A DNA stretch of 64,000 bases from Hyphomicrobiales bacterium (GTDB lineage: Bacteria > Pseudomonadota > Alphaproteobacteria > Rhizobiales > JAJFHB01), in the NCBI GenBank assembly GCA_021775755.1, contig JAJFHE010000013.1:48950-112949 (forward strand), in the 5' to 3' direction. The position numbers and the translations under genes are program-made. Below the pieces are notes generated by a model that worked only from the letters and a program-made list of their open reading frames with translations, did not search any database and was not told where the DNA came from. Of the stretch, positions 1-64,000 are shown piece by piece. Every line of letters starts with the position of its first letter. Position 1 is the stretch's first letter.

Positions 1-2399
1 ACCGCATCTATCCACAGTTCGCCACCCATAACGCGCATTCGGTCGCGACGGTTCTGCATCTGGCACAGGGTCGGACGGATTTTGAGTTTCAACGCCTGCA
101 TGGCATGGGCGAGGCACTGCACGACACGGTCCTGCGGGAGCATAAAACGCGTTGCCGGATTTATGCACCGGTCGGGGCGCACCGCGATCTGCTCGCCTAT
201 CTGGTGCGCCGCCTGCTGGAAAACGGCGCCAACAGCTCATTCGTCAACCAGATCGTCGACGACACCATTTCGCCGGAAGACATTGCCGGCGATCCGTTCG
301 CCGAAGCCGAAGCGCTCGGCGGTGATGTCACCCATGGTGCGATCCGCACGCCGGCCGACCTCTACGGTGCCGGCCGCCGGAATGCGAAAGGCTGGGACAT
401 CACCGATCCCGTCGCGATGTCCGCCCTGGAGACCGCGCGTGCGGGCTACCGGTCGCACCAGTGGAGTGGTGGACCGCTCATCGCAGGAAAGGTGGATGGA
501 GCCGAGCGGATCGAAGTTCGCAATCCGGCGCTGCCGGGTGACCGGGTGGGCGATGTGCTTCAGGCATCCGGCAAGGATGTGGATGTTGCCCTGGCCGCTG
601 CCGAGAAAGGCTTTGCGTCCTGGTCCGGTGTGGCCGCGGCGGAGCGCGCCGCGATCGTCGGCCGGATAGGCGACCTTTATGAGGTTAACGCGCCGGAGCT
701 CTTCGCACTGGCGGCCCGCGAAGCCGGCAAGACGTTGCTCGATGGCGTTGGCGAGGTGCGCGAGGCGATCGACTTCACGCGGTATTACGCGGGCGAAGCG
801 GTGCGCACCCAGGCGGCAGGAACGGCGCGCGGAATTATCGTATGCATCTCGCCGTGGAATTTTCCGCTGGCAATTTTCACCGGCCAGATTTCAGCGGCTC
901 TTGCCGCCGGCAATGCGGTGATCGCCAAGCCTGCCGAACAGACCGCGCTTATGGCGGTGAGGGCGGTGGAACTCATGCATGAGGCAGGCGTTCCAACCAA
1001 CGCCCTGCAGCTCCTGCCGGGCGACGGGGCAACGGGTGGCGGCGCCCTGACATCGGATCCACGCATTGCGGGTGTCTGTTTCACCGGCTCAACGCAGACG
1101 GCCCAGCGCATCAACCGGGTAATGGCCGAGCATGTGTCGCCCGATGCGCCGCTGATCGCGGAGACCGGCGGTCTCAACGCCATGATTGTCGACTCCAGTG
1201 CGCTGCCCGAACAGGCCGTACGCGACATTCTCGCATCCGCTTTTCAAAGTGCCGGCCAGCGCTGCTCGGCGCTGCGCATGCTCTACATTCAGGAAGACGT
1301 GGAAGACCGCGTGCTTGAGATGCTAACCGGCGCCATGGACGAACTGCGCCTCGGTGACCCCTGGGAGCTCGCAACGGATGTTGGGCCGGTCATCGATCTG
1401 GAGGCGAAAACCCGGATCGATGTGCATTGCGGGAAACTTAAAAAGCAGGGCCGGCTGATTAAGGTGCTCGACGTGCCCAAGGATGGCCTATTCGTTGCGC
1501 CGAGCCTTTTCCGGCTTGATGGCATCGAAGATCTGGAAGAGGAGATTTTCGGTCCCATTCTGCATATCGCGACATTCGACGCGGATGAAATCGATCAGGT
1601 GGTCGATGCGGTGAACGCAAAGGGATTCGGGCTGACATTCGGTTTGCACACACGGGTCGATTCCAGGGTGCAGCGGATTATCGACCGTCTTGAGGTTGGC
1701 AATATCTACGTCAACCGCAACCAGATCGGCGCCATTGTCGGCTCTCAGCCCTTCGGCGGAGAGGGGCTGTCGGGGACGGGTCCGAAGGCCGGCGGGCCGC
1801 ACTATGTCCGCAGGTTCCTGAGCGCCGCTTCCAAGGTCGCGGCGGCTGCCGCCATGGTGCCCGATATCGATGCCGCGGCTGTGCAGGCGGCGATCGATGA
1901 CATGCGGGAGAAGTTGCGCAACGGCGGTGGTGGTTCCGGCGAGGGCGAGGCCCTCGATCTGCCCGGGCCGACGGGTGAATCCAACCGCCTGTCGCATGAG
2001 CCGCGTGGCATCGTGTTGTGTCTGGGACCGGGTGAGGATGCCGCGCGCGCCCAACTGTCACACGCGATCGAAACGGGCAATGCCGCGATTGTCGTTACGC
2101 CAGGCGCCTCGGCCATCGTCGCGGAACGGGCAAAGGGCAGTACGGCGGTAATCTCCCTCAATGGCACTCTCGATCCGCGTACGCTCGCCGCGGTTCACGG
2201 CTTCAATGCCGTGGCGAGCGATGCCGCGGCCGAGACGCAGCGCGCAATTCGTCAGGCTCTGGCGGAGCGTGACGGCGAGATTTTGCAGCCGATTGTCGAT
2301 GGCGATGGCCTGGAACGCTTCGTGATCGAACGTCACGTATGCATCGACACGACGGCTGCCGGCGGAAACGCATCGCTTTTGGCGCAGGCTTCGTCGTAA
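1..2399 (+). CDS. putA: Bifunctional proline dehydrogenase / delta-1-pyrroline-5-carboxylate dehydrogenase PutA (5'-truncated by window edge; C-terminal ~800 aa)
   Basis: Reading frame open from nt 3 (RIYPQFATHNAHSVATVLHLAQGRTDFEFQRLHGMGEAL = PRODH barrel end), followed by aldehyde dehydrogenase signatures (FTGSTQTAQRINR, ETGGLNAMIVDSSA, catalytic Cys in SAGQRCSALR); ORF track 105..2399 is the in-frame continuation. Confidence 0.9.
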   Translation, partial: RIYPQFATHNAHSVATVLHLAQGRTDFEFQRLHGMGEALHDTVLREHKTRCRIYAPVGAHRDLLAYLVRRLLENGANSSFVNQIVDDTISPEDIAGDPFAEAEALGGDVTHGAIRTPADLYGAGRRNAKGWDITDPVAMSALETARAGYRSHQWSGGPLIAGKVDGAERIEVRNPALPGDRVGDVLQASGKDVDVALAAAEKGFASWSGVAAAERAAIVGRIGDLYEVNAPELFALAAREAGKTLLDGVGEVREAIDFTRYYAGEAVRTQAAGTARGIIVCISPWNFPLAIFTGQISAALAAGNAVIAKPAEQTALMAVRAVELMHEAGVPTNALQLLPGDGATGGGALTSDPRIAGVCFTGSTQTAQRINRVMAEHVSPDAPLIAETGGLNAMIVDSSALPEQAVRDILASAFQSAGQRCSALRMLYIQEDVEDRVLEMLTGAMDELRLGDPWELATDVGPVIDLEAKTRIDVHCGKLKKQGRLIKVLDVPKDGLFVAPSLFRLDGIEDLEEEIFGPILHIATFDADEIDQVVDAVNAKGFGLTFGLHTRVDSRVQRIIDRLEVGNIYVNRNQIGAIVGSQPFGGEGLSGTGPKAGGPHYVRRFLSAASKVAAAAAMVPDIDAAAVQAAIDDMREKLRNGGGGSGEGEALDLPGPTGESNRLSHEPRGIVLCLGPGEDAARAQLSHAIETGNAAIVVTPGASAIVAERAKGSTAVISLNGTLDPRTLAAVHGFNAVASDAAAETQRAIRQALAERDGEILQPIVDGDGLERFVIERHVCIDTTAAGGNASLLAQASS

Positions 2400-2420
2400 G
2401 CTCCCTGCTCTTTTGCGGAG

Positions 2421-3200
2421 GTGTGCATGAGGCAGGATCACGATGGCGCCCGTGTCATTGTCACGGGCGGTGCCGGTGGCATTGGACTTGCGACGGCAAA
2501 TCGGTTCCTGATGGCAGGCGCGCGGGTATGCCTGTTCGATCTCGCCGGCGACGCGGTTACGGCGGCGTGCGAAAATCTCGGCTCCAGATTCGGCTCCGAT
2601 CGCGTGAGCGGTATTGCCGGTTCGGTCTGTGTGTCGAGCGACATTGAGCGCGCGCTTTCTACCGTCACGGCACAATGGGGCGGTGTCGATGCTCTGATCA
2701 ATGCCGCAGGCGTGGCTTACGCAAAGCGTACCGTCAATCTCGACGCGGATGATTGGGCCCGTGTTGTTGAGGTCAACCTAACGGGGTCGTTCCTGTTTGC
2801 CCGTGCGGCGGCGCGTTCGATGCTCGCGCAAGGATCAGGGGCGATCGTCAATCTGACATCGATCTACGGACGCCGTGGGGCGCCCGGCATTGCCGCCTAT
2901 AGCGCGTCCAAAGCGGGGGTGATCGGGCTTACCCGGGCCCTCGCCGTTGAGTGGGCGAGCGGCGGTGTGCGCGTCAATGCAGTGGCGCCGGCCTACACGC
3001 GTACGCCCATGATCGCGGAAATTCTGGAGGCCGGGCTGGTCGAGCAGGAAAAGATCACGCACAGGACACCCCAGGCGCGGCTGATCGAGCCGGAGGAAGT
3101 GGCGGCGGTGTGCACGTATCTGTGTTCGGATCGGGCATCGGCGGTTACCGGCGAAGTGATCGGTGTCGATGGCGGATGGAACGCCAACGGGTTTTATTGA
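2421..3200 (+). CDS. SDR family NAD(P)-dependent oxidoreductase
   Basis: N-terminal TGGAGGIGLA Rossmann motif, catalytic YSASKAG (YxxxK), C-term VTGEVIGVDGGWNANGFY; 259 aa. Confidence 0.8.
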   Translation: MCMRQDHDGARVIVTGGAGGIGLATANRFLMAGARVCLFDLAGDAVTAACENLGSRFGSDRVSGIAGSVCVSSDIERALSTVTAQWGGVDALINAAGVAYAKRTVNLDADDWARVVEVNLTGSFLFARAAARSMLAQGSGAIVNLTSIYGRRGAPGIAAYSASKAGVIGLTRALAVEWASGGVRVNAVAPAYTRTPMIAEILEAGLVEQEKITHRTPQARLIEPEEVAAVCTYLCSDRASAVTGEVIGVDGGWNANGFY

Positions 3201-3232
3201 TTTGTTGGGATCGCGAATAATGGAGAGAGCTC

Positions 3233-4006
3233 GTGAGTGAAGGCGGAACTGGCCGGCGCGTAATAATTACCGGCGGCGCGCGCGGTATCGGCCTTGCCGT
3301 AGCGGAGAACTTCGCCGCGGCCGGCGCGCGCATCTGCCTGTTCGATCTCGACGCGGCGGAGCTGGCGCGCGCAAAAGACGCCGTATCCGCGATCAACCCG
3401 GCCACGGAAGTCGTCGCGGTTGCGGGCTCGGTGGCATCGGGCGCGGACGTCGATGGCACGGTCGGCGATGTCGAGGCGATGTGGGATGGCGTGGACGCCC
3501 TGATCAACTCCGCCGGTCTCGGCGGCGCCTGGCCAAGTGTCGAGATGGAAGAAGAGCAGTGGCGCCGCATGATCGACGTCAATCTCACCGGCAGCTTTTT
3601 GTTCGCGCAACGCTGTGCGCGCCCGATGCTGGCGGCGGGGTCGGGCTCAATCGTCAATCTGGCCTCGATCTATGGACGCGCCGGGGCGCCGGGCCGGGCG
3701 GCCTATTGTGCATCGAAGGCAGCCATTGTCGGCCTGACGCAAAGCCTTGCCGTTGAGTGGGCGAGCGGCGGTGTGCGCGTCAATGCCGTGGCGCCTGCCT
3801 ATACCCGCACCAAGATGGTTGCCGATATGGTGGATGACGGCCGCGTCGATATCGAGAAGGTAACGGGGCGTACGCCGGCGGCGCGGATGATCGAGCCCGG
3901 TGAAGTCGCCGATGTTTGCGCGTTCCTGTGCAGCGATGCGGCCTCCGCTGTCACCGGCGAAGTGATCGGCGTTGACGGCGGCTGGAACGCCAACGGTTTC
4001 TACTGA
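3233..4006 (+). CDS. SDR family oxidoreductase (tandem paralog of preceding gene)
   Basis: TGGARGIGLA motif, YCASKAA, near-identical C-terminal ~100 aa to upstream SDR (VEWASGGVRVNAVAPAYTRT...GEVIGVDGGWNANGFY); 257 aa. Confidence 0.8.
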   Translation: MSEGGTGRRVIITGGARGIGLAVAENFAAAGARICLFDLDAAELARAKDAVSAINPATEVVAVAGSVASGADVDGTVGDVEAMWDGVDALINSAGLGGAWPSVEMEEEQWRRMIDVNLTGSFLFAQRCARPMLAAGSGSIVNLASIYGRAGAPGRAAYCASKAAIVGLTQSLAVEWASGGVRVNAVAPAYTRTKMVADMVDDGRVDIEKVTGRTPAARMIEPGEVADVCAFLCSDAASAVTGEVIGVDGGWNANGFY

Positions 4007-4062
4007 CCCGATTTGCCTCTCCCATCCGCAGCCGTGCTGCGCTACGTTTCTGTCTGTAAATT

Positions 4063-5901
4063 GTGTCATGGAGTTTCTGCATGAGCGCACACAGCGCCAG
4101 CGAATGGATCTGCAGGGTCGAAGCGGCCGAAACTCTCGGCGAGTTCGTCGCCGCCGCCGATCATGCCGAAACCGCGCTTGAAGAGCTTGACGGTGCCTTG
4201 ACCGACGCCGAGGCCGCACGCCTTCAGTATCTGCTGGTGCGTGCGCTCGCGCGCATGGGGGTGGCGGAACGGGCGTTTGAACTCTATGAGCAGTTCGATA
4301 TCGGGCGCCATGCGGATGAAGACTGCCGGGCGCTCATGGGGCGCATTTTGAAGGAACAGGCGCTCGAGGCGCCGGCGCGCGATCGGTCTGCGAAGATGCG
4401 CAAGGCGGCTTCAGCATACGAAGCGGCCTACGACGAATTCGGCACAAGCTACACCGCCGTCAACGCGGCAACGCTGTTCAGCCTCGCCGGCGATGAGGCC
4501 AAGGCGCTCGAACTTGCCGGGTATACCCGTGCAGCCTGTGCTTCGGAGACCGGCCCCGAAACCTATTGGCGGGCCGCGACGCTCGCCGAAGCAGCACTCG
4601 TGGAACGCAAATTCGATGAAGCGCGCGATGCGTTGAAACGGGCAGGCGGCCTTGTGGCGGATCGCGATTTCGTAAACCGCGCCTCGACCCGGCGCCAACT
4701 CGACATTTTATGCCGTCATGTTGGTTGCACTACCGATATTCTGGACGGCATATCGATGCCCGGCGTGCTGTTCTACGCTGGCCACATTATTGCACCGCCG
4801 GGCGCGGAGGGGCGGTTTCCAGCGGACCAGGAAGATGCGGTCCGTGAAGCCATTTCTGATTTCTTCGAGACCAACAATGTCGGTTTCGCGTTCGGTTCGC
4901 TGGCGGCGGGCGCCGATCTCCTGGTCGCCGAAGAATGCATGCGGCGCGATGTGGACCTCTATGCGTTCCTGCCGTTCAAGCGTGAGGATTTCATCGAAAC
5001 ATCCGTGGCGACGGCGGGTGGCGATTGGCTGGAGCGATTTGAAACCTGCTATGCATGGGCTGAGGAGCGCGCCGGGGAAGATCGCGGCAGCATCACTTAT
5101 GCAACCGACGGTGCGTATCTCGGTGACGACAGCCTGTTCTCCTATTGCGCGGAGTTTGCCATGGGCCTTGCAATCCTGCGCGCGCGCCATCTGGCAACGG
5201 CCCCGCATATGCTGGCCGTTTATGACGACGCGGGCGGGACCGGATTTGGAACCGACGGCAATATCGAGATGTGGAAGCGGTTCGGCTTTCCAGCGGATAT
5301 CGTTCCTGTCGCCGGAAACCGGAAAGTTTCCCGGCCGCCGGCTGCGCCCCAACCCGATAAGCTGGAGCGCCGCCCACTCGCCATGCTGTTCGGTGATGTG
5401 AAGGGGTTCAGCGCGCTGAAGGAAGAGCTTCTGCCGCTGTTCCACGAAAGCCTGATGTCCGAACTGTCGGATGTTCTGGAAAGCTACGGGGCAAAACTGC
5501 TCTACCGGAACAGCTGGGGCGATGCGATATACGCCGTGTTCGAAGATGCGATTACCGCGATGCGCTGCGGACTGCAGTTGCAAAACAAAATCCGCAGCAT
5601 GGATTTTGAAGAACTCGGCTTCGATGGCGATCTCGGCCTGCGCCTCAGTGGCCATTACGGCCCGGTGTTTAAAGGCACCGACTACATTCGCCGCGAGCCG
5701 ACCTATTTCGGTTCACATGTCACCCGCACCGCACGTATTGAACCCATAACGCCAACGGGCGAGCTCTTCGTGACCGAACAGATGGCGGCCGCCCTTGCCA
5801 TGGAGAATGACGAGGCCATCGACTGCGACTACATGGGCAACATCGAACTTGCCAAAGGCTATGGCAGCATGCGGCTGTATCTCTTGAAGCACCGGGTCTG
5901 A
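4063..5901 (+). CDS. Multidomain signalling protein: N-terminal TPR-like helical region, central LOG/SLOG-like Rossmann domain, C-terminal class III adenylate/guanylate cyclase domain
   Basis: C-terminus has cyclase homology domain motifs (AMLFGDVKGFSAL ... RNSWGDAIYAVFED ... GLRLSGHYGPV ... GSHVTRTARIE); central region shows LOG-like glycine motifs (VLFYAGH, GFAFGSLAAGADLLVAEECM, DDAGGTGFGTDGNIE); N-terminus alpha-helical repeat-like. Confidence 0.7.
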   Translation: MSWSFCMSAHSASEWICRVEAAETLGEFVAAADHAETALEELDGALTDAEAARLQYLLVRALARMGVAERAFELYEQFDIGRHADEDCRALMGRILKEQALEAPARDRSAKMRKAASAYEAAYDEFGTSYTAVNAATLFSLAGDEAKALELAGYTRAACASETGPETYWRAATLAEAALVERKFDEARDALKRAGGLVADRDFVNRASTRRQLDILCRHVGCTTDILDGISMPGVLFYAGHIIAPPGAEGRFPADQEDAVREAISDFFETNNVGFAFGSLAAGADLLVAEECMRRDVDLYAFLPFKREDFIETSVATAGGDWLERFETCYAWAEERAGEDRGSITYATDGAYLGDDSLFSYCAEFAMGLAILRARHLATAPHMLAVYDDAGGTGFGTDGNIEMWKRFGFPADIVPVAGNRKVSRPPAAPQPDKLERRPLAMLFGDVKGFSALKEELLPLFHESLMSELSDVLESYGAKLLYRNSWGDAIYAVFEDAITAMRCGLQLQNKIRSMDFEELGFDGDLGLRLSGHYGPVFKGTDYIRREPTYFGSHVTRTARIEPITPTGELFVTEQMAAALAMENDEAIDCDYMGNIELAKGYGSMRLYLLKHRV

Positions 5902-5903
5902 TC

Positions 5904-6455
5904 ATGAGCCGCGCGTTCGTCAAGGAAGCCGATGGAGAAGATTTCGTTGAGGATCTGGTCGAGCGGCCGATCAGCCCGCACCCGAATTTCGTCACGGCCC
6001 GCGGGTTGGCGCTGATCGATGCTGAAATCGCGCGGTTGCAGTCCGAGTTCGTTGAGCAGAAAAGCGCCGGCGAGCGGGGCGCGGTGGCGCGCCTGTCGCG
6101 GGACCTGCGCTACTGGACGGCGCGGCGCACGAGTGCGCAACTGGTTGCGCCGACCGGTGGTCACGAAAGCGGCGGTCATGAACAGCATGGCCGCGGGAAG
6201 GGCGACCATGAAATCGCCGGATTTGGCGTGCTCGTTACCTTCGAGCACGAAGACGGGCGACGCCAGTCGTTGCGCATCGTCGGTGAAGACGAGGCGGATC
6301 CCGTCGAGGGTCGAATTTCATGGCGTGCGCCGATTGCCCAGGCTCTTGCAGGCTCGGGCATTGGTGATTATGTCGAGGTGCCGGCAGGCGAGGTGGAGAT
6401 TGTTGCTCTTGATGCCACGCCGGAACCTGAAACAACCAGTCTGCCGGGCGGATAA
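5904..6455 (+). CDS. GreA/GreB-family protein (Rnk-like regulator of nucleoside diphosphate kinase) with Gly/His-rich insert
   Basis: MSRAFVKEADGEDF... N-terminal GreA-like start, C-terminal FKBP-like GreA domain (VTFEHEDGRRQSLRIVGEDEAD...ISWRAPIAQALAG...GDYVEV); start 3 nt after stop of upstream cyclase gene. Confidence 0.65.
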   Translation: MSRAFVKEADGEDFVEDLVERPISPHPNFVTARGLALIDAEIARLQSEFVEQKSAGERGAVARLSRDLRYWTARRTSAQLVAPTGGHESGGHEQHGRGKGDHEIAGFGVLVTFEHEDGRRQSLRIVGEDEADPVEGRISWRAPIAQALAGSGIGDYVEVPAGEVEIVALDATPEPETTSLPGG

Positions 6456-6483
6456 GGCCCAGATGAGAATTTGGAGTGCCGAT

Positions 6484-6924
6484 ATGAATGAACCCACCGG
6501 TTCGCATCTGCTCCGCGGGTTTGCCGTCGTGTTCGCGCTGCTTTTCGCCATCGTCACCGGGCCGCTCACAGCGCAGGGGAGCTCGGCCCAGACTGAGGCC
6601 ATAGGCGAGTTTGTCAGCCACGAAAACGTCGATGAATATGCCGATCGGATGCAGCTCAGCGACGAGCAGATCGTGCGGTTCCGTCCGGTGATGGTCGATG
6701 CCTACCATGCCTGGAGCGCCGTGCTCGAAAAGCACGGTGTCGATCTGAACAGTGACCGGACGCCCGGCATCTTCACGCTGTTGCTGCTCAAGTTCGATGT
6801 CGACAGCATCAACGACAAGGTGATCGACGACCTTGCGCCAATTATGACGCCGGTGCAGCTCAAGGTCCTGCGCGACATCATCGATGAGAACATGACCAAG
6901 TGGCGGAACCGGCTGTTGAACTGA
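6484..6924 (+). CDS. Secreted hypothetical protein (signal peptide, ~147 aa)
   Basis: ATG at 6484 in frame with long ORF 6019..6924; hydrophobic signal sequence LLRGFAVVFALLFAIVTGPLTAQG; start uncertain. Confidence 0.45.
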   Translation: MNEPTGSHLLRGFAVVFALLFAIVTGPLTAQGSSAQTEAIGEFVSHENVDEYADRMQLSDEQIVRFRPVMVDAYHAWSAVLEKHGVDLNSDRTPGIFTLLLLKFDVDSINDKVIDDLAPIMTPVQLKVLRDIIDENMTKWRNRLLN

Positions 6925-6935
6925 GCAGCGTACTC

Positions 6936-7295
6936 TCAGTCGAGAAACTTCTGGAATTCGATGACATAGCCGTTCGGATCTTCGGCGAAGAAGCCGTAGA
7001 TCCCGAATTCCTCTAGCCGCTCCGGGGCGCCGCGCAGGGTCGCTTTGTGCCTGGCCAGTCGGTCGTACCACGCGTCGACGTCGGCCGTGACGAGGCTGAT
7101 CATGCTGCCATCCGGTTGCACAATGCGGCCGGGCAAGGCCTTGCAAACGCCAATCGCGCTTGCCGGCGTGACGTGAAAAATCCGTGCGCCGCCCTCGTCG
7201 CGGATGATTTCAAACCCAAGAATTGTGTCATAAAACCGGCAGGTGTCCTCCAGGTCAGTCGTATAGACCCACGTGATGTGCTGGTCGATCCGCAT
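6936..7295 (-). CDS. VOC family protein (glyoxalase/bleomycin resistance fold)
   Basis: 119 aa; VYTTDLEDTCRFYDTILGFEI...GYVIEFQ typical of VOC/glyoxalase-I-like proteins. Confidence 0.7.
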   Translation of the reverse strand: MRIDQHITWVYTTDLEDTCRFYDTILGFEIIRDEGGARIFHVTPASAIGVCKALPGRIVQPDGSMISLVTADVDAWYDRLARHKATLRGAPERLEEFGIYGFFAEDPNGYVIEFQKFLD

Positions 7296-7584
7296 TGCCT
7301 CGCCCTTTTTTTCTCTGAACGCGGACTTCTGGTCCGCCGGCTCCCTCAGGGGGTGGAAATTCTCGTTGGTCTGCGAACCAAGTTTTGCCTTGTTACTGCG
7401 GCCGAATCGCTATCCAAATCAGCGAATTCAGAGTACTAATGCGCCACCGCAAACCGCAGTTGGCTCCATCGATTCGCCTGTGCCGGTGCTTGCAGCAGAT
7501 TCGGAGTATACGTGCCACACTCTATAGATCTTATCGTCCTTCGGATGTCATCATATCGACATGATCCGGTGACGGAATACATAC

Positions 7585-8313
7585 ATGCGAGTTGACCGTA
7601 TACGAGAGATCGTACAGGAGCGCCGAAAGGCGCAGGTGCAACCCGTCATGCGTGCGTTCGATGCCGCGGCGCAGACCTACGATCAAACGCGCCGGGCCTT
7701 GATCCCCGATTACGACGCTTTCTATGGCGCGGCGCTTGGATGCCTGCCGCCGGACCGCCGGCAGCCTCTTCGCATCCTCGACATTGGGTCGGGGACCGGC
7801 GAATTTGCAAAAAAGATCGGCGATGCTTATCCGCACGCGCGCATTATCGTGTCCGACGCCAGCGCCAAAATGCTGCAGGAGGCGGAACGAAAGCTCGGCC
7901 GCGACGTGCGCTATGAATTTGCCCGCATCGATGCCTTGCTTGATCCTTTGCCCGAAGACATCGATGTCGTCGTCTCTTCGCTGGCCATTCACCATTTCGA
8001 TCACGCCGACAAGCGCGCTGTTTTCGGCCGCATTTGCAACGCACTGGCGCCCGGCGGAATCTTTGTCAACGCAGATCAGGCCTCGACGGGGTCGGATGCA
8101 CAGGACAAAGTGCGGTTCGAAGAGTGGTTGCGCGATGTGCAGGCGGGCGGCATCAACAAGATCGAACTCAAAGCGGCGCTGAAGCGCATGAAGGAATTCG
8201 ATCAGAACGCCCCGGTCACGGCGCAGGTGCGCTGGATGGAAGATGCCGGCTTCCGGCAGGCGGGTGTCGTCTACTTCAACTATTTCTGGGCCGTGTTCGC
8301 GGCCGCGAAATAG
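7585..8313 (+). CDS. Class I SAM-dependent methyltransferase
   Basis: Motif I ILDIGSGTGEF, motif post-I IIVSDAS, LAPGGIFV; 242 aa. Confidence 0.75.
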   Translation: MRVDRIREIVQERRKAQVQPVMRAFDAAAQTYDQTRRALIPDYDAFYGAALGCLPPDRRQPLRILDIGSGTGEFAKKIGDAYPHARIIVSDASAKMLQEAERKLGRDVRYEFARIDALLDPLPEDIDVVVSSLAIHHFDHADKRAVFGRICNALAPGGIFVNADQASTGSDAQDKVRFEEWLRDVQAGGINKIELKAALKRMKEFDQNAPVTAQVRWMEDAGFRQAGVVYFNYFWAVFAAAK

Positions 8314-8324
8314 AACTCCCCCCC

Positions 8325-9197
8325 GTGACCCCTGAACGCATTAGGCCCGACCCGCTGCCCGCCATCAGGCCGGTGTGGGAGTATCAGGCCGATGATGAGC
8401 TTCGCACGACCTATGAGGCCTATAAGCAGGCGTTTCAGGTGCCCTGGGTCGGTGTCGTTTCAATGGCGTATGCTCATTATCCAACCTTCTTTCAGCGTTG
8501 GTGGTCGGCCCTTCAACCGGTGGTGCCGACACGTGCCTATGTAGAGGCCGCGTTTGCCGTGCGCGGCGCGGTGGAAGACGCCGTCTCGGCGCTGAACCCG
8601 CCGCCGATCAGGCCGCGGCTTGAGGAACTCGGTTACTCGCCGCGCGAGATTGCAGAGATCGCCCACACCATTGAAGTGTTCTCGCACGGCAATTTCATTC
8701 AGGGCCCGGCGGTCTTTGCTGCGCGGCTGTTGCTGGAAGGCGGTGGCATGGGTGAAGATTTGCCGCTTGGTCCCTTGGCGGCGAGCCACGCGCCGCAACA
8801 TGACACGCCGTTCGTTCTCATAGAGCCGCACCATGCGAGCGCGGACGTGCAGGCGTTTTACGAGGAGATCAAGGCGGATCTCGGTCTGCCGTTCATCAAC
8901 ACCGATTACCGGGCGCTGGCACGCTGGCCTAGCTATTTCATGCGTGCCTGGGGTGATTTGCGCGGTGTGCTTGCAACGCAGGCCCATGCCGAACTTGCCC
9001 GGGATATGCACAACCGTCTCTTTGAAGCCGCGGCCGGGCTGCCCAATCCCGAAAATCTCTCCGCCGGCGACCTTCAGGCCGCGGCCCGGGCGGACGCGCC
9101 GTCCGACGACGTTCTCGCCATGACGCGGCTGTTCACCTACCTTATTCCGGGACTTGTGGTGAATGTCGCCTTCTTCCGGGCTCAGCTCCAACAGTAA
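8325..9197 (+). CDS. DehI-like halocarboxylic acid dehalogenase family protein
   Basis: Sequence resembles DehI family (…YKQAFQVPWVGVVSMAYAHYPTFFQRWW…AFYEEIKADLGLPFINTDYRALARWPSYF); GTG start at 8325 chosen because long ORF 8034.. overlaps upstream gene; start uncertain. Confidence 0.5.
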   Translation: MTPERIRPDPLPAIRPVWEYQADDELRTTYEAYKQAFQVPWVGVVSMAYAHYPTFFQRWWSALQPVVPTRAYVEAAFAVRGAVEDAVSALNPPPIRPRLEELGYSPREIAEIAHTIEVFSHGNFIQGPAVFAARLLLEGGGMGEDLPLGPLAASHAPQHDTPFVLIEPHHASADVQAFYEEIKADLGLPFINTDYRALARWPSYFMRAWGDLRGVLATQAHAELARDMHNRLFEAAAGLPNPENLSAGDLQAAARADAPSDDVLAMTRLFTYLIPGLVVNVAFFRAQLQQ

Positions 9198-9590
9198 AGA
9201 GACGACATAATACCGAGGGCGGCAATTATTGACCCGTTTCACCGGGATGATTTTACCCTCCGGCAAGGCGCGTACTGCGCCGCGGTACAGGTACCGTAAA
9301 CAGTACGCAACGCTGCTGGAGGGCAAAAGCACCCGGCCTGCGGTGGGCCATTCCGGCCCGTCGACCACGTTGCGGGCCTTGTCCGATACACTGCATCGCA
9401 CTGCGGCCCGCGCCTCGTCGAGCGAGCCGGAATGGCTCATGAAATGGGTCAATAATTGCCACCCTTGGTATAATCCGGCGGACACGAGTGCGCCGGCGCG
9501 TGTCTTGTGTTTCTTTGTGCTGGCGGATGCTCTATAAGGCGCGCCGATCTTTCCTGTAACGACTTTTCGATTCTCCGGACCGCACCAAAC

Positions 9591-11249
9591 ATGGCCAAGC
9601 ACCAATACATTTACGTCATGGACCGTCTGTCCAAGACGTTCTCCGGCGGCAAGCAAATTCTAAGTGACATCCGCCTGTCGTTTTATCCCGGCGCGAAGAT
9701 AGGCGTGCTCGGCGTCAATGGAGCGGGCAAGTCGACACTGCTGCGCATCATGGCGGGAGAGGACACGGAGTATCAGGGCGAAGCCTGGGCGGCTGACGGC
9801 GTCAAGGTCGGGTATCTTGCGCAAGAACCTGCACTCAACGATGACAAGGACGCGCGCGGCAACGTCATGGAAGGCGTTGCGGAAAAGCAGGCGGTTCTCG
9901 ATCGCTACAACGAACTCGCCATGAACTACTCCGATGAGACCGCCGGCGAGATGGCGGAGCTCCAGGACGTTATCGATGCGGCCAACCTGTGGGATCTCGA
10001 TTCGCAGGTCGAGCAGGCGATGGATGCGCTGCGGTGTCCACCCGATGACGCTGACGTTAAAGAGCTGTCGGGCGGCGAGCGCCGCCGCGTGGCGCTATGC
10101 CGGCTGCTGCTGGCGCAGCCCGACATGCTGCTGCTCGACGAGCCGACCAACCATCTCGACGCGGAGTCGGTGGCATGGCTTGAGCAGTTCCTGACCGCCT
10201 ATCCCGGTACCGTGGTGATGGTGACGCACGATCGCTACTTCCTTGACAACGTGACGGGCTGGATTCTTGAGCTGGACCGTGGCCGGGGCATTCCCTACGA
10301 GGGCAACTATTCGTCCTGGATCGGGCAGAAGAAAAAGCGGCTTGAACAGGAGGGACGCGAAGAAGATGCGCGTCAGCGCACCCTGTCGCGGGAGCTCGAA
10401 TGGGTGCAGTCGAGCCCGCGCGCGCGCCAGGCAAAGTCGAAGGCGCGTTTCAAGGCGTATGACGACCTGCTGGCACAGGCATCAAAGGATCAGGAGGGCC
10501 GCGCCCAGATTACGATCCCGCCGGGTCCAAGGCTTGGTTCGCTTGTTATCGAGGCTGAGCATTTGAGCAAGGGCTTCGGTGACCGGCTGCTGATCGACGA
10601 TCTGTCGTTCCGGTTGCCGGCCGGCGGCATTGTCGGCGTGATCGGCGCCAATGGCGCGGGCAAGACAACTCTTTTCAAAATGCTGACCGGTGACGAACAG
10701 CCGGATGCCGGGGCGCTCAAGGTCGGCGACACGGTAGAGCTTGGCTATGTGGATCAGAGCCGCGACGCGCTCGATGCAAACAAGAATGTCTGGGAGGAGA
10801 TCTCAGGCGGCAACGATCTCGTGGCCCTCGGCAAGCGTGAAGTCAACAGCCGCGCCTATGTGAGCTGGTTCAATTTCCGCGGCGGCGATCAGCAGAAAAA
10901 AGTCGGCAGTCTGTCCGGCGGTGAACGTAACCGGGTGCATCTTGCAAAGATGCTGAAGTCGGGTGCGAACCTCCTGTTGCTTGACGAACCGACCAATGAT
11001 CTCGACGTCGATACGCTGCGCGCGCTGGAAGATGCGTTGGTGAATTTCGCCGGCTGTGCCGTCGTCATCAGCCACGACCGGTGGTTTCTGAACCGCATCG
11101 CCACGCACATCATGGCGTTTGAAGGCGACAGTCATGTGGAGTGGTTCGAGGGCAATTACGAGGACTATGAGGCCGACCGCAAGCGCCGTTTCGGCGAGGA
11201 GGCCGAGCAGCCGCACCGCATCAAATACAAGCGCTTCGCGCGCAACTGA
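9591..11249 (+). CDS. ettA: ABC-F family ATPase, energy-dependent translational throttle EttA
   Basis: [17 protein letters not shown]...; two ABC domains with Walker [10 protein letters not shown] and GANGAGKTT, signatures [11 protein letters not shown] and [11 protein letters not shown], no TM domain; ATG 9591 in frame of ORF 9507..11249. Confidence 0.85.
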
Positions 11250-11256
11250 CCGTCTG

Positions 11257-11973
11257 TCAGCCGTTGCGGGTGAGGAAGGCGAAGAGGGCGTTCAGATCGC
11301 CCTTTGCCTTGCGGATGATCGAGACGAACTCGGTGCGCTGCTGGAACGTCAGCCAGATGCCGTTGACGCTGACATCGAACACCTTGAAGCCGACATCGGT
11401 GCGGATGACACGCCAGATGACCGGCAGGGCGCGGCCGCTGTCGAACCAAACCTTGGAGTGGACCAGCGTTTCTTTCTCGGAGCGCTCGTGGGATCCGGTC
11501 ACTTCAACGGATCGGCCCTTCAGGTTGGAGCTGTGCGTGACAAATATCCGTGCGATGTAGCCTGATACCAGTTCGAAGTAGGGTTGGCGGTGTTCATCCG
11601 CCAGGCGGTTTGCAAACTGACCGAGGGAGAATATGGCGATCGTCGGAATGTGCGCGTGCGCGATAAGCAGGGCCTGGAACCGCGCCTTCTTTTCATCCGC
11701 CGTTGCATCGGAAACGGCGACGGCAAGGATGGAGCCGGCGATACTTGAGATGAACTCCTCTGCCGGGTGCGGCAGTGGCGGAATCACTGTCTGGTCCGGC
11801 AACGGCTCGATTAAAACCTGTGCCGCCAGTTGACTGATAGGCAGGGCGCTTAGCCCCACCATCGCCGTCGTCGCGAGCAAAAGCGATCGCCGGGTCAGTC
11901 TTCTGGCATCTGGCACCGCATTCATCTGGCCGAAGTCTTCCGCTGGTTTAGTTTGCGCTTTGGTCGCTGCCAT
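11257..11973 (-). CDS. MlaC/Ttg2D-family phospholipid-binding periplasmic protein (Tat/Sec signal)
   Basis: RRSLLLATTAMVGLSAL signal; core resembles toluene-tolerance Ttg2D/MlaC (FELVSGYIARIF...VWFDSGRALPVIWRV...FKVFDVSVNGIWLTFQQRTEFVSII). Confidence 0.6.
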   Translation of the reverse strand: MAATKAQTKPAEDFGQMNAVPDARRLTRRSLLLATTAMVGLSALPISQLAAQVLIEPLPDQTVIPPLPHPAEEFISSIAGSILAVAVSDATADEKKARFQALLIAHAHIPTIAIFSLGQFANRLADEHRQPYFELVSGYIARIFVTHSSNLKGRSVEVTGSHERSEKETLVHSKVWFDSGRALPVIWRVIRTDVGFKVFDVSVNGIWLTFQQRTEFVSIIRKAKGDLNALFAFLTRNG

Positions 11974-11985
11974 TGAGGCCGCGCC

Positions 11986-12624
11986 TTAAGCGTTGGAGCG
12001 GAGGTACTCTATCAGCCCCTGGATCTTGCCGTCATTTCTGCGAATAATGCTGACAAATTCCGACTTTTGCGTCGTGGCGAGCCATACGCCGGAGACACGA
12101 ACGTCAAACACCTTCAAGGCGCCTCCGGACGTGGTCACGCGCCACTGCACGTCGAGTTTGCGTCCGCTTGAGTAGAGCACCTGGGAGCGCACGATAATGT
12201 CTCTTGAACTGCGCACGGTGCTGCCGAGGATTTTAATCTCGTTGCCGGCAAAATCGTTGATATGCCGAATGAACACACCGGCGACAAACCTCATAACAAG
12301 TCGGACATATTCGTTTTTGGAACTGCCCGACAGGGAACGGTACTGGCTGCCGTAGGAGCCCAGCGAGAACACGGCGATCTTGGCGCGCGCGGCCTTGCTC
12401 CACAAGAGGTTGAAGAACTTGTCCTTCTTGGACGTGTTGTTGCCGCCTCCGTTGACGACGCCGAGGATTCGCGTGCCGACGTCCTTGATGAAGTTTTCAG
12501 CGGCTGTCGCGGCCTGTGCGTCATTTGCGGGCATGCCGAACGTAAAGCCGGAAAACAATGCCGCCGTGGCGCCGGCAAGAATCGACCGGCGGGATGGACG
12601 TGTGTGCACAATGTCTTTTGTCAT
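11986..12624 (-). CDS. MlaC/Ttg2D-family protein (tandem paralog)
   Basis: SRRSILAGATAALFS signal; LKVFDVRVSGVWLATTQKSEFVSIIRRNDG parallels upstream paralog; start placed at ATG (MTKDIVH) rather than ORF-track start 12735. Confidence 0.55.
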   Translation of the reverse strand: MTKDIVHTRPSRRSILAGATAALFSGFTFGMPANDAQAATAAENFIKDVGTRILGVVNGGGNNTSKKDKFFNLLWSKAARAKIAVFSLGSYGSQYRSLSGSSKNEYVRLVMRFVAGVFIRHINDFAGNEIKILGSTVRSSRDIIVRSQVLYSSGRKLDVQWRVTTSGGALKVFDVRVSGVWLATTQKSEFVSIIRRNDGKIQGLIEYLRSNA

Positions 12625-12862
12625 CGAATAACCTGTTCCTTGGTGGTCACTAAGCGTGTGGTTCCCGATGCGTTGGCCTGCCCCAGCGAAATCGATCAGA
12701 CCCGCAGCGCACACATATACAATACGTCCGCGCATTGCTCAAACGAACTTCGTGTAAGTCGCAGGAAATGTGATGCTCCATGAACCGGTGCCGCGATACC
12801 GCGCAGGCAGAGAAACGCCGCCGGCAGCGGCGATCCCATGTCCGTTTAGCTGAGCAAAGCGG

Positions 12863-13681
12863 CTATCTGATGTCCGGAATGTCGGGAAGCTCGTCTTCGA
12901 CAATTTCACCATTGTTAATCTCGGACACCCGGCTCTGCCAGTAGAGCGTCTTGAGAGTGGTGTAGTAGTCCGGTGAGCTCTCGCGCACGCTGTCGAGGAC
13001 ATCGAGCGCATCTTCGCGCGCCGATACCATCGTCGCCAATGTCGGCGAGGATGCTTCGATGAACGAATTGTCCCAGAGAATCCAAGTCCACGGGTTGGCA
13101 AGTACATCGACGGCGCGGCCCACCAGGTGGCGCGGGGTCGAGGGGCCAAGGATCGGCGCGACGATATAGGGGCCGGACGGGAAACCCCATACGGCCAGCG
13201 TTTGTCCGAAGTCTTCGGTGTGACGTTCCCAGCCAGCCTGGGACGCGACATCGTTGATGCCGCCTATTCCAGCGATCGTATTGACAAAGAAACGCGCAAC
13301 CGTCGTGCTCGCGCGATCGCTGTTGCCTTGCAGCAGGTCGTTCGCCAATGTGATCGGCGTCGCGGCATTGCTCAGAAAGTTGGCAAGGCCAAGACGGACG
13401 GGCGGTGGCAGCACGGCGCGATAAGTGATCGCGACGGGCCGGAAAACAACTAGGTCCACGGCGTCGTTCAACGTGAAGATCACACGATTGACCGGCTCCA
13501 ACGGATCGGCGAGGTCAAGCGCTGAGGAGCCGTCGTCGTAATCATCTACGTCGTCGGCATAGGATGCCGGCACTGAAATTGCCATCACGAGCATCGCAAT
13601 TGCCAGAATGCCGCCTAAGCGGCCAAGGCCAAACGATCGCCAAAGCATCTGGGCTAGTGTCTTCCTGGACTGGCCACCCAT
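12863..13681 (-). CDS. MlaA/VacJ-family lipoprotein
   Basis: NRVIFTLNDAVDLVVFRPVAITYRAVLP...GPYIVAPILGPSTPRHLVGRAVD matches VacJ/MlaA family; N-terminal hydrophobic signal; start placed at internal ATG 13681. Confidence 0.6.
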   Translation of the reverse strand: MGGQSRKTLAQMLWRSFGLGRLGGILAIAMLVMAISVPASYADDVDDYDDGSSALDLADPLEPVNRVIFTLNDAVDLVVFRPVAITYRAVLPPPVRLGLANFLSNAATPITLANDLLQGNSDRASTTVARFFVNTIAGIGGINDVASQAGWERHTEDFGQTLAVWGFPSGPYIVAPILGPSTPRHLVGRAVDVLANPWTWILWDNSFIEASSPTLATMVSAREDALDVLDSVRESSPDYYTTLKTLYWQSRVSEINNGEIVEDELPDIPDIR

Positions 13682-13977
13682 CGAAGGGTTACTCCTTAAA
13701 ATTGCGGCACTGCAAACCGCGCAAACGGACCTTCTATCCCGTCTCGCGGTGCACACTATTCAACAAACTTTGAGTCGACAATAGCACTTCAATTCCGCCG
13801 TCGATACTTTTGTTGCACTCCCTAAGTTATTTTTTCGTTGAAACCGTTGCTTAAATGACGCGCTTTTGGCGCGGGGCAGCCGGTGCGATTTTTCCGTGAA
13901 CTTGCGGAGCATATAACAATATGTTTATATCTCTAAGTTATGGATGGGGATGAATTGCTCACGACAGAGGGTTTCCG

Positions 13978-15006
13978 GTGGTGACTGGCGATCAAAATGA
14001 CGTCGAAGTTCTGCTTTCCTGCCTCAGGGCGGCAGGGGAGCGCACCCGATTGCGCCTGCTTTACCTGTTGTCGCGCGGGGAGCTCAATGTCAAGGAGCTG
14101 ACACGGATTCTGGGCCAAAGCCAGCCCCGTGTAAGCCGACATTTGAAGCTGTTGTGCGAAGCCGGGCTTCTGGAACGCTACCGCGAGGGCAGTTGGGTGT
14201 TGTTTCGCGTGCGCGAGACCGGCATTGCCGGCGCGGTGTTGCGGCTGATCGGCGAACTCATTCCGCCCGACAGCGCTGAAGTCGAGCGCGACCTGAAGCG
14301 GCTTCACGAGATCAAGCAGGTGCGCGCCGACGCGGCGGCAAAGTATTTCCAGAAGAATGCCGCCGCCTGGGACAAAATTCGCTCCCTGCATGTGGCCGAG
14401 GAGGCGGTTGAGCGCAAATTCGCGTCTCTGCTCGGGGATGAGCCCATCGATCTTCTCATCGACCTGGGAACAGGCACGGGACGTGTTCTTGAATTGCTCG
14501 CCGACCGCATCGGCCAGGGCATCGGCGTCGACACCAGCCATGCGATGCTCGGCATCGCGCGCGACAATCTGGAGCGCAATGGGCTGACGCACTGTCAGGT
14601 GCGCCACGCGGATATTTTTCATCTGCCCTATGACAATGCCAGCGCCGACGTGGTGACGGTTCATCAGGTGCTGCACTTTCTCGACGACCCGGCGCCCGCC
14701 CTGCAGGAGGCGGCGCGCACGCTGAAGCCCGGCGGCCGCATGCTGATTGTCGATTTCGCTCCGCATGAGCTGGAGTTCCTGCGCGATGGTCATGCGCACC
14801 GGCGCCTCGGTATTGCCGAGGCGCAAATGGCTGCCTGGATATCGCGTGCAGGGCTCGAGCTTGTTTCCCACGACGTCCTGCCGCCTGAATCGGGAACTCC
14901 CGAAGAAGGCCTCACCGTCTCCATCTGGCTTGCGCGCGCGCCCGCGCAGGCCGGACTGACCAGTTCCATTCCTGGCGTATCCATCAAAGGAGTTGGCCTC
15001 CCGTGA
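13978..15006 (+). CDS. ArsR/SmtB-family transcriptional regulator fused to SAM-dependent methyltransferase domain
   Basis: N-term wHTH (RLRLLYLLSRGELNVKELTRILGQSQPRVSRHLKLLCEAGLL), C-term MTase motifs (LLIDLGTGTGR, MLIVDFAPHE); overlaps metF start by 4 nt. Confidence 0.75.
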   Translation: MVTGDQNDVEVLLSCLRAAGERTRLRLLYLLSRGELNVKELTRILGQSQPRVSRHLKLLCEAGLLERYREGSWVLFRVRETGIAGAVLRLIGELIPPDSAEVERDLKRLHEIKQVRADAAAKYFQKNAAAWDKIRSLHVAEEAVERKFASLLGDEPIDLLIDLGTGTGRVLELLADRIGQGIGVDTSHAMLGIARDNLERNGLTHCQVRHADIFHLPYDNASADVVTVHQVLHFLDDPAPALQEAARTLKPGGRMLIVDFAPHELEFLRDGHAHRRLGIAEAQMAAWISRAGLELVSHDVLPPESGTPEEGLTVSIWLARAPAQAGLTSSIPGVSIKGVGLP

Positions 15007-15935
15007 GTTTAACCGACGACGGCAGTAATTTGACCGAACCGCAATCGCAAGACCGGATCCAGGTCTCATTCGAGTTCTTTCCGCCGAAAACCGACGGGAT
15101 GGAAACAACCCTGTGGAACTCCATCAAACGGCTGGAACCGGTCGATCCGAGCTTTGTGTCGGTGACCTATGGTGCCGGCGGCAGCACGCGCCACCGCACG
15201 CATTCGACGGTAAAGAGAGTGCTGAGCGAGACAGCTTTGACGCCCGCCGCGCATCTGACCTGCGTCGGCGCCGGTCGCGGCGATGTCGATGACGTGGCGC
15301 GGGCCTATTGGGAGGCGGGTGTTCGCCATGTCGTCGCCCTGCGCGGCGACCCGTCGGAAGGGATCGGTGCGAAATACACACCCTTTGAGGGCGGTTACCT
15401 CAATGCGGCCGATCTTGTGGGTGGCTTGAAACGCATTGCGGATTTTGAGGTCTCCGTAGCCGCTTATCCGGAAAAACACCCCGAATCCGGCGATGTCGAA
15501 ACAGATCTCGCCATGCTGGGCGCAAAGGTCGATGCCGGTGCGGACCGCGCGATCACCCAGTTCTTCTTCGATAACACCGCCTATTTCAGGTATCTCGACA
15601 GGGTGCGTGCCCGCGGCCTTGATATTCCAGTGGTGCCGGGCATTTTGCCGGTGACGAATTTCGGGCGGGTGGTTGAGTTCGCGGCAAGCTGCGGCGCATC
15701 GATACCGGATGAATTTGCGCGCCGGTTTGTCGGCCTCGACGATGATCCGCAGACCCGTCAGCTTGTCGCCGCCGCCGTTGCCGCCGAACAGGTCAGCGCG
15801 CTCAGGGAGCAGGGCGTTCGGGATTTTCATTTTTATACCCTCAACCGCGCCGATCTCGTCTATGCAATCTGCCGGCTGCTTGGTCTTGGCGTGCCGGACG
15901 AGCCGGAGACACCGGGCTGCCGGGACGCGGCCTGA
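15003..15935 (+). CDS. metF: 5,10-methylenetetrahydrofolate reductase
   Basis: VSFEFFPPKT...SFVSVTYGAGGSTR...LTCVGA motifs typical of MetF; GTG start overlapping upstream stop (GTGA). Confidence 0.85.
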   Translation: MSLTDDGSNLTEPQSQDRIQVSFEFFPPKTDGMETTLWNSIKRLEPVDPSFVSVTYGAGGSTRHRTHSTVKRVLSETALTPAAHLTCVGAGRGDVDDVARAYWEAGVRHVVALRGDPSEGIGAKYTPFEGGYLNAADLVGGLKRIADFEVSVAAYPEKHPESGDVETDLAMLGAKVDAGADRAITQFFFDNTAYFRYLDRVRARGLDIPVVPGILPVTNFGRVVEFAASCGASIPDEFARRFVGLDDDPQTRQLVAAAVAAEQVSALREQGVRDFHFYTLNRADLVYAICRLLGLGVPDEPETPGCRDAA

Positions 15936-15963
15936 AGCGGGCCGGCGGATCGGGAGATTTAAC

Positions 15964-17142
15964 GTGGACGGAACGCTTGATGTCGCGCGGCTGCGCGCGG
16001 AGACACCCGGCGTCAAGGGCGTCATCCATTTCAACAACGCCGGTTCGAGCCTGCCGCCGGTAGCGGTCACTGACGCTATCAAGGCGCACCTTGATCTTGA
16101 GAGCGAACTTGGCGGATACGAGGCGGCGCGGGCGCGCGACGAAGAGTTGTCCGGTGTCTATGACGCCATCGCGCGTCTGATTGGCGCGACGCCCGACACG
16201 ATCGCGTGCGTGCCGAATGCGACCGTTGCCTGGCAGTGCGCATTCTACGGCATGAGCTTCGCGCCCGGTGACCGCATTCTCACGGCCCGGGCTGAGTATG
16301 CGGCGAATTACGTCGCCTACCTTCAGATGTCGAAGCGCACCGGCTGTTCGATCGAGATCATCCCCGATGACATGCATGGCGCCAGCGATCCTGATGCCCT
16401 GGATGCGATGATCGACGAGCGCGTGAAACTGATCTCGCTGACCTGGATTCCGACCAACGGTGGTCTCGTCAATCCGGCGGCGAAAATCGGCGCAGTGGCC
16501 CGGCGCCATGAAGTTCCCTATCTGCTCGATGCCTGCCAGGCGGCCGGGCAGATGCCGGTGGATGTGGAGGCGCTCGGGTGCGATTTCCTCGCCGCGACCG
16601 GCCGCAAGTTTCTGCGCGGGCCGCGCGGTACGGGTTTTCTGTATGTGCACCGCCGGCAGCTTGCGGGCACCGAGCCGGCGATGATCGATCACTTCGGCGC
16701 ACCGTGGCGCAGTGCCGATACATATGAGTTGCGCGCCGATGCGCGGCGCTATGAGACCTGGGAGCGCTCGCCGGCACTGCAACTCGGCCTCGGTGCGGCT
16801 GCGAGCTATGCGCTGGAACGCGGGCTTGAGGCGATTTCAGATCGCTGCAGTGGTCTTGCCGGCTTGATGCGGAGGGAGCTTGCCCTGATCCCTGGGCTTG
16901 AGATTGCGGATCTTGGCGAGCGTCCGTGTGCGATCGTCAGTTTCAGTTACGCCGGCCGTGATGCCGCGAGCGTTGCCCGGCATCTCTCCGCCCGGAAAAT
17001 CAATGCCAGCGTCACGCCACCATCCAGCACGCTGCTCGATGCCGATGCGCGAAATCTGGCGCCGCTCGTTCGGGTTTCGCCGCACTATTACAATACCGAG
17101 GAAGAAGTCGGCTCACTGGTCGATGCGCTGAGCTCAATCTAA
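15964..17142 (+). CDS. Aminotransferase class V-fold PLP-dependent enzyme (cysteine desulfurase / SufS-like fold)
   Basis: HFNNAGSSLPPVAV, PLP-lysine region ATGRKFLRGPRGTGFLYV; GTG 15964 chosen within long ORF 15673..17142; start uncertain. Confidence 0.6.
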   Translation: MDGTLDVARLRAETPGVKGVIHFNNAGSSLPPVAVTDAIKAHLDLESELGGYEAARARDEELSGVYDAIARLIGATPDTIACVPNATVAWQCAFYGMSFAPGDRILTARAEYAANYVAYLQMSKRTGCSIEIIPDDMHGASDPDALDAMIDERVKLISLTWIPTNGGLVNPAAKIGAVARRHEVPYLLDACQAAGQMPVDVEALGCDFLAATGRKFLRGPRGTGFLYVHRRQLAGTEPAMIDHFGAPWRSADTYELRADARRYETWERSPALQLGLGAAASYALERGLEAISDRCSGLAGLMRRELALIPGLEIADLGERPCAIVSFSYAGRDAASVARHLSARKINASVTPPSSTLLDADARNLAPLVRVSPHYYNTEEEVGSLVDALSSI

Positions 17143-17185
17143 AGTCAGGCTAGAGCCAGGATTCTAGGAGCTCACCAGGATTTCG

Positions 17186-17224
17186 GACAAAAAGAGGCCG
17201 CCCGCTAGGGGGTGACGGGCGGCC
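17186..17224 (-). terminator. Rho-independent terminator (minus-strand orientation) with no annotated gene upstream
   Basis: GGCCGCCCG-ctagggggtga-CGGGCGGCC hairpin; on the minus strand it is followed by TCTTTTTGTCC U-run. Confidence 0.5.
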
Positions 17225-17625
17225 TACGACTCAGTGGCAATGTTGTTAGGGGAATCGGGGGGAACAGATAACCCAGATCGCCAGAACAGCTCTCTGAGCG
17301 GATCTGCACGATATGCGCTACGGCCAGGAATTTAGCGGCAATCGGGCAGAACCAGCGTTCTCTTTCCCTATTCCTTAGAGATGAGTATATGTCATTTGTG
17401 CACAAATGTGTAGTAAATTCTCTCTCGCGCCGTCGTGGTACCGTTGGTACGGATGACCCGGTGAAGTTGTGGATAGATAACCGCCCCCGGGCGACTGGGA
17501 TGCCAACTGTCGGTAATTCTTTCAGTTGGTGCGAATTTGCGCAGTAATGCCGCGAGGAAGCTTCCTGCCTTCCATAATAAACTCAATCTAGTTTCGAGGA
17601 ATTTGGTGGCAACGAGAGTAGTGCG

Positions 17626-18366
17626 ATGGTGAATTTTGATGCGGTTGGAGAGGTTGAAGCGCGGTTGCGGCAGCTGGCCGCCAATGTCGATCCGGCAAAA
17701 CGCGATGAGCGCGCACGCTTTATGAAAACTGTTATGCCCCTCCTCGGGTTGACCGTGCCGCAGCAGCGACAGGCACTGAAGCAAGGCTACAGTTTCTCCA
17801 ATCTGCCATTCGCCGGGCAGTTGCCGGTCTGGGACGGTGTATGGCGTCACGCGGTGCTGCACGAAGCCAAGTTCCAGGCCGTTCTCTTCGTCAACGCGGC
17901 AAAACCGAAACCCGCCCTAGACGCTGTGTGGCCGGTTACCCGGAGATGGGCTGAGAGCTTGAACTGCTGGGACCAGTCGGACGAGCTTTCAAAGCACTAC
18001 TCGGGACTTCTCGAAGCATCGCCTGAGCAAATCCGGCCTGTGTTGCAGGCGTGGAACAGTGACGATAACCCGTGGAAACGCCGCCAGTCGCTGGTGAGTC
18101 TGTTTTGCTATGCGCGCCTCAGGCGGCGCTTTCCCGCGGCCGCTACAGTGTTATCCATGGTCGAGGCACGGCTTGGCGATATGGATCACTATGTGCAGAA
18201 GGGGCTTGGCTGGACGTTGCGTGAATGCTTCGCAGCCTACCCCGTAGAGACGCTGGCGTTCTTGAAGCGCTATGCGGCCGTGATCCGGCCGACTGCGTTT
18301 TCGACGGCCATCGAAAAGCTTTCGGCCGGGCAAAAGCTGGAAATCAAAACGTTACGCCAACGCTAG
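17626..18366 (+). CDS. DNA alkylation repair enzyme (AlkD-like HEAT-repeat protein)
   Basis: 246 aa; WNSDDNPWKRRQSLVSLF...MDHYVQKGLGWTLRE matches DNA alkylation repair protein family. Confidence 0.6.
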   Translation: MVNFDAVGEVEARLRQLAANVDPAKRDERARFMKTVMPLLGLTVPQQRQALKQGYSFSNLPFAGQLPVWDGVWRHAVLHEAKFQAVLFVNAAKPKPALDAVWPVTRRWAESLNCWDQSDELSKHYSGLLEASPEQIRPVLQAWNSDDNPWKRRQSLVSLFCYARLRRRFPAAATVLSMVEARLGDMDHYVQKGLGWTLRECFAAYPVETLAFLKRYAAVIRPTAFSTAIEKLSAGQKLEIKTLRQR

Positions 18367-18378
18367 AGCGATCGCGGT

Positions 18379-18996
18379 CTAGCCGTTGGCCCGGACGCGG
18401 GCGATGGACGGGCGTGCGTTGACGGTTGTGCAGAGCCGGTTCAGCGCCGGAAACCGGCTCAGCAGTTGTTCCGGTTCCGTGTGCCAGTCCGGGAACATGG
18501 CAAGATAGATGTCAACCGCGCTGAACCGGTCGCCGAGCACGAAAGGTCCCGGCGACAAGGCGTCTTCAATTTGCTGGAACTCCTCGATTATTGTGTTTCT
18601 GGCCATCTCCTGGATGGGGGGATAGAGGGACGCTTCGGGAACATAGCCGTAGGTTTGGTACATGTGCCGGTAGGACATGTAGACATTGGTTGCGAGATAG
18701 ACCATCCAGCGCAGATATGCAGCGCGCGCCGGGTCCGAAGCGGCGGGTGCCATTCCGGCGCCGGGATGCGCATCGGCCAGGTAAATCATGATCGCGGCGG
18801 ACTCCGTCATTACCGTTCCGCCGGGCGCGATGAGGGTTGGCACTTCGCCGAGAGGGTTCAGCTGTTTGAGGCCGGCCAGGCTCTGATGGCCCGTCTCGTT
18901 CACCACATTGACACGTTCAAATTCGACGCCAAGTTCTTCAAGCAGAACCTCAACAGCGTATGATGCGGTGCCGGTGCGCCGGTAGAGTGTGTACAT
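18379..18996 (-). CDS. Glutathione S-transferase
   Basis: MYTLYRRTGTASYAVEVLLEELGVEFERVNV...LGEVPTL...ESAAIMIYL thioredoxin-like N-domain, C-terminal helical domain. Confidence 0.75.
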   Translation of the reverse strand: MYTLYRRTGTASYAVEVLLEELGVEFERVNVVNETGHQSLAGLKQLNPLGEVPTLIAPGGTVMTESAAIMIYLADAHPGAGMAPAASDPARAAYLRWMVYLATNVYMSYRHMYQTYGYVPEASLYPPIQEMARNTIIEEFQQIEDALSPGPFVLGDRFSAVDIYLAMFPDWHTEPEQLLSRFPALNRLCTTVNARPSIARVRANG

Positions 18997-19057
18997 GCTT
19001 TGCTCCGATTGCCTTCAAACTGTTCAACTGCGCGCGATAATGATCTAAACTTGCCCT

Positions 19058-19342
19058 ATGAAAAAGATCCTTTCACGCCTTTTCGGCGGATCCGGCGGCG
19101 CAAAGCGCGGTCAGGGCGTCGATTACAAGGGCTACGTCATCTATCCCGCACCGGAACCTGAAGGCTCGCAATGGCGGCTGGCGGGGTATATCGCCGATGG
19201 CAAAACCGAAGGCGCGCGCGAGCAGCGTTTCGTGCGTGCCGATCTCATGGCGTCGCGCGAAGAGGCGGAAAGCTTTGCGGTGCGCAAGGCCCAGCAGATC
19301 ATCGACGAGCGCGGCGACCACGTGTTCGGCACCGAACGCTGA
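19058..19342 (+). CDS. Small conserved hypothetical protein (94 aa)
   Basis: ATG with long uninterrupted frame; no recognisable domain by eye. Confidence 0.4.
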   Translation: MKKILSRLFGGSGGAKRGQGVDYKGYVIYPAPEPEGSQWRLAGYIADGKTEGAREQRFVRADLMASREEAESFAVRKAQQIIDERGDHVFGTER

Positions 19343-19347
19343 TCCGC

Positions 19348-20790
19348 TCATTTGAGCGACGCTGCGACGTCCCTGATTTTTGCCCAAGCCGCCTCCACGT
19401 GAGCTTTTTGCGTGCCAGTCTGGCCGATGGAAAACCGTATGGCATAGCGGCCGCGCACCCGGTTTTGCGTGAGGTATAGCTCGCCGCTGTCATTGAGCTT
19501 CTGCAACAACTCTTCGTTCAGAGCATCGAGTGCGGCCTCGTCGTCGACGTTTGCGGGGTGAAAGCGGAAGCTGAACAGGGCGAGCCGCAACGGCGACATG
19601 ATCTCAAAGGCCGATTCGCCGGAGACTTCCTCGAACAGGCCGCGCGCCAGCGCAATGTGGGCGCGGATCATTTCCTGCAGGCCGGCGACGCCGTAGCTGC
19701 GGATCACAAACCACAGTTTCAGGGCCCGGAAGCGGCGGCCAAGCGGCACGCTCCAGTTCTGGTAATCGATGACGGCGCCGGTCTCGCGGGAGCGAAGATA
19801 TTCCGGGACAAGCGACAATGTGCGCTCGAGGGCTTGTGCATCGCGCACGAAGAATGCCGTGCAGTCGAAATTGGTGAGCAGCCATTTGTGCGGGTTGAAA
19901 ACGAAACTGTCGGCGAACTCGATACCGTCCAGCATGCCGCGTTCCTCGGGCACGATGAGAGCGGAACCTGCCCAGGCCGCATCGACATGCAGCCAGATTC
20001 CGTAGCCGTCGCAGATCTCCCCGACGGCGCGCAGAGGGTCGACGGCGCCGGTGCCGGTACCGCCAAGACTTGCGGTGACGCAGGCCGGTGTGAAGCCCGC
20101 CGCGATGTCCGCTTCAATCGCTGCGCTGAGCGCTTCGGGCTGCATGGCGAACTCGTCATCCGTTTCGATCTTGCGCAGGGCGGCCTTGCCGTAGCCCGCA
20201 ACCTTCATCGTCTTTTCGATCGACGAATGCGCTTCTTCCGAAACGTAGACCGCGAGCATTATGCCTTCGGCGCCAAGCGCTGCGAGACCTTCTTCGTTGC
20301 CGCGCCAGCCGGTGGCGCGCTCGCGCGCGACAAGCAAAGCGGCGAGCGTGGCGCTTGTTGCGCTGTCGTGAATGACACCCTGGAAATCCGATGGCAGGGA
20401 GAGCATGTCGCGCAGCCATTCCATCATGCGCGTTTCCATTTCAGTGCCGGCAGGCGAGGTCTGCCACAGCATGCACTGCGCGGCGAGTGTCGATGTCAGC
20501 ATTTCCGCCAGCACCGACGGCGGCGACGAGTTGGCCGGGAAATAGGCGAAGAACGAGGGATGCTGCCAATGGGTGATGCCCGGCATCACGTCGCGTTGGA
20601 AGTCGGCGAAGATGTCGGCCATGGGCTCGGGGTTTTGCGGCGCAGTTGCCGGCAGCGTTGCAATGATGTCGCCCGGTGCGGCCTGCGAGCGCACCGAATA
20701 ATCCTCAACGGAGGCGAGATAATCGGCCATCCAGTCGACAAAGTCGTGGCCGTGCTTGCGAAACTCTTCCGGGGACATGGGGCGCCTCAA
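19348..20790 (-). CDS. Pyridoxal-dependent aromatic-L-amino-acid / tyrosine decarboxylase family protein
   Basis: HWQHPSFFAYFPANSS...; PLP-Lys motif SFVFNPHKWLLTNFDCTAFFVRD; 480 aa. Confidence 0.8.
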   Translation of the reverse strand: MRRPMSPEEFRKHGHDFVDWMADYLASVEDYSVRSQAAPGDIIATLPATAPQNPEPMADIFADFQRDVMPGITHWQHPSFFAYFPANSSPPSVLAEMLTSTLAAQCMLWQTSPAGTEMETRMMEWLRDMLSLPSDFQGVIHDSATSATLAALLVARERATGWRGNEEGLAALGAEGIMLAVYVSEEAHSSIEKTMKVAGYGKAALRKIETDDEFAMQPEALSAAIEADIAAGFTPACVTASLGGTGTGAVDPLRAVGEICDGYGIWLHVDAAWAGSALIVPEERGMLDGIEFADSFVFNPHKWLLTNFDCTAFFVRDAQALERTLSLVPEYLRSRETGAVIDYQNWSVPLGRRFRALKLWFVIRSYGVAGLQEMIRAHIALARGLFEEVSGESAFEIMSPLRLALFSFRFHPANVDDEAALDALNEELLQKLNDSGELYLTQNRVRGRYAIRFSIGQTGTQKAHVEAAWAKIRDVAASLK

Positions 20791-20867
20791 GTCTGTGATC
20801 GATCATCACCGACTATCACAGCCGTGCCCATTTTGTGCAGTCAGAAACGCCGCGCCTTCAGAGTTTC

Positions 20868-22517
20868 TTACGCTGCCGCCTGGCGGCAGTAGCAGGAGGC
20901 CTTGATGACGACCTCGGCACGGGCGGCGGCGAGGTCGAGGCGCTGTTTGATGATCGGCGCTTCGACGGTTTCGCCGCGGCGCGCGAGGCATTCGTGCAGA
21001 CCGTGCAGGCTCCAGACGTTTTCGGGGTGCTGACATGCCCGCGACAGTGAACCGTCGAGGCCGAGATCGGCGCGGTAGACGGCTTCGGCCTCTTCGGCGC
21101 GATCCTGTTCAAGGAGCAATGCGCCTAACGCGTGGCGCGCCGGTTGCATCCAGCCCCAGGGTTCGTCATAGGGCAGCGAGTCATCGAGCCCGACCGATTT
21201 GCGCAAATGGTCGAACGCCACATCGAAATTGCCGCGCCGGTACTCAAGCTCGCCATTGAGCATTTCGGTCGCGACTTCAAGCAGGTCGTTCACCGTGTTG
21301 TTGTGCACCCGGCGGCTCTTTGGAACGTTTGCCTTCGCTTCGAGGAACGCTTCGCGCTCGCGTTCTGCATCCTCGATATTGCCAAGCGCGGAGTGCGCAA
21401 CGGTCTTGGCGTAGAGGATCATCGCGGTGGTAGCGCAATAGAGTTCGCGGTCCCCGGGCAGATCCTGATCGATGATGTCCTGCCACTTGCCGAAGCGGAT
21501 GAGGACATGCTGCTTCATCGGCAAGTAGCCCTCCAGAAAGTCGGCCATGGGGGGCGAGGGGATCTGCAAGAGCTCTTCCGGCGTCGTGTCGATCAGTTCC
21601 TGCGCGGCTTCGATTGCCGGCGTGTACTGGCCGAGGAACATGGCGCCGTAGATCGCGAAATGATGATCGTGCACGCGATACATCGAATAGACATTCAGGG
21701 CGCCGGCGCGCTCCAGGAACCGGCGGTCGGCGGCAATGGCCTTCTGGTTGTAAACGACGACGTCGCGATAGTGGCCGCACAGGACGTCGATGTGTGTCGG
21801 CATGTGAATGAGATGGCCGGCATCGGGCACCAGATCGCGCAGCTTGTCACCGGCACGCAGGGCACGTTGGGGAAAGGGCGACATTTCCATCAGGTGGACG
21901 TAGAGGTGCAGCAGTCCCGGATGCGACCATGAGGCTTCGATGTCACGCATTGCGGCTTCAAGAATCTCGACCGCTTCCTCGGTACCCGCGCCTTCCGCGA
22001 CGCCGCCGGTCTGCAGATCCCACATTTTCCACGGCGTGCGGTTCATGATCGCCTCTGCGAAGACGGTGGTGATTTCAAGGTCCTGCGGGTGCGCCTTAAA
22101 TACTTCGCGCATCGCGTCTGCATAGTCGTCATTCCACAGCGACATGTCTTCGATCGGATCTCGTGCGGGATAGCGCGCCGGCAAGGCCTCGATCAAGGCA
22201 CGCTCGACCGGCGTGATGCCCTCTACGCAAGCAAGCGCCTGCTCCATGGCATCGTATGCCAGCACCAGCGCTTTTTCCCGGCCAGCCGGGTCATAGAGGT
22301 GCCATGGCAAATTGTAGTTTGGACCAGCCGCGTAGGAGATGCCCCAGTGGGCCATGGCGCAGTCCGGGTCCGCCTCCAGTGCCTTTTGAAAACACTCAAT
22401 CGCTTCGCCGTGGTTATAGGCGTAGGTCCAGTTGAGACCGCGATCGAACCAGAGTTGGGCTTCGGGAGGCTTTGCCGTTATTGGTCGTTTGAATGCACCA
22501 AGATCGTAATAGTCCAT
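20868..22517 (-). CDS. Tetratricopeptide-repeat protein (~550 aa)
   Basis: Start placed at MDYYDLGAFKRP (RBS GGAGG 7 nt upstream) inside ORF 20868..22787; multiple TPR-like helical hairpins (WFDRGLNWTYAYNHGEAIECFQKALEADPDCAMAHWG...). Confidence 0.6.
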   Translation of the reverse strand: MDYYDLGAFKRPITAKPPEAQLWFDRGLNWTYAYNHGEAIECFQKALEADPDCAMAHWGISYAAGPNYNLPWHLYDPAGREKALVLAYDAMEQALACVEGITPVERALIEALPARYPARDPIEDMSLWNDDYADAMREVFKAHPQDLEITTVFAEAIMNRTPWKMWDLQTGGVAEGAGTEEAVEILEAAMRDIEASWSHPGLLHLYVHLMEMSPFPQRALRAGDKLRDLVPDAGHLIHMPTHIDVLCGHYRDVVVYNQKAIAADRRFLERAGALNVYSMYRVHDHHFAIYGAMFLGQYTPAIEAAQELIDTTPEELLQIPSPPMADFLEGYLPMKQHVLIRFGKWQDIIDQDLPGDRELYCATTAMILYAKTVAHSALGNIEDAEREREAFLEAKANVPKSRRVHNNTVNDLLEVATEMLNGELEYRRGNFDVAFDHLRKSVGLDDSLPYDEPWGWMQPARHALGALLLEQDRAEEAEAVYRADLGLDGSLSRACQHPENVWSLHGLHECLARRGETVEAPIIKQRLDLAAARAEVVIKASCYCRQAAA

Positions 22518-22680
22518 GAGGCCTCCTGCGATGGGTCGTGCGCCCGGCAATCGGGTACCGCCAAGTCTGACAGATCGTGCGATCTCACGGAACCCTTCGG
22601 GTATTCCCAGACTCGGCTCGACACCGCTCACCTGTATTCCTAGTCTGCGACCCCCGGGCAGCCGGCAAGGACGGAGCGGT

Positions 22681-22902
22681 ATGTGGTCGAAAAATGCACT
22701 GACTGAACGATTGAACCTGGACTGGCCAATCCTGCAGGCGCCGATGGGGGAACTGACGACGCCCGCGCTGGCCGCCGCCGTCGCCAATGCGGGCGGTGTT
22801 GGCGGCCTGGGAATGTGGGGATTTTCGGGTGAAGAGGCCGAGCGGCGTGTCGCCGGTTTTCGTCAGCAGAGCGGGGGATGTCTTAACGTCAATGCTGAGT
22901 AA
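22681..22902 (+). pseudogene. Truncated nitronate monooxygenase (NMO) N-terminal fragment, ~73 codons
   Basis: MWSKNALTERLNLDWPILQAPMGELTTPALAAAVANAGGVGGLGMWGF = canonical NMO N-terminus; frame terminates at 22902 exactly where GC content collapses. Confidence 0.6.
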
Positions 22903-23151
22903 CTCATATGTTCCTTTTTGCGATTGAGTGCATTGGACGGCAGTCGTATTACCTCTTGGCCAAAGACAGTAAACGCCGAACACCCGAGAAATATATCCGT
23001 ATACGGATGTACACGGCATTAGAATTCAAATAAAAGTGAAATGTAGAATGGTTCTCTTGAGTTAATTTATTTGATTTAGCGCTGCTTTCTCGCAATCATA
23101 ATATCTGTTGATACATTGTTGATTGTAAAAATTTGGAAAGGCAGAACGTTT

Positions 23152-24627
23152 ATGGCCATATCAGACATTCACGATCAAATGGAGCAGGCCTGCCAAGATC
23201 AGTTTGGCTTCGGTGTTCGGTATGTTTTTCTTCTGGAATCATTTGCGTATTCAATAAGTCAGATGATTGCGCTTGGCGTACATCAAAATTGGCCAACCAC
23301 CCGAAAAGAAATATTTCTGAGCTTTGACGTAGACCCGGCTAATGTCGCTCTCGCAGAAAACGTTGCGACCTCGAATTTCGATGTTGACGCAAAGTATGAT
23401 GTAATCCTTCATCTCCCCAACGTTCCAACCGACGTGATCACACAATACACTGTGCAGTTTAGTGGTGGAACGGCAACCGTCGGTATCGACCCCACCATTG
23501 ACAACAAACTGTCACTTAACTTGGCTGATCGAGGTATCTATAACTGGAAAGCTCAGAGTAGACCATCCGACTTTCTTGACAAAATTAAAGCCGCCGGGTT
23601 TGTTGACGACGATGGCAATCCAGATGAACAGGAATTTCTGAGATTTGAGTTCGCTCTATTTACTTTCCAGCCAGACTATTTCTTGAGCGGCCTTTTAGAT
23701 CTTATCCAGTTCCCAGTTGTGCGGGAAGGTCTGAAGACCTTCCGCCTTGGATCTCCATTGAATATAACATTTACTCCTGACTATATTGCAGTGCATTCTG
23801 AAAATATTGAGTACGAAGATAGGCCTTGCACTTTTGGAATATCTTCAGCATCGCAAATATCGGTTCTGGTATCAGATGAGGAGATCAAGAAAAACACAAA
23901 TACCGTGTTTTATTCTGAAGAAATGGAGAATGTTGCAGTTACATTTGATGAAAAACTCGATGAAATGAGAACATTTATAAATGAAGTAAATGTAAATATA
24001 GGTCCATTTGGAGAATATCCAATTGTGTATTACTATCGGAAAAATATTTTGTATGATTACACTTTTGGAAAAGTGAAACCTTCCGTTACTTATTCGGACA
24101 GGAATCGCTTTGGACCATTTAGGTGGTACTATGCGATTACTGCCGCACTGTCCCACCTAGCAATTGCATTTCAACAAATCTCTCCGACAACGGCAAAATT
24201 AACACTGGATGTTCCGCTCGAAATGTTCGGGCAAGCCGGTGCCAGCATCCGCCTAGGCTGTGTTACTTACAATGTACTGAATGTGGCGTGTGAAGGGTCG
24301 GTGAATCCACTAACTGTTGAGGCAGAGGGTGGGGTAAATATGAACACACATGAGGTGTTCTTGTCGACCAAGCTGGCCAACGCCAATCCGCGACTCAGAT
24401 GGAGTACAGGTTTCGGGTTTCCTTTTGATCAGATTGCGACGAAATTAATCAATTGGATATTGAGGAAGGAATTTCGTAAGTTCATTGGCCGGCCTACGGA
24501 TATCCTACGAGTACCGCTCGCTGATATATCCGATGTCGCTATATCCTCGGACCTTCAGTTTGGCGCCCTGGGGTCTGATGCAAAAACTGATTCACTGTTA
24601 ATCGGTTTGCATTTGGACCGGGGCTAA
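23152..24627 (+). CDS. AT-rich orphan protein of unknown function (491 aa), horizontally acquired
   Basis: Uninterrupted 1.5 kb ORF in ~40% GC DNA in a ~63% GC genome; ATG 23152 has GGAAAGG RBS; no signal peptide, TM helix or recognisable catalytic motif. Confidence 0.65.
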   Translation: MAISDIHDQMEQACQDQFGFGVRYVFLLESFAYSISQMIALGVHQNWPTTRKEIFLSFDVDPANVALAENVATSNFDVDAKYDVILHLPNVPTDVITQYTVQFSGGTATVGIDPTIDNKLSLNLADRGIYNWKAQSRPSDFLDKIKAAGFVDDDGNPDEQEFLRFEFALFTFQPDYFLSGLLDLIQFPVVREGLKTFRLGSPLNITFTPDYIAVHSENIEYEDRPCTFGISSASQISVLVSDEEIKKNTNTVFYSEEMENVAVTFDEKLDEMRTFINEVNVNIGPFGEYPIVYYYRKNILYDYTFGKVKPSVTYSDRNRFGPFRWYYAITAALSHLAIAFQQISPTTAKLTLDVPLEMFGQAGASIRLGCVTYNVLNVACEGSVNPLTVEAEGGVNMNTHEVFLSTKLANANPRLRWSTGFGFPFDQIATKLINWILRKEFRKFIGRPTDILRVPLADISDVAISSDLQFGALGSDAKTDSLLIGLHLDRG

Positions 24628-24717
24628 CTTTCAGGCCTCGGAGTTAGTTAGGGTCAAAACCCAATCAAAGTGTTGAATTAAAGTAGCAAATCAGATTCAA
24701 AGCCTGCAATCAACGGA

Positions 24718-24945
24718 TTGAAGGCTTATATGGCTCGTTTGTTCTGGCTTTCAGATGCCCAATGGGCTGTCATTGAACCGCATCTGCCCAAAAACCAGCC
24801 GGGCGCACGGCGCGTCGATGACCGGCGTGTGATCTCCGGGATCATTCATGTCTTCAAGACGGGTTGCCGCTGGTGCGATTGTGCCGATGAGTACGTCCAT
24901 CGACAGCACCTATATCAAGGCACACCGCTCGGCCCATGGCGGTAA
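24718..24945 (+). pseudogene. IS5-family transposase orfA with internal deletion/frameshift
   Basis: Conserved N-terminus then frame divergence (CADEYVHRQHLYQ... vs expected continuation found in another frame). Confidence 0.6.
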
Positions 24946-24951
24946 AGGGGG

Positions 24952-25377
24952 GCGAAAACGCAGGCTATCGGCCCCTCGCGCGGCGGACAAACAACCAAAA
25001 TCCATGCCCTGACAGATGTCATCGGACGCCCCTTCGCCTTCACGCTCACCCCAGGCAACGTCTCAGACACAAGCGCCGCACCCGTTCTGCTGACGGCTTT
25101 GCAGGGGGCACGTTATGTCCTTGGCGATAAGGGATATGATGCTGATGCGCTTCGAAAAATGCTACGGGCTTCGAACACGGTTCCCGTCATACCCGGCCGG
25201 CGCAATCGCAAACGAACAATCGTGTATGACAAGCGTCGATACCGTGACCGTCATCTCATCGAAAACGCCTGCTGCCGCCTCAAAGACTTCCGCCGCGTCG
25301 CAACCCGTTATGACAAACTCGCCAGGATCTTCCTGTCAGCTGTCGCACTGGCAACCCTCGTCGCTTCCTGGATATGA
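24952..25377 (+). CDS. IS5-family transposase orfB (DDE domain portion)
   Basis: GDKGYD...IENACCRLKDFRRVATRYDKLARIF motif. Confidence 0.6.
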   Translation, partial: AKTQAIGPSRGGQTTKIHALTDVIGRPFAFTLTPGNVSDTSAAPVLLTALQGARYVLGDKGYDADALRKMLRASNTVPVIPGRRNRKRTIVYDKRRYRDRHLIENACCRLKDFRRVATRYDKLARIFLSAVALATLVASWI

Positions 25378-25398
25378 TTGAGTCTGAACCCTAACGGT

Positions 25399-26118
25399 TC
25401 ACTCAAGCTCATATGCATGTGTGCGGATCACACCGCCGAACTGTTCAACTTCGCACAGTATCCGTTCGCGTTTCGGCGCGAGGTTGAAAGGCGGGCGCGT
25501 CAGCACCACGCCGCTCCCGGAGTGGAGCCGGATTGACGGGCCGATAGGCTTGTCCACGTTCGCCGGAAAGTCATCGCCCGACGGCAAGTGTTCCGTGACC
25601 AGGAGATGCTGGAAAGTGCCCCGGAGTTTGCTGACAAATCGTATGATGTCATCGTTGGGTAAATGCTGCAGCACCTGCCGAACAAGCGCGACATCGCCGC
25701 CGGGCAGTTCGTTTTTGACCATGTCCAGGACGCGAAAACTCAGGTTTGCCTGCCGGTACAAGGTTCGATTTTCATCGATCAGGCCGGCGACCAGATCGCA
25801 GGCAAGATATGAAGACGAAAATTCTACGAGTTGTGCACCAACATTGAAGTCGCCGCAGCCGAGATCGACGACGTCGGGCTTCTTGCCGAGCACCCTGATA
25901 AATTCCTGCACCGCAGTCACATAGGTGTCGACGATCGCCGGGTCGTGGGAGCCACCTCCGGAGAAATACTCTCTGTTGTCGGTGTGAGCAGGGCCCCAGG
26001 CGTCATCGCGATAGATTTTCTCGAATACCTGCCGGCTGTTCAAACCGGAATAACCTGCCTCACGGCGAAACAGGCGGTTTAATTTCCGGCTTGCAAAAGC
26101 TTTGAGGCGGTCAGGCAT
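25399..26118 (-). CDS. Class I SAM-dependent methyltransferase
   Basis: VVDLGCGDFNVG motif I, acidic motif II ACDL, motif IV LRQVLQHL; start placed at MPDRLKAF inside ORF 25399..26268. Confidence 0.6.
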   Translation of the reverse strand: MPDRLKAFASRKLNRLFRREAGYSGLNSRQVFEKIYRDDAWGPAHTDNREYFSGGGSHDPAIVDTYVTAVQEFIRVLGKKPDVVDLGCGDFNVGAQLVEFSSSYLACDLVAGLIDENRTLYRQANLSFRVLDMVKNELPGGDVALVRQVLQHLPNDDIIRFVSKLRGTFQHLLVTEHLPSGDDFPANVDKPIGPSIRLHSGSGVVLTRPPFNLAPKRERILCEVEQFGGVIRTHAYELE

Positions 26119-26587
26119 CGGCGGATTGACTGTTCGTTTGGGCAATTTTCCCACCAAGGTTTCGGCCGGTCTGCATGTGCGCTGGCGCATTCGCGTGGTG
26201 AGCACGCGTGTTGACATCGCAGCAAGTGTCACCTGTCGGGTTTTATGGATTGGCGGTTCGAAGCACAATGCCCGAACTCGATAATTTCAAGAGAAATAGA
26301 TTGCCTGACCGGGCTCTCTGACGGCGAAACCCGATGCGCTTTCATGATTGTTTCTCAGCCCGCACAACGCGTGTCTGGAATGCACTGTCTTCCCCGCGAA
26401 GGATGTCTTGATGTGATGAGAATGCCATTGAAAATCTTCGCCCATACTCTTTGCGTGCAAAGTAAAATGAACTGATTTCAGGGGGATTCAACCGAACAAT
26501 GTAGTTGCGAGGCGCGTTCCCCTATGGAACATTGAGAACGGGCAATGAGTACAGTATGGGGATTAAATTGAGCATCATTGTCGCGAA

Positions 26588-26864
26588 GTGCAGCCAAGAG
26601 CAACGAGCTTGGTGCTGGCGTCGGCCGCCCTGTTTGCAGTGCTGTTGTATGTGCTTGACCAGCGCATCAAACATTGGCGGTTGATGCCATCTTATCTGCT
26701 GGCGACAATCATCATTTTCTATGCGGTCCCGTCCGTAACCGGCACATCTATCACGATGGCCGAAAGGTTGGGGCCCGCGCAAGGGCAGCATTCAGGGGTT
26801 CAGGCAATTGCTGCACGGATCTGGCTGTCCAGTGAGTTAGTCGTCCGAATGGAGCGCAGCTTAA
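26588..26864 (+). pseudogene. N-terminal two-TM membrane segment, probably the frameshifted 5' part of the downstream coiled-coil gene
   Basis: LVLASAALFAVLLYVL and YLLATIIIFYAVPSV hydrophobic helices in frame 2; coiled-coil repeats continue in frame 0 immediately after a TAA at 26862; tandem ACAGATACAGAC at the junction. Confidence 0.35.
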
Positions 26865-27419
26865 GCAAGGTACACGAAGATCAATACAGATACAGACGAG
26901 CTACAGGCCGAACAGACCGAAATCCGGCATCTGAAAGACACGGTTGTCGCGCTGCGGACAAAGATGGAGTCTCTGCAGTTCGACGCCCAGGAAAATGTGC
27001 AGCGTGCTGTTGCCGACAGCAACGATGAGATTATACAGCTTCGCGAGACGGTCAGCGCCTTGCGCGAGGAGTTGGATGATCTAAACCACGAAAAAACCCG
27101 TGCCGTGCAGGAGGTTCTCGCGAGCCATCGCGACGAAATTGAACAGCTCACAAACACCGCACAAGCGCTGCGCGACGAACTGGACAACCTGAACCACGAG
27201 AAGAACACGGCGGTCCAGGAGATGTTGCAGCAAAGCCGTGAGGAAACGGGGCAGCTGCGCGAAACCGCCCAGGCCGTTCGAGATGAGTTGGATGCCGTCA
27301 AGTTCAGCTATGAGGGCAGGATTGAAGAGTTAGAGCGTACGGCGCGGGAGGACCGCAGGCAGTTGCACGAAACGATCACCAAGCTGAGGGAGGAACTGGA
27401 GGGGAAACATGGCAAGTGA
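26865..27419 (+). CDS. Coiled-coil repeat protein (three ~38-aa repeats EIxQLxxTAQALRDELDxLNHEKxxAVQE), translationally coupled to downstream cyclase
   Basis: Repeat-rich heptad sequence; first ATG only at 26964 although repeat-like coding starts right after stop at 26862; stop overlaps start of 27409 gene by 11 nt. Confidence 0.5.
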   Translation, partial: ARYTKINTDTDELQAEQTEIRHLKDTVVALRTKMESLQFDAQENVQRAVADSNDEIIQLRETVSALREELDDLNHEKTRAVQEVLASHRDEIEQLTNTAQALRDELDNLNHEKNTAVQEMLQQSREETGQLRETAQAVRDELDAVKFSYEGRIEELERTAREDRRQLHETITKLREELEGKHGK

Positions 27420-29706
27420 CGTGCTGGACGACCCGGCCAAGATACAATCCAAGCGTTTGGCGGAGACACGCAAGAGCCTGCGAAAGGCAGAAATGCTGCT
27501 GGAAGCTTCGCGCAAAATTGCGTCGTTCGATAACCTGGACGATGCGCTGGAGGCGCTTGTCGAGCTTATCTCGAAGGAATTGGACGCCGAACGCAGCAGC
27601 CTGTTTCTGAACGATACCCTGACCGGGGAGCTTTACTCGCGCATTGCGCAGAAAACCCTGTCGCGTGAAATCCGTATGTTGAACAACGTTGGAATCGCCG
27701 GTGCGGTTTTCCAAAGCGGCACCGGTGAAATCATTCCCGACCCCTATGCGGACGCACGCTTCAATTCAGATGTCGATGAGCAAACCGGTTTCACCACCCG
27801 GTCCATCGTTTGTGCGCCGGTGAAAACGGCGGCGGGTGAAGTGATCGGTGTTACCCAGGCACTGAACAAGAAAAAGGGGAAATTCGGACAAGACGATCTG
27901 GAGCTTCTCGAAGCGATTGCGGCGCAAGCCGCCGTAACCCTGCAGAGCAAGCAGTTTGTTGAGCGGATGGAGAAGAACCGCGCACAGGAGATTGAGTTCC
28001 TCAACATTGTTTCAGACGTCACATCCGAACTGGAACTTGGCAGCTTGCTCACCAAAGTCATGGGTGAGGCGACGCGCATGCTGAATGCTGAGCGCTCGAC
28101 CCTGTTTCTCAACGATGAAAAGACGAACGAGCTGTTTTCGCGTGTAGCCATGGGCGATGCATTGGGCGAGATCCGGCTGCCCAATCATTTGGGCATAGCG
28201 GGCGCGGTCTTCACGTCGGGACAGACGGTCAGCATTCCATATGCCTATGCGGACCTTCGGTTCAATCCGGCATTCGACAAGCAGACCGGGTTCTTCACCC
28301 GCTCCATCCTGTGTGTTCCGGTGACGAACAAAGACGGCAAGATGATCGGCGTCACGCAGGTTCTGAACAAGAAAACCGGTTCGTTCACGGACGACGATGA
28401 GGCGCGGCTTCGGGCCTTTACCGCCCAGGTCTCCATTGCTCTGGAAAACGCCAAATTGTTCGAAGATGTCCAGAGCATGAAAAACTACAATGAGAGCATG
28501 CTGGAGAGCATGTCGAACGGCGTCATCACGATGGACGAGGAAGGAAAAATCGTCACCTGCAACGGCGCCGGCATGCGCATCATGAACGTGGAACCGGCCG
28601 ACATTCTGGGCAAGCCGGCAGTCGAGTTCTTCGTAAACAAAAACGCATGGCTGCCGGACCGCATCAAAAAGGTCGAGGAACGCGGGGAAGCGGACGTGCT
28701 CATGGACGTTGAACTGGAGTTCGGCGGCGAAACAATTTCGGCCAACATCAACGTGCTGCCTCTCCTTGGCGAGAAGGCGAAGAAGCTCGGTTCGATGGTA
28801 ATGATCGAAGATATTTCATCCGAAAAACGGATGAAGTCGACCATGTCCCGCTACATCGATCCAGGCATTGCCGACCAGCTTTTGGCAGGCAGCGATGCGG
28901 AGAACTTTCTGGGTGGAAAAAGCAGCGAAATCACGGTGCTTTTCTCCGATGTTCGCAGCTTCACAACTCTAACCGAGTCGCTGGGCGCGCAAGGCACGGT
29001 GGAGATGTTGAACGAGTATTTCACCATCATGGTCGACTGCATTACCCGTGAGGGCGGCATGCTCGACAAGTTCATCGGCGACGCCATCATGGCGGGCTTC
29101 GGCATCCCGATATCCTATGACGACGATGAGGACCGCGCTGTCCGGGCGGCCATCGCCATGATTGTGGAACTTTGGGAGTGGAACAAGCACCGCGAGGCAC
29201 AAAACAAGCTGGCGATCGACCACGGTGTGGGGCTTAACACGGGGCTTGTCGTCTCCGGTAACATCGGTTCGCCGAAACGCATGGACTATACGATGATAGG
29301 CGATGGAGTGAACCTTGCCGCACGGCTGGAGTCGGCTTGCAAGCAATACTCGGCCCGCATTTTGATCAGCGAATTCACGCGCGCGAAGCTGAAGGGGACT
29401 TACCGGTTGCGCGACGTTGACATGGTGGTGGTGAAGGGCAAGACCGAGCCGGTCAAGATTTTTGAAGTGCTCGATTATCACACGCCGGAAACCTTTCCAA
29501 ACCTGATGGACGGCGTTGGATATTTCAACGATGCGATCCAGCATTATCGCGCCGGTGAGTGGGATAAATCCGTTGCAAAGTTTTCCGAGGCCCTGACGGC
29601 TAATCCGGGCGACGAACTGGTAAATACCTATATCGCCCGCTGCGAACAGCTGCGGGCTAGTCCGCCAAAAGACTGGGACGGTGTCTGGGTTATGACTTCG
29701 AAATAA
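27409..29706 (+). CDS. GAF-GAF-PAS sensor class III adenylate/guanylate cyclase with C-terminal TPR-like tail
   Basis: Two GAF-like blocks (…FLNDTLTGELYSR…GIAGAVFQSG…CAPV and …FLNDEKTNELFSR…GIAGAVFTSG…CVPV), PAS (MLESMSNGVITMDEEGKIVTCN), cyclase motifs (ITVLFSDVRSFTTL…KFIGDAIMAGFG…GLNTGLVVSGNIGS…DYTMIGDGVNLAARLE). Confidence 0.8.
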   Translation: MASDVLDDPAKIQSKRLAETRKSLRKAEMLLEASRKIASFDNLDDALEALVELISKELDAERSSLFLNDTLTGELYSRIAQKTLSREIRMLNNVGIAGAVFQSGTGEIIPDPYADARFNSDVDEQTGFTTRSIVCAPVKTAAGEVIGVTQALNKKKGKFGQDDLELLEAIAAQAAVTLQSKQFVERMEKNRAQEIEFLNIVSDVTSELELGSLLTKVMGEATRMLNAERSTLFLNDEKTNELFSRVAMGDALGEIRLPNHLGIAGAVFTSGQTVSIPYAYADLRFNPAFDKQTGFFTRSILCVPVTNKDGKMIGVTQVLNKKTGSFTDDDEARLRAFTAQVSIALENAKLFEDVQSMKNYNESMLESMSNGVITMDEEGKIVTCNGAGMRIMNVEPADILGKPAVEFFVNKNAWLPDRIKKVEERGEADVLMDVELEFGGETISANINVLPLLGEKAKKLGSMVMIEDISSEKRMKSTMSRYIDPGIADQLLAGSDAENFLGGKSSEITVLFSDVRSFTTLTESLGAQGTVEMLNEYFTIMVDCITREGGMLDKFIGDAIMAGFGIPISYDDDEDRAVRAAIAMIVELWEWNKHREAQNKLAIDHGVGLNTGLVVSGNIGSPKRMDYTMIGDGVNLAARLESACKQYSARILISEFTRAKLKGTYRLRDVDMVVVKGKTEPVKIFEVLDYHTPETFPNLMDGVGYFNDAIQHYRAGEWDKSVAKFSEALTANPGDELVNTYIARCEQLRASPPKDWDGVWVMTSK

Positions 29707-29751
29707 GGCCCGCAACGGCAATGTCGACTTCTTCGGTTTTTCGGAACCGCT

Positions 29752-30519
29752 CTAGAAGGCGATGTTTGAAACGAGCCGGCAGGCCTTGCATTGGAAATCG
29801 AATATCGGAGCAATCGGTTCGTCCAGTAGCCATGCGCCGCCGCAGGACGGGCAGGGGCGTTTGCTTTCATTGTCGTGTGTCCGTCGTGTGCCGCTTGCGC
29901 GGTAGAGATAGTAATACGTTGGAGTGCCGGTGCGTTCCTCGATCTCCCGGCAAAGCTCACGCCCTCGCCGCGCCAGCGAGCTCTCATGATCCGACATCTG
30001 CGCAATGCCGAACCGTTCGCCGGTACGGCAGTTCATCTGCAGTGTGTCACAGGCCTTGTAATCGTCGTTCCAGATCAACAGTTCGTAGTGTTCATCGTGG
30101 TCCGACGCCGGCAGGGAGTAAAGCGGGATGACGCCGAAGCAGTCGAGGCACTTTACCGGCGGTGCCGACGACAGGTAGTCCGTCTTCAGGACAAAGGCGG
30201 AGCTTTTTTTGCAGGCGCAAGGGCACCAGCCTTCGACGTCCCTTCCCTTGAGTACAAGAGAGGGCTTCCCGACGCCTTGTGATTTCAGTTCCCGAAGCGC
30301 CTTTTTTACCCACTTGTTTGCATGACGTTTGTCGAGTGAGCGTTTCTCGGGAATGGTCAGCCATGCGCGCAACCGGCCTTTGGATGTGAGATGAAGGTCG
30401 GCGAAGGTGTTTGCCTGGCCACTTTTTACCCAGGCTCCCAGCAGGGTGTATATGGCTTGCTCGGCCTTTTTCCGACCGCCCTTTTCGGGAATGTTGAATG
30501 ACACTTGCGCGAGATACAT
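29752..30519 (-). CDS. Cys-rich Zn-ribbon protein (possibly DUF2310-like)
   Basis: 255 aa with paired Cys clusters (CPCAC, CLDC, CPSCGGAW, CKAC); basic N-terminal half; family assignment from memory only. Confidence 0.45.
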   Translation of the reverse strand: MYLAQVSFNIPEKGGRKKAEQAIYTLLGAWVKSGQANTFADLHLTSKGRLRAWLTIPEKRSLDKRHANKWVKKALRELKSQGVGKPSLVLKGRDVEGWCPCACKKSSAFVLKTDYLSSAPPVKCLDCFGVIPLYSLPASDHDEHYELLIWNDDYKACDTLQMNCRTGERFGIAQMSDHESSLARRGRELCREIEERTGTPTYYYLYRASGTRRTHDNESKRPCPSCGGAWLLDEPIAPIFDFQCKACRLVSNIAF

Positions 30520-30839
30520 ATCGATCCTTAACCCGTTGGCGGCGTTTGTCTTTTCATCTTAGCGCCTGAACGGTCCCAATGCGAGTGTTAGGCAGGCAGC
30601 CGCCCGCCGCCGGTGGCTGGGTGGGCGCGTGGTTGATTGTGACATTATTGCATCACTAAAATGCTGCGCCGCACCATTGCTGCCCGGCGCCGCTTTTTCG
30701 CCCCATTCCGGCTTATAACGCCGCACCCCGGATCGACTACCGGTCCGAGCCCCAGCGGGTGGAGTTCTGTATGCTCCCCTGGCGCGGCGGCCCTCTGGGT
30801 CGTTTTCCGTGTGCCGTGGGCCGGACGGGTGCGGTTTGG

Positions 30840-30912
30840 GTGCGCATAGCTCAATTGGTAGAGCTCTGGCCTCTAAAGCCAGTGGGTGCGGGTTCGATTC
30901 CCGCTGCTACTA
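30840..30912 (+). tRNA. tRNA-like element (tRNA-Trp-like body, anticodon loop CUCUAAA = CUA; acceptor stem not base-paired) - probable tRNA pseudogene / integration-site remnant
   Basis: Canonical D-arm TAGCTCAATTGGTAGAGC, anticodon stem CTGGC/GCCAG, T-arm GCGGGTTCGATTCCCGC; but 5' GTGCGCA vs 3' TGCTACT cannot pair; no CCA. Confidence 0.45.
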
Positions 30913-30993
30913 CGCGATATGCCCAGAGGTTGGGCGACAGATTGCAAATCTGTTGGCAGATAGCTTGTGAGGTTCGATTCCTCAATCGCTCCA
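30913..30993 (+). tRNA. Second tRNA-like element abutting the first (GCA anticodon, 14-nt variable region, T-arm, 3' ...TCCA; acceptor pairs only 5/7)
   Basis: D-arm GCCCAGAGGTTGGGC, anticodon arm ACAGA-TTGCAAA-TCTGT, T-arm TGAGGTTCGATTCCTCA, 3' ATCGCTCCA; 5' ACGCGAT mismatched at first two pairs. Confidence 0.35.
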
Positions 30994-31425
30994 ATTCGGC
31001 CTTCCATGCCGAACCAGATTGGAAATCTGGCGATATCAATTGGGCGCCCCGGAGTGTGCCCGGCAATGCACCGGCAGAAATTTTCCGCAAGTGCGGAGGG
31101 TGTGGCGGGTGCGGCGCCGCGAGCGGGACGCTCAGCGTCCGTGCATGAGGGGGCAACCGCGACACGGCGCCCAGGCGCCGGCTCGATGCCGTATCCTGCC
31201 CGAGCACGAAGTTTCGTGTTCAGGCGGAGCGGAGGAGCGCCGGTGCCCCGGCCCATTTGTCCCGGGCGTCCCCGGCACGGATCCGCGGTCCGTTCGTTCA
31301 CGGCCGCTCCGGGGCGCCTCTATGAGGCGCCGATGCGCAATGTGACGATGAGTGAAACTGAAACTTGAGAAAGGAAGACAAACGCCATGCGAGAGCGCTG
31401 ACGATTTGTGTGAAAGGAGAAGAAC

Positions 31426-32575
31426 AATGACCCAAGTAAGAAACAGACTGATGACTGCCCGCATCACCGTTCCGGTGAACGAGCGCGCGATCGTGCTCAG
31501 AGACGGGAAGATCGTCGACATTCTCCGGCCGGGCCGGCATAGAGTGCGCAAGGGATCCACGGGTGTGGATGCCGTTGTCTGCAATATCCTGCACCCCAAA
31601 TTCGTCAGCGACCTGGATCAGGTCCTGTTCCGTGATCACGAAGACCTGGCACGCGAGCACCTCACCGAGGTGCGCACGGGGGCCGATGAAGTCGCGGTGA
31701 TCTTCCGCGATGGCCGCCCCTTCGATGTGCTCGGCACCGATGGCCGCGTCGTTCTGTTCACCGATGCGGGACCGTTCACGGTTGAACGGTTCGACATCGC
31801 GGAAACGCCGGAAGTGCCCGCGCGTCTTGTGAAGAACGCGGCGCGCCTCGACGGCGCGGAGCGGATCATCCGGCGGTTTGTCGTGGACGAAGGCCAGACG
31901 GGCCTGCTGTTCGTTAACGGCGTTTTCGACCGGCGGATTGAGCCTGGTCTGCACGCCTTCTTCGACGGCAACCGGACGGTCGCCGTACGCAACATAGATC
32001 TCCGGCACCGTGCGCTTGAGGTGAACGGTCAGGAGGTGCTGACGAAGGACCGGGTGACCATCCGCGTCAATCTCGTCGCCGAGTTCCGGGTCGTCGATCC
32101 GGTCAAGGCGGTGAGCGTGACGACTGACTTCGCCGAAGCCCTGCACAGAGCGCTGCAGCTTGCCTTCCGCAAGTCCCTCGGCACCAAGACGCTCGATGCA
32201 ATCCTTGCAGAAAAGGTGACCGTCGACGCCGAGGCCGCCGAAAGGGTGCGCACGGAGATGGCGAAGATCGGCATCGAGGTGGCGGAGATCGCGGTCAAGG
32301 ACGTGATTCTGCCGGGCGAGATGCGCGACATCCTGAACCGGGTGGTGCAGGCGGAGAAGGAGGCTCAGGCCAATGTCATCCGCCGGCGCGAAGAGACCGC
32401 GGCAACGCGTTCCCTGCTGAACACGGCCAAGATCATGGCGGAGAACCCGATCATGCTGCGGCTGAAGGAGCTGGAGGCGCTTGAAACGATCGCCGGGCGT
32501 GTCGACCACCTGGCCATCCACAACGGCACGCAGGGCCTGATGCAGGACCTTGTGAACCTGCGCGAGACGGCGTGA
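31426..32575 (+). CDS. SPFH/band-7 domain protein (slipin-like)
   Basis: ATG 31426 with AAAGGAGAAG RBS, in frame of ORF 31352..32575; band-7 core (…RVNLVAEFRVVDPVKAV…QLAFRKSLGTKTLDAILAEKVTVDAEAAERVR…) and C-terminal coiled coil. Confidence 0.7.
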
Positions 32576-32604
32576 CGCACACCGTCAGGCGCATCAACAA
32601 ATGA

Positions 32605-32640
32605 GGCCGCCCTTCCGGCAAGGAAGGGCGGCCTTTATTT
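32605..32640. terminator. Rho-independent terminator shared by the two convergent flanking genes
   Basis: GGCCGCCCTTCC-ggcaa-GGAAGGGCGGCC perfect 12-bp stem followed by TTTATTT; abuts stop codons of SPFH gene (+) and SRPBCC gene (-). Confidence 0.8.
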
Positions 32641-33144
32641 CTAAGTGTTCTCCGCCTGCAGTTCCGAAAGCAGATCGTCCATGATGGCATAGCCGCTTCC
32701 CCAGCCGCGGCCGAAATTGTCCATGGCGCCGGCGAAGCAGGCAATCTCGGCATCGGTTGCTTCAAGGGGAAGCCATGTCAGGCGCACATTCGTCTTTGCG
32801 CCCGATGCTTCGAAAGTCACGGTCGTAAGCAGTGTCCGCGGCCAGTCCGGCATCATCGGGTTGGAAACGATGTTCCAATTGCGATCGGTCGAGGAGTGGT
32901 GCCATACCAGCTTTTCTTCCGGTGCGATTTCCTGGAAGAGGGCTTTGCTCAGATCGGACTTGTCGCCCCATTTCATCTCGTTGAGCCACACTCCGCCGGG
33001 CTTCAGGTCGAATTCGTGAATAATCGTCTCGACGCCCGGTCCGTACCAGCGGGCCAGCAGTTCGGGGTCCGTCCACGCGCGCCACACCAAAGCACGAGGG
33101 GCGTCGAACTCTCTGTCGAGAACATATTCGGGAACTTCACTCAT
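32641..33144 (-). CDS. SRPBCC-family protein (AHSA1 / activator-of-Hsp90-ATPase-like)
   Basis: 167 aa; LDREFDAPRALVWRAWTDPELLARWYGP N-terminus typical of AHSA1/polyketide-cyclase-like SRPBCC proteins. Confidence 0.6.
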   Translation of the reverse strand: MSEVPEYVLDREFDAPRALVWRAWTDPELLARWYGPGVETIIHEFDLKPGGVWLNEMKWGDKSDLSKALFQEIAPEEKLVWHHSSTDRNWNIVSNPMMPDWPRTLLTTVTFEASGAKTNVRLTWLPLEATDAEIACFAGAMDNFGRGWGSGYAIMDDLLSELQAENT

Positions 33145-33508
33145 GGTCTTTTTCCTCTGCTACACCGCGTTTCATTCGGGTCAGGACGTCGTCCAACTGA
33201 TCGAAACTCTTTCCCCAGAAGGCTTCGAATTCGGCTAGCCAGTCAACCGCCGCCACCATGTTCTCCGCCTTCAACCTTGCGGGGCGGCGCTGTTCGTCAA
33301 TGCCGCGTTCAATTAGCCCCGCTCGCTCAAGCACCTTCAGGTGCCTTGAGACGGCCGGCTGGCTGATTTCAAACGGCTCGGCAATCTCGTTCACCGAAGC
33401 CTGACCATCCGCCAGGCGCGATAGAATGGCGCGCCGGGTGGGGTCGGCGAGTGCTGCAAATACAGCATCGAGATTTGGTGGCGATTTTATATAACTCAAT
33501 TGTTCCAT
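33137..33508 (-). CDS. ArsR/SmtB-family transcriptional regulator
   Basis: FAALADPTRRAILSRLADGQASVNEIAEPFEISQPAVSRHLKVLERAGLI wHTH; overlaps SRPBCC gene by 8 nt. Confidence 0.8.
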   Translation of the reverse strand: MEQLSYIKSPPNLDAVFAALADPTRRAILSRLADGQASVNEIAEPFEISQPAVSRHLKVLERAGLIERGIDEQRRPARLKAENMVAAVDWLAEFEAFWGKSFDQLDDVLTRMKRGVAEEKDHE

Positions 33509-33669
33509 AACATATGTGTTATATTATCTTTCACCGGTGTCAACGTAATTCTTTCCGTGTTTGGGCCGAAGTAAGTTTGAGCGAGAAACAAGTGCTTTCC
33601 GCTGCGTGGCTTCATGGACAGTTCCGGCGGTGCGCGGTTAGACTGTGGTGCCTCGCGGAGTCGGGAACG

Positions 33670-34842
33670 ATGAATAACCACCACCATGAACTCGACCGCA
33701 TTCTGTCGGCGCTCAGCGAGGCTAATGCGCATGAGTTTGAGGCCGCCCGACCGATGCCGGGCTCAGTCTATCATTCGGTGCGTGTCCACGAACGAGAAAT
33801 GCAAAATCTGTTCCGGCGCGAGTGGATGTGTCTTGGCCGGAGCTGCGACCTGGCTGGCGAGGGCGATTATGTGGCCGACCGGGTCGCCGGCGTGCCGGTG
33901 CTTGCGGTGCGCCAGGCCAACGGTTCGCTCAAGGCTTTCCTCAACGCCTGCGCCCACCGCTTCGCCCAGATCGCCGTGGAGGGAAACGGCAGCCGCCGAC
34001 TTTTCGTCTGTCCCTATCACGCCTGGACATACGATGCTGCCGGAGTTCTCGTTCGCGCACCGCACATGGAGGACTTGGAAAACTTCGATGAATCGACGCA
34101 CGGACTGCGCGAAATCCATGTCGAGGAATGGCAGGGCTTTGTCTATGTATCGCTCGCGCCAGTGCGGCCTTCACCTCTCAACGCGCGGTTGACTCAGCTT
34201 ACCGATGAAGTGGTTGGACGCTATGATATGGCGCGTTACCAAACCGTCATTCGCGACACCATGCCGGTGGCAGCGAACTGGAAGAACATGATCGAAAACT
34301 TTATCGAGAGTTATCATGTGTTCGTCGTGCATGCCGCAACCTTTGCCACCGATGGCAAGATGCCGACCGACTATGTGTGCGGGCCGGACATGGCCTGGGC
34401 GACGTGCCACTGGGGCACGCGGACGGGCGGTGAGGGGCGAAGCATCGCCCATGCGTCGAACACCGCGCTTGAAGGTGACTGGCGCCGCACAACGGTCGTT
34501 GTGTGCGTTTTCCCCAACCATCTGATCACGCTGGCTCCTGACTACCTATGGTCGGTTACTGTGAAGCCTGACGGCGTCGGTGCAATGCAGGCCGACTGGT
34601 CGGTGGCGGTGCCGCCGGAGGTTCTCGGCGACGTTGGCGATGCGGGCCGCGCGGCGTGGCTTGCGCAACTTCGCGGCTTCATGGATGCCGCTAACGATGA
34701 AGACAAGCCGGTCATCGAAGCGCTGCATCGCGGTACCGCGATGACGCCCGGCGCCGGCCGCTATCATCCTATCGAACGTAACCTTTGGAACTTCGCTTGC
34801 TATCTTGAGCGGATGTTCAAATCCGATACGGAGGCGACGTGA
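33670..34842 (+). CDS. Rieske [2Fe-2S] aromatic-ring-hydroxylating oxygenase alpha subunit (N-methyl/quaternary-amine demethylase-like)
   Basis: Rieske motif CAHRF...CPYHAW; mononuclear iron region ESYHVFVVH; ATG 33670 (MNNHHHELD) within ORF 33514..34842. Confidence 0.7.
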   Translation: MNNHHHELDRILSALSEANAHEFEAARPMPGSVYHSVRVHEREMQNLFRREWMCLGRSCDLAGEGDYVADRVAGVPVLAVRQANGSLKAFLNACAHRFAQIAVEGNGSRRLFVCPYHAWTYDAAGVLVRAPHMEDLENFDESTHGLREIHVEEWQGFVYVSLAPVRPSPLNARLTQLTDEVVGRYDMARYQTVIRDTMPVAANWKNMIENFIESYHVFVVHAATFATDGKMPTDYVCGPDMAWATCHWGTRTGGEGRSIAHASNTALEGDWRRTTVVVCVFPNHLITLAPDYLWSVTVKPDGVGAMQADWSVAVPPEVLGDVGDAGRAAWLAQLRGFMDAANDEDKPVIEALHRGTAMTPGAGRYHPIERNLWNFACYLERMFKSDTEAT

Positions 34843-35756
34843 GCAACAGCATTGAAGTGCCGGAGTTCGACTCGAGGAGCCCCATCCCCTATATGGCGCG
34901 CACTCGGTCGTATTACTCAGCGCTCGGTTACGGCGCGCCCTATACGTGGGCGCATTTTGATGATGTGCCGTTCCATCGCCTGTCGAAACGGCTCGATGCG
35001 AGCTGTGTCGCGCTGGTCACGACCGCGGCGCTCTATCAACCCGACAAGGGCAATCAGGGGCCGGGCGCAACCTACAATGCGGATGCCAAGTTCTACGACG
35101 TCTACGCGCACCCTGCCGAAGGGGCGCCGGATGTGCGCATTTCGCACATTGCCTACGACCGCGATCACACCCATGCGCGTGATGCGCGTACATGGTTTCC
35201 GCTTGATGCCCTGAAGGCGGTTGCGGCGGCTGGCGATATCGGTGCCCTGTCTCCGAGGTTTTTCGGGCTGCCGACGAACCGCAGCCGTAAGACCACCCTC
35301 ATGCAGGATTGCCCGCGGCTGCTTGAGCTGCTGCGGGAAGACGGGTTGGATGCGGCGGTTATCGTGCCCAACTGTCCGGTCTGTCATCAGTCGGCAAGCC
35401 TGGCGGCGCGGCATCTTGAGGCAAACGGTATTGCGACGGTGGTAATGGGGTGCGCAAAGGACATTGTCGAGCATGCGGGTGTGCCGCGGTTTCTGTTTTC
35501 CGATTTTCCGCTGGGTAACGCGGCAGGCCGTCCGGACGATACGGCATCTCAGTCTTTCACGCTCGACCTGGCGCTCAAGCTTCTCGTTGCCGCACCGGGC
35601 CCGCGAACCACGACCCAGTCGCCGCTCATGTGGTCTGACAATGAAAGTTGGAAACTCGACTACTGCAATATCGAGCGCCTCTCCAGCGAAGAGCTTTCAC
35701 GCCGCCGCAAGGCGTTCGATGAGAGTAAGCGAGTGGCAAAGTTGAAGCGCGTGTGA
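34839..35756 (+). CDS. Hypothetical protein with CPVCHQS CxxC motif (possibly glycine/betaine reductase protein-B-like fold)
   Basis: 305 aa, start GTG overlapping Rieske stop (GTGA); family assignment tentative. Confidence 0.4.
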   Translation: MSNSIEVPEFDSRSPIPYMARTRSYYSALGYGAPYTWAHFDDVPFHRLSKRLDASCVALVTTAALYQPDKGNQGPGATYNADAKFYDVYAHPAEGAPDVRISHIAYDRDHTHARDARTWFPLDALKAVAAAGDIGALSPRFFGLPTNRSRKTTLMQDCPRLLELLREDGLDAAVIVPNCPVCHQSASLAARHLEANGIATVVMGCAKDIVEHAGVPRFLFSDFPLGNAAGRPDDTASQSFTLDLALKLLVAAPGPRTTTQSPLMWSDNESWKLDYCNIERLSSEELSRRRKAFDESKRVAKLKRV

Positions 35757-36025
35757 GCGGCGGAGTAAATTGCCTGCGCCGACCAAACGATGCCCAGACC
35801 CCCGGTATCTCGGGAGTGATGATGGCAAATTCCGCCAATTGGTGTCCGCCCGCTCATACCCCGGCCGCGGACGCTGATGAAACCTGCACAAACAGTAATT
35901 GCATGAGCGACATTCACAAATGACAGTTGCGTGATGTCCGCCGCTCGCCGGTATTGACTTTCCGGTTCGCCTGTCGGAGATGTGCGCGCCTCATGACGCC
36001 GTTTGAAAGTCCGGGAAGCCGATCA

Positions 36026-36628
36026 ATGCTCGAAGTGCGAAAAATCGTTCACCACCTTGAAGATGTTCTCATCGAAGGCGGCAAGCCGGCAGATCCTCCG
36101 TGGCGCATGGTTGCCGTTGCCGCCGTCGTCTCAAACCCGTGGGCGGGTCAGGGCTTCGTTGAGGACCTGCGGTCAACGATACTGGCCGAAGCGCCGGGCC
36201 TTGGAGACATCATGGTGCCCCGCTTGCTCGAGCTTGCCGGCGGCGCGGACGCCATCGAAGCCTACGGCAAGGCAGCGGTGGTCGGCGTGAATGGCGAGAT
36301 CGAACACGCCTCGGGGCTCATTCACACGTTGCGCTTCGGCAACAAGTACCGCGAGTCCGTCGATGGCAAAACGTTTCTGGCGTTCTCGAACAAACGTGCC
36401 GGGCCCGGCACGGCGATCACCATACCGATGATGCACAAGCACGATGAAGGCTTCCGCTCGCACTATCTGACGGTCGAGTTCCACATCATCGATGCGCCGG
36501 GCGCGGACGAGATTGTCGTGGCGCTCGGCGCCGCCTGCAACGGCCGGCCGCACCATCGTATCGGCGACCGTTATCAGGATATGGCGGACATGCAGACCGA
36601 CCAGACGGGCAGGGCGATCAAAGAGTAA
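36026..36628 (+). CDS. Amino-acid-synthesis family protein (DUF1185)
   Basis: MLEVRKIVHHLEDVLIEGGKPADPPWRMVAVAAVVSNPWAGQGFVEDL matches this family; ATG 36026 inside ORF 35927..36628. Confidence 0.55.
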   Translation: MLEVRKIVHHLEDVLIEGGKPADPPWRMVAVAAVVSNPWAGQGFVEDLRSTILAEAPGLGDIMVPRLLELAGGADAIEAYGKAAVVGVNGEIEHASGLIHTLRFGNKYRESVDGKTFLAFSNKRAGPGTAITIPMMHKHDEGFRSHYLTVEFHIIDAPGADEIVVALGAACNGRPHHRIGDRYQDMADMQTDQTGRAIKE

Positions 36629-36638
36629 CGCATCCGCG

Positions 36639-37289
36639 TTAGTCTGACAGCTCGGCAATGAGCTGAGCAGTCGTCACCTGCCTGCAGTATCCCCTGATCT
36701 CGCTCAGCGCATTGTCGTGACGCTCTTGCGTGTAGGTGGCGCAGGCGTCGGTAACGAGGGTTACGAGATAGCCGAGGTCGCAGGCGTCGCGTACCGCCGA
36801 TTCAACGCATTGGTCGGTGATGAAGCCGCTGAGCACGAGCTGGCGCACGCCGAGGTTCCGCAGCACATAGTCGATATGGGTCGAGATAAACACACTTGAC
36901 GATGACTTCGGCAGCACGATTTCATCATCACCGGGTGCGATCTCATCGATCACCTTTCCGTCCCACGATCCCTTCGGCACGTTGAATCCGGTGATCTTGT
37001 AGTCAAGGCTGCGGTCGCGGCCGTCCTTGGTCAGGCTCTCGATCGTTGTGTACATGACCTCAATGCCGGCGGAGCGGCAGGAGGCTTGAAGGCGCTGCAT
37101 GTTGGGGATGGCGGTGGCGCGGATCGTCTCGAAAAAGAAACCGAATTTGGCATCGTGTTCGGCATCGCTCATCCCCTCGAATTCACCGCCACCGAGGTGC
37201 GCACAGAAATTCTGTACGTCGATAAAGAGCAGTGCTGATTGATCCGGTATCAGCGCGACCTCGCGGGACAATGTGGGATGATTGGTCAT
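36639..37289 (-). CDS. Isochorismatase-family cysteine hydrolase
   Basis: ALLFIDVQNFC...RQLVLSGFITDQCVESAVRDACDLGY catalytic Cys motif; 216 aa. Confidence 0.75.
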   Translation of the reverse strand: MTNHPTLSREVALIPDQSALLFIDVQNFCAHLGGGEFEGMSDAEHDAKFGFFFETIRATAIPNMQRLQASCRSAGIEVMYTTIESLTKDGRDRSLDYKITGFNVPKGSWDGKVIDEIAPGDDEIVLPKSSSSVFISTHIDYVLRNLGVRQLVLSGFITDQCVESAVRDACDLGYLVTLVTDACATYTQERHDNALSEIRGYCRQVTTAQLIAELSD

Positions 37290-38086
37290 TGGTTTTGTGG
37301 TCCTCCCGCCTCGTCAATGGTCGCTGGAACAATTGCCGCGATTGCGACGGCAAGCAACTCCGTCCAGCGGGCCCGGCTCGCTGCGCTTGCGAGTTCGTCA
37401 TTATGGATTTCCAGCAGCACATGCGGGATGCTGCGCCTCTCGCCGTGCACGGGGATTGTGTAATCGGAGATGTCCTCGATGCAATAGGGCTCGTTGAACT
37501 CGATGTGAAGTTCGGGAGCGCGCCCGCGCAACTCCGCCATCAGGCGCCTCGCAAGGGTTGCATCGCGGTTGTAGAGCAGCCCGGCGTGCCAGGGACGGTG
37601 GATCTCATTCAGGCGAGGGGTGAAACTGTGCACCGCAACCAGCATGTTCGTGATGCGGGTGTTCAGGAGTTCTTCTATCTGTGCATGGTATGGCTGGTGA
37701 ATGGTCTGCCATCGCGCTTCGCGGTCACTGTGCGACAGGTTCTGATTGGCCGGGACCACCGTGCCATCGCTGATTTCCGCAATGCAGTCCGGCGCCGCGA
37801 AGGGCCGGTTGCAGTCAATGACGAGGCGGCTGTAGGGCTGGATGACCAGCGGTGCGTCGAGCGCATCTGAAAGCCCGCGGGCGAGCGCCTCCGCGCCGAG
37901 GTCATAGGCGATGTGGCGTTCCATTTCGGCCGGCTCGACACCGAGATCGCCAAGGCGTGAGGGAATCCGGCTTCCGGCATGCTCACAGGTGAGGAACACC
38001 GGAGAAGATCCGCTTCCGTTCTTGATCTCAAACGGCTGAGGTTCGGAGGCACCCAGAAATCCGGAATTTGTCTTTTGTCCGATCAT
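37286..38086 (-). CDS. N-formylglutamate amidohydrolase family protein
   Basis: VFLTCEHAGSRIP...VAVHSFTP motifs of the FGase/HutG-like family; ATGA overlap with downstream isochorismatase. Confidence 0.65.
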   Translation of the reverse strand: MIGQKTNSGFLGASEPQPFEIKNGSGSSPVFLTCEHAGSRIPSRLGDLGVEPAEMERHIAYDLGAEALARGLSDALDAPLVIQPYSRLVIDCNRPFAAPDCIAEISDGTVVPANQNLSHSDREARWQTIHQPYHAQIEELLNTRITNMLVAVHSFTPRLNEIHRPWHAGLLYNRDATLARRLMAELRGRAPELHIEFNEPYCIEDISDYTIPVHGERRSIPHVLLEIHNDELASAASRARWTELLAVAIAAIVPATIDEAGGPQNQ

Positions 38087-38404
38087 TGCTAAGTTTCCCG
38101 ATGGTGAACCAGCTCATAAACTCATCCCGCAACTGATGGAGCACGTGCGCCCAGGATACCTCGTCCATTGGACGGAAACAGTTTGTCAAATCCAGCACAA
38201 TTGATCATCTTGGCGAAGAATTATTCCACAAACGCCGCAGTCTGATCATCATTACTTCGGGGCAGCTACGCACCGGCCAAGGGACATCGACCGGCCGTCA
38301 GGGAGAACTGTCGCGCATATGCAGGTACGCTCACGCATGTTGATTCCATGCCTGTTGAGATTGGCATAGACCGGGACATGACACCATGATTGCAAACGGG
38401 ATGA

Positions 38405-39724
38405 ATGAAAATGATCGGTGAAGAACTGACATTTGTTTGCTGCAGCGATGTTGCGGGCAAGGTGCGGGGCAAAAGTTTTCCGTCGTCGGATCTCAAGAAG
38501 CGGCTGAAGCGTGGAGTTGGCTGGACGCCGACGAATGTGCAGATCACCTGTTTCGACGCTATTGCCGACAGCCGTTACGGCTCGTTCGGCGATCTCGTCA
38601 TGATCCCCGATGCGGATACGTCGGTGCGTCTCGATTTCGATGACGGCGGGCCAGCAGAGCAATTTGTGATCGGCGATATTCAGGAAACCGACGGCACACC
38701 TTGGGAGTGCTGCACTCGTTCAATTCTGAGTGTGGCATTGCAGAGATTGCGCGATGTCACGGGACTTGAGCTCTTCGCGGCGTTTGAGCATGAGTTCCAC
38801 TTTAGCGACCTGGATTGTCCGCCGGGTTCGGCCTACACCTATTCAGGCTTTCGGGTGCGGCGCGCATTTGGCGAAGCGCTGATGGCTGCCATGCACGCTG
38901 GCGGGATTGCGCCGGACACCTTCATGAAGGAATACGGTGTCGACCAGTATGAGGTCACCATGGCGCCGGCCGAAGGGGTGCGTGCCGCCGACAATGCGCT
39001 CATCATTAAAGAACTTGTGCGGGTGACCGCGGAGCGGTTGGGTTCGCACGCGAGCTTCACGCCGCTGCGCGAGCCGGCAGGCGTTGGCAATGGTGTCCAC
39101 GTTCATATGAGTTTTCGCGATGCGAAAGGTTCGCCGGCAACATACGACCCCGATGGTGAGAACGGATTGTCCAAGGTTTCCAGCGCGTTCGTCGCGGGCA
39201 TTCTCAAGTACCTCGAAAATATTGTTGCGCTGACCGCGCCAAGCGTCATCTCCTACACGCGCCTCACACCGCACCGCTGGAGCGCCGCTTACAACAACCT
39301 CGGATTTCGCGACCGCGAAGCATCGGTCCGCATCTGTCCGGTGTCGGATGTGAGCGATGTCAAGATGGCGGCACAGTACAATTTCGAGTTCCGCGCGGCC
39401 GATGCGGCGGCGAGCCCGTATCTCCAGCTTGCAGCGATCGTGCATGCGGGTGTGCAGGGGGTCGAGGAAGGCCTAATGGCGCCGGTCGCCACGGAGGAGG
39501 ATCTGTCGCTTCTCACGCCCGGAGAACTTGGCGAGCGCGGAATTGTCCGCCTTCCCGAAACACTCCCGGCGGCGCTTGAAAGGTTTGCGCAGAGCGATGT
39601 AGCAAAGAGCTGGTTTCCAACCAACTTCGCCAATATCTACCTCGACCATAAACGCGGCGAGATCGCCTTCCTCGACGGCAAGACGATGGAAGAGATGTGC
39701 GCCTTATACGAGCAGGTGTACTGA
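38405..39724 (+). CDS. Glutamine synthetase family protein (GlnA-like catalytic domain)
   Basis: GS catalytic-domain motifs (FEHEFHF, GVGNGVHVHMSF, SAAYNNLGFRDREASVRI); 439 aa. Confidence 0.7.
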   Translation: MKMIGEELTFVCCSDVAGKVRGKSFPSSDLKKRLKRGVGWTPTNVQITCFDAIADSRYGSFGDLVMIPDADTSVRLDFDDGGPAEQFVIGDIQETDGTPWECCTRSILSVALQRLRDVTGLELFAAFEHEFHFSDLDCPPGSAYTYSGFRVRRAFGEALMAAMHAGGIAPDTFMKEYGVDQYEVTMAPAEGVRAADNALIIKELVRVTAERLGSHASFTPLREPAGVGNGVHVHMSFRDAKGSPATYDPDGENGLSKVSSAFVAGILKYLENIVALTAPSVISYTRLTPHRWSAAYNNLGFRDREASVRICPVSDVSDVKMAAQYNFEFRAADAAASPYLQLAAIVHAGVQGVEEGLMAPVATEEDLSLLTPGELGERGIVRLPETLPAALERFAQSDVAKSWFPTNFANIYLDHKRGEIAFLDGKTMEEMCALYEQVY

Positions 39725-39736
39725 CGCCGGCTGTTT

Positions 39737-41359
39737 CTAAATACTGTCGAGCGCGCGGAACCTTTTGGTCGAAATGCGGCGGCTTTGCACCGTGGTGCGG
39801 CGGGCTTCGGCACGCAGCGTCCGGCGGTCGATATTGCCGATGAGATCTTCAGGCAGCTGTTCGCGGATCCAGATGTGCTGCAGGCGGGCGTGTGGCGCGA
39901 GACGTTCGGAGATGTAGGCTTCGATTTCCTTGTCAGGCAGTTTCTGACCGGGCAGGGGCTGCACGTAGGCAACGCCGATCTGCCGGTTCTGATCGTCCGG
40001 GATGCCGATAACGCAAGCGCGCATGACGGCGGGGTGACGCTCGAACACGCGCTCGATTTCGCCCGGATGTACCGCATAGCCGCCACTGATGTAGATGTCG
40101 TCGAGGCGGCCGATGAGTTTCAGGTCGCCGTTCTCATCGATCGCGCCGACATAGCCCGTACGCAGCCAGTTGTGGCCATCGACCACATCCGACGTTTCCT
40201 CAAGGCGGTGGTAATAACCGGTCATGAGGCAGTCGCCGCGAATCTGGATGTGGCCCGGTTCGTTTTCGTTTGAGCGGCGCTCGCGGGTATCGACGATGCG
40301 CATGTCGAACCCCCTCGTCGTCTTGCCGATGACCTTGTCGAAACGCTGGCTTTCGGCCTCAGGATCGGAAAGTACAGCCGGGCCGGATGTCTCGGGCGTG
40401 CCCCAGCGTGTCGAACAGATGGCTCCGGTCTGCGCAAGCTTGTTGATGAGAGAGGGAGGGGCGATGCCGCCCGACCACCAGATCTGCTGCAATGACGACA
40501 GATCGGTTGCCGGGAAAGACGGCTCTGAAACGATACGCTGGAACATCGAAACTTCCTGGCCCCAGACCGTGATGCGTTCGCGCGGCACGGTCAAAAGCGT
40601 CTCCTCCGGCTTGAACCGCTCCAGGAACACCTGGCAGCCGCCGGCGATGATCGCGTGGGCGGTGATGCCGCCCTGGCATTCAAGATGGCAGATCGGGTAG
40701 TTGTTGATGACGCGCATCGGGTCGGCGAGGTAGATCTGGGCGGTGCGGCTGTAGACCTCGATGAAATTGCGGTGTGACAGCATCACACCCTTCATGGCGT
40801 TTGTGGCGCCGCGGATATAGACGAGGCTCAGAACATCGTCCGGCCGCACATGCGCTGCCGCCTGATCGACCCGCTCCAGGGGCAGTTTCGCACCGTCTTC
40901 AAGGAAGTCATCGAACGGTGTGGCGAAACGGTGGGTGGTGCCGCCGATGAGCACGAACTCCTGCGTTTCGGGACAGGAAAACATGATCGTACCGAGGTCC
41001 TCGGCGAGATCATGGCTGTCGACGACGCCGATTCCGATCAGCACCTGCGGTTTGGCGTCGTGGATGATCTGTTCGATGTCGTCGATGTTCTGGCGCGGAT
41101 CGGCACCGACGAAGATCGCGCCGATGCGCGCACACGCCAGCAGCATGACAAGGTATTCGGGGCCCGGAAACGCCACCAGCATGACACGGTCGCCGCGGTG
41201 CGTGCCGATGCGCAACAGGGCGCGGGCCACAAGGTCCGTGGCGCTGGCGAGCTGTTTGTAGGTAACGCGCTCGTGCCCGAACACACAGGCTTCCGAGCCA
41301 GGTGTCTCTGCAGCGTGCATGAGCGCGTAGTCCGACAATCTTGTCAGATGCGGCTGCAT
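39737..41359 (-). CDS. AMP-binding acyl-CoA synthetase / class I adenylate-forming enzyme
   Basis: AMP-binding motifs (YIRGATNAMKGVMLSH; TGYYHR; GDLKLIGRLDD), 540 aa. Confidence 0.8.
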   Translation of the reverse strand: MQPHLTRLSDYALMHAAETPGSEACVFGHERVTYKQLASATDLVARALLRIGTHRGDRVMLVAFPGPEYLVMLLACARIGAIFVGADPRQNIDDIEQIIHDAKPQVLIGIGVVDSHDLAEDLGTIMFSCPETQEFVLIGGTTHRFATPFDDFLEDGAKLPLERVDQAAAHVRPDDVLSLVYIRGATNAMKGVMLSHRNFIEVYSRTAQIYLADPMRVINNYPICHLECQGGITAHAIIAGGCQVFLERFKPEETLLTVPRERITVWGQEVSMFQRIVSEPSFPATDLSSLQQIWWSGGIAPPSLINKLAQTGAICSTRWGTPETSGPAVLSDPEAESQRFDKVIGKTTRGFDMRIVDTRERRSNENEPGHIQIRGDCLMTGYYHRLEETSDVVDGHNWLRTGYVGAIDENGDLKLIGRLDDIYISGGYAVHPGEIERVFERHPAVMRACVIGIPDDQNRQIGVAYVQPLPGQKLPDKEIEAYISERLAPHARLQHIWIREQLPEDLIGNIDRRTLRAEARRTTVQSRRISTKRFRALDSI

Positions 41360-41607
41360 CCGGAATCCCCGCGATCTTTCAGCATCATGGCTGGAAAGTT
41401 TAAGTCCGTCCCACGATCATTCTAGAACGCCTGCACGGGAATGGCACGCAATTCTGACGCATCCATTCCAGTCGAACCGGCGTATGCAGGCAGCGTTGCG
41501 GGACTGTCTGGACATACGGTGCACGCTCCCCACATTTATGCCGCAATGTGCGGCAATGTTCGCGAGTATGTCAGCTCGTGAGAGGGGCGGCAGAAAAGGG
41601 AGACACT

Positions 41608-42147
41608 ATGAAGACGATTGTCAGGACAGCGGGGATTGCTGTTGCGTCTCTGGTTCTTGCCGTCACCGTTGCCGGCGATGCGCGCGCTAATGAGCGTCAC
41701 GCCTATTGCAATGAGTACGCGCACAATACCGCCAAGCACGAGACCGGTGGCAATGCGCTTGGCGGTGCGATTGGCGGCGCCGCGACGGGTGCCATCATCG
41801 GCGGTATCCTCGAAGGCGGCGGCGGTGCCGGCGCCGGCGCCATTATCGGCGGTGGAGCGGGCCTCCTGTTCGGCGCCATCGGCGAGCGTCACCGTTACGA
41901 GCGCGTCTATGAACGCGCCTATGAAGACTGCATGGAAGAATACCGCCAGCCGTCACACGATTCGAACGCGGCATCTTACGATCCGGACGATGGCTATGCG
42001 CCGCCGCCTCCGCCGGAGACGACCGCCTACAAGCCCGAGCCCTGGTCGGACGAGTGGTACGCCTATTGCCGCGAGAAATACCGCTCCTTCGATCCAGATA
42101 CCGGCTACTACCTGGCCTATTCGGGGCGTTATCGTTTCTGCCGGTAG
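41608..42147 (+). CDS. BA14K-family secreted protein with glycine-zipper region
   Basis: Signal peptide MKTIVRTAGIAVASLVLAVTVAG; Gly-zipper GGAIGGAATGAIIGGILEGGGGAGAGAIIGGGAGLLFGAIG; C-terminal BA14K-like WYAYCREKYRSFDPDTGYYLAYSGRYRFC; RBS AAGGGAGA. Confidence 0.65.
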   Translation: MKTIVRTAGIAVASLVLAVTVAGDARANERHAYCNEYAHNTAKHETGGNALGGAIGGAATGAIIGGILEGGGGAGAGAIIGGGAGLLFGAIGERHRYERVYERAYEDCMEEYRQPSHDSNAASYDPDDGYAPPPPPETTAYKPEPWSDEWYAYCREKYRSFDPDTGYYLAYSGRYRFCR

Positions 42148-42257
42148 AAGGTAACCCACGCAGCGATCGCCCGGCGCAGTCTTGGTGACCCCTTACGGCA
42201 TGGGAGATGCGCGGATCAGGTCCGCGCATGACGTCTTGCGCGTGGCCGGCGCTGCAT

Positions 42258-45200
42258 TCAGGCGTCGGTATTTCCAAACCCCCCGCCCGACGGCGATTTG
42301 ATGATGATTGCCTCGCCCGCATCGATGACCGTCTGATCGCAGCCTTCGAGCTGTTCGACCGTGCCGCTGAGGCGCCGCACGGCATTGGCCCCGCATTCGC
42401 CGGGCTCGCCGCCGTCGAGGCCGAAGGGCGGCACGTGGCGGTGGCCGGTGAGGAGGGAGCAGTCCATCTTCTCCAGGAACCGGATGATGCGCAGTGTACC
42501 ATCGCCGCCATTGTGGGCGCCACGGCCGCCTGAGCCGCGCCGGACTCCGAAACTCTCCAGCAAAACCGGATAGCGCCACTCAAGGATTTCAGGATCGGTG
42601 AGCCGCGTGTTGGTCATGTGGGTGTGGACGCCGCTCGTGCCGTCATGGGTGGCGCCGGCGCCGGAACCGCCGCAGATGGTCTCGTAATACTGATAGGTGT
42701 CGTTGCCGAAGTTCAGGTTGTTCATCGTGCCCTGCGCGGCGGCGAGCGCGCCGAGCGCACCGAACAACGTGTCGGTCACCGCCTGGCTTGTCTCGACATT
42801 GCCGGCGACCACGGCGGCGGGGAACTTCGGCGCCAGCATGCAGTCGTCGGGAACGACGATATTGATCGGCTTGAGGCAGCCCGCATTCATGGGGATTTCA
42901 TCGTTGACCATGCAGCGGAACACATAGAGGACCGCGGCGCGGGTGACCGGTTGCGGCGCATTGAAGTTCGAGTTCTGCTGCGGGCTCGTGCCGGTGAAGT
43001 CGACGGTTGCCTCGCGCGCCGCCTTGTCGACGGTGATCGAGACTTTGATGACCGTGCCCTGGTCCATCTCATAGGCGAATTCACTGTCATGCAGGGCGTC
43101 GATGACGCGGCGCACGCTTTCTTCCGCGTTGTCCTGCACATGGCCCATATAGGCATGCACCACGTCGAGGCTGAACTGCTCGACCATTTTGCGTAGCTCC
43201 TGCACGCCCTTCTCGTTGGCGGCAACCTGTGCTTTCAAGTCGGCGATGTTCTGCACCGGATTGCGGCACGGCCATTCGCCTGACGACAACAGGTCGTGAA
43301 GTTCGCGTTCGCGCAAGGATCCGCGGTCGACCATCTTGAAGTTGTCGATGACTACGCCTTCCTCGCGAATGTCGGTGGCGCGCGGTGTCATGGAACCCGG
43401 TGCCATGCCGCCGACATCGGCGTGATGGCCGCGGCTTGCGACATAGAAGAGGACGTGGGTTTCCGTGTCGTCGAAGACCGGTGTGACGACCGTAATGTCG
43501 GGCAGATGCGTGCCGCCATTATAAGGCGCGTTCAGGACATAGACATCGCCCGGTTGCATCTCGGGGTTCTGCGCGATGATCGCCTCGACGCTCCTGTCCA
43601 TGGAGCCCAGATGCACGGGCATGTGCGGCGCGTTGGCGATGAGCTGTCCGTCAGCGTCGAACACGGCGCAGGAAAAGTCGAGCCGCTCCTTGATGTTGAC
43701 CGAATAGGCGGTGTTCTGGAGCGTGACGCCCATCTGTTCGGCAATCGACATAAAGAGGTTGTTGAAGACCTCAAGCATCACCGGGTCGGCGTGCGTGCCG
43801 ATGGCGGCTTCGCGTGTCGCCGCCTTGACGCGGGTCATGACGATGTGAAGCTTCGGCGTTACATCCGCCGCCCAGCCATCCTCGACGGTGATCGTGCCAT
43901 GCGGCTCAATGATGATGGCCGGGCCATTGACGCGCTGTCCGGGTTTGAGGGCTTCGCGGTCATAAACCGGGGCGTTGTGCCAGGTGTCGCCGGAGAAAAA
44001 CCGCGTCTCGGCGCGGGTTTCAGGCGCCACATCGCTTGCGTCGTGGTCGCGCTCTGTCGCCTTGGCGCCGCCGCCAAGCGTTTCCACTTCATAGGCCTCA
44101 AGCACGATGTCCTTTTCAGGCGTAATGAAACCGAAGCGCTGACGGTGGGCGACTTCAAAGACCGCGCGCAGAGCCTCGGCATCATGTTCGCCGACATCAA
44201 CGCTGATCGCCGTGTCCGTTCCGGCATAGCGCAAATGCGCGTGCTCATAGGTACGGGTATCCTCCGCGGGAATGCCCTGATGGACGAGTTCGGCCATGTT
44301 GGTGCGCCCGAGATCCTCGACAATGGCCTGGAGTTTTGCCACCGAGTCGGCATTCAGCGTCTCCTCGACCGCGCGCTGCCTGTTGGCGCGGATATCGGCA
44401 AGTCCCATGCCATAGGCGGAGAGAATGCCGGCGAGGGGGTGCACGAGGATCGATTCCATGCCGAGCGTATCGGCAATGAGGCAGGCGTGCTGGCCGCCGG
44501 CGCCGCCGAAGCATGTCAGTGTGTAGCGGGTGATGTCATAGCCGCGCTGGACGGATATTTTCTTGATTGCGTTGGCCATGTTCTCAACCGCGATCTTCAC
44601 GAAACCTTCCGCCACCTGCTCGGCGTTGCGGTCATCCCCAATGTCTGCGGCGAGTGCCGAAAACGCCTCACGCACTTCTTCCAGAGCGAGCGGCTGATCC
44701 TGGCCGGGGCCAAAGATGGCGGGGAAGAAATCGCGGTCGATCTTGCCGAGCATCAGGTTGGCGTCGGTCACGGTGAGAGGGCCGTCGCGGCGATAGCATT
44801 TGGGGCCAGGATTGGCGCCGGCTGAATCGGGACCGACGCGGAAGCGTGCGCCGTCATAGTGGAGAATCGAGCCGCCGCCGGCCGCCACGGTGTGTATCAG
44901 CATCATCGGCGCACGCATTCGCACGCCTGCGACTTCCGTCTCGAAAGTGCGCTCGTACTCGCCGTCATAGTGCGAGACGTCGGTTGACGTGCCGCCCATG
45001 TCGAAGCCGATCATGCGGTCGAAGCCCGCCATTTCGGTGACCTCCACCGCGCCGACGACGCCGCCGGCGGGGCCGGACAGAATGGCGTCCTTGCCCTGGA
45101 AGAGGTCCGCAGCGGTCAGCCCGCCACTCGACTGCATAAACATGAGCTTGGCGCCCGACGACCGCGTGTCGAGTTCGCTTGCGACCTGGTCCACATATCG

Positions 45201-45878
45201 GCGCAGGATGGGCGAGAGGTAGGCGTCCACCACCGTCGTGTCGCCGCGGCCCACGAGTTTCATGAGCGGGCTCACCTCATGGCTCACCGAAATTTGCGGG
45301 AAGCCGATGTCTCGGGCAATTTCCGCCGCCGCCGTTTCATGGTCGCGATAGCGGTAGCCATGCATGAAAACGATTGCAACGGAGCGGATGCCGTCATCGA
45401 ATGCCTGCTGCAGCCCTGTCCGCGCCGCTTCGAGGTCAATCTCCGTTTCCACCGTGCCGTCCGCGTGCACGCGTTCGGGAACTTCGACGACACGCTCGTA
45501 GAGCATTTCCGGCTTGACGATGTGACGGTCGAAGAGCTTGGGGCGCGCCTGATAGCCGATCTCCAGCGCGTCGCGGAACCCTTTGGTCACCAGCAGAAGC
45601 GTGCGGTCGCCCTTGCGCTCAAGCAGCGCGTTGGTGGCAACCGTGGTACCCATCTTGACTGCGGATATATCGTTTGCCGGGATGGTTGTGCCCTGGGCAA
45701 CACCCATGAGATCGCGAATGCCCTGAATGGCGGCGTCGGGGTAGGCCTCCGGGTTGTCGGAGAGCAGCTTATGGGCGCGGATTTCGCCGGAGGGATCGCG
45801 CGCGACGATATCGGTGAACGTGCCGCCCCGGTCGATCCAGAAGTCCCATTTGCCTTCTGCCGCGCCATCCCGTGCCAT
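42258..45878 (-). CDS. Fused hydantoinase/5-oxoprolinase (HyuA-like N-half + HyuB-like C-half, ~1206 aa)
   Basis: N-term [16 protein letters not shown] (hydantoinase A), C-terminal half matches hydantoinase B/oxoprolinase; start placed at MARDGAAEG. Confidence 0.8.
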
Positions 45879-46015
45879 GTCGATGCTCCTTGTGCCCGGA
45901 ATCCGGGCGTGACCATGTTTCGGTGACCTTGAAGAACCAGAAAATAAGGAGTACGTCAATAAATTATCGACAATGTATAGATATTATTGTACAAAGATGC
46001 AACTAGGGAGGCACC

Positions 46016-46552
46016 ATGATCCAGTCCGAATCGCAGGCGGAGACGCCACACCGCGAGCCGATTGTTTCGTCGTCGCATCTTGCGAACTCAGGCATGCCGG
46101 AGCTTTCGGAGATGGAGTTTGCGCTTTCGATATCGACGCATGCGTTCCATCGCTGGATCGTGCGCGGCATGGCGGCGGCCGGCGCGGAAGATCTCGGCGC
46201 ACTCGATGTGCTCATTCTGCACGTGCTCAATCACCGTGGGCGGCCAAAGCGGCTGGCCGACATCTGCCTCATGGTCAATCTGGAAGATACGCACACCGTT
46301 GCCTATGCGCTGAAAAAGCTTGAGAAGGCCGGTTATGTGGCGGGCACGAAACGCGGCAAGGAGAAGTTCGCCGAAGCCACAGAAGAAGGCCGCGCACTGT
46401 GTGAGCGCTACCGCGAAATTCGCGAGCAATGCCTGTTGTCGTCGATCGAAATGCTCAATGTCGATGCGAAAGACGTGGCGCGGCTTGCCGGCCTGCTGCG
46501 CGCGCTGTCGGGCCTCTACGATCAGGCGTCACGGGCGGCTACGTCGTTGTAG
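46016..46552 (+). CDS. MarR-family (winged-helix) transcriptional regulator
   Basis: DVLILHVLNHRGRPKRLADICLMVNLEDTHTVAYALKKLEKAGYVAG wHTH; 178 aa. Confidence 0.6.
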   Translation: MIQSESQAETPHREPIVSSSHLANSGMPELSEMEFALSISTHAFHRWIVRGMAAAGAEDLGALDVLILHVLNHRGRPKRLADICLMVNLEDTHTVAYALKKLEKAGYVAGTKRGKEKFAEATEEGRALCERYREIREQCLLSSIEMLNVDAKDVARLAGLLRALSGLYDQASRAATSL

Positions 46553-46657
46553 GCGGCGGGCGACCCCGGTGGGCGTCAACCATTGCAGCCGGTGCCACTC
46601 GACCGCATGTGCATCCTGTGTCATTTATGGTGCATAGCCGACGAGTAGAGCCCCGCC

Positions 46658-48034
46658 ATGACCGAAACGCCCGAGATTCCCTCCAATGTTCCCACCGACC
46701 GGGAAGAGCTGCGCGCGTGGATGCGTGAGCACGAGGTCTATGAGGTTGAGTGCATCGTGCCCGATCAGGCCGGCGTTGCCAAAGGCAAGGTCATGCCGGC
46801 GGTCAAGTTCGCCGATGTGAATTCACTGTTTTTACCGGCGACGATTTTTCTGCAAACCATCACCGGCGGATATGCGGAGGTTGACGAGCCCTGGCTTGAA
46901 ACCGAAAACGATATGGTGCTGACGCCGGATATGGAGACCGTGCGCCTTGTGCCGTGGGCGAAAGAACCTTCGCTCCAGGTCATCCATGATATTTTCTGGC
47001 AGGACGGGTCGCCCGTCGAGTATGCGCCGCGCAACGTGCTGAAGCGGGTGGTGGAGAAATACACCGAACAGGGCTGGCAGCCGGTGGTGGCACCCGAGCT
47101 TGAGTTCTATCTCCTCCAGCCGAATACGGATCCAGACTACCCGGCAGAGCCGCCGGTCGGCCGTTCCGGTCGCCAGGGTATCGGGCGTCAGGCCTACAGC
47201 ATATCAGCCGTCGATGAGTTCGAAGACCTGATCGAGGACATTTACGACTTTGCCGAGGCGCAACGGCTGGAAATCGACACGATCATCCACGAAGCGGGCG
47301 CGGCCCAGCTGGAATTCAATCTGGACCACGGCGACCCGCTGATGCTCGCCGATCAGGTGTTCCTCTTCAAACGCACGATCCGCGAGGCGGCGCAGCGCAA
47401 CGGCATCTATGCGACGTTCATGGCAAAGCCCATGGAGTCCGAGCCGGGCAGCGCCATGCATCTGCACCAGAGCGTCGTCGATGCGAAGACCGGCAAGAAC
47501 ATCTTCTCCGACGCCGATGGCGAGCCGACAGAGGCGTTTTACGGTTTCATCGGGGGGCAGCAGTCGTACCTGGGTGCCGCCGCCTGTTTCATGGCGCCTT
47601 ACGTCAATTCCTACCGCCGCCTTATCCCCGGCGCGTCGGCCCCGATCAATCTGGAGTGGGGCGCCGACAACCGGTCGGCGGGCCTGCGTATTCCGACATC
47701 GGGGCCTGCCGCACGGCGCGTTGAAAACCGCGTTGCCGGTGTCGATGCCAATCCTTATCTCGCCATCGCCGCATCGCTTGCGTGCGGCTATCTCGGCATG
47801 ACGCAGGGGCTGAAACCGAGCGATCCGGTAACCGCCAGCGCTTACGACAGGGAAGCAAACCTGCCCTACGATCTGCGCGATGCGCTGGAGCGTCTCGAGG
47901 CCTGCGAGCCATTGCAGGAGGTGCTTGGCGAGAACTTCACGCGGCTCTTCGCGGCGGTGAAACGCCAGGAACATGGCGAGTTCATGCGTGTCATCAGCCC
48001 GTGGGAGCGCGAGCACCTGATGCTCAACGTCTGA
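46658..48034 (+). CDS. Glutamine synthetase-like gamma-glutamyl-amine synthetase (PuuA/GlnA3-like)
   Basis: GS beta-grasp + catalytic motifs (ELEFYLL, MAKPMESEPGSAMHLHQS, NRSAGLRIP); 458 aa. Confidence 0.7.
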   Translation: MTETPEIPSNVPTDREELRAWMREHEVYEVECIVPDQAGVAKGKVMPAVKFADVNSLFLPATIFLQTITGGYAEVDEPWLETENDMVLTPDMETVRLVPWAKEPSLQVIHDIFWQDGSPVEYAPRNVLKRVVEKYTEQGWQPVVAPELEFYLLQPNTDPDYPAEPPVGRSGRQGIGRQAYSISAVDEFEDLIEDIYDFAEAQRLEIDTIIHEAGAAQLEFNLDHGDPLMLADQVFLFKRTIREAAQRNGIYATFMAKPMESEPGSAMHLHQSVVDAKTGKNIFSDADGEPTEAFYGFIGGQQSYLGAAACFMAPYVNSYRRLIPGASAPINLEWGADNRSAGLRIPTSGPAARRVENRVAGVDANPYLAIAASLACGYLGMTQGLKPSDPVTASAYDREANLPYDLRDALERLEACEPLQEVLGENFTRLFAAVKRQEHGEFMRVISPWEREHLMLNV

Positions 48035-48044
48035 CGGTGCGGAT

Positions 48045-49352
48045 ATGGCGGGACTGCTGACATCAAACGACGTGAAGGGCGCTTATCCGCCTGCCTCCTA
48101 TTATACCGCAACCGCAAACGGTCTGGAACCGTTCGCGACGCTGCAGGGAGATACTGAATGCGATGTCTGTGTCATCGGCGGCGGGTTTACCGGGCTGTCG
48201 GCGGCATTGCATCTTGCTGGACGCGGTCTGGATACGGTGCTTCTCGATGCCCACCGGGTGGGATGGGGTGCGTCGGGCCGCAATGGCGGACAGATCGGCA
48301 CCGGTCAGCGGCGCGATCAAGATGAGCTTGAAGCGCTCATGGGCAAGGACGATGCCCGGCGCCTTTGGGACATTGCCGAAGACGCCAAACAGCTCATTCG
48401 TGACCTCGTTGAGGAGCACGGCATCGAGTGCGATTTGAAACCGGGCATCATCCACGCCGATCACCGCGAGCGTTTTGTGGCGCATTCGCACAAGTATGTG
48501 GAGAAGCTGCGGCGCGATTACGGCTACGACCAGATCGAAACGCTGTCAAAGGCGGAGATCCGCGATCATCTGACCACCGAGGCCTATCATGGCGGGTCGA
48601 TCGATATGGGCGCCATGCATGTGCACCCTCTCAATCTGGCGCTCGGTCTTGCAAAGGCGGCACAGGCGGCGGGCGTGCGCATTCATGAGCGAACGCAGGC
48701 AACGCGGGTTGAGCCTGGCACGACGTGCCGTGTCGTTACCGACGGCGGCAGTGTTTCCTCAAAGTTCGTCGTGCTCGCCTGTAACGGCTATCTCGATGAC
48801 CTGATGCCCCGAGTGGCGTCACGCACGATGCCAATCAACAATTTCGTCATTGCAACCGAGCCTCTGCCGGAAAATCTCGCGCGTGCGCTCATCCGCGACG
48901 ATACCGCGGTGTCGGATTCAAAATTCGTGGTCAACTACTACAGGCTGTCGGCTGACCGGCGCATGCTGTTCGGCGGCGGCGAGAATTACGGCTACTCGTT
49001 CCCCGCGGACATCAGGAAGTTTGTACGGCCTCACATGCTTGAGATCTATCCTCAGCTTGCGGATGTGCCGGTTGAGTATGGCTGGGGCGGAACGCTTGCG
49101 ATCACCGTCAACCGCATGCCGTATTTCGCTCGCCTGGCGCCCAATGTGCTTACCGCCGCCGGTTATTCCGGCCATGGTGTGGCGATAGCGATGATCGCCG
49201 GCAAGATCATGAGCGATGCGATTGGCGGTACGGCTGAGCGCTTCGATCTCATGGCCAACGTGCCAACCTATCCGTTCCCTGGCGGGCGCTTCCTGCGCTG
49301 GCCCCTGCTGGTGCTTGCGATGACGTACTACTCATTGCGCGACAAATTGTAA
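48045..49352 (+). CDS. FAD-dependent oxidoreductase (DAO family; gamma-glutamylputrescine oxidase PuuB-like)
   Basis: N-terminal dinucleotide fold CDVCVIGGGFTGLSAALHLAGRG; 435 aa. Confidence 0.7.
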   Translation: MAGLLTSNDVKGAYPPASYYTATANGLEPFATLQGDTECDVCVIGGGFTGLSAALHLAGRGLDTVLLDAHRVGWGASGRNGGQIGTGQRRDQDELEALMGKDDARRLWDIAEDAKQLIRDLVEEHGIECDLKPGIIHADHRERFVAHSHKYVEKLRRDYGYDQIETLSKAEIRDHLTTEAYHGGSIDMGAMHVHPLNLALGLAKAAQAAGVRIHERTQATRVEPGTTCRVVTDGGSVSSKFVVLACNGYLDDLMPRVASRTMPINNFVIATEPLPENLARALIRDDTAVSDSKFVVNYYRLSADRRMLFGGGENYGYSFPADIRKFVRPHMLEIYPQLADVPVEYGWGGTLAITVNRMPYFARLAPNVLTAAGYSGHGVAIAMIAGKIMSDAIGGTAERFDLMANVPTYPFPGGRFLRWPLLVLAMTYYSLRDKL

Positions 49353-49580
49353 GGTTCGCTTCACAGGCGTCACAATTGCCCTATATGGTGGTGACAACTC
49401 TCAATTTCCAAGGAGCGACCGATGCGTTCAAACACGTCTCGCAGCACCGCCGTCGGCGATATCGCCGAACGCGGTATCAATGCCGTATTCGTTGGTTTCA
49501 TGGCAGCCGTTTGCCGCTGGTTTGCGGTGACACCTGAAGGTTTCAAGCGCCCCGGCTCGCGCCCGAATTCGCCGCCGCCC

Positions 49581-50498
49581 TCAGGCGGTGTCTCGTCTCT
49601 CGGTTAACCCGGCGCCGTCCGACAGGACCCGCTTCACGCAGTCTTCCACGCTTGCCCGCCAATCCGGCAAGGCGATGCCGAAGGCGTTTGCCAGTTTCGA
49701 GCAGTCGAGCCTTGCGTTGGCGAGGCGTGGCGCCGATGTCGGGTAATCGTCCGACGAAATTGCCCACACGTTGGCACTGGGACCATCGGCCCTGCCGGAG
49801 ACCTCAAGCACGTGACGGGCAACGTCGCACCAGCTTGCCCCGCCGTTGCCGGCGGCATGATAGATGCCCCATTCCGCTTTGCCGGAGCTGCCCGCGATTT
49901 GTCCGGAGATGTCGAGGATGGCCGCCGCCAGATCGAGCGCCGAGGTCGGACTGCCAATCTGGTCGTCGACGACATCGATTTCGTCGCGCGTGCGGGCAAG
50001 GTCCAGAATATTGGTCACGAAGTTGCGGCCATATGGGCTGTGGATCCAGGCGGTGCGCAAGATGATGTGTTGTGGATTGGCTTTGGTCACCGCACGTTCG
50101 CCATCCAGTTTCGAGCGCCCATAGACGCTGCCCGGTGCCGGTGCATCCTCTTCGGTGTACGGCTCGGGCTTGTTGCCGTCGAACACGTAGCCGGTCGAGA
50201 GGTGAATAACGGGCACCCCTTTCTTGGCGGCGACCGCGGCGAAATCCGCCGCGCCGGTGCTGTTCAGCCGGAAAACCGCATCTTCTTCCGTTTCCGCCCG
50301 GTCAACGGCGGTGTAGGCCGCCGCGTTGATCATCACATCGGGCTCCGCCTCCACCATGGTGGAGCGGATGGTCGATGTGCGACACAGTTCAAGCGCCTGC
50401 TTGCCGATGGAGAGAGCCGTGATGTCGGCCCTCGCGGTGGCCAGTTCGACGAGCGCACGGGCGATCTGTCCGTGCCAGCCGGCGATCATCAGACGCAT
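49581..50498 (-). CDS. rfbD: dTDP-4-dehydrorhamnose reductase
   Basis: RmlD-like (MRLMIAGWHGQIARAL..., AAAYTAVD, YGRSK catalytic YxxxK); 305 aa. Confidence 0.65.
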   Translation of the reverse strand: MRLMIAGWHGQIARALVELATARADITALSIGKQALELCRTSTIRSTMVEAEPDVMINAAAYTAVDRAETEEDAVFRLNSTGAADFAAVAAKKGVPVIHLSTGYVFDGNKPEPYTEEDAPAPGSVYGRSKLDGERAVTKANPQHIILRTAWIHSPYGRNFVTNILDLARTRDEIDVVDDQIGSPTSALDLAAAILDISGQIAGSSGKAEWGIYHAAGNGGASWCDVARHVLEVSGRADGPSANVWAISSDDYPTSAPRLANARLDCSKLANAFGIALPDWRASVEDCVKRVLSDGAGLTERRDTA

Positions 50499-50525
50499 GG
50501 AAGGCGTCCCTTGCGCGAACGGGTT

Positions 50526-51350
50526 TCAGTTACTGGCGAGTGTGCCACAGATTGCCACCGGCATCGACCGACAAGCATCGTGAAACCGCATGGAAAGCTC
50601 CGGCAGTGGTTCGATTTCACGCAACAGCTTGCGCCGCATGGCAAGGGCGAAGTCCTCGTAGCGTTGCACGGACATGACAAAGCTGCGCGCGCCGGTCTGG
50701 ACGTGGCGGCGATACCAGTCGTCGAGGTCGGGCACTTCGTTCAGAACCGCCAGTCCGTTTATCGTGATGCCGCGGGCCCGCGCCATGGCACGGGCCTGTG
50801 TTGCCATGACGATGAAATCGCGCGGCGCGGTTTCCTCGCCGTCGCCCGACACATCGATGACGAGCCGCTCGGCGGTGATCCCGTTTTTGTCCATGTCGGC
50901 AATGGTTTTGGCGATGCCTTCGCCAAGCCCGGTGCCGCCGGTCAGGCGCCGTGGATAGGTTTGCACAAGATCGGCGAACTGTTCCGCGGTGGTCGCTCCG
51001 TCGACGATGAACCAGCCGGCAAAATCCTTTGGAATTTTCGCTTCCGCCCACACGACCATCGTTACGGCAATGCGCCCGAGCTGTCCGCTCTCGATGGCGG
51101 CGTGAATTTCCGGGTCGCGGAAGGCGTAGGCAATGCCGTCGAGCTGCAACCGGAACTCGGCATCATCGACGCTCGCCGAGGCATCGACCGCAAGGGCGAG
51201 TTCAAGATCGACCACGGTTTCCTGTGCGCGCGCAGGTGTCGCCGCGACCATAAGGACTGCGAACAGCACTAGGATGCAACGTATGTTCAAGGTTCCTGGG
51301 CTCCGGAGAATATGAGAGCTATTGATTGAAGTGCGTTGGCAATATTGCAT
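50526..51350 (-). CDS. DUF1194 (vWA-like) domain protein, secreted
   Basis: Signal-like CILVLFAVLMVAATPARA; LALAVDASASVDDAEF...VIDVSGDG MIDAS-like pattern; start uncertain. Confidence 0.5.
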   Translation of the reverse strand: MQYCQRTSINSSHILRSPGTLNIRCILVLFAVLMVAATPARAQETVVDLELALAVDASASVDDAEFRLQLDGIAYAFRDPEIHAAIESGQLGRIAVTMVVWAEAKIPKDFAGWFIVDGATTAEQFADLVQTYPRRLTGGTGLGEGIAKTIADMDKNGITAERLVIDVSGDGEETAPRDFIVMATQARAMARARGITINGLAVLNEVPDLDDWYRRHVQTGARSFVMSVQRYEDFALAMRRKLLREIEPLPELSMRFHDACRSMPVAICGTLASN

Positions 51351-51377
51351 GTTTCGGTAAAAGGGGTGTGGCGGACA

Positions 51378-51722
51378 ATGCGGGTCATATTGAGAATTAT
51401 GTTGTGCGTGGCGTTCGCCGTGCTTGGTTTCGCGGGCGTGGCATTCGTGACGGCATTGATGTTTGTGCCCGCTGGCAGCGGGCTTGCGGGCCCCGCCATC
51501 GTCGTCGGTTACGGCGGATTGGGTGGGCTTGTTGCGGCTGGGATTGCGGTCATCCTCGGCTTTCGGCTCGCGCCGAAGGCCCTGATGTCGGTTGCCATTG
51601 TGTCATCCGCTCTGGCGCTTTTATGTATTGCGGGTCTGACGGTGCGTGCAGTGATGTTGCATGCCGATGACGTGCGCCCGCAAACCCCGGAAACGCCGCC
51701 CGTGACGGCTCCCGTTGAATAA
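51378..51722 (+). CDS. Small hydrophobic membrane protein (hypothetical)
   Basis: Three predicted TM helices; start uncertain (51336 or 51378). Confidence 0.35.
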   Translation: MRVILRIMLCVAFAVLGFAGVAFVTALMFVPAGSGLAGPAIVVGYGGLGGLVAAGIAVILGFRLAPKALMSVAIVSSALALLCIAGLTVRAVMLHADDVRPQTPETPPVTAPVE

Positions 51723-51724
51723 AC

Positions 51725-52678
51725 TTACCGCGCCGCGCTTGGCGCACGCTTGCGGCGTGCACCGGTGAGCGCCTGATAGACGATGCCCGACATCAATATG
51801 GCGCCGCCGACCAGGGTGAGCGTTTCGGGCACTTCGGCCACCGCGAGCCACACCCAGACAGGCGCCAGCAAAGGTTCGGACAGCGACAAAAGGGTGATTT
51901 CGGTTGCCGACAGGGTGCGTGCGCCGATGGTGTAGAGGCTGAGGCCGAGGCCCAACTGGCCGAAGCCCATGATTGCGCAGATGGCGATATCGCGCCACGG
52001 CAGGGTAAGCTCCGCAACGCCCCAGGTTTCGCGCCACGGCATCGGCAAAAGCAGGCAGACGAAGCTCACTGCGGCACCGAAGAGGCCGGCATAGAAGATC
52101 GCCGGCATCATGTCGACATCGGCGCCCCAGCGCAGCATGACGGAAAAGGCCGCCGCCGCGAACGCAGCATAGAGCGCCAGTGTATTGCCGATCATGCCTC
52201 CCCCACTGATGCCGTTGACAACCATGACGCAGAGCCCGATGGCCGCCAGGGCCATGGCGACCCAGGTGTGGCCGCGCACCATTTCGCCGAGGATCCACCA
52301 GCCGAGCAGGGCAGCAAAGAACGGCACCGCGGCCAGCATAAATACCGCATTGGCGACGGTTGTGTATTCGAGGGACAGGAGGAAGCTGAAAGACGCGGTG
52401 GCGATGCACAGGCCGCCAATAGCACTCTCGACACCAGCGTTTGCCAGGACCGAGCGTAGACGGCCGCGGTTAAAAAACACAATGGCGATCGAAATCGCAA
52501 CGATCAGGAACAAAGAGCGGAAGAACATGATCTGCAGCGCATCGCCTTCCTCGACGAGACGGAACCACAGACCGCCGGTACTCCACACGATGCCGGCGCA
52601 GAGGACGAGCGCGACCGAGCCCATATAGCCGAGGCTGACGTGCGCGTGCGCACCGTAAGTGGAGGATCGGTCGGTCAT
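51725..52678 (-). CDS. DMT-superfamily (EamA-like) transporter
   Basis: 10 hydrophobic helices, duplicated EamA halves; 317 aa. Confidence 0.75.
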   Translation of the reverse strand: MTDRSSTYGAHAHVSLGYMGSVALVLCAGIVWSTGGLWFRLVEEGDALQIMFFRSLFLIVAISIAIVFFNRGRLRSVLANAGVESAIGGLCIATASFSFLLSLEYTTVANAVFMLAAVPFFAALLGWWILGEMVRGHTWVAMALAAIGLCVMVVNGISGGGMIGNTLALYAAFAAAAFSVMLRWGADVDMMPAIFYAGLFGAAVSFVCLLLPMPWRETWGVAELTLPWRDIAICAIMGFGQLGLGLSLYTIGARTLSATEITLLSLSEPLLAPVWVWLAVAEVPETLTLVGGAILMSGIVYQALTGARRKRAPSAAR

Positions 52679-52793
52679 GCCGCAAGCTTCCTGCCCGGCA
52701 GACGAACTGGCAAATGAATTAAATTCTGAGTCGGCGGGTGGTTCAGCTGCGGGTGCTGTGCGGGGCCTTGCGCGCTCGCCAGGAGCCTGAAGA

Positions 52794-54116
52794 TCAGTTC
52801 GTCCGGCGGTGCCCCACCGGCGGGAAGAACATCATATCGTTCTCTTCCGCCGCGCCGTGACAGTCGTGACAGAACTGCATGCTGGTTGAATTCTTGCCGC
52901 CCGTGATGCCGTAGAGTGTTCCGTCGGGCATGACCATGGCATACCGCCAGTCGCTGGTTGCAGGATTAAAGCCGCTCGTCATTCTTTCCATTGTTAACAG
53001 CGGGCCGTGTGCAATCGCGCCGCCATCCGTTACTGCGAAACTGTCCATGGCAATCATCGAGCCGATCGGCATGCGCCGTACGTGCTCGAATTGCCGGTAA
53101 GTGTTTTGCGCAATCCGGTTGGCAAAGACGTTGACATACCGCCCACCATGCGTTGCCGAAACGAAGGGTGCAGCCGAGATGGCGGGCCATTGGGAGTAGC
53201 GTTTTGCTGCAAGGATCCCGGCTTTTGAGTAGTTTCCGGCAAGTGCGGAAGCTATGCGCGCATAGATGTCGGCGGGCGTCTGCTGGTCCGAATTTGGCGC
53301 AGAGGCCGGCGGTTCCGGTGCAGGTTGCTGACCTGACGTTGGGGAGGACGGTGAAACAGTTGCCGTTGTGAACGAAAACTCCGTCGTAAGCAGGCTTTCT
53401 TCCATCGGGGTCTGCTGGCCTCCGGTCTGGCTGTGCACGCTCACGCGAACACGTTTGAACACCTGTTCGATCGTCAGGCCCGGTTCGCGGAGCGCCAGAG
53501 CAAGCGCGGAGGCATAAGGGGAATTGGGTCCATTGCCGTCCTGGGCGACGCTACCAGGCTCGGCGGAATACGCAACGAGCGAGCCGTGCAGACTTTCTAT
53601 GCGGGCAAGACCGCGGGTGCCGCCGCGTGTATCTGTGTAAGGATTGTCCCGGCAGGCATCGAGAATGACGATGTTGAGCTCGTTGGCGGCTTCTTCCATC
53701 TGAGCCAGGACATCGGAAACCTCGATGGCTTCGTGCTTAAGATCGACTGCGTGTTCTATCTGTGTGCCAAGCGGAATGAGATAATTTTGTCCGCGGTATT
53801 GGGCGCCGTGCCCTGCGTAGTAAAATAGCCCGACTGCATCGCGCCCGGCAGCGCGCAGTGCCTGCCCGAACCTGCTCACCGCGCGGCCCATGGCACGCTC
53901 ATCCACATCGAAGGCGGTGACGACGTCGAAGCCGACATCGCGCAGGGCGCTGGCCATGAGGCGTGCATCGTTGCCCGGATTCCTGAGACGCGCGATGTTC
54001 GTGTAGTCCGAGTTGCCGATCACCAGCGCTATGCGGGCCGCGGCCAGCGCGTTGTCCGGTGTCGCGGAGATCAATAGAGCCACCGCAAAGATCGGAGTAA
54101 GCAGGTGCCGCAACAT
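52794..54116 (-). CDS. Secreted caspase-family (peptidase C14) domain protein fused to a C-terminal cytochrome-P460-like haem-binding domain
   Basis: Signal peptide; caspase His/Cys dyad contexts YYAGHG and DACRDN; Pro/Ser-rich linker; C-terminal DWRYAMVMPDGTLYGITGG...QFCHDCHG (CxxCH) with P460-like pattern. Confidence 0.65.
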   Translation of the reverse strand: MLRHLLTPIFAVALLISATPDNALAAARIALVIGNSDYTNIARLRNPGNDARLMASALRDVGFDVVTAFDVDERAMGRAVSRFGQALRAAGRDAVGLFYYAGHGAQYRGQNYLIPLGTQIEHAVDLKHEAIEVSDVLAQMEEAANELNIVILDACRDNPYTDTRGGTRGLARIESLHGSLVAYSAEPGSVAQDGNGPNSPYASALALALREPGLTIEQVFKRVRVSVHSQTGGQQTPMEESLLTTEFSFTTATVSPSSPTSGQQPAPEPPASAPNSDQQTPADIYARIASALAGNYSKAGILAAKRYSQWPAISAAPFVSATHGGRYVNVFANRIAQNTYRQFEHVRRMPIGSMIAMDSFAVTDGGAIAHGPLLTMERMTSGFNPATSDWRYAMVMPDGTLYGITGGKNSTSMQFCHDCHGAAEENDMMFFPPVGHRRTN

Positions 54117-54419
54117 CGGTCGCCTCCGGTGTGAATATTGCGCTCACTATCTATTCGACTGGCATATGTGTCCAATAACAAACAAGTCAGGGCGAAACGT
54201 GCCGTAGCGCCGCCGATTTGCGATGCCAATGTTCTCCGATCCGATGCCGGGCTGAGTGTGTGGCTGGATAGGCTGGTTTGTCAGCACAATACCGTTGTGG
54301 ACAGTCAGCGTGTGATCGGATGTGTTACTTGTTCGATCCGGGTTTGATGACTTGGGCGACGCCGCGCTTAAGGGGCGGCATTGGTCGGCGAAATCGAATT
54401 CAATGATGCTCACAAGTGC

Positions 54420-54560
54420 TAAGGTTTCACAGCCGGTGCATTGCCCGAGCAGCACCGCTCCGATGGTTGAAACGTCGAAGAGAGCCGCAAAGAACGGCAC
54501 CACGGCCAGAATAACCACTGCACTGGCGACGGTCACGCGTCCCTTCCGCCACGCCCTTCC
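54420..54560 (-). pseudogene. Remnant fragment of a DMT/EamA transporter gene
   Basis: ~80% nt identity over ~100 nt to 52280-52440 of the intact DMT gene (VVPFFAALF vs AVPFFAALL). Confidence 0.4.
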
Positions 54561-54994
54561 GCCGCGTTTACAGCGTGCTTCGACACCGCATACCATTTGG
54601 CAGGGAACCCTTGTGAAGCCAAGGGGAAGGGCCAGTCCATGTCCAGATTCAAACTTTGCTCCGGCGCTGCCGCTATTGCCTTCTGTGCGGGAATGCTCAT
54701 GTACCCGGGGCGATGCGAATGCCGCATCAATTTGCGTTGCGGGGTTTGCCGGAGACAAGAAAAAGGAAGAGGTCTGCAGCTGCCATCCCGCATCCGACCT
54801 TTGCAAGTGGGAACGCACCTGCCAGGACAGCACTTTCTATAGCGGCGATCATGCTGAAGAGACGATCGACGCCTGGAAGAGCAACGGTTATGAGGTTTGG
54901 ATTGTCAGAAAGACAAACAGCGCCACCCGGCAACTCTGCCAGCTAGACTGATTGCCCATCGCCGATAGTTCCTGCCTTAGAGAGGACCGGGTTA

Positions 54995-55204
54995 CTACCC
55001 GTTCCATTCCGGCTTGATGACCCAGGCCACGCCTCGGCCCAGAATCGCGCACAAGAGCGCGGCGCCAATGCCGATAAAGCCGAGAAGCATGGTGGTTTCG
55101 TTGTTGTTCACTTGGCCGACAAACAGCAGTCCGGCCGCCGAAACGCCAAAGAGAACCGCTAGCAGCAGCCCCGTCCGGGCGAGAATTCCACATGTTCTGT
55201 TCAT
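54995..55204 (-). CDS. Small two-TM membrane protein (69 aa)
   Basis: LLLAVLFGVSAAGLLFVGQ and LLGFIGIGAALLCAILG helices; start at ATG (RC 55204) inside ORF 54995..55423. Confidence 0.4.
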   Translation of the reverse strand: MNRTCGILARTGLLLAVLFGVSAAGLLFVGQVNNNETTMLLGFIGIGAALLCAILGRGVAWVIKPEWNG

Positions 55205-55333
55205 GCGGCGGAACATGCCAGTGAAGGGGGCGGAGCGCAAGTGCGATGCGACGCGGCGCTCAAAATTCCGATGGCCTGATGGCTCTGGACCTGAACTGTA
55301 ACTGATGATGCTCTGTTTGGACCTGAAGCGCCC

Positions 55334-55370
55334 AAAAAAAGGGCCCGCCTGGCTGAGTGCCGGGCGGGCC
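55334..55370 (-). terminator. Rho-independent terminator of the homocysteine methyltransferase gene
   Basis: GGCCCGCCCGGCA-ctcagc-CAGGCGGGCCC hairpin followed by TTTTTTTGGG on the minus strand. Confidence 0.8.
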
Positions 55371-55401
55371 AAGTACTGGGAACTTTTGGGAGGAAAATCT
55401 G

Positions 55402-56343
55402 TCAGGCGGCGCAGGCCAGGCATGCCTGTTCGACATGCCTGTGATCGGTGCCGCAGCAGCCGCCGATGATATTGATGTGTCCGAGGCGGTTGCGGATGTC
55501 ACGGTGATGGGCGCCAAATTCTTCCGGGTCGCCGTCATCGAGCTCTTCCGCCTCGTCTAGCTCGGCATGGCTCATTCGGGATGCATTGGAGCGGATACCG
55601 CGCACGCGGTTCACCCAGTCCTCGCGGGCATCGAGCGCATCCTGGAAGTGCGTCGTGTGGGCGCAATTGATCATAAAGTAGGCGGGCGCTGAATTCGTCG
55701 CCGCATCGACTTCCGCGATGGCGTCCTTGAGACTCTGACCGGTCGGCAGACAACCGTCCGTCTCGGTGGTGAAGCCGATGACGACGGGGAGCCCGGCCTT
55801 GCGGGCGGCACGAACGATGCCGATGGCTTCCGGCGTATTGGTGAGCGTCGCGGCGGTGATCATGTCGACATCCGTTTGCGCGAACGTCGCGACCTGCGTG
55901 GCGTGGTAGTTCTCTGCTTCGCCGGGGTTCATCAGGTCGCCTGGGTCGTAACCGTCTCCGCGCGGGCCGATGTTGCCCGAGATCACCATGGGCGTCATTG
56001 GCGTTTCGTGACGCGTGCGGATGTCGCTCAGCATGGCAATCGCGCGGCGGTTGAGCGCATCGAGTTCTGAGCCTGAGTATCCCAGGCGCTTTGCCCAGTC
56101 GGGGCTGGCGCGCCAGGTGGCGCTTTCGAGCACGAAGCCGACCTGGTTCTCCACCGCAATGCGCACATAGGTCTCGAAGTAACGGCGCAGAAGTGCGGTG
56201 CCGGTATCGTCTTTCAGGAGATCGAACGAGGCAAAGTGCGGCAGTTCAAGGCCATCGTGAAACAACAAGGTGGTCTCGATGCCACCGTCGGTGATGAAAA
56301 ACGTGTCGGAGAGCTGTGGCAGGTCGTGTCGGTACTTGCTCAT
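55402..56343 (-). CDS. Homocysteine S-methyltransferase family protein (MmuM-like)
   Basis: FITDGGIETTL... and Zn-binding CAHT...GGCCGT motifs; RBS GAGGAG before ATG at RC 56343. Confidence 0.75.
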   Translation of the reverse strand: MSKYRHDLPQLSDTFFITDGGIETTLLFHDGLELPHFASFDLLKDDTGTALLRRYFETYVRIAVENQVGFVLESATWRASPDWAKRLGYSGSELDALNRRAIAMLSDIRTRHETPMTPMVISGNIGPRGDGYDPGDLMNPGEAENYHATQVATFAQTDVDMITAATLTNTPEAIGIVRAARKAGLPVVIGFTTETDGCLPTGQSLKDAIAEVDAATNSAPAYFMINCAHTTHFQDALDAREDWVNRVRGIRSNASRMSHAELDEAEELDDGDPEEFGAHHRDIRNRLGHINIIGGCCGTDHRHVEQACLACAA

Positions 56344-56460
56344 CGGAAACTCCTCGCGGCGCGGGTGCAAGGCGACTGTGCCTTGGCGCGACAGCTGGAG
56401 AAGTAAGCGCGATCTGTTTCAGGCGCATTTCAGGTTACGGGCAACAGTGTTTCAATTGTT

Positions 56461-57897
56461 TCAGTCCGTGCCCGCGCCTATGGCATGGCGCGCAGCACTC
56501 AGTTTCCAGGCCGCGATGTTGGCGGCAAAGGCGAGTGGAATGAAGGCGGCGAAGACCCAGAACCCGACCGAGCGAGCCGCGTCGAGTGAAACCCCTTCGG
56601 AGAATCCGGCGGCGTTGGCGATGATGCCGGCAAGCGATGCGCCGATTGCGTATCCCAGCATCTGAACGGATGGCAGGACGGAGGAAATACGGTCGCGGTC
56701 CGCCTCCGGTGCGCCTGAAATGGCGCGCCGGACAACGAACGCCCAGGCCATGCCGAAACCCGCCCCCTGCATCACGGCGAATGGCAGCAGCGCGACCACT
56801 GGTCCGGTCGGCATATAGACGGTGAGACCGATGACGCTTAGCGTAATCAGAACGGATCCGGACCGGATGATCCAGGGCTCCAGACGCGGGCCGGCCCCCG
56901 ACACCGCGATGGCCGCAACCGACCAGGCGACCGACTCGATGGCGACGATGTAGCCCGCCGTCAACGGGTCGATGCCGTAAAGAGTCTGCATGATGATCGG
57001 CCCGTAGACAAACAGGGATACGCTGGCAACGGCGCTGGCGAGCACCATGACCGTGCCGGCACCGGGTGCGTGTCCAAGGTTCAATGGCCGGATTGCCAGC
57101 ATGCGTGCCGGGCTAACGCCATCTCGGCGCACGAAGGCCCAGAGAAGCGCGGAGCCGGCGATGCAGAGCAGCGGCGTCCAGACAAGCGAGACATGCGCGC
57201 CCGCGGCTGCAATGGCAAAGACGCCGAGTGAAAGCAAGCCGAGGTTTTTCCAGTCGACGCCGGACGAGGTCTCGGTGTCGTCGCGTGGTGCGGCGGGGCC
57301 GAGCAGGTGCGCAGAGGCAAGGCCGAACAGGACTGCCTGTGCGGCAAATGCCCAGAAGCCGCCGCGCCAGTATCCGTAGTTCGCAAACAACCCGCCGATC
57401 AACGGTCCGATGAGCGAGGACACTCCCCAGGTGGCGGACACGATGGCGACGATGCGTAACCAGAGGCGTTGGGGAAACAACCGGTTCATGCCGGTGAACG
57501 TGCCCGCCAGCATCATGCCACCGCCGATGCCCTGCAGTATGCGGCCGAACAGCATGGCAGCCATGTCGGGAGCGAGAGCGCTGATAACGCAACCGAGTGT
57601 GTAAAGCGCGGCAGCGCTCGTCATGACCTTGCGCATGCCGACCCGCGTTACGAGAACTCCGGTGGCGACGGCGGAAATAATCGAGCCAAGCTCGTAGAGA
57701 GCCAGAGTCCAGCTCAGATAGGGCAGGCCGCCGATGTCCCGAACCGCGCTTGGCATCAGCGTTGCCACGAGAAGCGAGTCGGCGGCGTGCAACCAGACGC
57801 CGAGGCACAGCACCGCCAGAAGGGCCAGATGGCCGCGCCGGAAAAGCTCGCTCCACGGCGCCGGGCCGGTGGCGGTCGTATCGGCTGACTGGCTCAT
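56461..57897 (-). CDS. MFS transporter
   Basis: 14 hydrophobic segments, MFS loop GRILQGIGGG; 478 aa. Confidence 0.75.
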   Translation of the reverse strand: MSQSADTTATGPAPWSELFRRGHLALLAVLCLGVWLHAADSLLVATLMPSAVRDIGGLPYLSWTLALYELGSIISAVATGVLVTRVGMRKVMTSAAALYTLGCVISALAPDMAAMLFGRILQGIGGGMMLAGTFTGMNRLFPQRLWLRIVAIVSATWGVSSLIGPLIGGLFANYGYWRGGFWAFAAQAVLFGLASAHLLGPAAPRDDTETSSGVDWKNLGLLSLGVFAIAAAGAHVSLVWTPLLCIAGSALLWAFVRRDGVSPARMLAIRPLNLGHAPGAGTVMVLASAVASVSLFVYGPIIMQTLYGIDPLTAGYIVAIESVAWSVAAIAVSGAGPRLEPWIIRSGSVLITLSVIGLTVYMPTGPVVALLPFAVMQGAGFGMAWAFVVRRAISGAPEADRDRISSVLPSVQMLGYAIGASLAGIIANAAGFSEGVSLDAARSVGFWVFAAFIPLAFAANIAAWKLSAARHAIGAGTD

Positions 57898-58041
57898 CGG
57901 TTGCTCCGCAGTGAGATGCCGGGTTAATTAAGAAAGTATTTTCTTTAAAAATTCAAGTACCAATGTGACGTCCGGTTTCTTGCGCGTGAATGTCGCAAAA
58001 ATAAATGCTGCCAAATCAATCTGTTTTTGTATGCTCCGCGC

Positions 58042-58767
58042 ATGTCGATCTGGGGTAAAGTTGTTGGCGCTGCAGCCGGGCTCGCTATGGGCGGTCCGAT
58101 CGGGGCACTTGTGGGCGCGGTCGCGGGCCACTTTGCGGTGGACCGGGGGGGCGAGGCGCTGACCGGTGCCAATCCGGAAGCTGAAGTTGCGTTTACGATC
58201 GGCGTCATCGCGCTCGGCGCCAAAATGGCCAAAGCCGACGGTGTGGTCACGAAAGACGAGATCGACGCCTTCAAGGAAGTGTTCGCCATTCCACCGGAGG
58301 AAATGAAGAACGTCGCGCGCGTGTTCAATTTGGCAAAGCGCGACGTGGCGGGTTACGACGCCTATGCACGCCAGCTTGCCAACCTGTTCAAGGACAAGCC
58401 CGACGTTCTGGAAAATGTGCTCGATGGCCTGTTTCACATCGCCAAGGCGGACAATGTCGTGCACAGCTCCGAGCTTGAGTATCTGAAATCGGTATCCGGC
58501 ATATTCGGCTTTGAAGAACGCGCATTCGAACATATCCGGGCGCGCCACGTGGCGCTCGAGGACAGCGATCCCTTTGCCGTGCTCGGTCTTGAGCGCACCG
58601 CAACGGATGACGACATCAAGCGCACCTACCGCCGTCTGGTGCGCGATAACCATCCCGATGTCCTGATCGGGCGGGGCATGCCGCCGGAAGCTATCGAGAT
58701 CGCCAACCGCAAGCTTGCCGCCATCAACGCCGCCTATGACCGGATCGAAAAGGAACGCGGTCTGTGA
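58042..58767 (+). CDS. DjlA-like co-chaperone (N-terminal TM, TerB-like domain, C-terminal J domain)
   Basis: C-terminal J domain DPFAVLGLERTATDDDIKRTYRRLVRDNHPD (HPD motif); ATG 58042. Confidence 0.7.
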   Translation: MSIWGKVVGAAAGLAMGGPIGALVGAVAGHFAVDRGGEALTGANPEAEVAFTIGVIALGAKMAKADGVVTKDEIDAFKEVFAIPPEEMKNVARVFNLAKRDVAGYDAYARQLANLFKDKPDVLENVLDGLFHIAKADNVVHSSELEYLKSVSGIFGFEERAFEHIRARHVALEDSDPFAVLGLERTATDDDIKRTYRRLVRDNHPDVLIGRGMPPEAIEIANRKLAAINAAYDRIEKERGL

Positions 58768-59531
58768 GTGCCGCGCCCGAGCTTGCCATTGTGCAGCGCC
58801 CTTCGCCAAACCAGGGCGAGCGCAAGAACGGTCTTGAGGCGGACATCCTGCTTCTGCATTACACCGCAACGAAGTCGGCGGAAAACGCGCTTACCTGGCT
58901 TTGCAACCCGCAGGCCGAGGCCTCGTCGCACTATCTCGTCGATGAAGACGGCACCGTCTACCAAATGGTCGACGAGGCCATGCGCGCCTGGCATGCGGGT
59001 GCGTCGTTCTGGGCCGGCGAAACCGACATCAACAGTTGCTCGATCGGCATCGAAATTCAAAACGAGGGTACCTGGGGCGGCAATCCGGATTTTCCCGATG
59101 CGCAGATGGACGCGGTGGAGACGCTCAGTCTCGGCATCCTTCACCGTCACGACATTCCGCCTCACCGCGTGCTCGCCCATTCCGATGTGGCGCCCGGCCG
59201 CAAGGTCGATCCGGGCGAGAAGTTCGACTGGGAGCGCCTGCACGGCGCCGACATCGGACACTGGGTGGAGCCTTGTGCGATCGCCGAAGGGCCGGTGCTG
59301 GATCTCGGCGACGAAGGCGATGCGGTTCGCGCCGTACAGAGCCAGCTTGGCGCCTACGGCTACCGGGTTCCCGAAAACGGACTTTACGACGGCCTCACCA
59401 AAACCGTCGTATCCGCCTTCCAGCTTCATTTCCGTCAGGCACGGGTTGACGGCGTGTTCGATGTCTCGACGCGTGAGACCCTGCGCCGGCTCGCGGACGC
59501 ATTGCCCCGATCCGCGCCCCGATCTGCTTGA
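58764..59531 (+). CDS. N-acetylmuramoyl-L-alanine amidase (AmpD-like, amidase_2) with C-terminal peptidoglycan-binding domain
   Basis: ILLLHYTA...AWHAG...HSD Zn-binding pattern; C-term AVRAVQSQLGAYGY PG_binding_1-like; GTG start overlapping upstream stop. Confidence 0.7.
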   Translation: MSAAPELAIVQRPSPNQGERKNGLEADILLLHYTATKSAENALTWLCNPQAEASSHYLVDEDGTVYQMVDEAMRAWHAGASFWAGETDINSCSIGIEIQNEGTWGGNPDFPDAQMDAVETLSLGILHRHDIPPHRVLAHSDVAPGRKVDPGEKFDWERLHGADIGHWVEPCAIAEGPVLDLGDEGDAVRAVQSQLGAYGYRVPENGLYDGLTKTVVSAFQLHFRQARVDGVFDVSTRETLRRLADALPRSAPRSA

Positions 59532-59557
59532 CGGAACCGCATGTGGGCTCATATTGA

Positions 59558-59962
<405 letters not shown>

Positions 59963-60211
59963 GGGTCCCGCGCCGGGCAATCGCAACACTTTGTTAAGCA
60001 AACACCCTCGACAATGTCCGTGACATCAAAAGGTCGCAAGGCGCGGTTGCGCTTGTCTTTGCCCGCCAATTGCGGAGCTTTGGCCCGCCAACGGTATTGG
60101 CAGTCTCGCCGAAGGCTCGGGGACAGAGGGGAGAGAGGCACGGCAGTGGCCGATTGAGGGATTTCCATTTGCGGCGAGGCCACGCCGTGCCTTTCTTTAT
60201 CGGTAGCGTTC

Positions 60212-61228
60212 ATGAGCTCGTTGCAAACACCAAATGACACAGCGCATGTGCCGGTCATGTGCGCGGACGTGATCGAGGTGCTTCAGCCCAGGGATGCCGG
60301 CGTCTATGTGGATGGAACGTTCGGGGCGGGCGGCTATACGCGGGCCATTCTGGCCGCGGCGCACTGCCGCGTCATAGCCATAGACCGGGACCCCGACGCC
60401 GTGCGCGAGGGAAAGCGCCTGGCACAGGAGTATCCCGAACGACTCTGCATGGCGGAGGGGCCGTTTGCGGATATGGCGGAGCTGATAAAGGCGGGATCGG
60501 TGAGCTCGGTTGACGGTGTAGTTCTTGATATTGGTGTTTCCTCGATGCAGATCGACGATGCAGGACGCGGTTTCTCGTTCATGAATGATGGCCCTCTCGA
60601 CATGAGAATGGATCAGGGGCGGGGCGACACAACGCAGTCGGCGGCGGATGTCGTGAACACCGAGCCGGAAACGAAACTTTCGCGCATCATCAAGATACTG
60701 GGCGACGAGCGCCGGTCACGGCAGATCGCACGGGCTATTGTCGAGGCACGCCGCGCTGCGCCCATCGAAACGACGGGGGCGCTTGCGGCGATCGTGGAAA
60801 AGGCCATGGGGCCGGCGGCACGGGCGCAGCGCATTCACCCGGCAACGCGGACGTTCCAGGCCCTGCGCATGTACGTGAACGATGAGCTTGAGCAGTTGGC
60901 GCGCGCGCTGATGGCCGCCGAGACCATTCTCAATCCCGGAGGCCGGTTGGTGGTCGTTGCTTTTCACTCGCTCGAGGACAGACTGGTGAAACGTTTCTTT
61001 CAGGCGCGGACGACGCGCCCCTCGCGTCCTTCGCGTCATATGCCGGAACCGCCCGACAGCGGGCCGGAACCGACATTTGAGATTCTGACCTCCGGTGCCC
61101 GCAAGCCCGGTGACGAAGAAGTCGCGGCCAATCCGCGGGCGCGCTCGGCGAGGCTTCGCGCCGGCGAGCGCACAGCAGCTCCGACTTACCCCGCAACGCT
61201 TGCCGATTTCGGCATCGCGGCCCTTTGA
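60212..61228 (+). CDS. rsmH: 16S rRNA (cytosine1402-N4)-methyltransferase RsmH (MraW)
   Basis: HVPVM..EVL...GVYVDGTFGAGGYTRAIL, FHSLEDR motifs; 338 aa. Confidence 0.9.
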   Translation: MSSLQTPNDTAHVPVMCADVIEVLQPRDAGVYVDGTFGAGGYTRAILAAAHCRVIAIDRDPDAVREGKRLAQEYPERLCMAEGPFADMAELIKAGSVSSVDGVVLDIGVSSMQIDDAGRGFSFMNDGPLDMRMDQGRGDTTQSAADVVNTEPETKLSRIIKILGDERRSRQIARAIVEARRAAPIETTGALAAIVEKAMGPAARAQRIHPATRTFQALRMYVNDELEQLARALMAAETILNPGGRLVVVAFHSLEDRLVKRFFQARTTRPSRPSRHMPEPPDSGPEPTFEILTSGARKPGDEEVAANPRARSARLRAGERTAAPTYPATLADFGIAAL

Positions 61229-61241
61229 GGAGGATCATCGC

Positions 61242-61592
61242 GTGCTTCGTGTCATCAATGCCTGCCTTGGGATCCTGGTCTTTGTTACCGCGGTCTGGCT
61301 CTATCAGTTGAAATACGATGTGCGGGCGGCGGTGAAACGCACCCATGTACTTCGCACGGAGATCACGGAGATCCGGCAGGACCTGACGCTGCTGGAAGCG
61401 GAGGGCACGCATTTGAGGAGCCTGGCCAGGCTTGAGGCGCTTGCCGCGAAACACCTGCCGCTGCGGCCAACGGAAGCCGAACAGGTTGTGCCGCACGGGC
61501 TGTTGTCGTCGACACTTGCCATGCGTGTCGAAGAAGTGCCGGAGGAGCCGGCGGCCGACCCGATCGGCTCGCTTCTGGGGCAGACGCAATGA
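61242..61592 (+). CDS. ftsL: Cell division protein FtsL-like
   Basis: GTG 61242 with GAGGAGGA RBS; single TM (INACLGILVFVTAVWLY) then coiled coil; position between rsmH and ftsI; ATGA overlap with ftsI. Confidence 0.65.
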   Translation: MLRVINACLGILVFVTAVWLYQLKYDVRAAVKRTHVLRTEITEIRQDLTLLEAEGTHLRSLARLEALAAKHLPLRPTEAEQVVPHGLLSSTLAMRVEEVPEEPAADPIGSLLGQTQ

Positions 61593-63325
61593 GCGCGCCA
61601 ACCCTTCCTGTCGGCACAAACGCCGATGCCGCGGTCGCCGTGCCGGTGCGTCCGGCCACCAACCACGTCGCTCCCGAACGCCGGATGGAAGCGCGAACGC
61701 GCATCGTCATGTTCGCGTTCTGCATGGCGTTTGCGATCATTGCCGGCAAGCTGAGTTATCTGTCGATCGTTTCCGATGGACGCGAACAGGAAGCGCCGGC
61801 GCGCGATGAGTCTGTACCGATACCGAGGCCGGGAATTGTCGATCGTACCGGCCGTGTCATGGCAACCGACCTGCAGGTCGCCTCGCTGTTCGCCGAACCG
61901 CGCCGCATCATCGATGTCGACGAAGCGGTCGAACTTTTGACATCGCATCTCACCGGGCTCGACGCACAGCAACTGCGCGCCAAGCTTGATAGCGATCGTG
62001 GCTTTGTGTGGATCCGCCGCGAGGTTGGGCCGCGCGAGCAGGAAATGATCCACAATCTCGGTATTCCGGGGCTTGGCTTCCGCTCTGAGCAGCGCCGCGT
62101 TTATCCTAATGGCCGTGCCGGTGCCCACGTCCTCGGTTACGTCGATGTGGATTCTCAAGGCATTGCGGGAATCGAGAAATATCTCGACGATGGCGGCAGC
62201 CTTTATGTTGCATCGCTTGCCGAACCGGACCAACCGGCGGCGGCGCCCGTCGTTCTCGCCATGGATTTGCGCGTTCAGCATGCGCTTCACGATGAGCTGA
62301 CCAAGGCGATGGAGCGGTTTCAGGCGATCGGGGCAGCAGGCGTCGTGCTCGACGTCCATACAGGTGAGGTCGTGGCACTTGCATCCCTGCCGGATTTCAA
62401 TCCGAACGACCCCCGCACGTCGCTCGATGCGACGACCAACAACCGCGTCACCGCCGGTGTTTACGAACTCGGTTCGACATTCAAGACCATCACGTTCGCC
62501 ATGGCGCTCGATGCCGGGACGACGACGTTGCAGGGTCGTTACGACGCGACCCACCCGATCCGCGTCGGCGGCTTCCGCATCAGCGACTTCCACGCCAAAC
62601 GGCGCGTTTTGACCGTGCCTGAAATTTTTATTTACTCGTCGAATATCGGCTCCGCCAAGATGGCACTGGATGTCGGGCTGGAGGGGCATCGTGAGTTTCT
62701 CGCCCGCCTCGGGCTGCTTGAACGGCTGCGCACCGAGCTCCCGACCGCCGCACCGCTTGTGCCTTCGAACTTCAGCGAGGTGACGAGCATGACCGTGGCG
62801 TTCGGACACGGCCTGTCGGTGACGCCGCTGCAGCTTGCGACCGCCGGCGCGGCGCTGGTCAATGGCGGCAACTTCATCGAGCCGACTTTCCTGGTGCGCG
62901 ACCGCAATGTTGCGAGTTCACTGGCGCGCCGCGTGATCCGGCCTGAAACCAGCGAGGCGATGCGCCAGCTGATGGTGTTCAATGTCGCGGACGGCACGGC
63001 GCGGCGCGCCGGGGTCGATGGCTATGCGGTCGGCGGCAAGACGGGATCGGCCGAGAAGGTCGTCGACGGGCGCTACAGCAATACCGCACTTTTGACATCT
63101 TTTCTGGGAATGTTCCCAGGCTACGATCCGCGCTATGTCGTCCTCATCGTCCTTGATGAGCCCAGGGCGGCAGAAGGAACTTACGGCAACCGTACGGCGG
63201 GGTGGAATGCGGTGCCGACAGCCGGGGCGGTTATCCGGCGCGTTGCACCTATGCTCGGCCTTGTGCCGCGCGCGCCTGAAGATCTGACCAATCTGACACC
63301 CTTGCTGGTGCAGGCCGAACAGTAA
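61589..63325 (+). CDS. ftsI: Peptidoglycan D,D-transpeptidase FtsI (penicillin-binding protein 3)
   Basis: N-terminal TM, dimerisation domain, transpeptidase motifs STFK, SSN, KTGS; 578 aa. Confidence 0.9.
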   Translation: MSAPTLPVGTNADAAVAVPVRPATNHVAPERRMEARTRIVMFAFCMAFAIIAGKLSYLSIVSDGREQEAPARDESVPIPRPGIVDRTGRVMATDLQVASLFAEPRRIIDVDEAVELLTSHLTGLDAQQLRAKLDSDRGFVWIRREVGPREQEMIHNLGIPGLGFRSEQRRVYPNGRAGAHVLGYVDVDSQGIAGIEKYLDDGGSLYVASLAEPDQPAAAPVVLAMDLRVQHALHDELTKAMERFQAIGAAGVVLDVHTGEVVALASLPDFNPNDPRTSLDATTNNRVTAGVYELGSTFKTITFAMALDAGTTTLQGRYDATHPIRVGGFRISDFHAKRRVLTVPEIFIYSSNIGSAKMALDVGLEGHREFLARLGLLERLRTELPTAAPLVPSNFSEVTSMTVAFGHGLSVTPLQLATAGAALVNGGNFIEPTFLVRDRNVASSLARRVIRPETSEAMRQLMVFNVADGTARRAGVDGYAVGGKTGSAEKVVDGRYSNTALLTSFLGMFPGYDPRYVVLIVLDEPRAAEGTYGNRTAGWNAVPTAGAVIRRVAPMLGLVPRAPEDLTNLTPLLVQAEQ

Positions 63326-63335
63326 CGGGGATGGC

Positions 63336-64000
63336 ATGCAGCTTTCGGCTTTGTTTACACACGGACCCGGGGTCCCGGGGCCTGACGGTGAGGTTGAGAT
63401 AACAGGACTCACGTCGGACAGCCGGAAGGTTGAGCCCGGATTTCTGTTTGCCGCGCTTAAGGGACTTGAAACGGATGGCGCCCGATTTGTGGCGAACGCC
63501 ATCGAGAACGGGGCGATTGCCGTCCTCGGTGCGCCGGACGTGGTCAAGAAAGTGCCGAAAAACGTGACGTTTGTCGCCTCGGACCGGGCGCGGCATGATT
63601 TTGCACTTGCCGCGGCGCGGTTCTTCGGCGTGCAGCCTGAAATTGCCGTCGGCATCACCGGCACGAATGGCAAGACATCGGTAGCGGCATTTCTGCGCCA
63701 GATCTGGCAGGCGCTCGGACATGGCGCGGCGAGTATCGGAACTGTTGGCGTCGTCTCTTCGACAGGGAGTTTCGATCTTCAGCACACAACGCCCGATCCG
63801 GTGGAATTGCACAGGATCCTGCGTGATATTGCAGCCGACCCGATCGATCACGTGGCCATAGAAGTTTCAAGCCACGGACTTCAGCAATGCCGTGCCGACG
63901 GTATCCGTTTTGCCGCCGCGGCGTTCACCAACATCTCGCGCGACCACCTCGACTATCATGCGGATTTTCAACACTATTTCGACGCGAAGATGAAGCTCTT
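63336..64000 (+). CDS. murE: UDP-N-acetylmuramoyl-L-alanyl-D-glutamate--2,6-diaminopimelate ligase MurE (3'-truncated by window end)
   Basis: ATG 63336; GITGTNGKTS P-loop, DHLDYH; runs to window edge. Confidence 0.85.
   Translation, partial: MQLSALFTHGPGVPGPDGEVEITGLTSDSRKVEPGFLFAALKGLETDGARFVANAIENGAIAVLGAPDVVKKVPKNVTFVASDRARHDFALAAARFFGVQPEIAVGITGTNGKTSVAAFLRQIWQALGHGAASIGTVGVVSSTGSFDLQHTTPDPVELHRILRDIAADPIDHVAIEVSSHGLQQCRADGIRFAAAAFTNISRDHLDYHADFQHYFDAKMKL

Follow-up and report, generated by a model that had tools for sequence, protein, structure and literature searches.

The question raised by this locus is what a caspase-type protease and a haem domain do in one polypeptide. The gene that encodes both lies in a 64,000-nucleotide stretch of contig JAJFHE010000013.1 from a Hyphomicrobiales bacterium (assembly GCA_021775755.1), referred to here as the window, and a caspase joined to a P460/c'-β haem domain is a new combination of known kinds of domain.

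Layout of the gene and its product

The fusion gene is an uninterrupted frame of 440 codons plus a stop codon on the minus strand, as given by the list of open reading frames. The features on which the analysis draws are as follows.

54405..54533, minus strand: short, diverged EamA/DMT remnant upstream of the fusion gene, non-functional and given as context (repeat and tblastn)
54123..54127, minus strand: Shine-Dalgarno sequence GGAGG, 6 nt 5' of the ATG (from the sequence)
52794..54116, minus strand: complete coding sequence of the caspase-haem fusion protein (ORF list; Pfam match to both domains; identical public protein P0001)
54042..54116, minus strand: Sec-type signal peptide, residues 1-25, with cleavage predicted between ALA and A (from the sequence)
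53376..54035, minus strand: Peptidase_C14 (caspase/paracaspase-like) domain, residues 28-247 (PF00656; MALT1 as best PDB match; alphaproteobacterial family)
53808..53810, minus strand: codon of predicted catalytic His103 (YYAGHG)
53652..53654, minus strand: codon of predicted catalytic Cys155 (LDACRD)
53277..53375, minus strand: Pro/Ser/Gln-rich, Cys-free interdomain linker, approximately residues 248-280 (translation)
52797..53276, minus strand: cytochrome P460/c'-β-fold haem domain, residues 281-440 (PF16694; AF2 model; Foldseek)
53046..53048, minus strand: codon of Met357, at the place of the haem cross-linking Lys of P460 (alignments to 7ead and 7s5o)
52857..52871, minus strand: CHDCH, the CxxCH haem c attachment motif with Cys416, Cys419 and proximal His420 (sequence)

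The preliminary description of this DNA had claimed a signal peptide and had quoted several motifs, and both claims are borne out. The N-terminus reads MLRH-LLTPIFAVALLISA-TPDNALA, followed after the predicted cleavage site by AAR, and a basic n-region, a hydrophobic core and an AxA site were recognized in it by eye. All of the quoted motifs are present in the translation, namely YYAGHG, LDACRD, DWRYAMVMPDG (from residue 389) and FCHDCH (Cys416-His420). Given the Shine-Dalgarno sequence, the intact frame, and a base composition and codon use broadly like those of its neighbours, the gene looks expressed; the P460 half is the weaker match in codon usage. A single-sequence structure model of the full-length protein had a pLDDT of 31.9.

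The N-terminal half is a predicted caspase-type protease

A search of the two halves, which had been proposed as a check, placed both above the gathering thresholds of their Pfam families. For the N-terminal half, PF00656 (Peptidase_C14) matched with an E value of 2.2e-40 (139.2 bits, with the cut-off at 21.4) over model positions 2-232 of 233, in agreement with the caspase hallmarks noted earlier, and NCBIfam NF047832 (Caspase, EACC1-associated type) scored 62.1 bits, below its cut-off of 140. The best PDB sequence match is the MALT1 paracaspase (E=2e-16), and the domain is 53-63% identical to a large alphaproteobacterial family. The His/Cys dyad, which was to be verified by alignment, is present and falls in invariant columns. 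His103 aligns with the His of the MALT1 motif YYAGHG, which we take to be catalytic His415, and Cys155 aligns with the Cys of LLDMCRK, presumably catalytic Cys464; each is invariant in 28 of 28 homologues. Asp50 and Asp153, also invariant in the homologues, align with MALT1 Asp residues that we assume to be D365 and D462, and the third S1-pocket residue of MALT1, presumably E500, lies beyond the aligned region. All 54 invariant columns of the caspase alignment are kept in the fusion protein. We predict that the N-terminal half is a catalytically competent protease of clan CD and, because Asp50 and Asp153 would supply acidic S1 residues, cleavage after Arg or Lys is expected.

The dyad and the two putative S1 Asp residues of the fusion protein thus align with residues of MALT1, which belongs with the bacterial orthocaspases and metacaspases (MEROPS C14, clan CD). 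Unlike these proteases, the fusion protein would be exported by its predicted signal peptide, is devoid of a death domain, an Ig domain and a p10-type autoprocessing context of known type, and has a haem domain as its C-terminal partner. The aligned homologues among secreted alphaproteobacterial caspase proteins have a common plan of signal peptide, caspase, linker and C-terminal module. Among the 120 best caspase homologues the C-terminal domains are varied and mostly of the binding type (PG_binding_1, SH3_3, Sel1, FGE-sulfatase, ankyrin, TPR, MORN), and none of the 119 best matches other than the fusion protein carries PF16694. In a 2012 survey of prokaryotic caspase homologues, protein-protein interaction was the commonest added function, and a haem-domain partner is absent from the text of that survey of architectures.

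The C-terminal half has the P460/c'-β fold and a conserved haem site

The C-terminal half matches PF16694 (Cytochrome_P460) with an E value of 5.7e-9 (36.9 bits, with the cut-off at 27) over model positions 2-124 of 125. The structure comparison suggested in the preliminary description gave a clear outcome. At a Foldseek probability of 1.00 in the PDB, an AF2 model of the domain (pLDDT 96.4, pTM 0.91) matched entries for c'-β (such as 7s5o and 6hih), entries for P460 (2je2, 8gar) and nothing else, with TM scores of up to 0.68; the next match stood at a probability of 0.25. As modelled, the domain has the five-stranded antiparallel β-sheet of the P460/c'-β fold, which a 2025 review describes as unique to those two families. 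We regard the identity of the two parts, a caspase-type protease and a P460/c'-β haem domain, as highly probable.

The haem site is strongly conserved in the family to which the domain belongs. The CxxCH motif, whose conservation had been singled out for a survey, is kept in 329 of the approximately 335 complete family domains (~99%), and His323, Arg326 and Glu377 are conserved at 90-98%. The fusion protein retains H323, R326, M376, E377, W390 and D427 of the family-conserved residues and all 15 invariant columns of the haem-domain alignment; it departs from three strongly conserved positions (N330V, K357M and K378R). The conserved THGGR motif, which contains His323 and Arg326, lies about where a capping residue would be expected, in a region that the alignments barely reach or stop short of. 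The position of the distal carboxylate (Glu96 in NeP460) falls on the 90%-conserved Glu377 in the 7ead profile alignment, on Thr375 in the single-sequence 7ead alignment and on Gly382 in the 7s5o alignments, the 7s5o and 7ead alignments being in conflict in this loop region.

A methionine stands in place of the cross-linking lysine

According to PMC11928373 (Table 2), Phe61 of 7ead and Met79 of 7s5o are the equivalents of the cross-link Lys (Lys70 in NeP460). Met357 of the fusion protein aligns with 7ead Phe61, and the family consensus Lys at the Met357 position aligns with 7s5o Met79. The survey of this residue proposed earlier therefore found the Lys absent from the fusion protein, and the haem-Lys cross-link of P460 cannot form there, since the position is Met357. 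The earlier label of a cytochrome-P460-like domain stands as far as Pfam family, fold and CxxCH are concerned; with the Lys replaced, the domain is by definition of the c'-β type and not a strict P460, the c'-β type combining the P460 fold and a canonical c-haem with a hydrophobic residue (Phe/Met/Leu/Val/Ile class) at this position. Met357 also makes hydroxylamine oxidation by the domain unlikely and disfavours the hydroxylamine gating that had been put forward. NeCP-β, which has Met79, does not oxidize NH2OH and does turn over H2O2. The cross-link-deficient P460s that have been tested were all inactive, so that NH2OH oxidase activity and the 440/460 nm chromophore are predicted to be absent. 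In McCP-β, the F61K mutant has been shown to form the cross-link in a peroxide-dependent manner.

In the alphaproteobacterial subfamily, 326 of 346 domains (94%) have Lys at the cross-link position and 7 have Met. A second residue changes with it. Asn330, otherwise 85% conserved, is kept in 3 of the 18 members that lack the Lys and in 281 of the 317 others (Fisher p=4e-11, with phylogeny ignored), and four of the seven Met variants, the fusion protein included, have Val at position 330. Judging from these alignments, the change from Lys to Met arose independently in the fusion protein, together with loss of the coupled Asn (N330V), and the pairing of Lys to Met with Asn to Val is a recurrent combination in independent lineages. 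Because Lys-less members also tend to be without Asn330 and four of the seven Met variants carry Val, the Lys-to-Met change looks like a functional switch, not decay.

The top Foldseek match, NeCP-β (c'-β-Met, PDB 7s5o, Nitrosomonas europaea), resembles the fusion domain in its β-sheet P460/c'-β fold, its C-terminal CxxCH and its Met at the position of the cross-linking Lys. It is a standalone soluble protein of ~19 kDa, whereas the fusion domain, 18% identical to it, has additional helices at its N-terminus and a protease attached to it; the capping residue of NeCP-β is Arg46, to which Arg326 is a possible equivalent. The cytochromes P460 (2je2/2je3 of N. europaea, 6hiu of M. capsulatus) have fold, Pfam family and CxxCH in common with the fusion domain and differ from it in the cross-link Lys, which is mostly kept in the domain's own subfamily. 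In nitrifiers and methanotrophs, P460s occur as periplasmic enzymes in their own right; here the domain belongs to an alphaproteobacterial fusion with no N-oxide genes nearby. Characterized members of the cytochrome c'-β family are likewise all standalone, small, soluble and periplasmic, in contrast to the C-terminal part of a 440-residue fusion. The structures tabulated in the 2025 review are all of single-domain proteins, and a term search of its text turned up neither fusions nor multidomain proteins.

Relatives of the haem module

The usual context of the haem module is a position after a Cys-rich (CNPCNPCAA)n repeat, as in 72 of 95 ORFs. The closest relatives of the haem domain might be taken for standalone proteins of ~160 residues without a signal peptide, a view that we rejected, as the contigs show these gene calls to be truncated; the real ORFs encode ~415-450 residues with a signal peptide and the Cys-rich repeat. 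Remnants of the repeat are absent from the window, as is the accessory gene seen downstream of some relatives. In one relative, P0264, a P460-like module is joined to LysM.

Other relatives carry the haem module outside a transmembrane (TM) helix. These are class III cyclase-TM-P460 proteins (P0278, L026 and L039, which are Pfam-confirmed, and L079, by BLAST only) and TIR-TM-P460 proteins (P0268, P0382 and L046). The position of the module outside the TM helix gives these proteins a receptor-type layout and suggests that the module acts as an extracytoplasmic sensor. Geobacter chemoreceptors have periplasmic haem-c PAS sensor domains, and the module relatives share with them the architecture of an extracytoplasmic sensor with covalent haem. 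The fold is the P460/c'-β β-sheet instead of PAS, the output domain of the fusion protein shares the compartment of its haem domain, and sensing is here read from architecture.

Several features of these protein sets count against a sensor reading. The commonest partner of the module is the Cys-rich repeat, not an effector. The binding domains of the closest caspase relatives (PG_binding_1, SH3_3, Sel1) suit targeting equally, and the fusion protein has both of its domains in one compartment, in contrast to the TIR and cyclase proteins. Anti-phage defence was also considered as a connection and set aside, as PADLOC returned generic matches to caspase, TIR and PycC-cyclase domains and no system-level match.

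A fusion found once

The caspase-P460 fusion is a singleton among the data searched. The preliminary description held the architecture to be uncharacterized and unusual, and this view stands: no characterization of it was found in the papers searched, and literature searches that paired P460 with caspases, sensor domains, adenylate cyclases or its Pfam accession gave nothing relevant. Conservation of the fusion among homologues, for which a survey had been proposed, was not found. No second caspase-P460 protein appeared among the best 150 of 1009 matches in an exhaustive HMM search of 1.84 billion representatives, in the 90 relative loci surveyed (L001-L091 except L084), in a profile search of a 5.8-billion-cluster database or in metagenome contigs queried with a junction-spanning fragment. 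The 90% cluster of the fusion protein has one member, on one contig, and neither the fusion protein nor the upstream S-methyltransferase had an exact match in the assembly index. With only one such protein in the data searched, selection for the fusion cannot be shown.

An independent Logan contig (L092) reproduces the second half of the linker. Ahead of its haem domain run at least 14 linker residues in frame, or 17 up to the first modelled helix, and this stretch gives the haem domain neither a start or stop codon nor a separate signal peptide. L092 begins within the linker and so does not confirm the junction with the caspase; look-ups of neighbours returned short Logan contigs only, none of which spans that junction. 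Neither a tandem nor a dispersed repeat occurs at the caspase-haem junction. In their divergence from the nearest relatives the two halves are much alike (roughly 60%), which indicates that the fusion gene is no fresh wreck.

The neighbouring genes (EamA, DUF1194, S-methyltransferase and MFS) give no functional hint, and no nitrification or denitrification genes were found near the fusion gene. The intact and fragmentary DMT transporter copies described earlier are both present, one as an EamA/DMT gene at 51725..52678 and the other as the upstream remnant, which was recognized from a 92-nt direct repeat with 73% identity to 52269-52360 and by tblastn (43 aa, 42% identity, E=4e-5, ~54405-54533). 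The upstream 1.3 kb that contains the remnant has a lower GC content (0.574). The local rearrangement that had been read from these flanks fares less well, because a remnant so short and diverged is weak evidence for a recent event.

Discussion

The explanation of the whole that we consider best, and that we advance at a little short of even confidence, is that the fusion protein is an exported caspase-type protease in which a haem domain of the c'-β type, responsive to a ligand or to redox state, would control activity or assembly. We infer export and haem attachment from homology. The Sec signal peptide would take the protein to the periplasm, where Cys416 and Cys419 would receive the haem and His420 would be its proximal ligand. 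With Met357 in place of the cross-linking Lys, the cofactor should be a plain c-haem as in the c'-β-Met type; it is expected to be a binder of small ligands such as NO or CO, or else peroxide-reactive, and hydroxylamine oxidation is not expected of it. The haem domain would be the regulatory or sensing part, and its ligand or redox state would alter dimerization or packing and thereby switch the protease on or off. This coupling of haem state to protease activity, drawn from comparative architecture, is a step on which we lean, if anything, towards doubt; the gated protease of the preliminary description does gain indirect support from the TIR and cyclase fusions of the module. Paracaspases need dimerization for activity, and dimerization or oligomerization is the means of activation for class III cyclases and TIR domains as well. 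The solved P460/c'-β structures are mostly homodimers; NeCP-β, the nearest structure of the Met type, is possibly monomeric (2025 review). An analogy with the apoptosome, in which cytochrome c activates a caspase, was discarded, as the haem domain here is of unrelated fold, covalently fused and, by prediction, periplasmic.

The haem domain might instead be a targeting, anchoring or partner-binding module that places a constitutively regulated periplasmic protease by its partner or substrate, as PG_binding_1, SH3_3, Sel1 or LysM domains would in sister caspases, or the two activities might be merely tethered, as with a peroxide- or NO-reactive haem beside a protease. This is a serious reading that we nevertheless think improbable. 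It accords with the mostly binding-type domains of the sister caspases, with the prominence of protein-protein interaction in the 2012 survey, with the LysM-linked module of P0264 and with the position of the module after a long repeat, a possible stalk. A haem site conserved to the degree seen here would, however, be costly for pure adhesion, and targeting does not readily account for the recurrent joining of cyclase and TIR domains to the module through a TM helix. The linked changes K357M and N330V point to selection on haem chemistry. The same pair of changes, recurring as it does in independent lineages, counts against a further alternative that we rate as unlikely, in which the fusion arose by accident in one lineage and has hardly any selected function or none, or is a chimera of metagenome assembly. 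A deletion or rearrangement could have joined a caspase gene to a repeat-type P460 haem domain whose product is now drifting, with its Lys lost. The one-member cluster on a single contig, the lack of a second fusion in the surveyed sets, the low-GC upstream region with its DMT remnant, the three altered family positions and the start of the independent Logan contig within the linker are in keeping with such an origin. An open frame of 440 codons behind a good Shine-Dalgarno sequence is less easily reconciled with it, as are two domains complete at their natural boundaries with every invariant column kept, the about equal divergence of both halves, a junction free of repeats that could cause misassembly and, in L092, a haem domain preceded by in-frame linker with no start, stop or signal peptide of its own.

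A true cytochrome P460 that oxidizes hydroxylamine or produces NO, and so couples N-oxide chemistry to proteolysis, a stronger form of the idea in the preliminary description, is the reading to which we give very little credence. The Pfam match to Cytochrome_P460, the retention of the cross-link Lys in 94% of the subfamily and the presence of Glu377 at the distal-carboxylate position in one alignment speak for it, but the fusion protein itself has Met at the cross-link position, the tested P460s that lack the cross-link are inactive, and the Met-type NeCP-β does not oxidize hydroxylamine. The carboxylate assignment is ambiguous in any case, with Gly in the 7s5o alignment, and the surrounding genes include none for nitrification or denitrification.

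Returning to the haem-controlled protease, a broader proposal would make the P460/c'-β fold a modular extracytoplasmic haem sensor in Alphaproteobacteria that controls enzymes activated by dimerization or oligomerization, namely class III cyclases and TIR domains across the membrane and, here, a periplasmic caspase. We offer it as speculative and doubtful. If it is true, the fusion protein would be the first haem-gated bacterial caspase (NO-, CO-, O2-, peroxide- or redox-responsive), and the recurrent switch from Lys to Met and from Asn to Val would tune what the haem senses. Work on P460/c'-β cytochromes has so far dealt solely with standalone proteins and has centred on their part in hydroxylamine and NO chemistry and in N2O emission; a module that also senses for a protease, cyclases and TIR domains would make for haem-based signalling of a new class. 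The "P460 family" genes of Alphaproteobacteria, which number in the hundreds, would then differ in meaning from the nitrification role assumed for them in metagenomic surveys. The Met357/Val330 pair constitutes a natural experiment on the purpose of the haem-Lys cross-link. Hardly any triggers of bacterial caspase homologues have been identified, and a haem domain within the protein itself is a concrete, testable candidate for such an input signal.

Results

The 440-codon open reading frame has exactly the coordinates assigned to it in the preliminary description, and each motif quoted there is present in the translation: YYAGHG (His103), LDACRD (Cys155), DWRYAMVMPDG and FCHDCH (Cys416-His420).

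52794..54116, minus strand: caspase-haem fusion gene, 440 codons

A GGAGG Shine-Dalgarno sequence lies 6 nt 5' of the ATG, and the N-terminus (MLRH, then LLTPIFAVALLISA, then TPDNALA before AAR) looks like a Sec signal peptide cleaved at an AxA site; by homology, the protein is probably exported. The GC content of the gene is close to that of neighboring genes, with GC3 at the low end of their range, and codon use relative to the neighbors correlates at r=0.86 for the caspase half and at a lower r=0.58 for the P460 half.

Residues 28-247 match nearly the whole Peptidase_C14 model (E=2.2e-40; 139 bits against a Pfam cut-off of 21.4). The best relatives of solved structure are MALT1 paracaspase chains (E=2e-16). 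His103 and Cys155 align with the His and Cys of the MALT1 YYAGHG and LLDMCRK motifs and Asp50 and Asp153 with two MALT1 aspartates; the first two correspond to His415 and Cys464, the MALT1 catalytic dyad, and the other two to D365 and D462 of its S1 pocket. None of the four positions varies when the 27 closest homologues are aligned. Since both the dyad and the S1 residues align with MALT1 and do not vary, the caspase half looks catalytically competent and, by homology, its P1 specificity is probably for basic residues. At 62 bits it falls short of the 140 that NCBIfam requires for its EACC1-associated caspase type.

Residues 305-430 match nearly the whole Cytochrome_P460 model (E=5.7e-9; 36.9 bits against a Pfam cut-off of 27). 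An AlphaFold model of the haem half, for which an 85-sequence alignment was built, had a pLDDT of 96.4 and a pTM of 0.91, and its only confident Foldseek matches in the PDB (probability 1.00, TM <=0.68) were cytochromes c'-β (7s5o, 6hih and derivatives) and P460 (2je2, 8gar), the next match having a probability of 0.25. The preliminary reading of a secreted caspase joined to a P460-fold haem domain is thus correct. Across 346 distinct domains of the alphaproteobacterial subfamily, about 335 of them complete, CxxCH is conserved in 329. The window protein retains it together with His323 (family conservation, 98%), Arg326 (94%), Met376 (99%), Glu377 (90%), Trp390 (100%) and Asp427 (97%), and homology points to Ccm-dependent haem attachment. 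It departs from consensus at 330 (Val; Asn in 85%), 357 (Met; consensus Lys) and 378 (Arg; consensus Lys). The distal-carboxylate position falls on Thr375 (single sequence) or the conserved Glu377 (profile) in alignments to 7ead and, differently, on Gly382 in those to 7s5o.

Met357 occupies the cross-link position. A 2025 superfamily review defines P460 by its haem-Lys cross-link and c'-β by the absence of one, the equivalent residues being Lys70 in Nitrosomonas europaea P460, Met79 in the N. europaea c'-β (NeCP-β, 7s5o) and Phe61 in TtCP-β (7ead) (PMC11928373). Whether single sequences or profiles are aligned, Met357 ('IAMDSF') falls on Phe61 of 7ead, and the Lys of the subfamily consensus ('LAKDSF') on the 7s5o Met that corresponds to Met79. 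This position is Lys in 326 of the 346 domains and Met in 7. The subfamily is therefore predicted to be P460-type, whereas the haem half of the window protein is, by definition and as judged from its Met, c'-β-type and not P460. In the same alignment, residue 330, which lies 27 residues upstream of residue 357 (53 and 80 in C-terminal numbering), is Asn in 281/317 Lys-bearing domains (89%) vs 3/18 without Lys (17%; Fisher p=4e-11, uncorrected for phylogeny). Among the 7 Met variants, 4 have Val at 330 and none has Asn.

A scan of one genome per species recovered 313 loci, almost all from Alphaproteobacteria (Hyphomicrobiales, Rhodospirillales, Kiloniellales and Sneathiellales); the window's own genome is not among these representatives, where the best haem-domain match is 57% identical. 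We classified 95 haem-domain ORFs from the fetched loci: 72 carry a Cys-rich repeat, 16 only a signal peptide or transmembrane segment, 3 a cyclase and 1 a TIR-type N-terminus, and 3 are cut by contig ends. The commonest layout is thus a signal peptide, 150-450 aa of (CNPCNPCAA[KK])n forming overlapping CxxC motifs, and the haem domain. The repeat has no Pfam or NCBIfam match, and public gene calls drop it, leaving a ~160-aa 'cytochrome P460 family' annotation without a signal peptide. That the closest haem relatives are standalone proteins of 150-165 aa lacking a signal peptide was rejected, as the contigs show truncated gene calls; their true ORFs are ~415-450 aa, with the signal peptide and long repeat before the haem domain. 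The exhaustive search yielded longer matches: P0268 and P0382 join TIR_2 to the haem module, P0278 joins a class III adenylate/guanylate cyclase to it, and P0264 combines it with a LysM domain.

Architectures and neighbors of the haem module in related loci
L026:490-1821 and L039:5212-6495: cyclase plus haem module (Pfam)
L079:5191-6495: cyclase plus haem module (BLAST only)
L046:1391-3313: TIR_2 plus haem module
L001:5182-6459, L002:422-1669, L084 ORF from 4119 (450 aa), L085, L088, L091 and most of L004-L083: repeat type
L001:6519-6986, L002:1752-2237, L003:716-1165: downstream secreted protein
L022, L062, L068 (~100-250 nt apart) and L055 (4636-5352 and 5455-6465): tandem P460-like pairs

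In 22 of 82 loci with enough flank, a secreted uncharacterised protein of ~150-160 aa is encoded directly downstream of the P460-like gene; it has no Pfam match and only weak NCBIfam PRK06518 'hypothetical' matches, and the window lacks its gene. A DDAH/ADI-like gene comes after it in L002 and L003. Tandem pairs place a short signal-peptide-only form, with an N-terminal motif '...RHF[RK]V..PA.L', beside a long repeat-type form. P0373 (496 aa) has CKDCS for CxxCH, with loss of the proximal His, Thr for the cross-link Lys and a gained Pro-rich C-terminal extension of ~270 aa; the protein is likely to be a derivative without haem.

The caspase domain is one of a very large family, with 7183 matches; identity over this half is 42-63% among those listed. 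Many different modules follow the caspase domain in these proteins (PG_binding_1, SH3_3, Sel1, FGE-sulfatase, ankyrin, TPR, MORN, DUF4189, OmpA), and among the best 120 of the 7183 only the query itself has PF16694. From the haem side, none of the 95 classified ORFs has a caspase partner, and a profile search of a clustered database found no PF00656 among the best 120 of 699. When 1.84 billion representatives were searched exhaustively with an HMM, 1009 matched (138 at E<=1e-30); among listed matches long enough for both domains, the query, its own representative, was the only caspase-bearing protein. A junction-spanning query against metagenome contigs returned repeat-type genes and no second fusion, and the 90% cluster of the protein has one member on one contig. 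Full-text literature searches found nothing on P460 combined with caspases, sensor domains or cyclases. Neither fusions nor multidomain members came up when the 2025 review was searched by term (PMC11928373), and the text of a 2012 survey of domain architectures among prokaryotic caspases names no cytochrome or haem domain as a partner. The window protein combines two known domain families in a new architecture, in agreement with the earlier impression that it was uncharacterised.

The gene's neighbors encode an EamA transporter, a DUF1194 protein, a homocysteine S-methyltransferase, an MFS transporter and catabolic enzymes; no nearby gene points to N-oxide metabolism or to the maturation of cytochromes, and none is an obvious operon partner. 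The 1.3 kb 5' of the fusion gene has a lower GC (0.574) and no clean gene; two plus-strand ORFs there look by eye like a frameshifted gene. Farther off, a block of GC 0.50-0.56 (vs ~0.61 elsewhere) adjoins a tRNA gene and may be a genomic island.

Features of the window
54117-55401: lower-GC stretch 5' of the fusion gene
~54405-54533, minus strand: EamA/DMT transporter remnant, 43 aa
54597..54842 and 54322..54951, plus strand, different frames: apparent frameshifted small Cys-rich secreted-protein gene
22000-30000: low-GC block
23116-24627: ORF of 503 aa, no Pfam match
25399-26268: methyltransferase
27409-29706: GAF-GAF-PAS-cyclase protein
29752-30519: DUF2310 Zn-ribbon protein
30912-30992: tRNA-Cys

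Discussion

The preliminary description had suggested a redox- or NO/hydroxylamine-gated protease. The hydroxylamine part is disfavored because of Met357: cross-link-deficient P460s in the literature are all inactive in hydroxylamine oxidation, and the Met-type NeCP-β does not oxidize NH2OH and turns over H2O2 via a compound I species. For the same reason, a true hydroxylamine-oxidizing P460 is unlikely. The haem half may respond to NO, CO, peroxide or redox state. The nearest relatives of the haem domain (52-61% identical) all have Lys, while its identity to the other Met variants is only 31-43%, so the paired change of Lys to Met and Asn to Val has arisen more than once; such a pattern is more easily explained by selection for altered haem chemistry than by drift. 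The strong covariation of Asn with the cross-link Lys suggests that this Asn takes part in cross-link formation or P460 chemistry; we found no discussion of position 330 in the literature examined.

One alternative is that the fusion arose by accident in a single lineage or is an assembly chimera, as its singleton status, the lower GC and 43-aa DMT remnant in the 1.3 kb upstream and the three deviating conserved haem-domain positions would allow. However, the frame is intact with a Shine-Dalgarno sequence, both domains are complete at natural boundaries and retain all invariant columns, and there is no repeat at the junction. An independent Logan assembly (run SRR15505515) reproduces window positions 51648-53319 at 100% identity and contains an in-frame linker before a haem domain lacking its own start codon, stop codon and signal peptide; because this contig stops short of the caspase domain, the junction between the two rests on one assembly. 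Claims about selection on the fusion are likewise limited because it is a singleton. Alternatively, the haem domain may serve in targeting or partner binding, as the binding domains in sister caspases do, or may just be a second activity tethered to the protease. A purely adhesive role is at odds with the high conservation of the haem-site residues and with the presence of the same module on cyclase and TIR receptors.

In every TIR or cyclase fusion the effector lacks a signal peptide, and a single hydrophobic helix separates it from the haem module that follows. This order places the effector in the cytoplasm and the haem domain outside it, so that the proteins are predicted to be single-pass membrane proteins with the standard receptor-type signaling layout; we found no description of this architecture in the literature searched. 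Paracaspases, like class III cyclases and TIR domains, need to dimerize or assemble into higher-order complexes to be active. Homodimers predominate among the solved structures of P460 and c'-β. Together, these features are consistent with a working model in which the haem module would be a ligand- or redox-responsive dimerizing sensor that, in the window protein, would control a periplasmic protease; the architecture suggests that haem state may be coupled to proteolysis. The wider and more interesting lead is that the P460-fold module may be a portable extracytoplasmic unit, found on cyclases, on TIR domains and, once, on a caspase.
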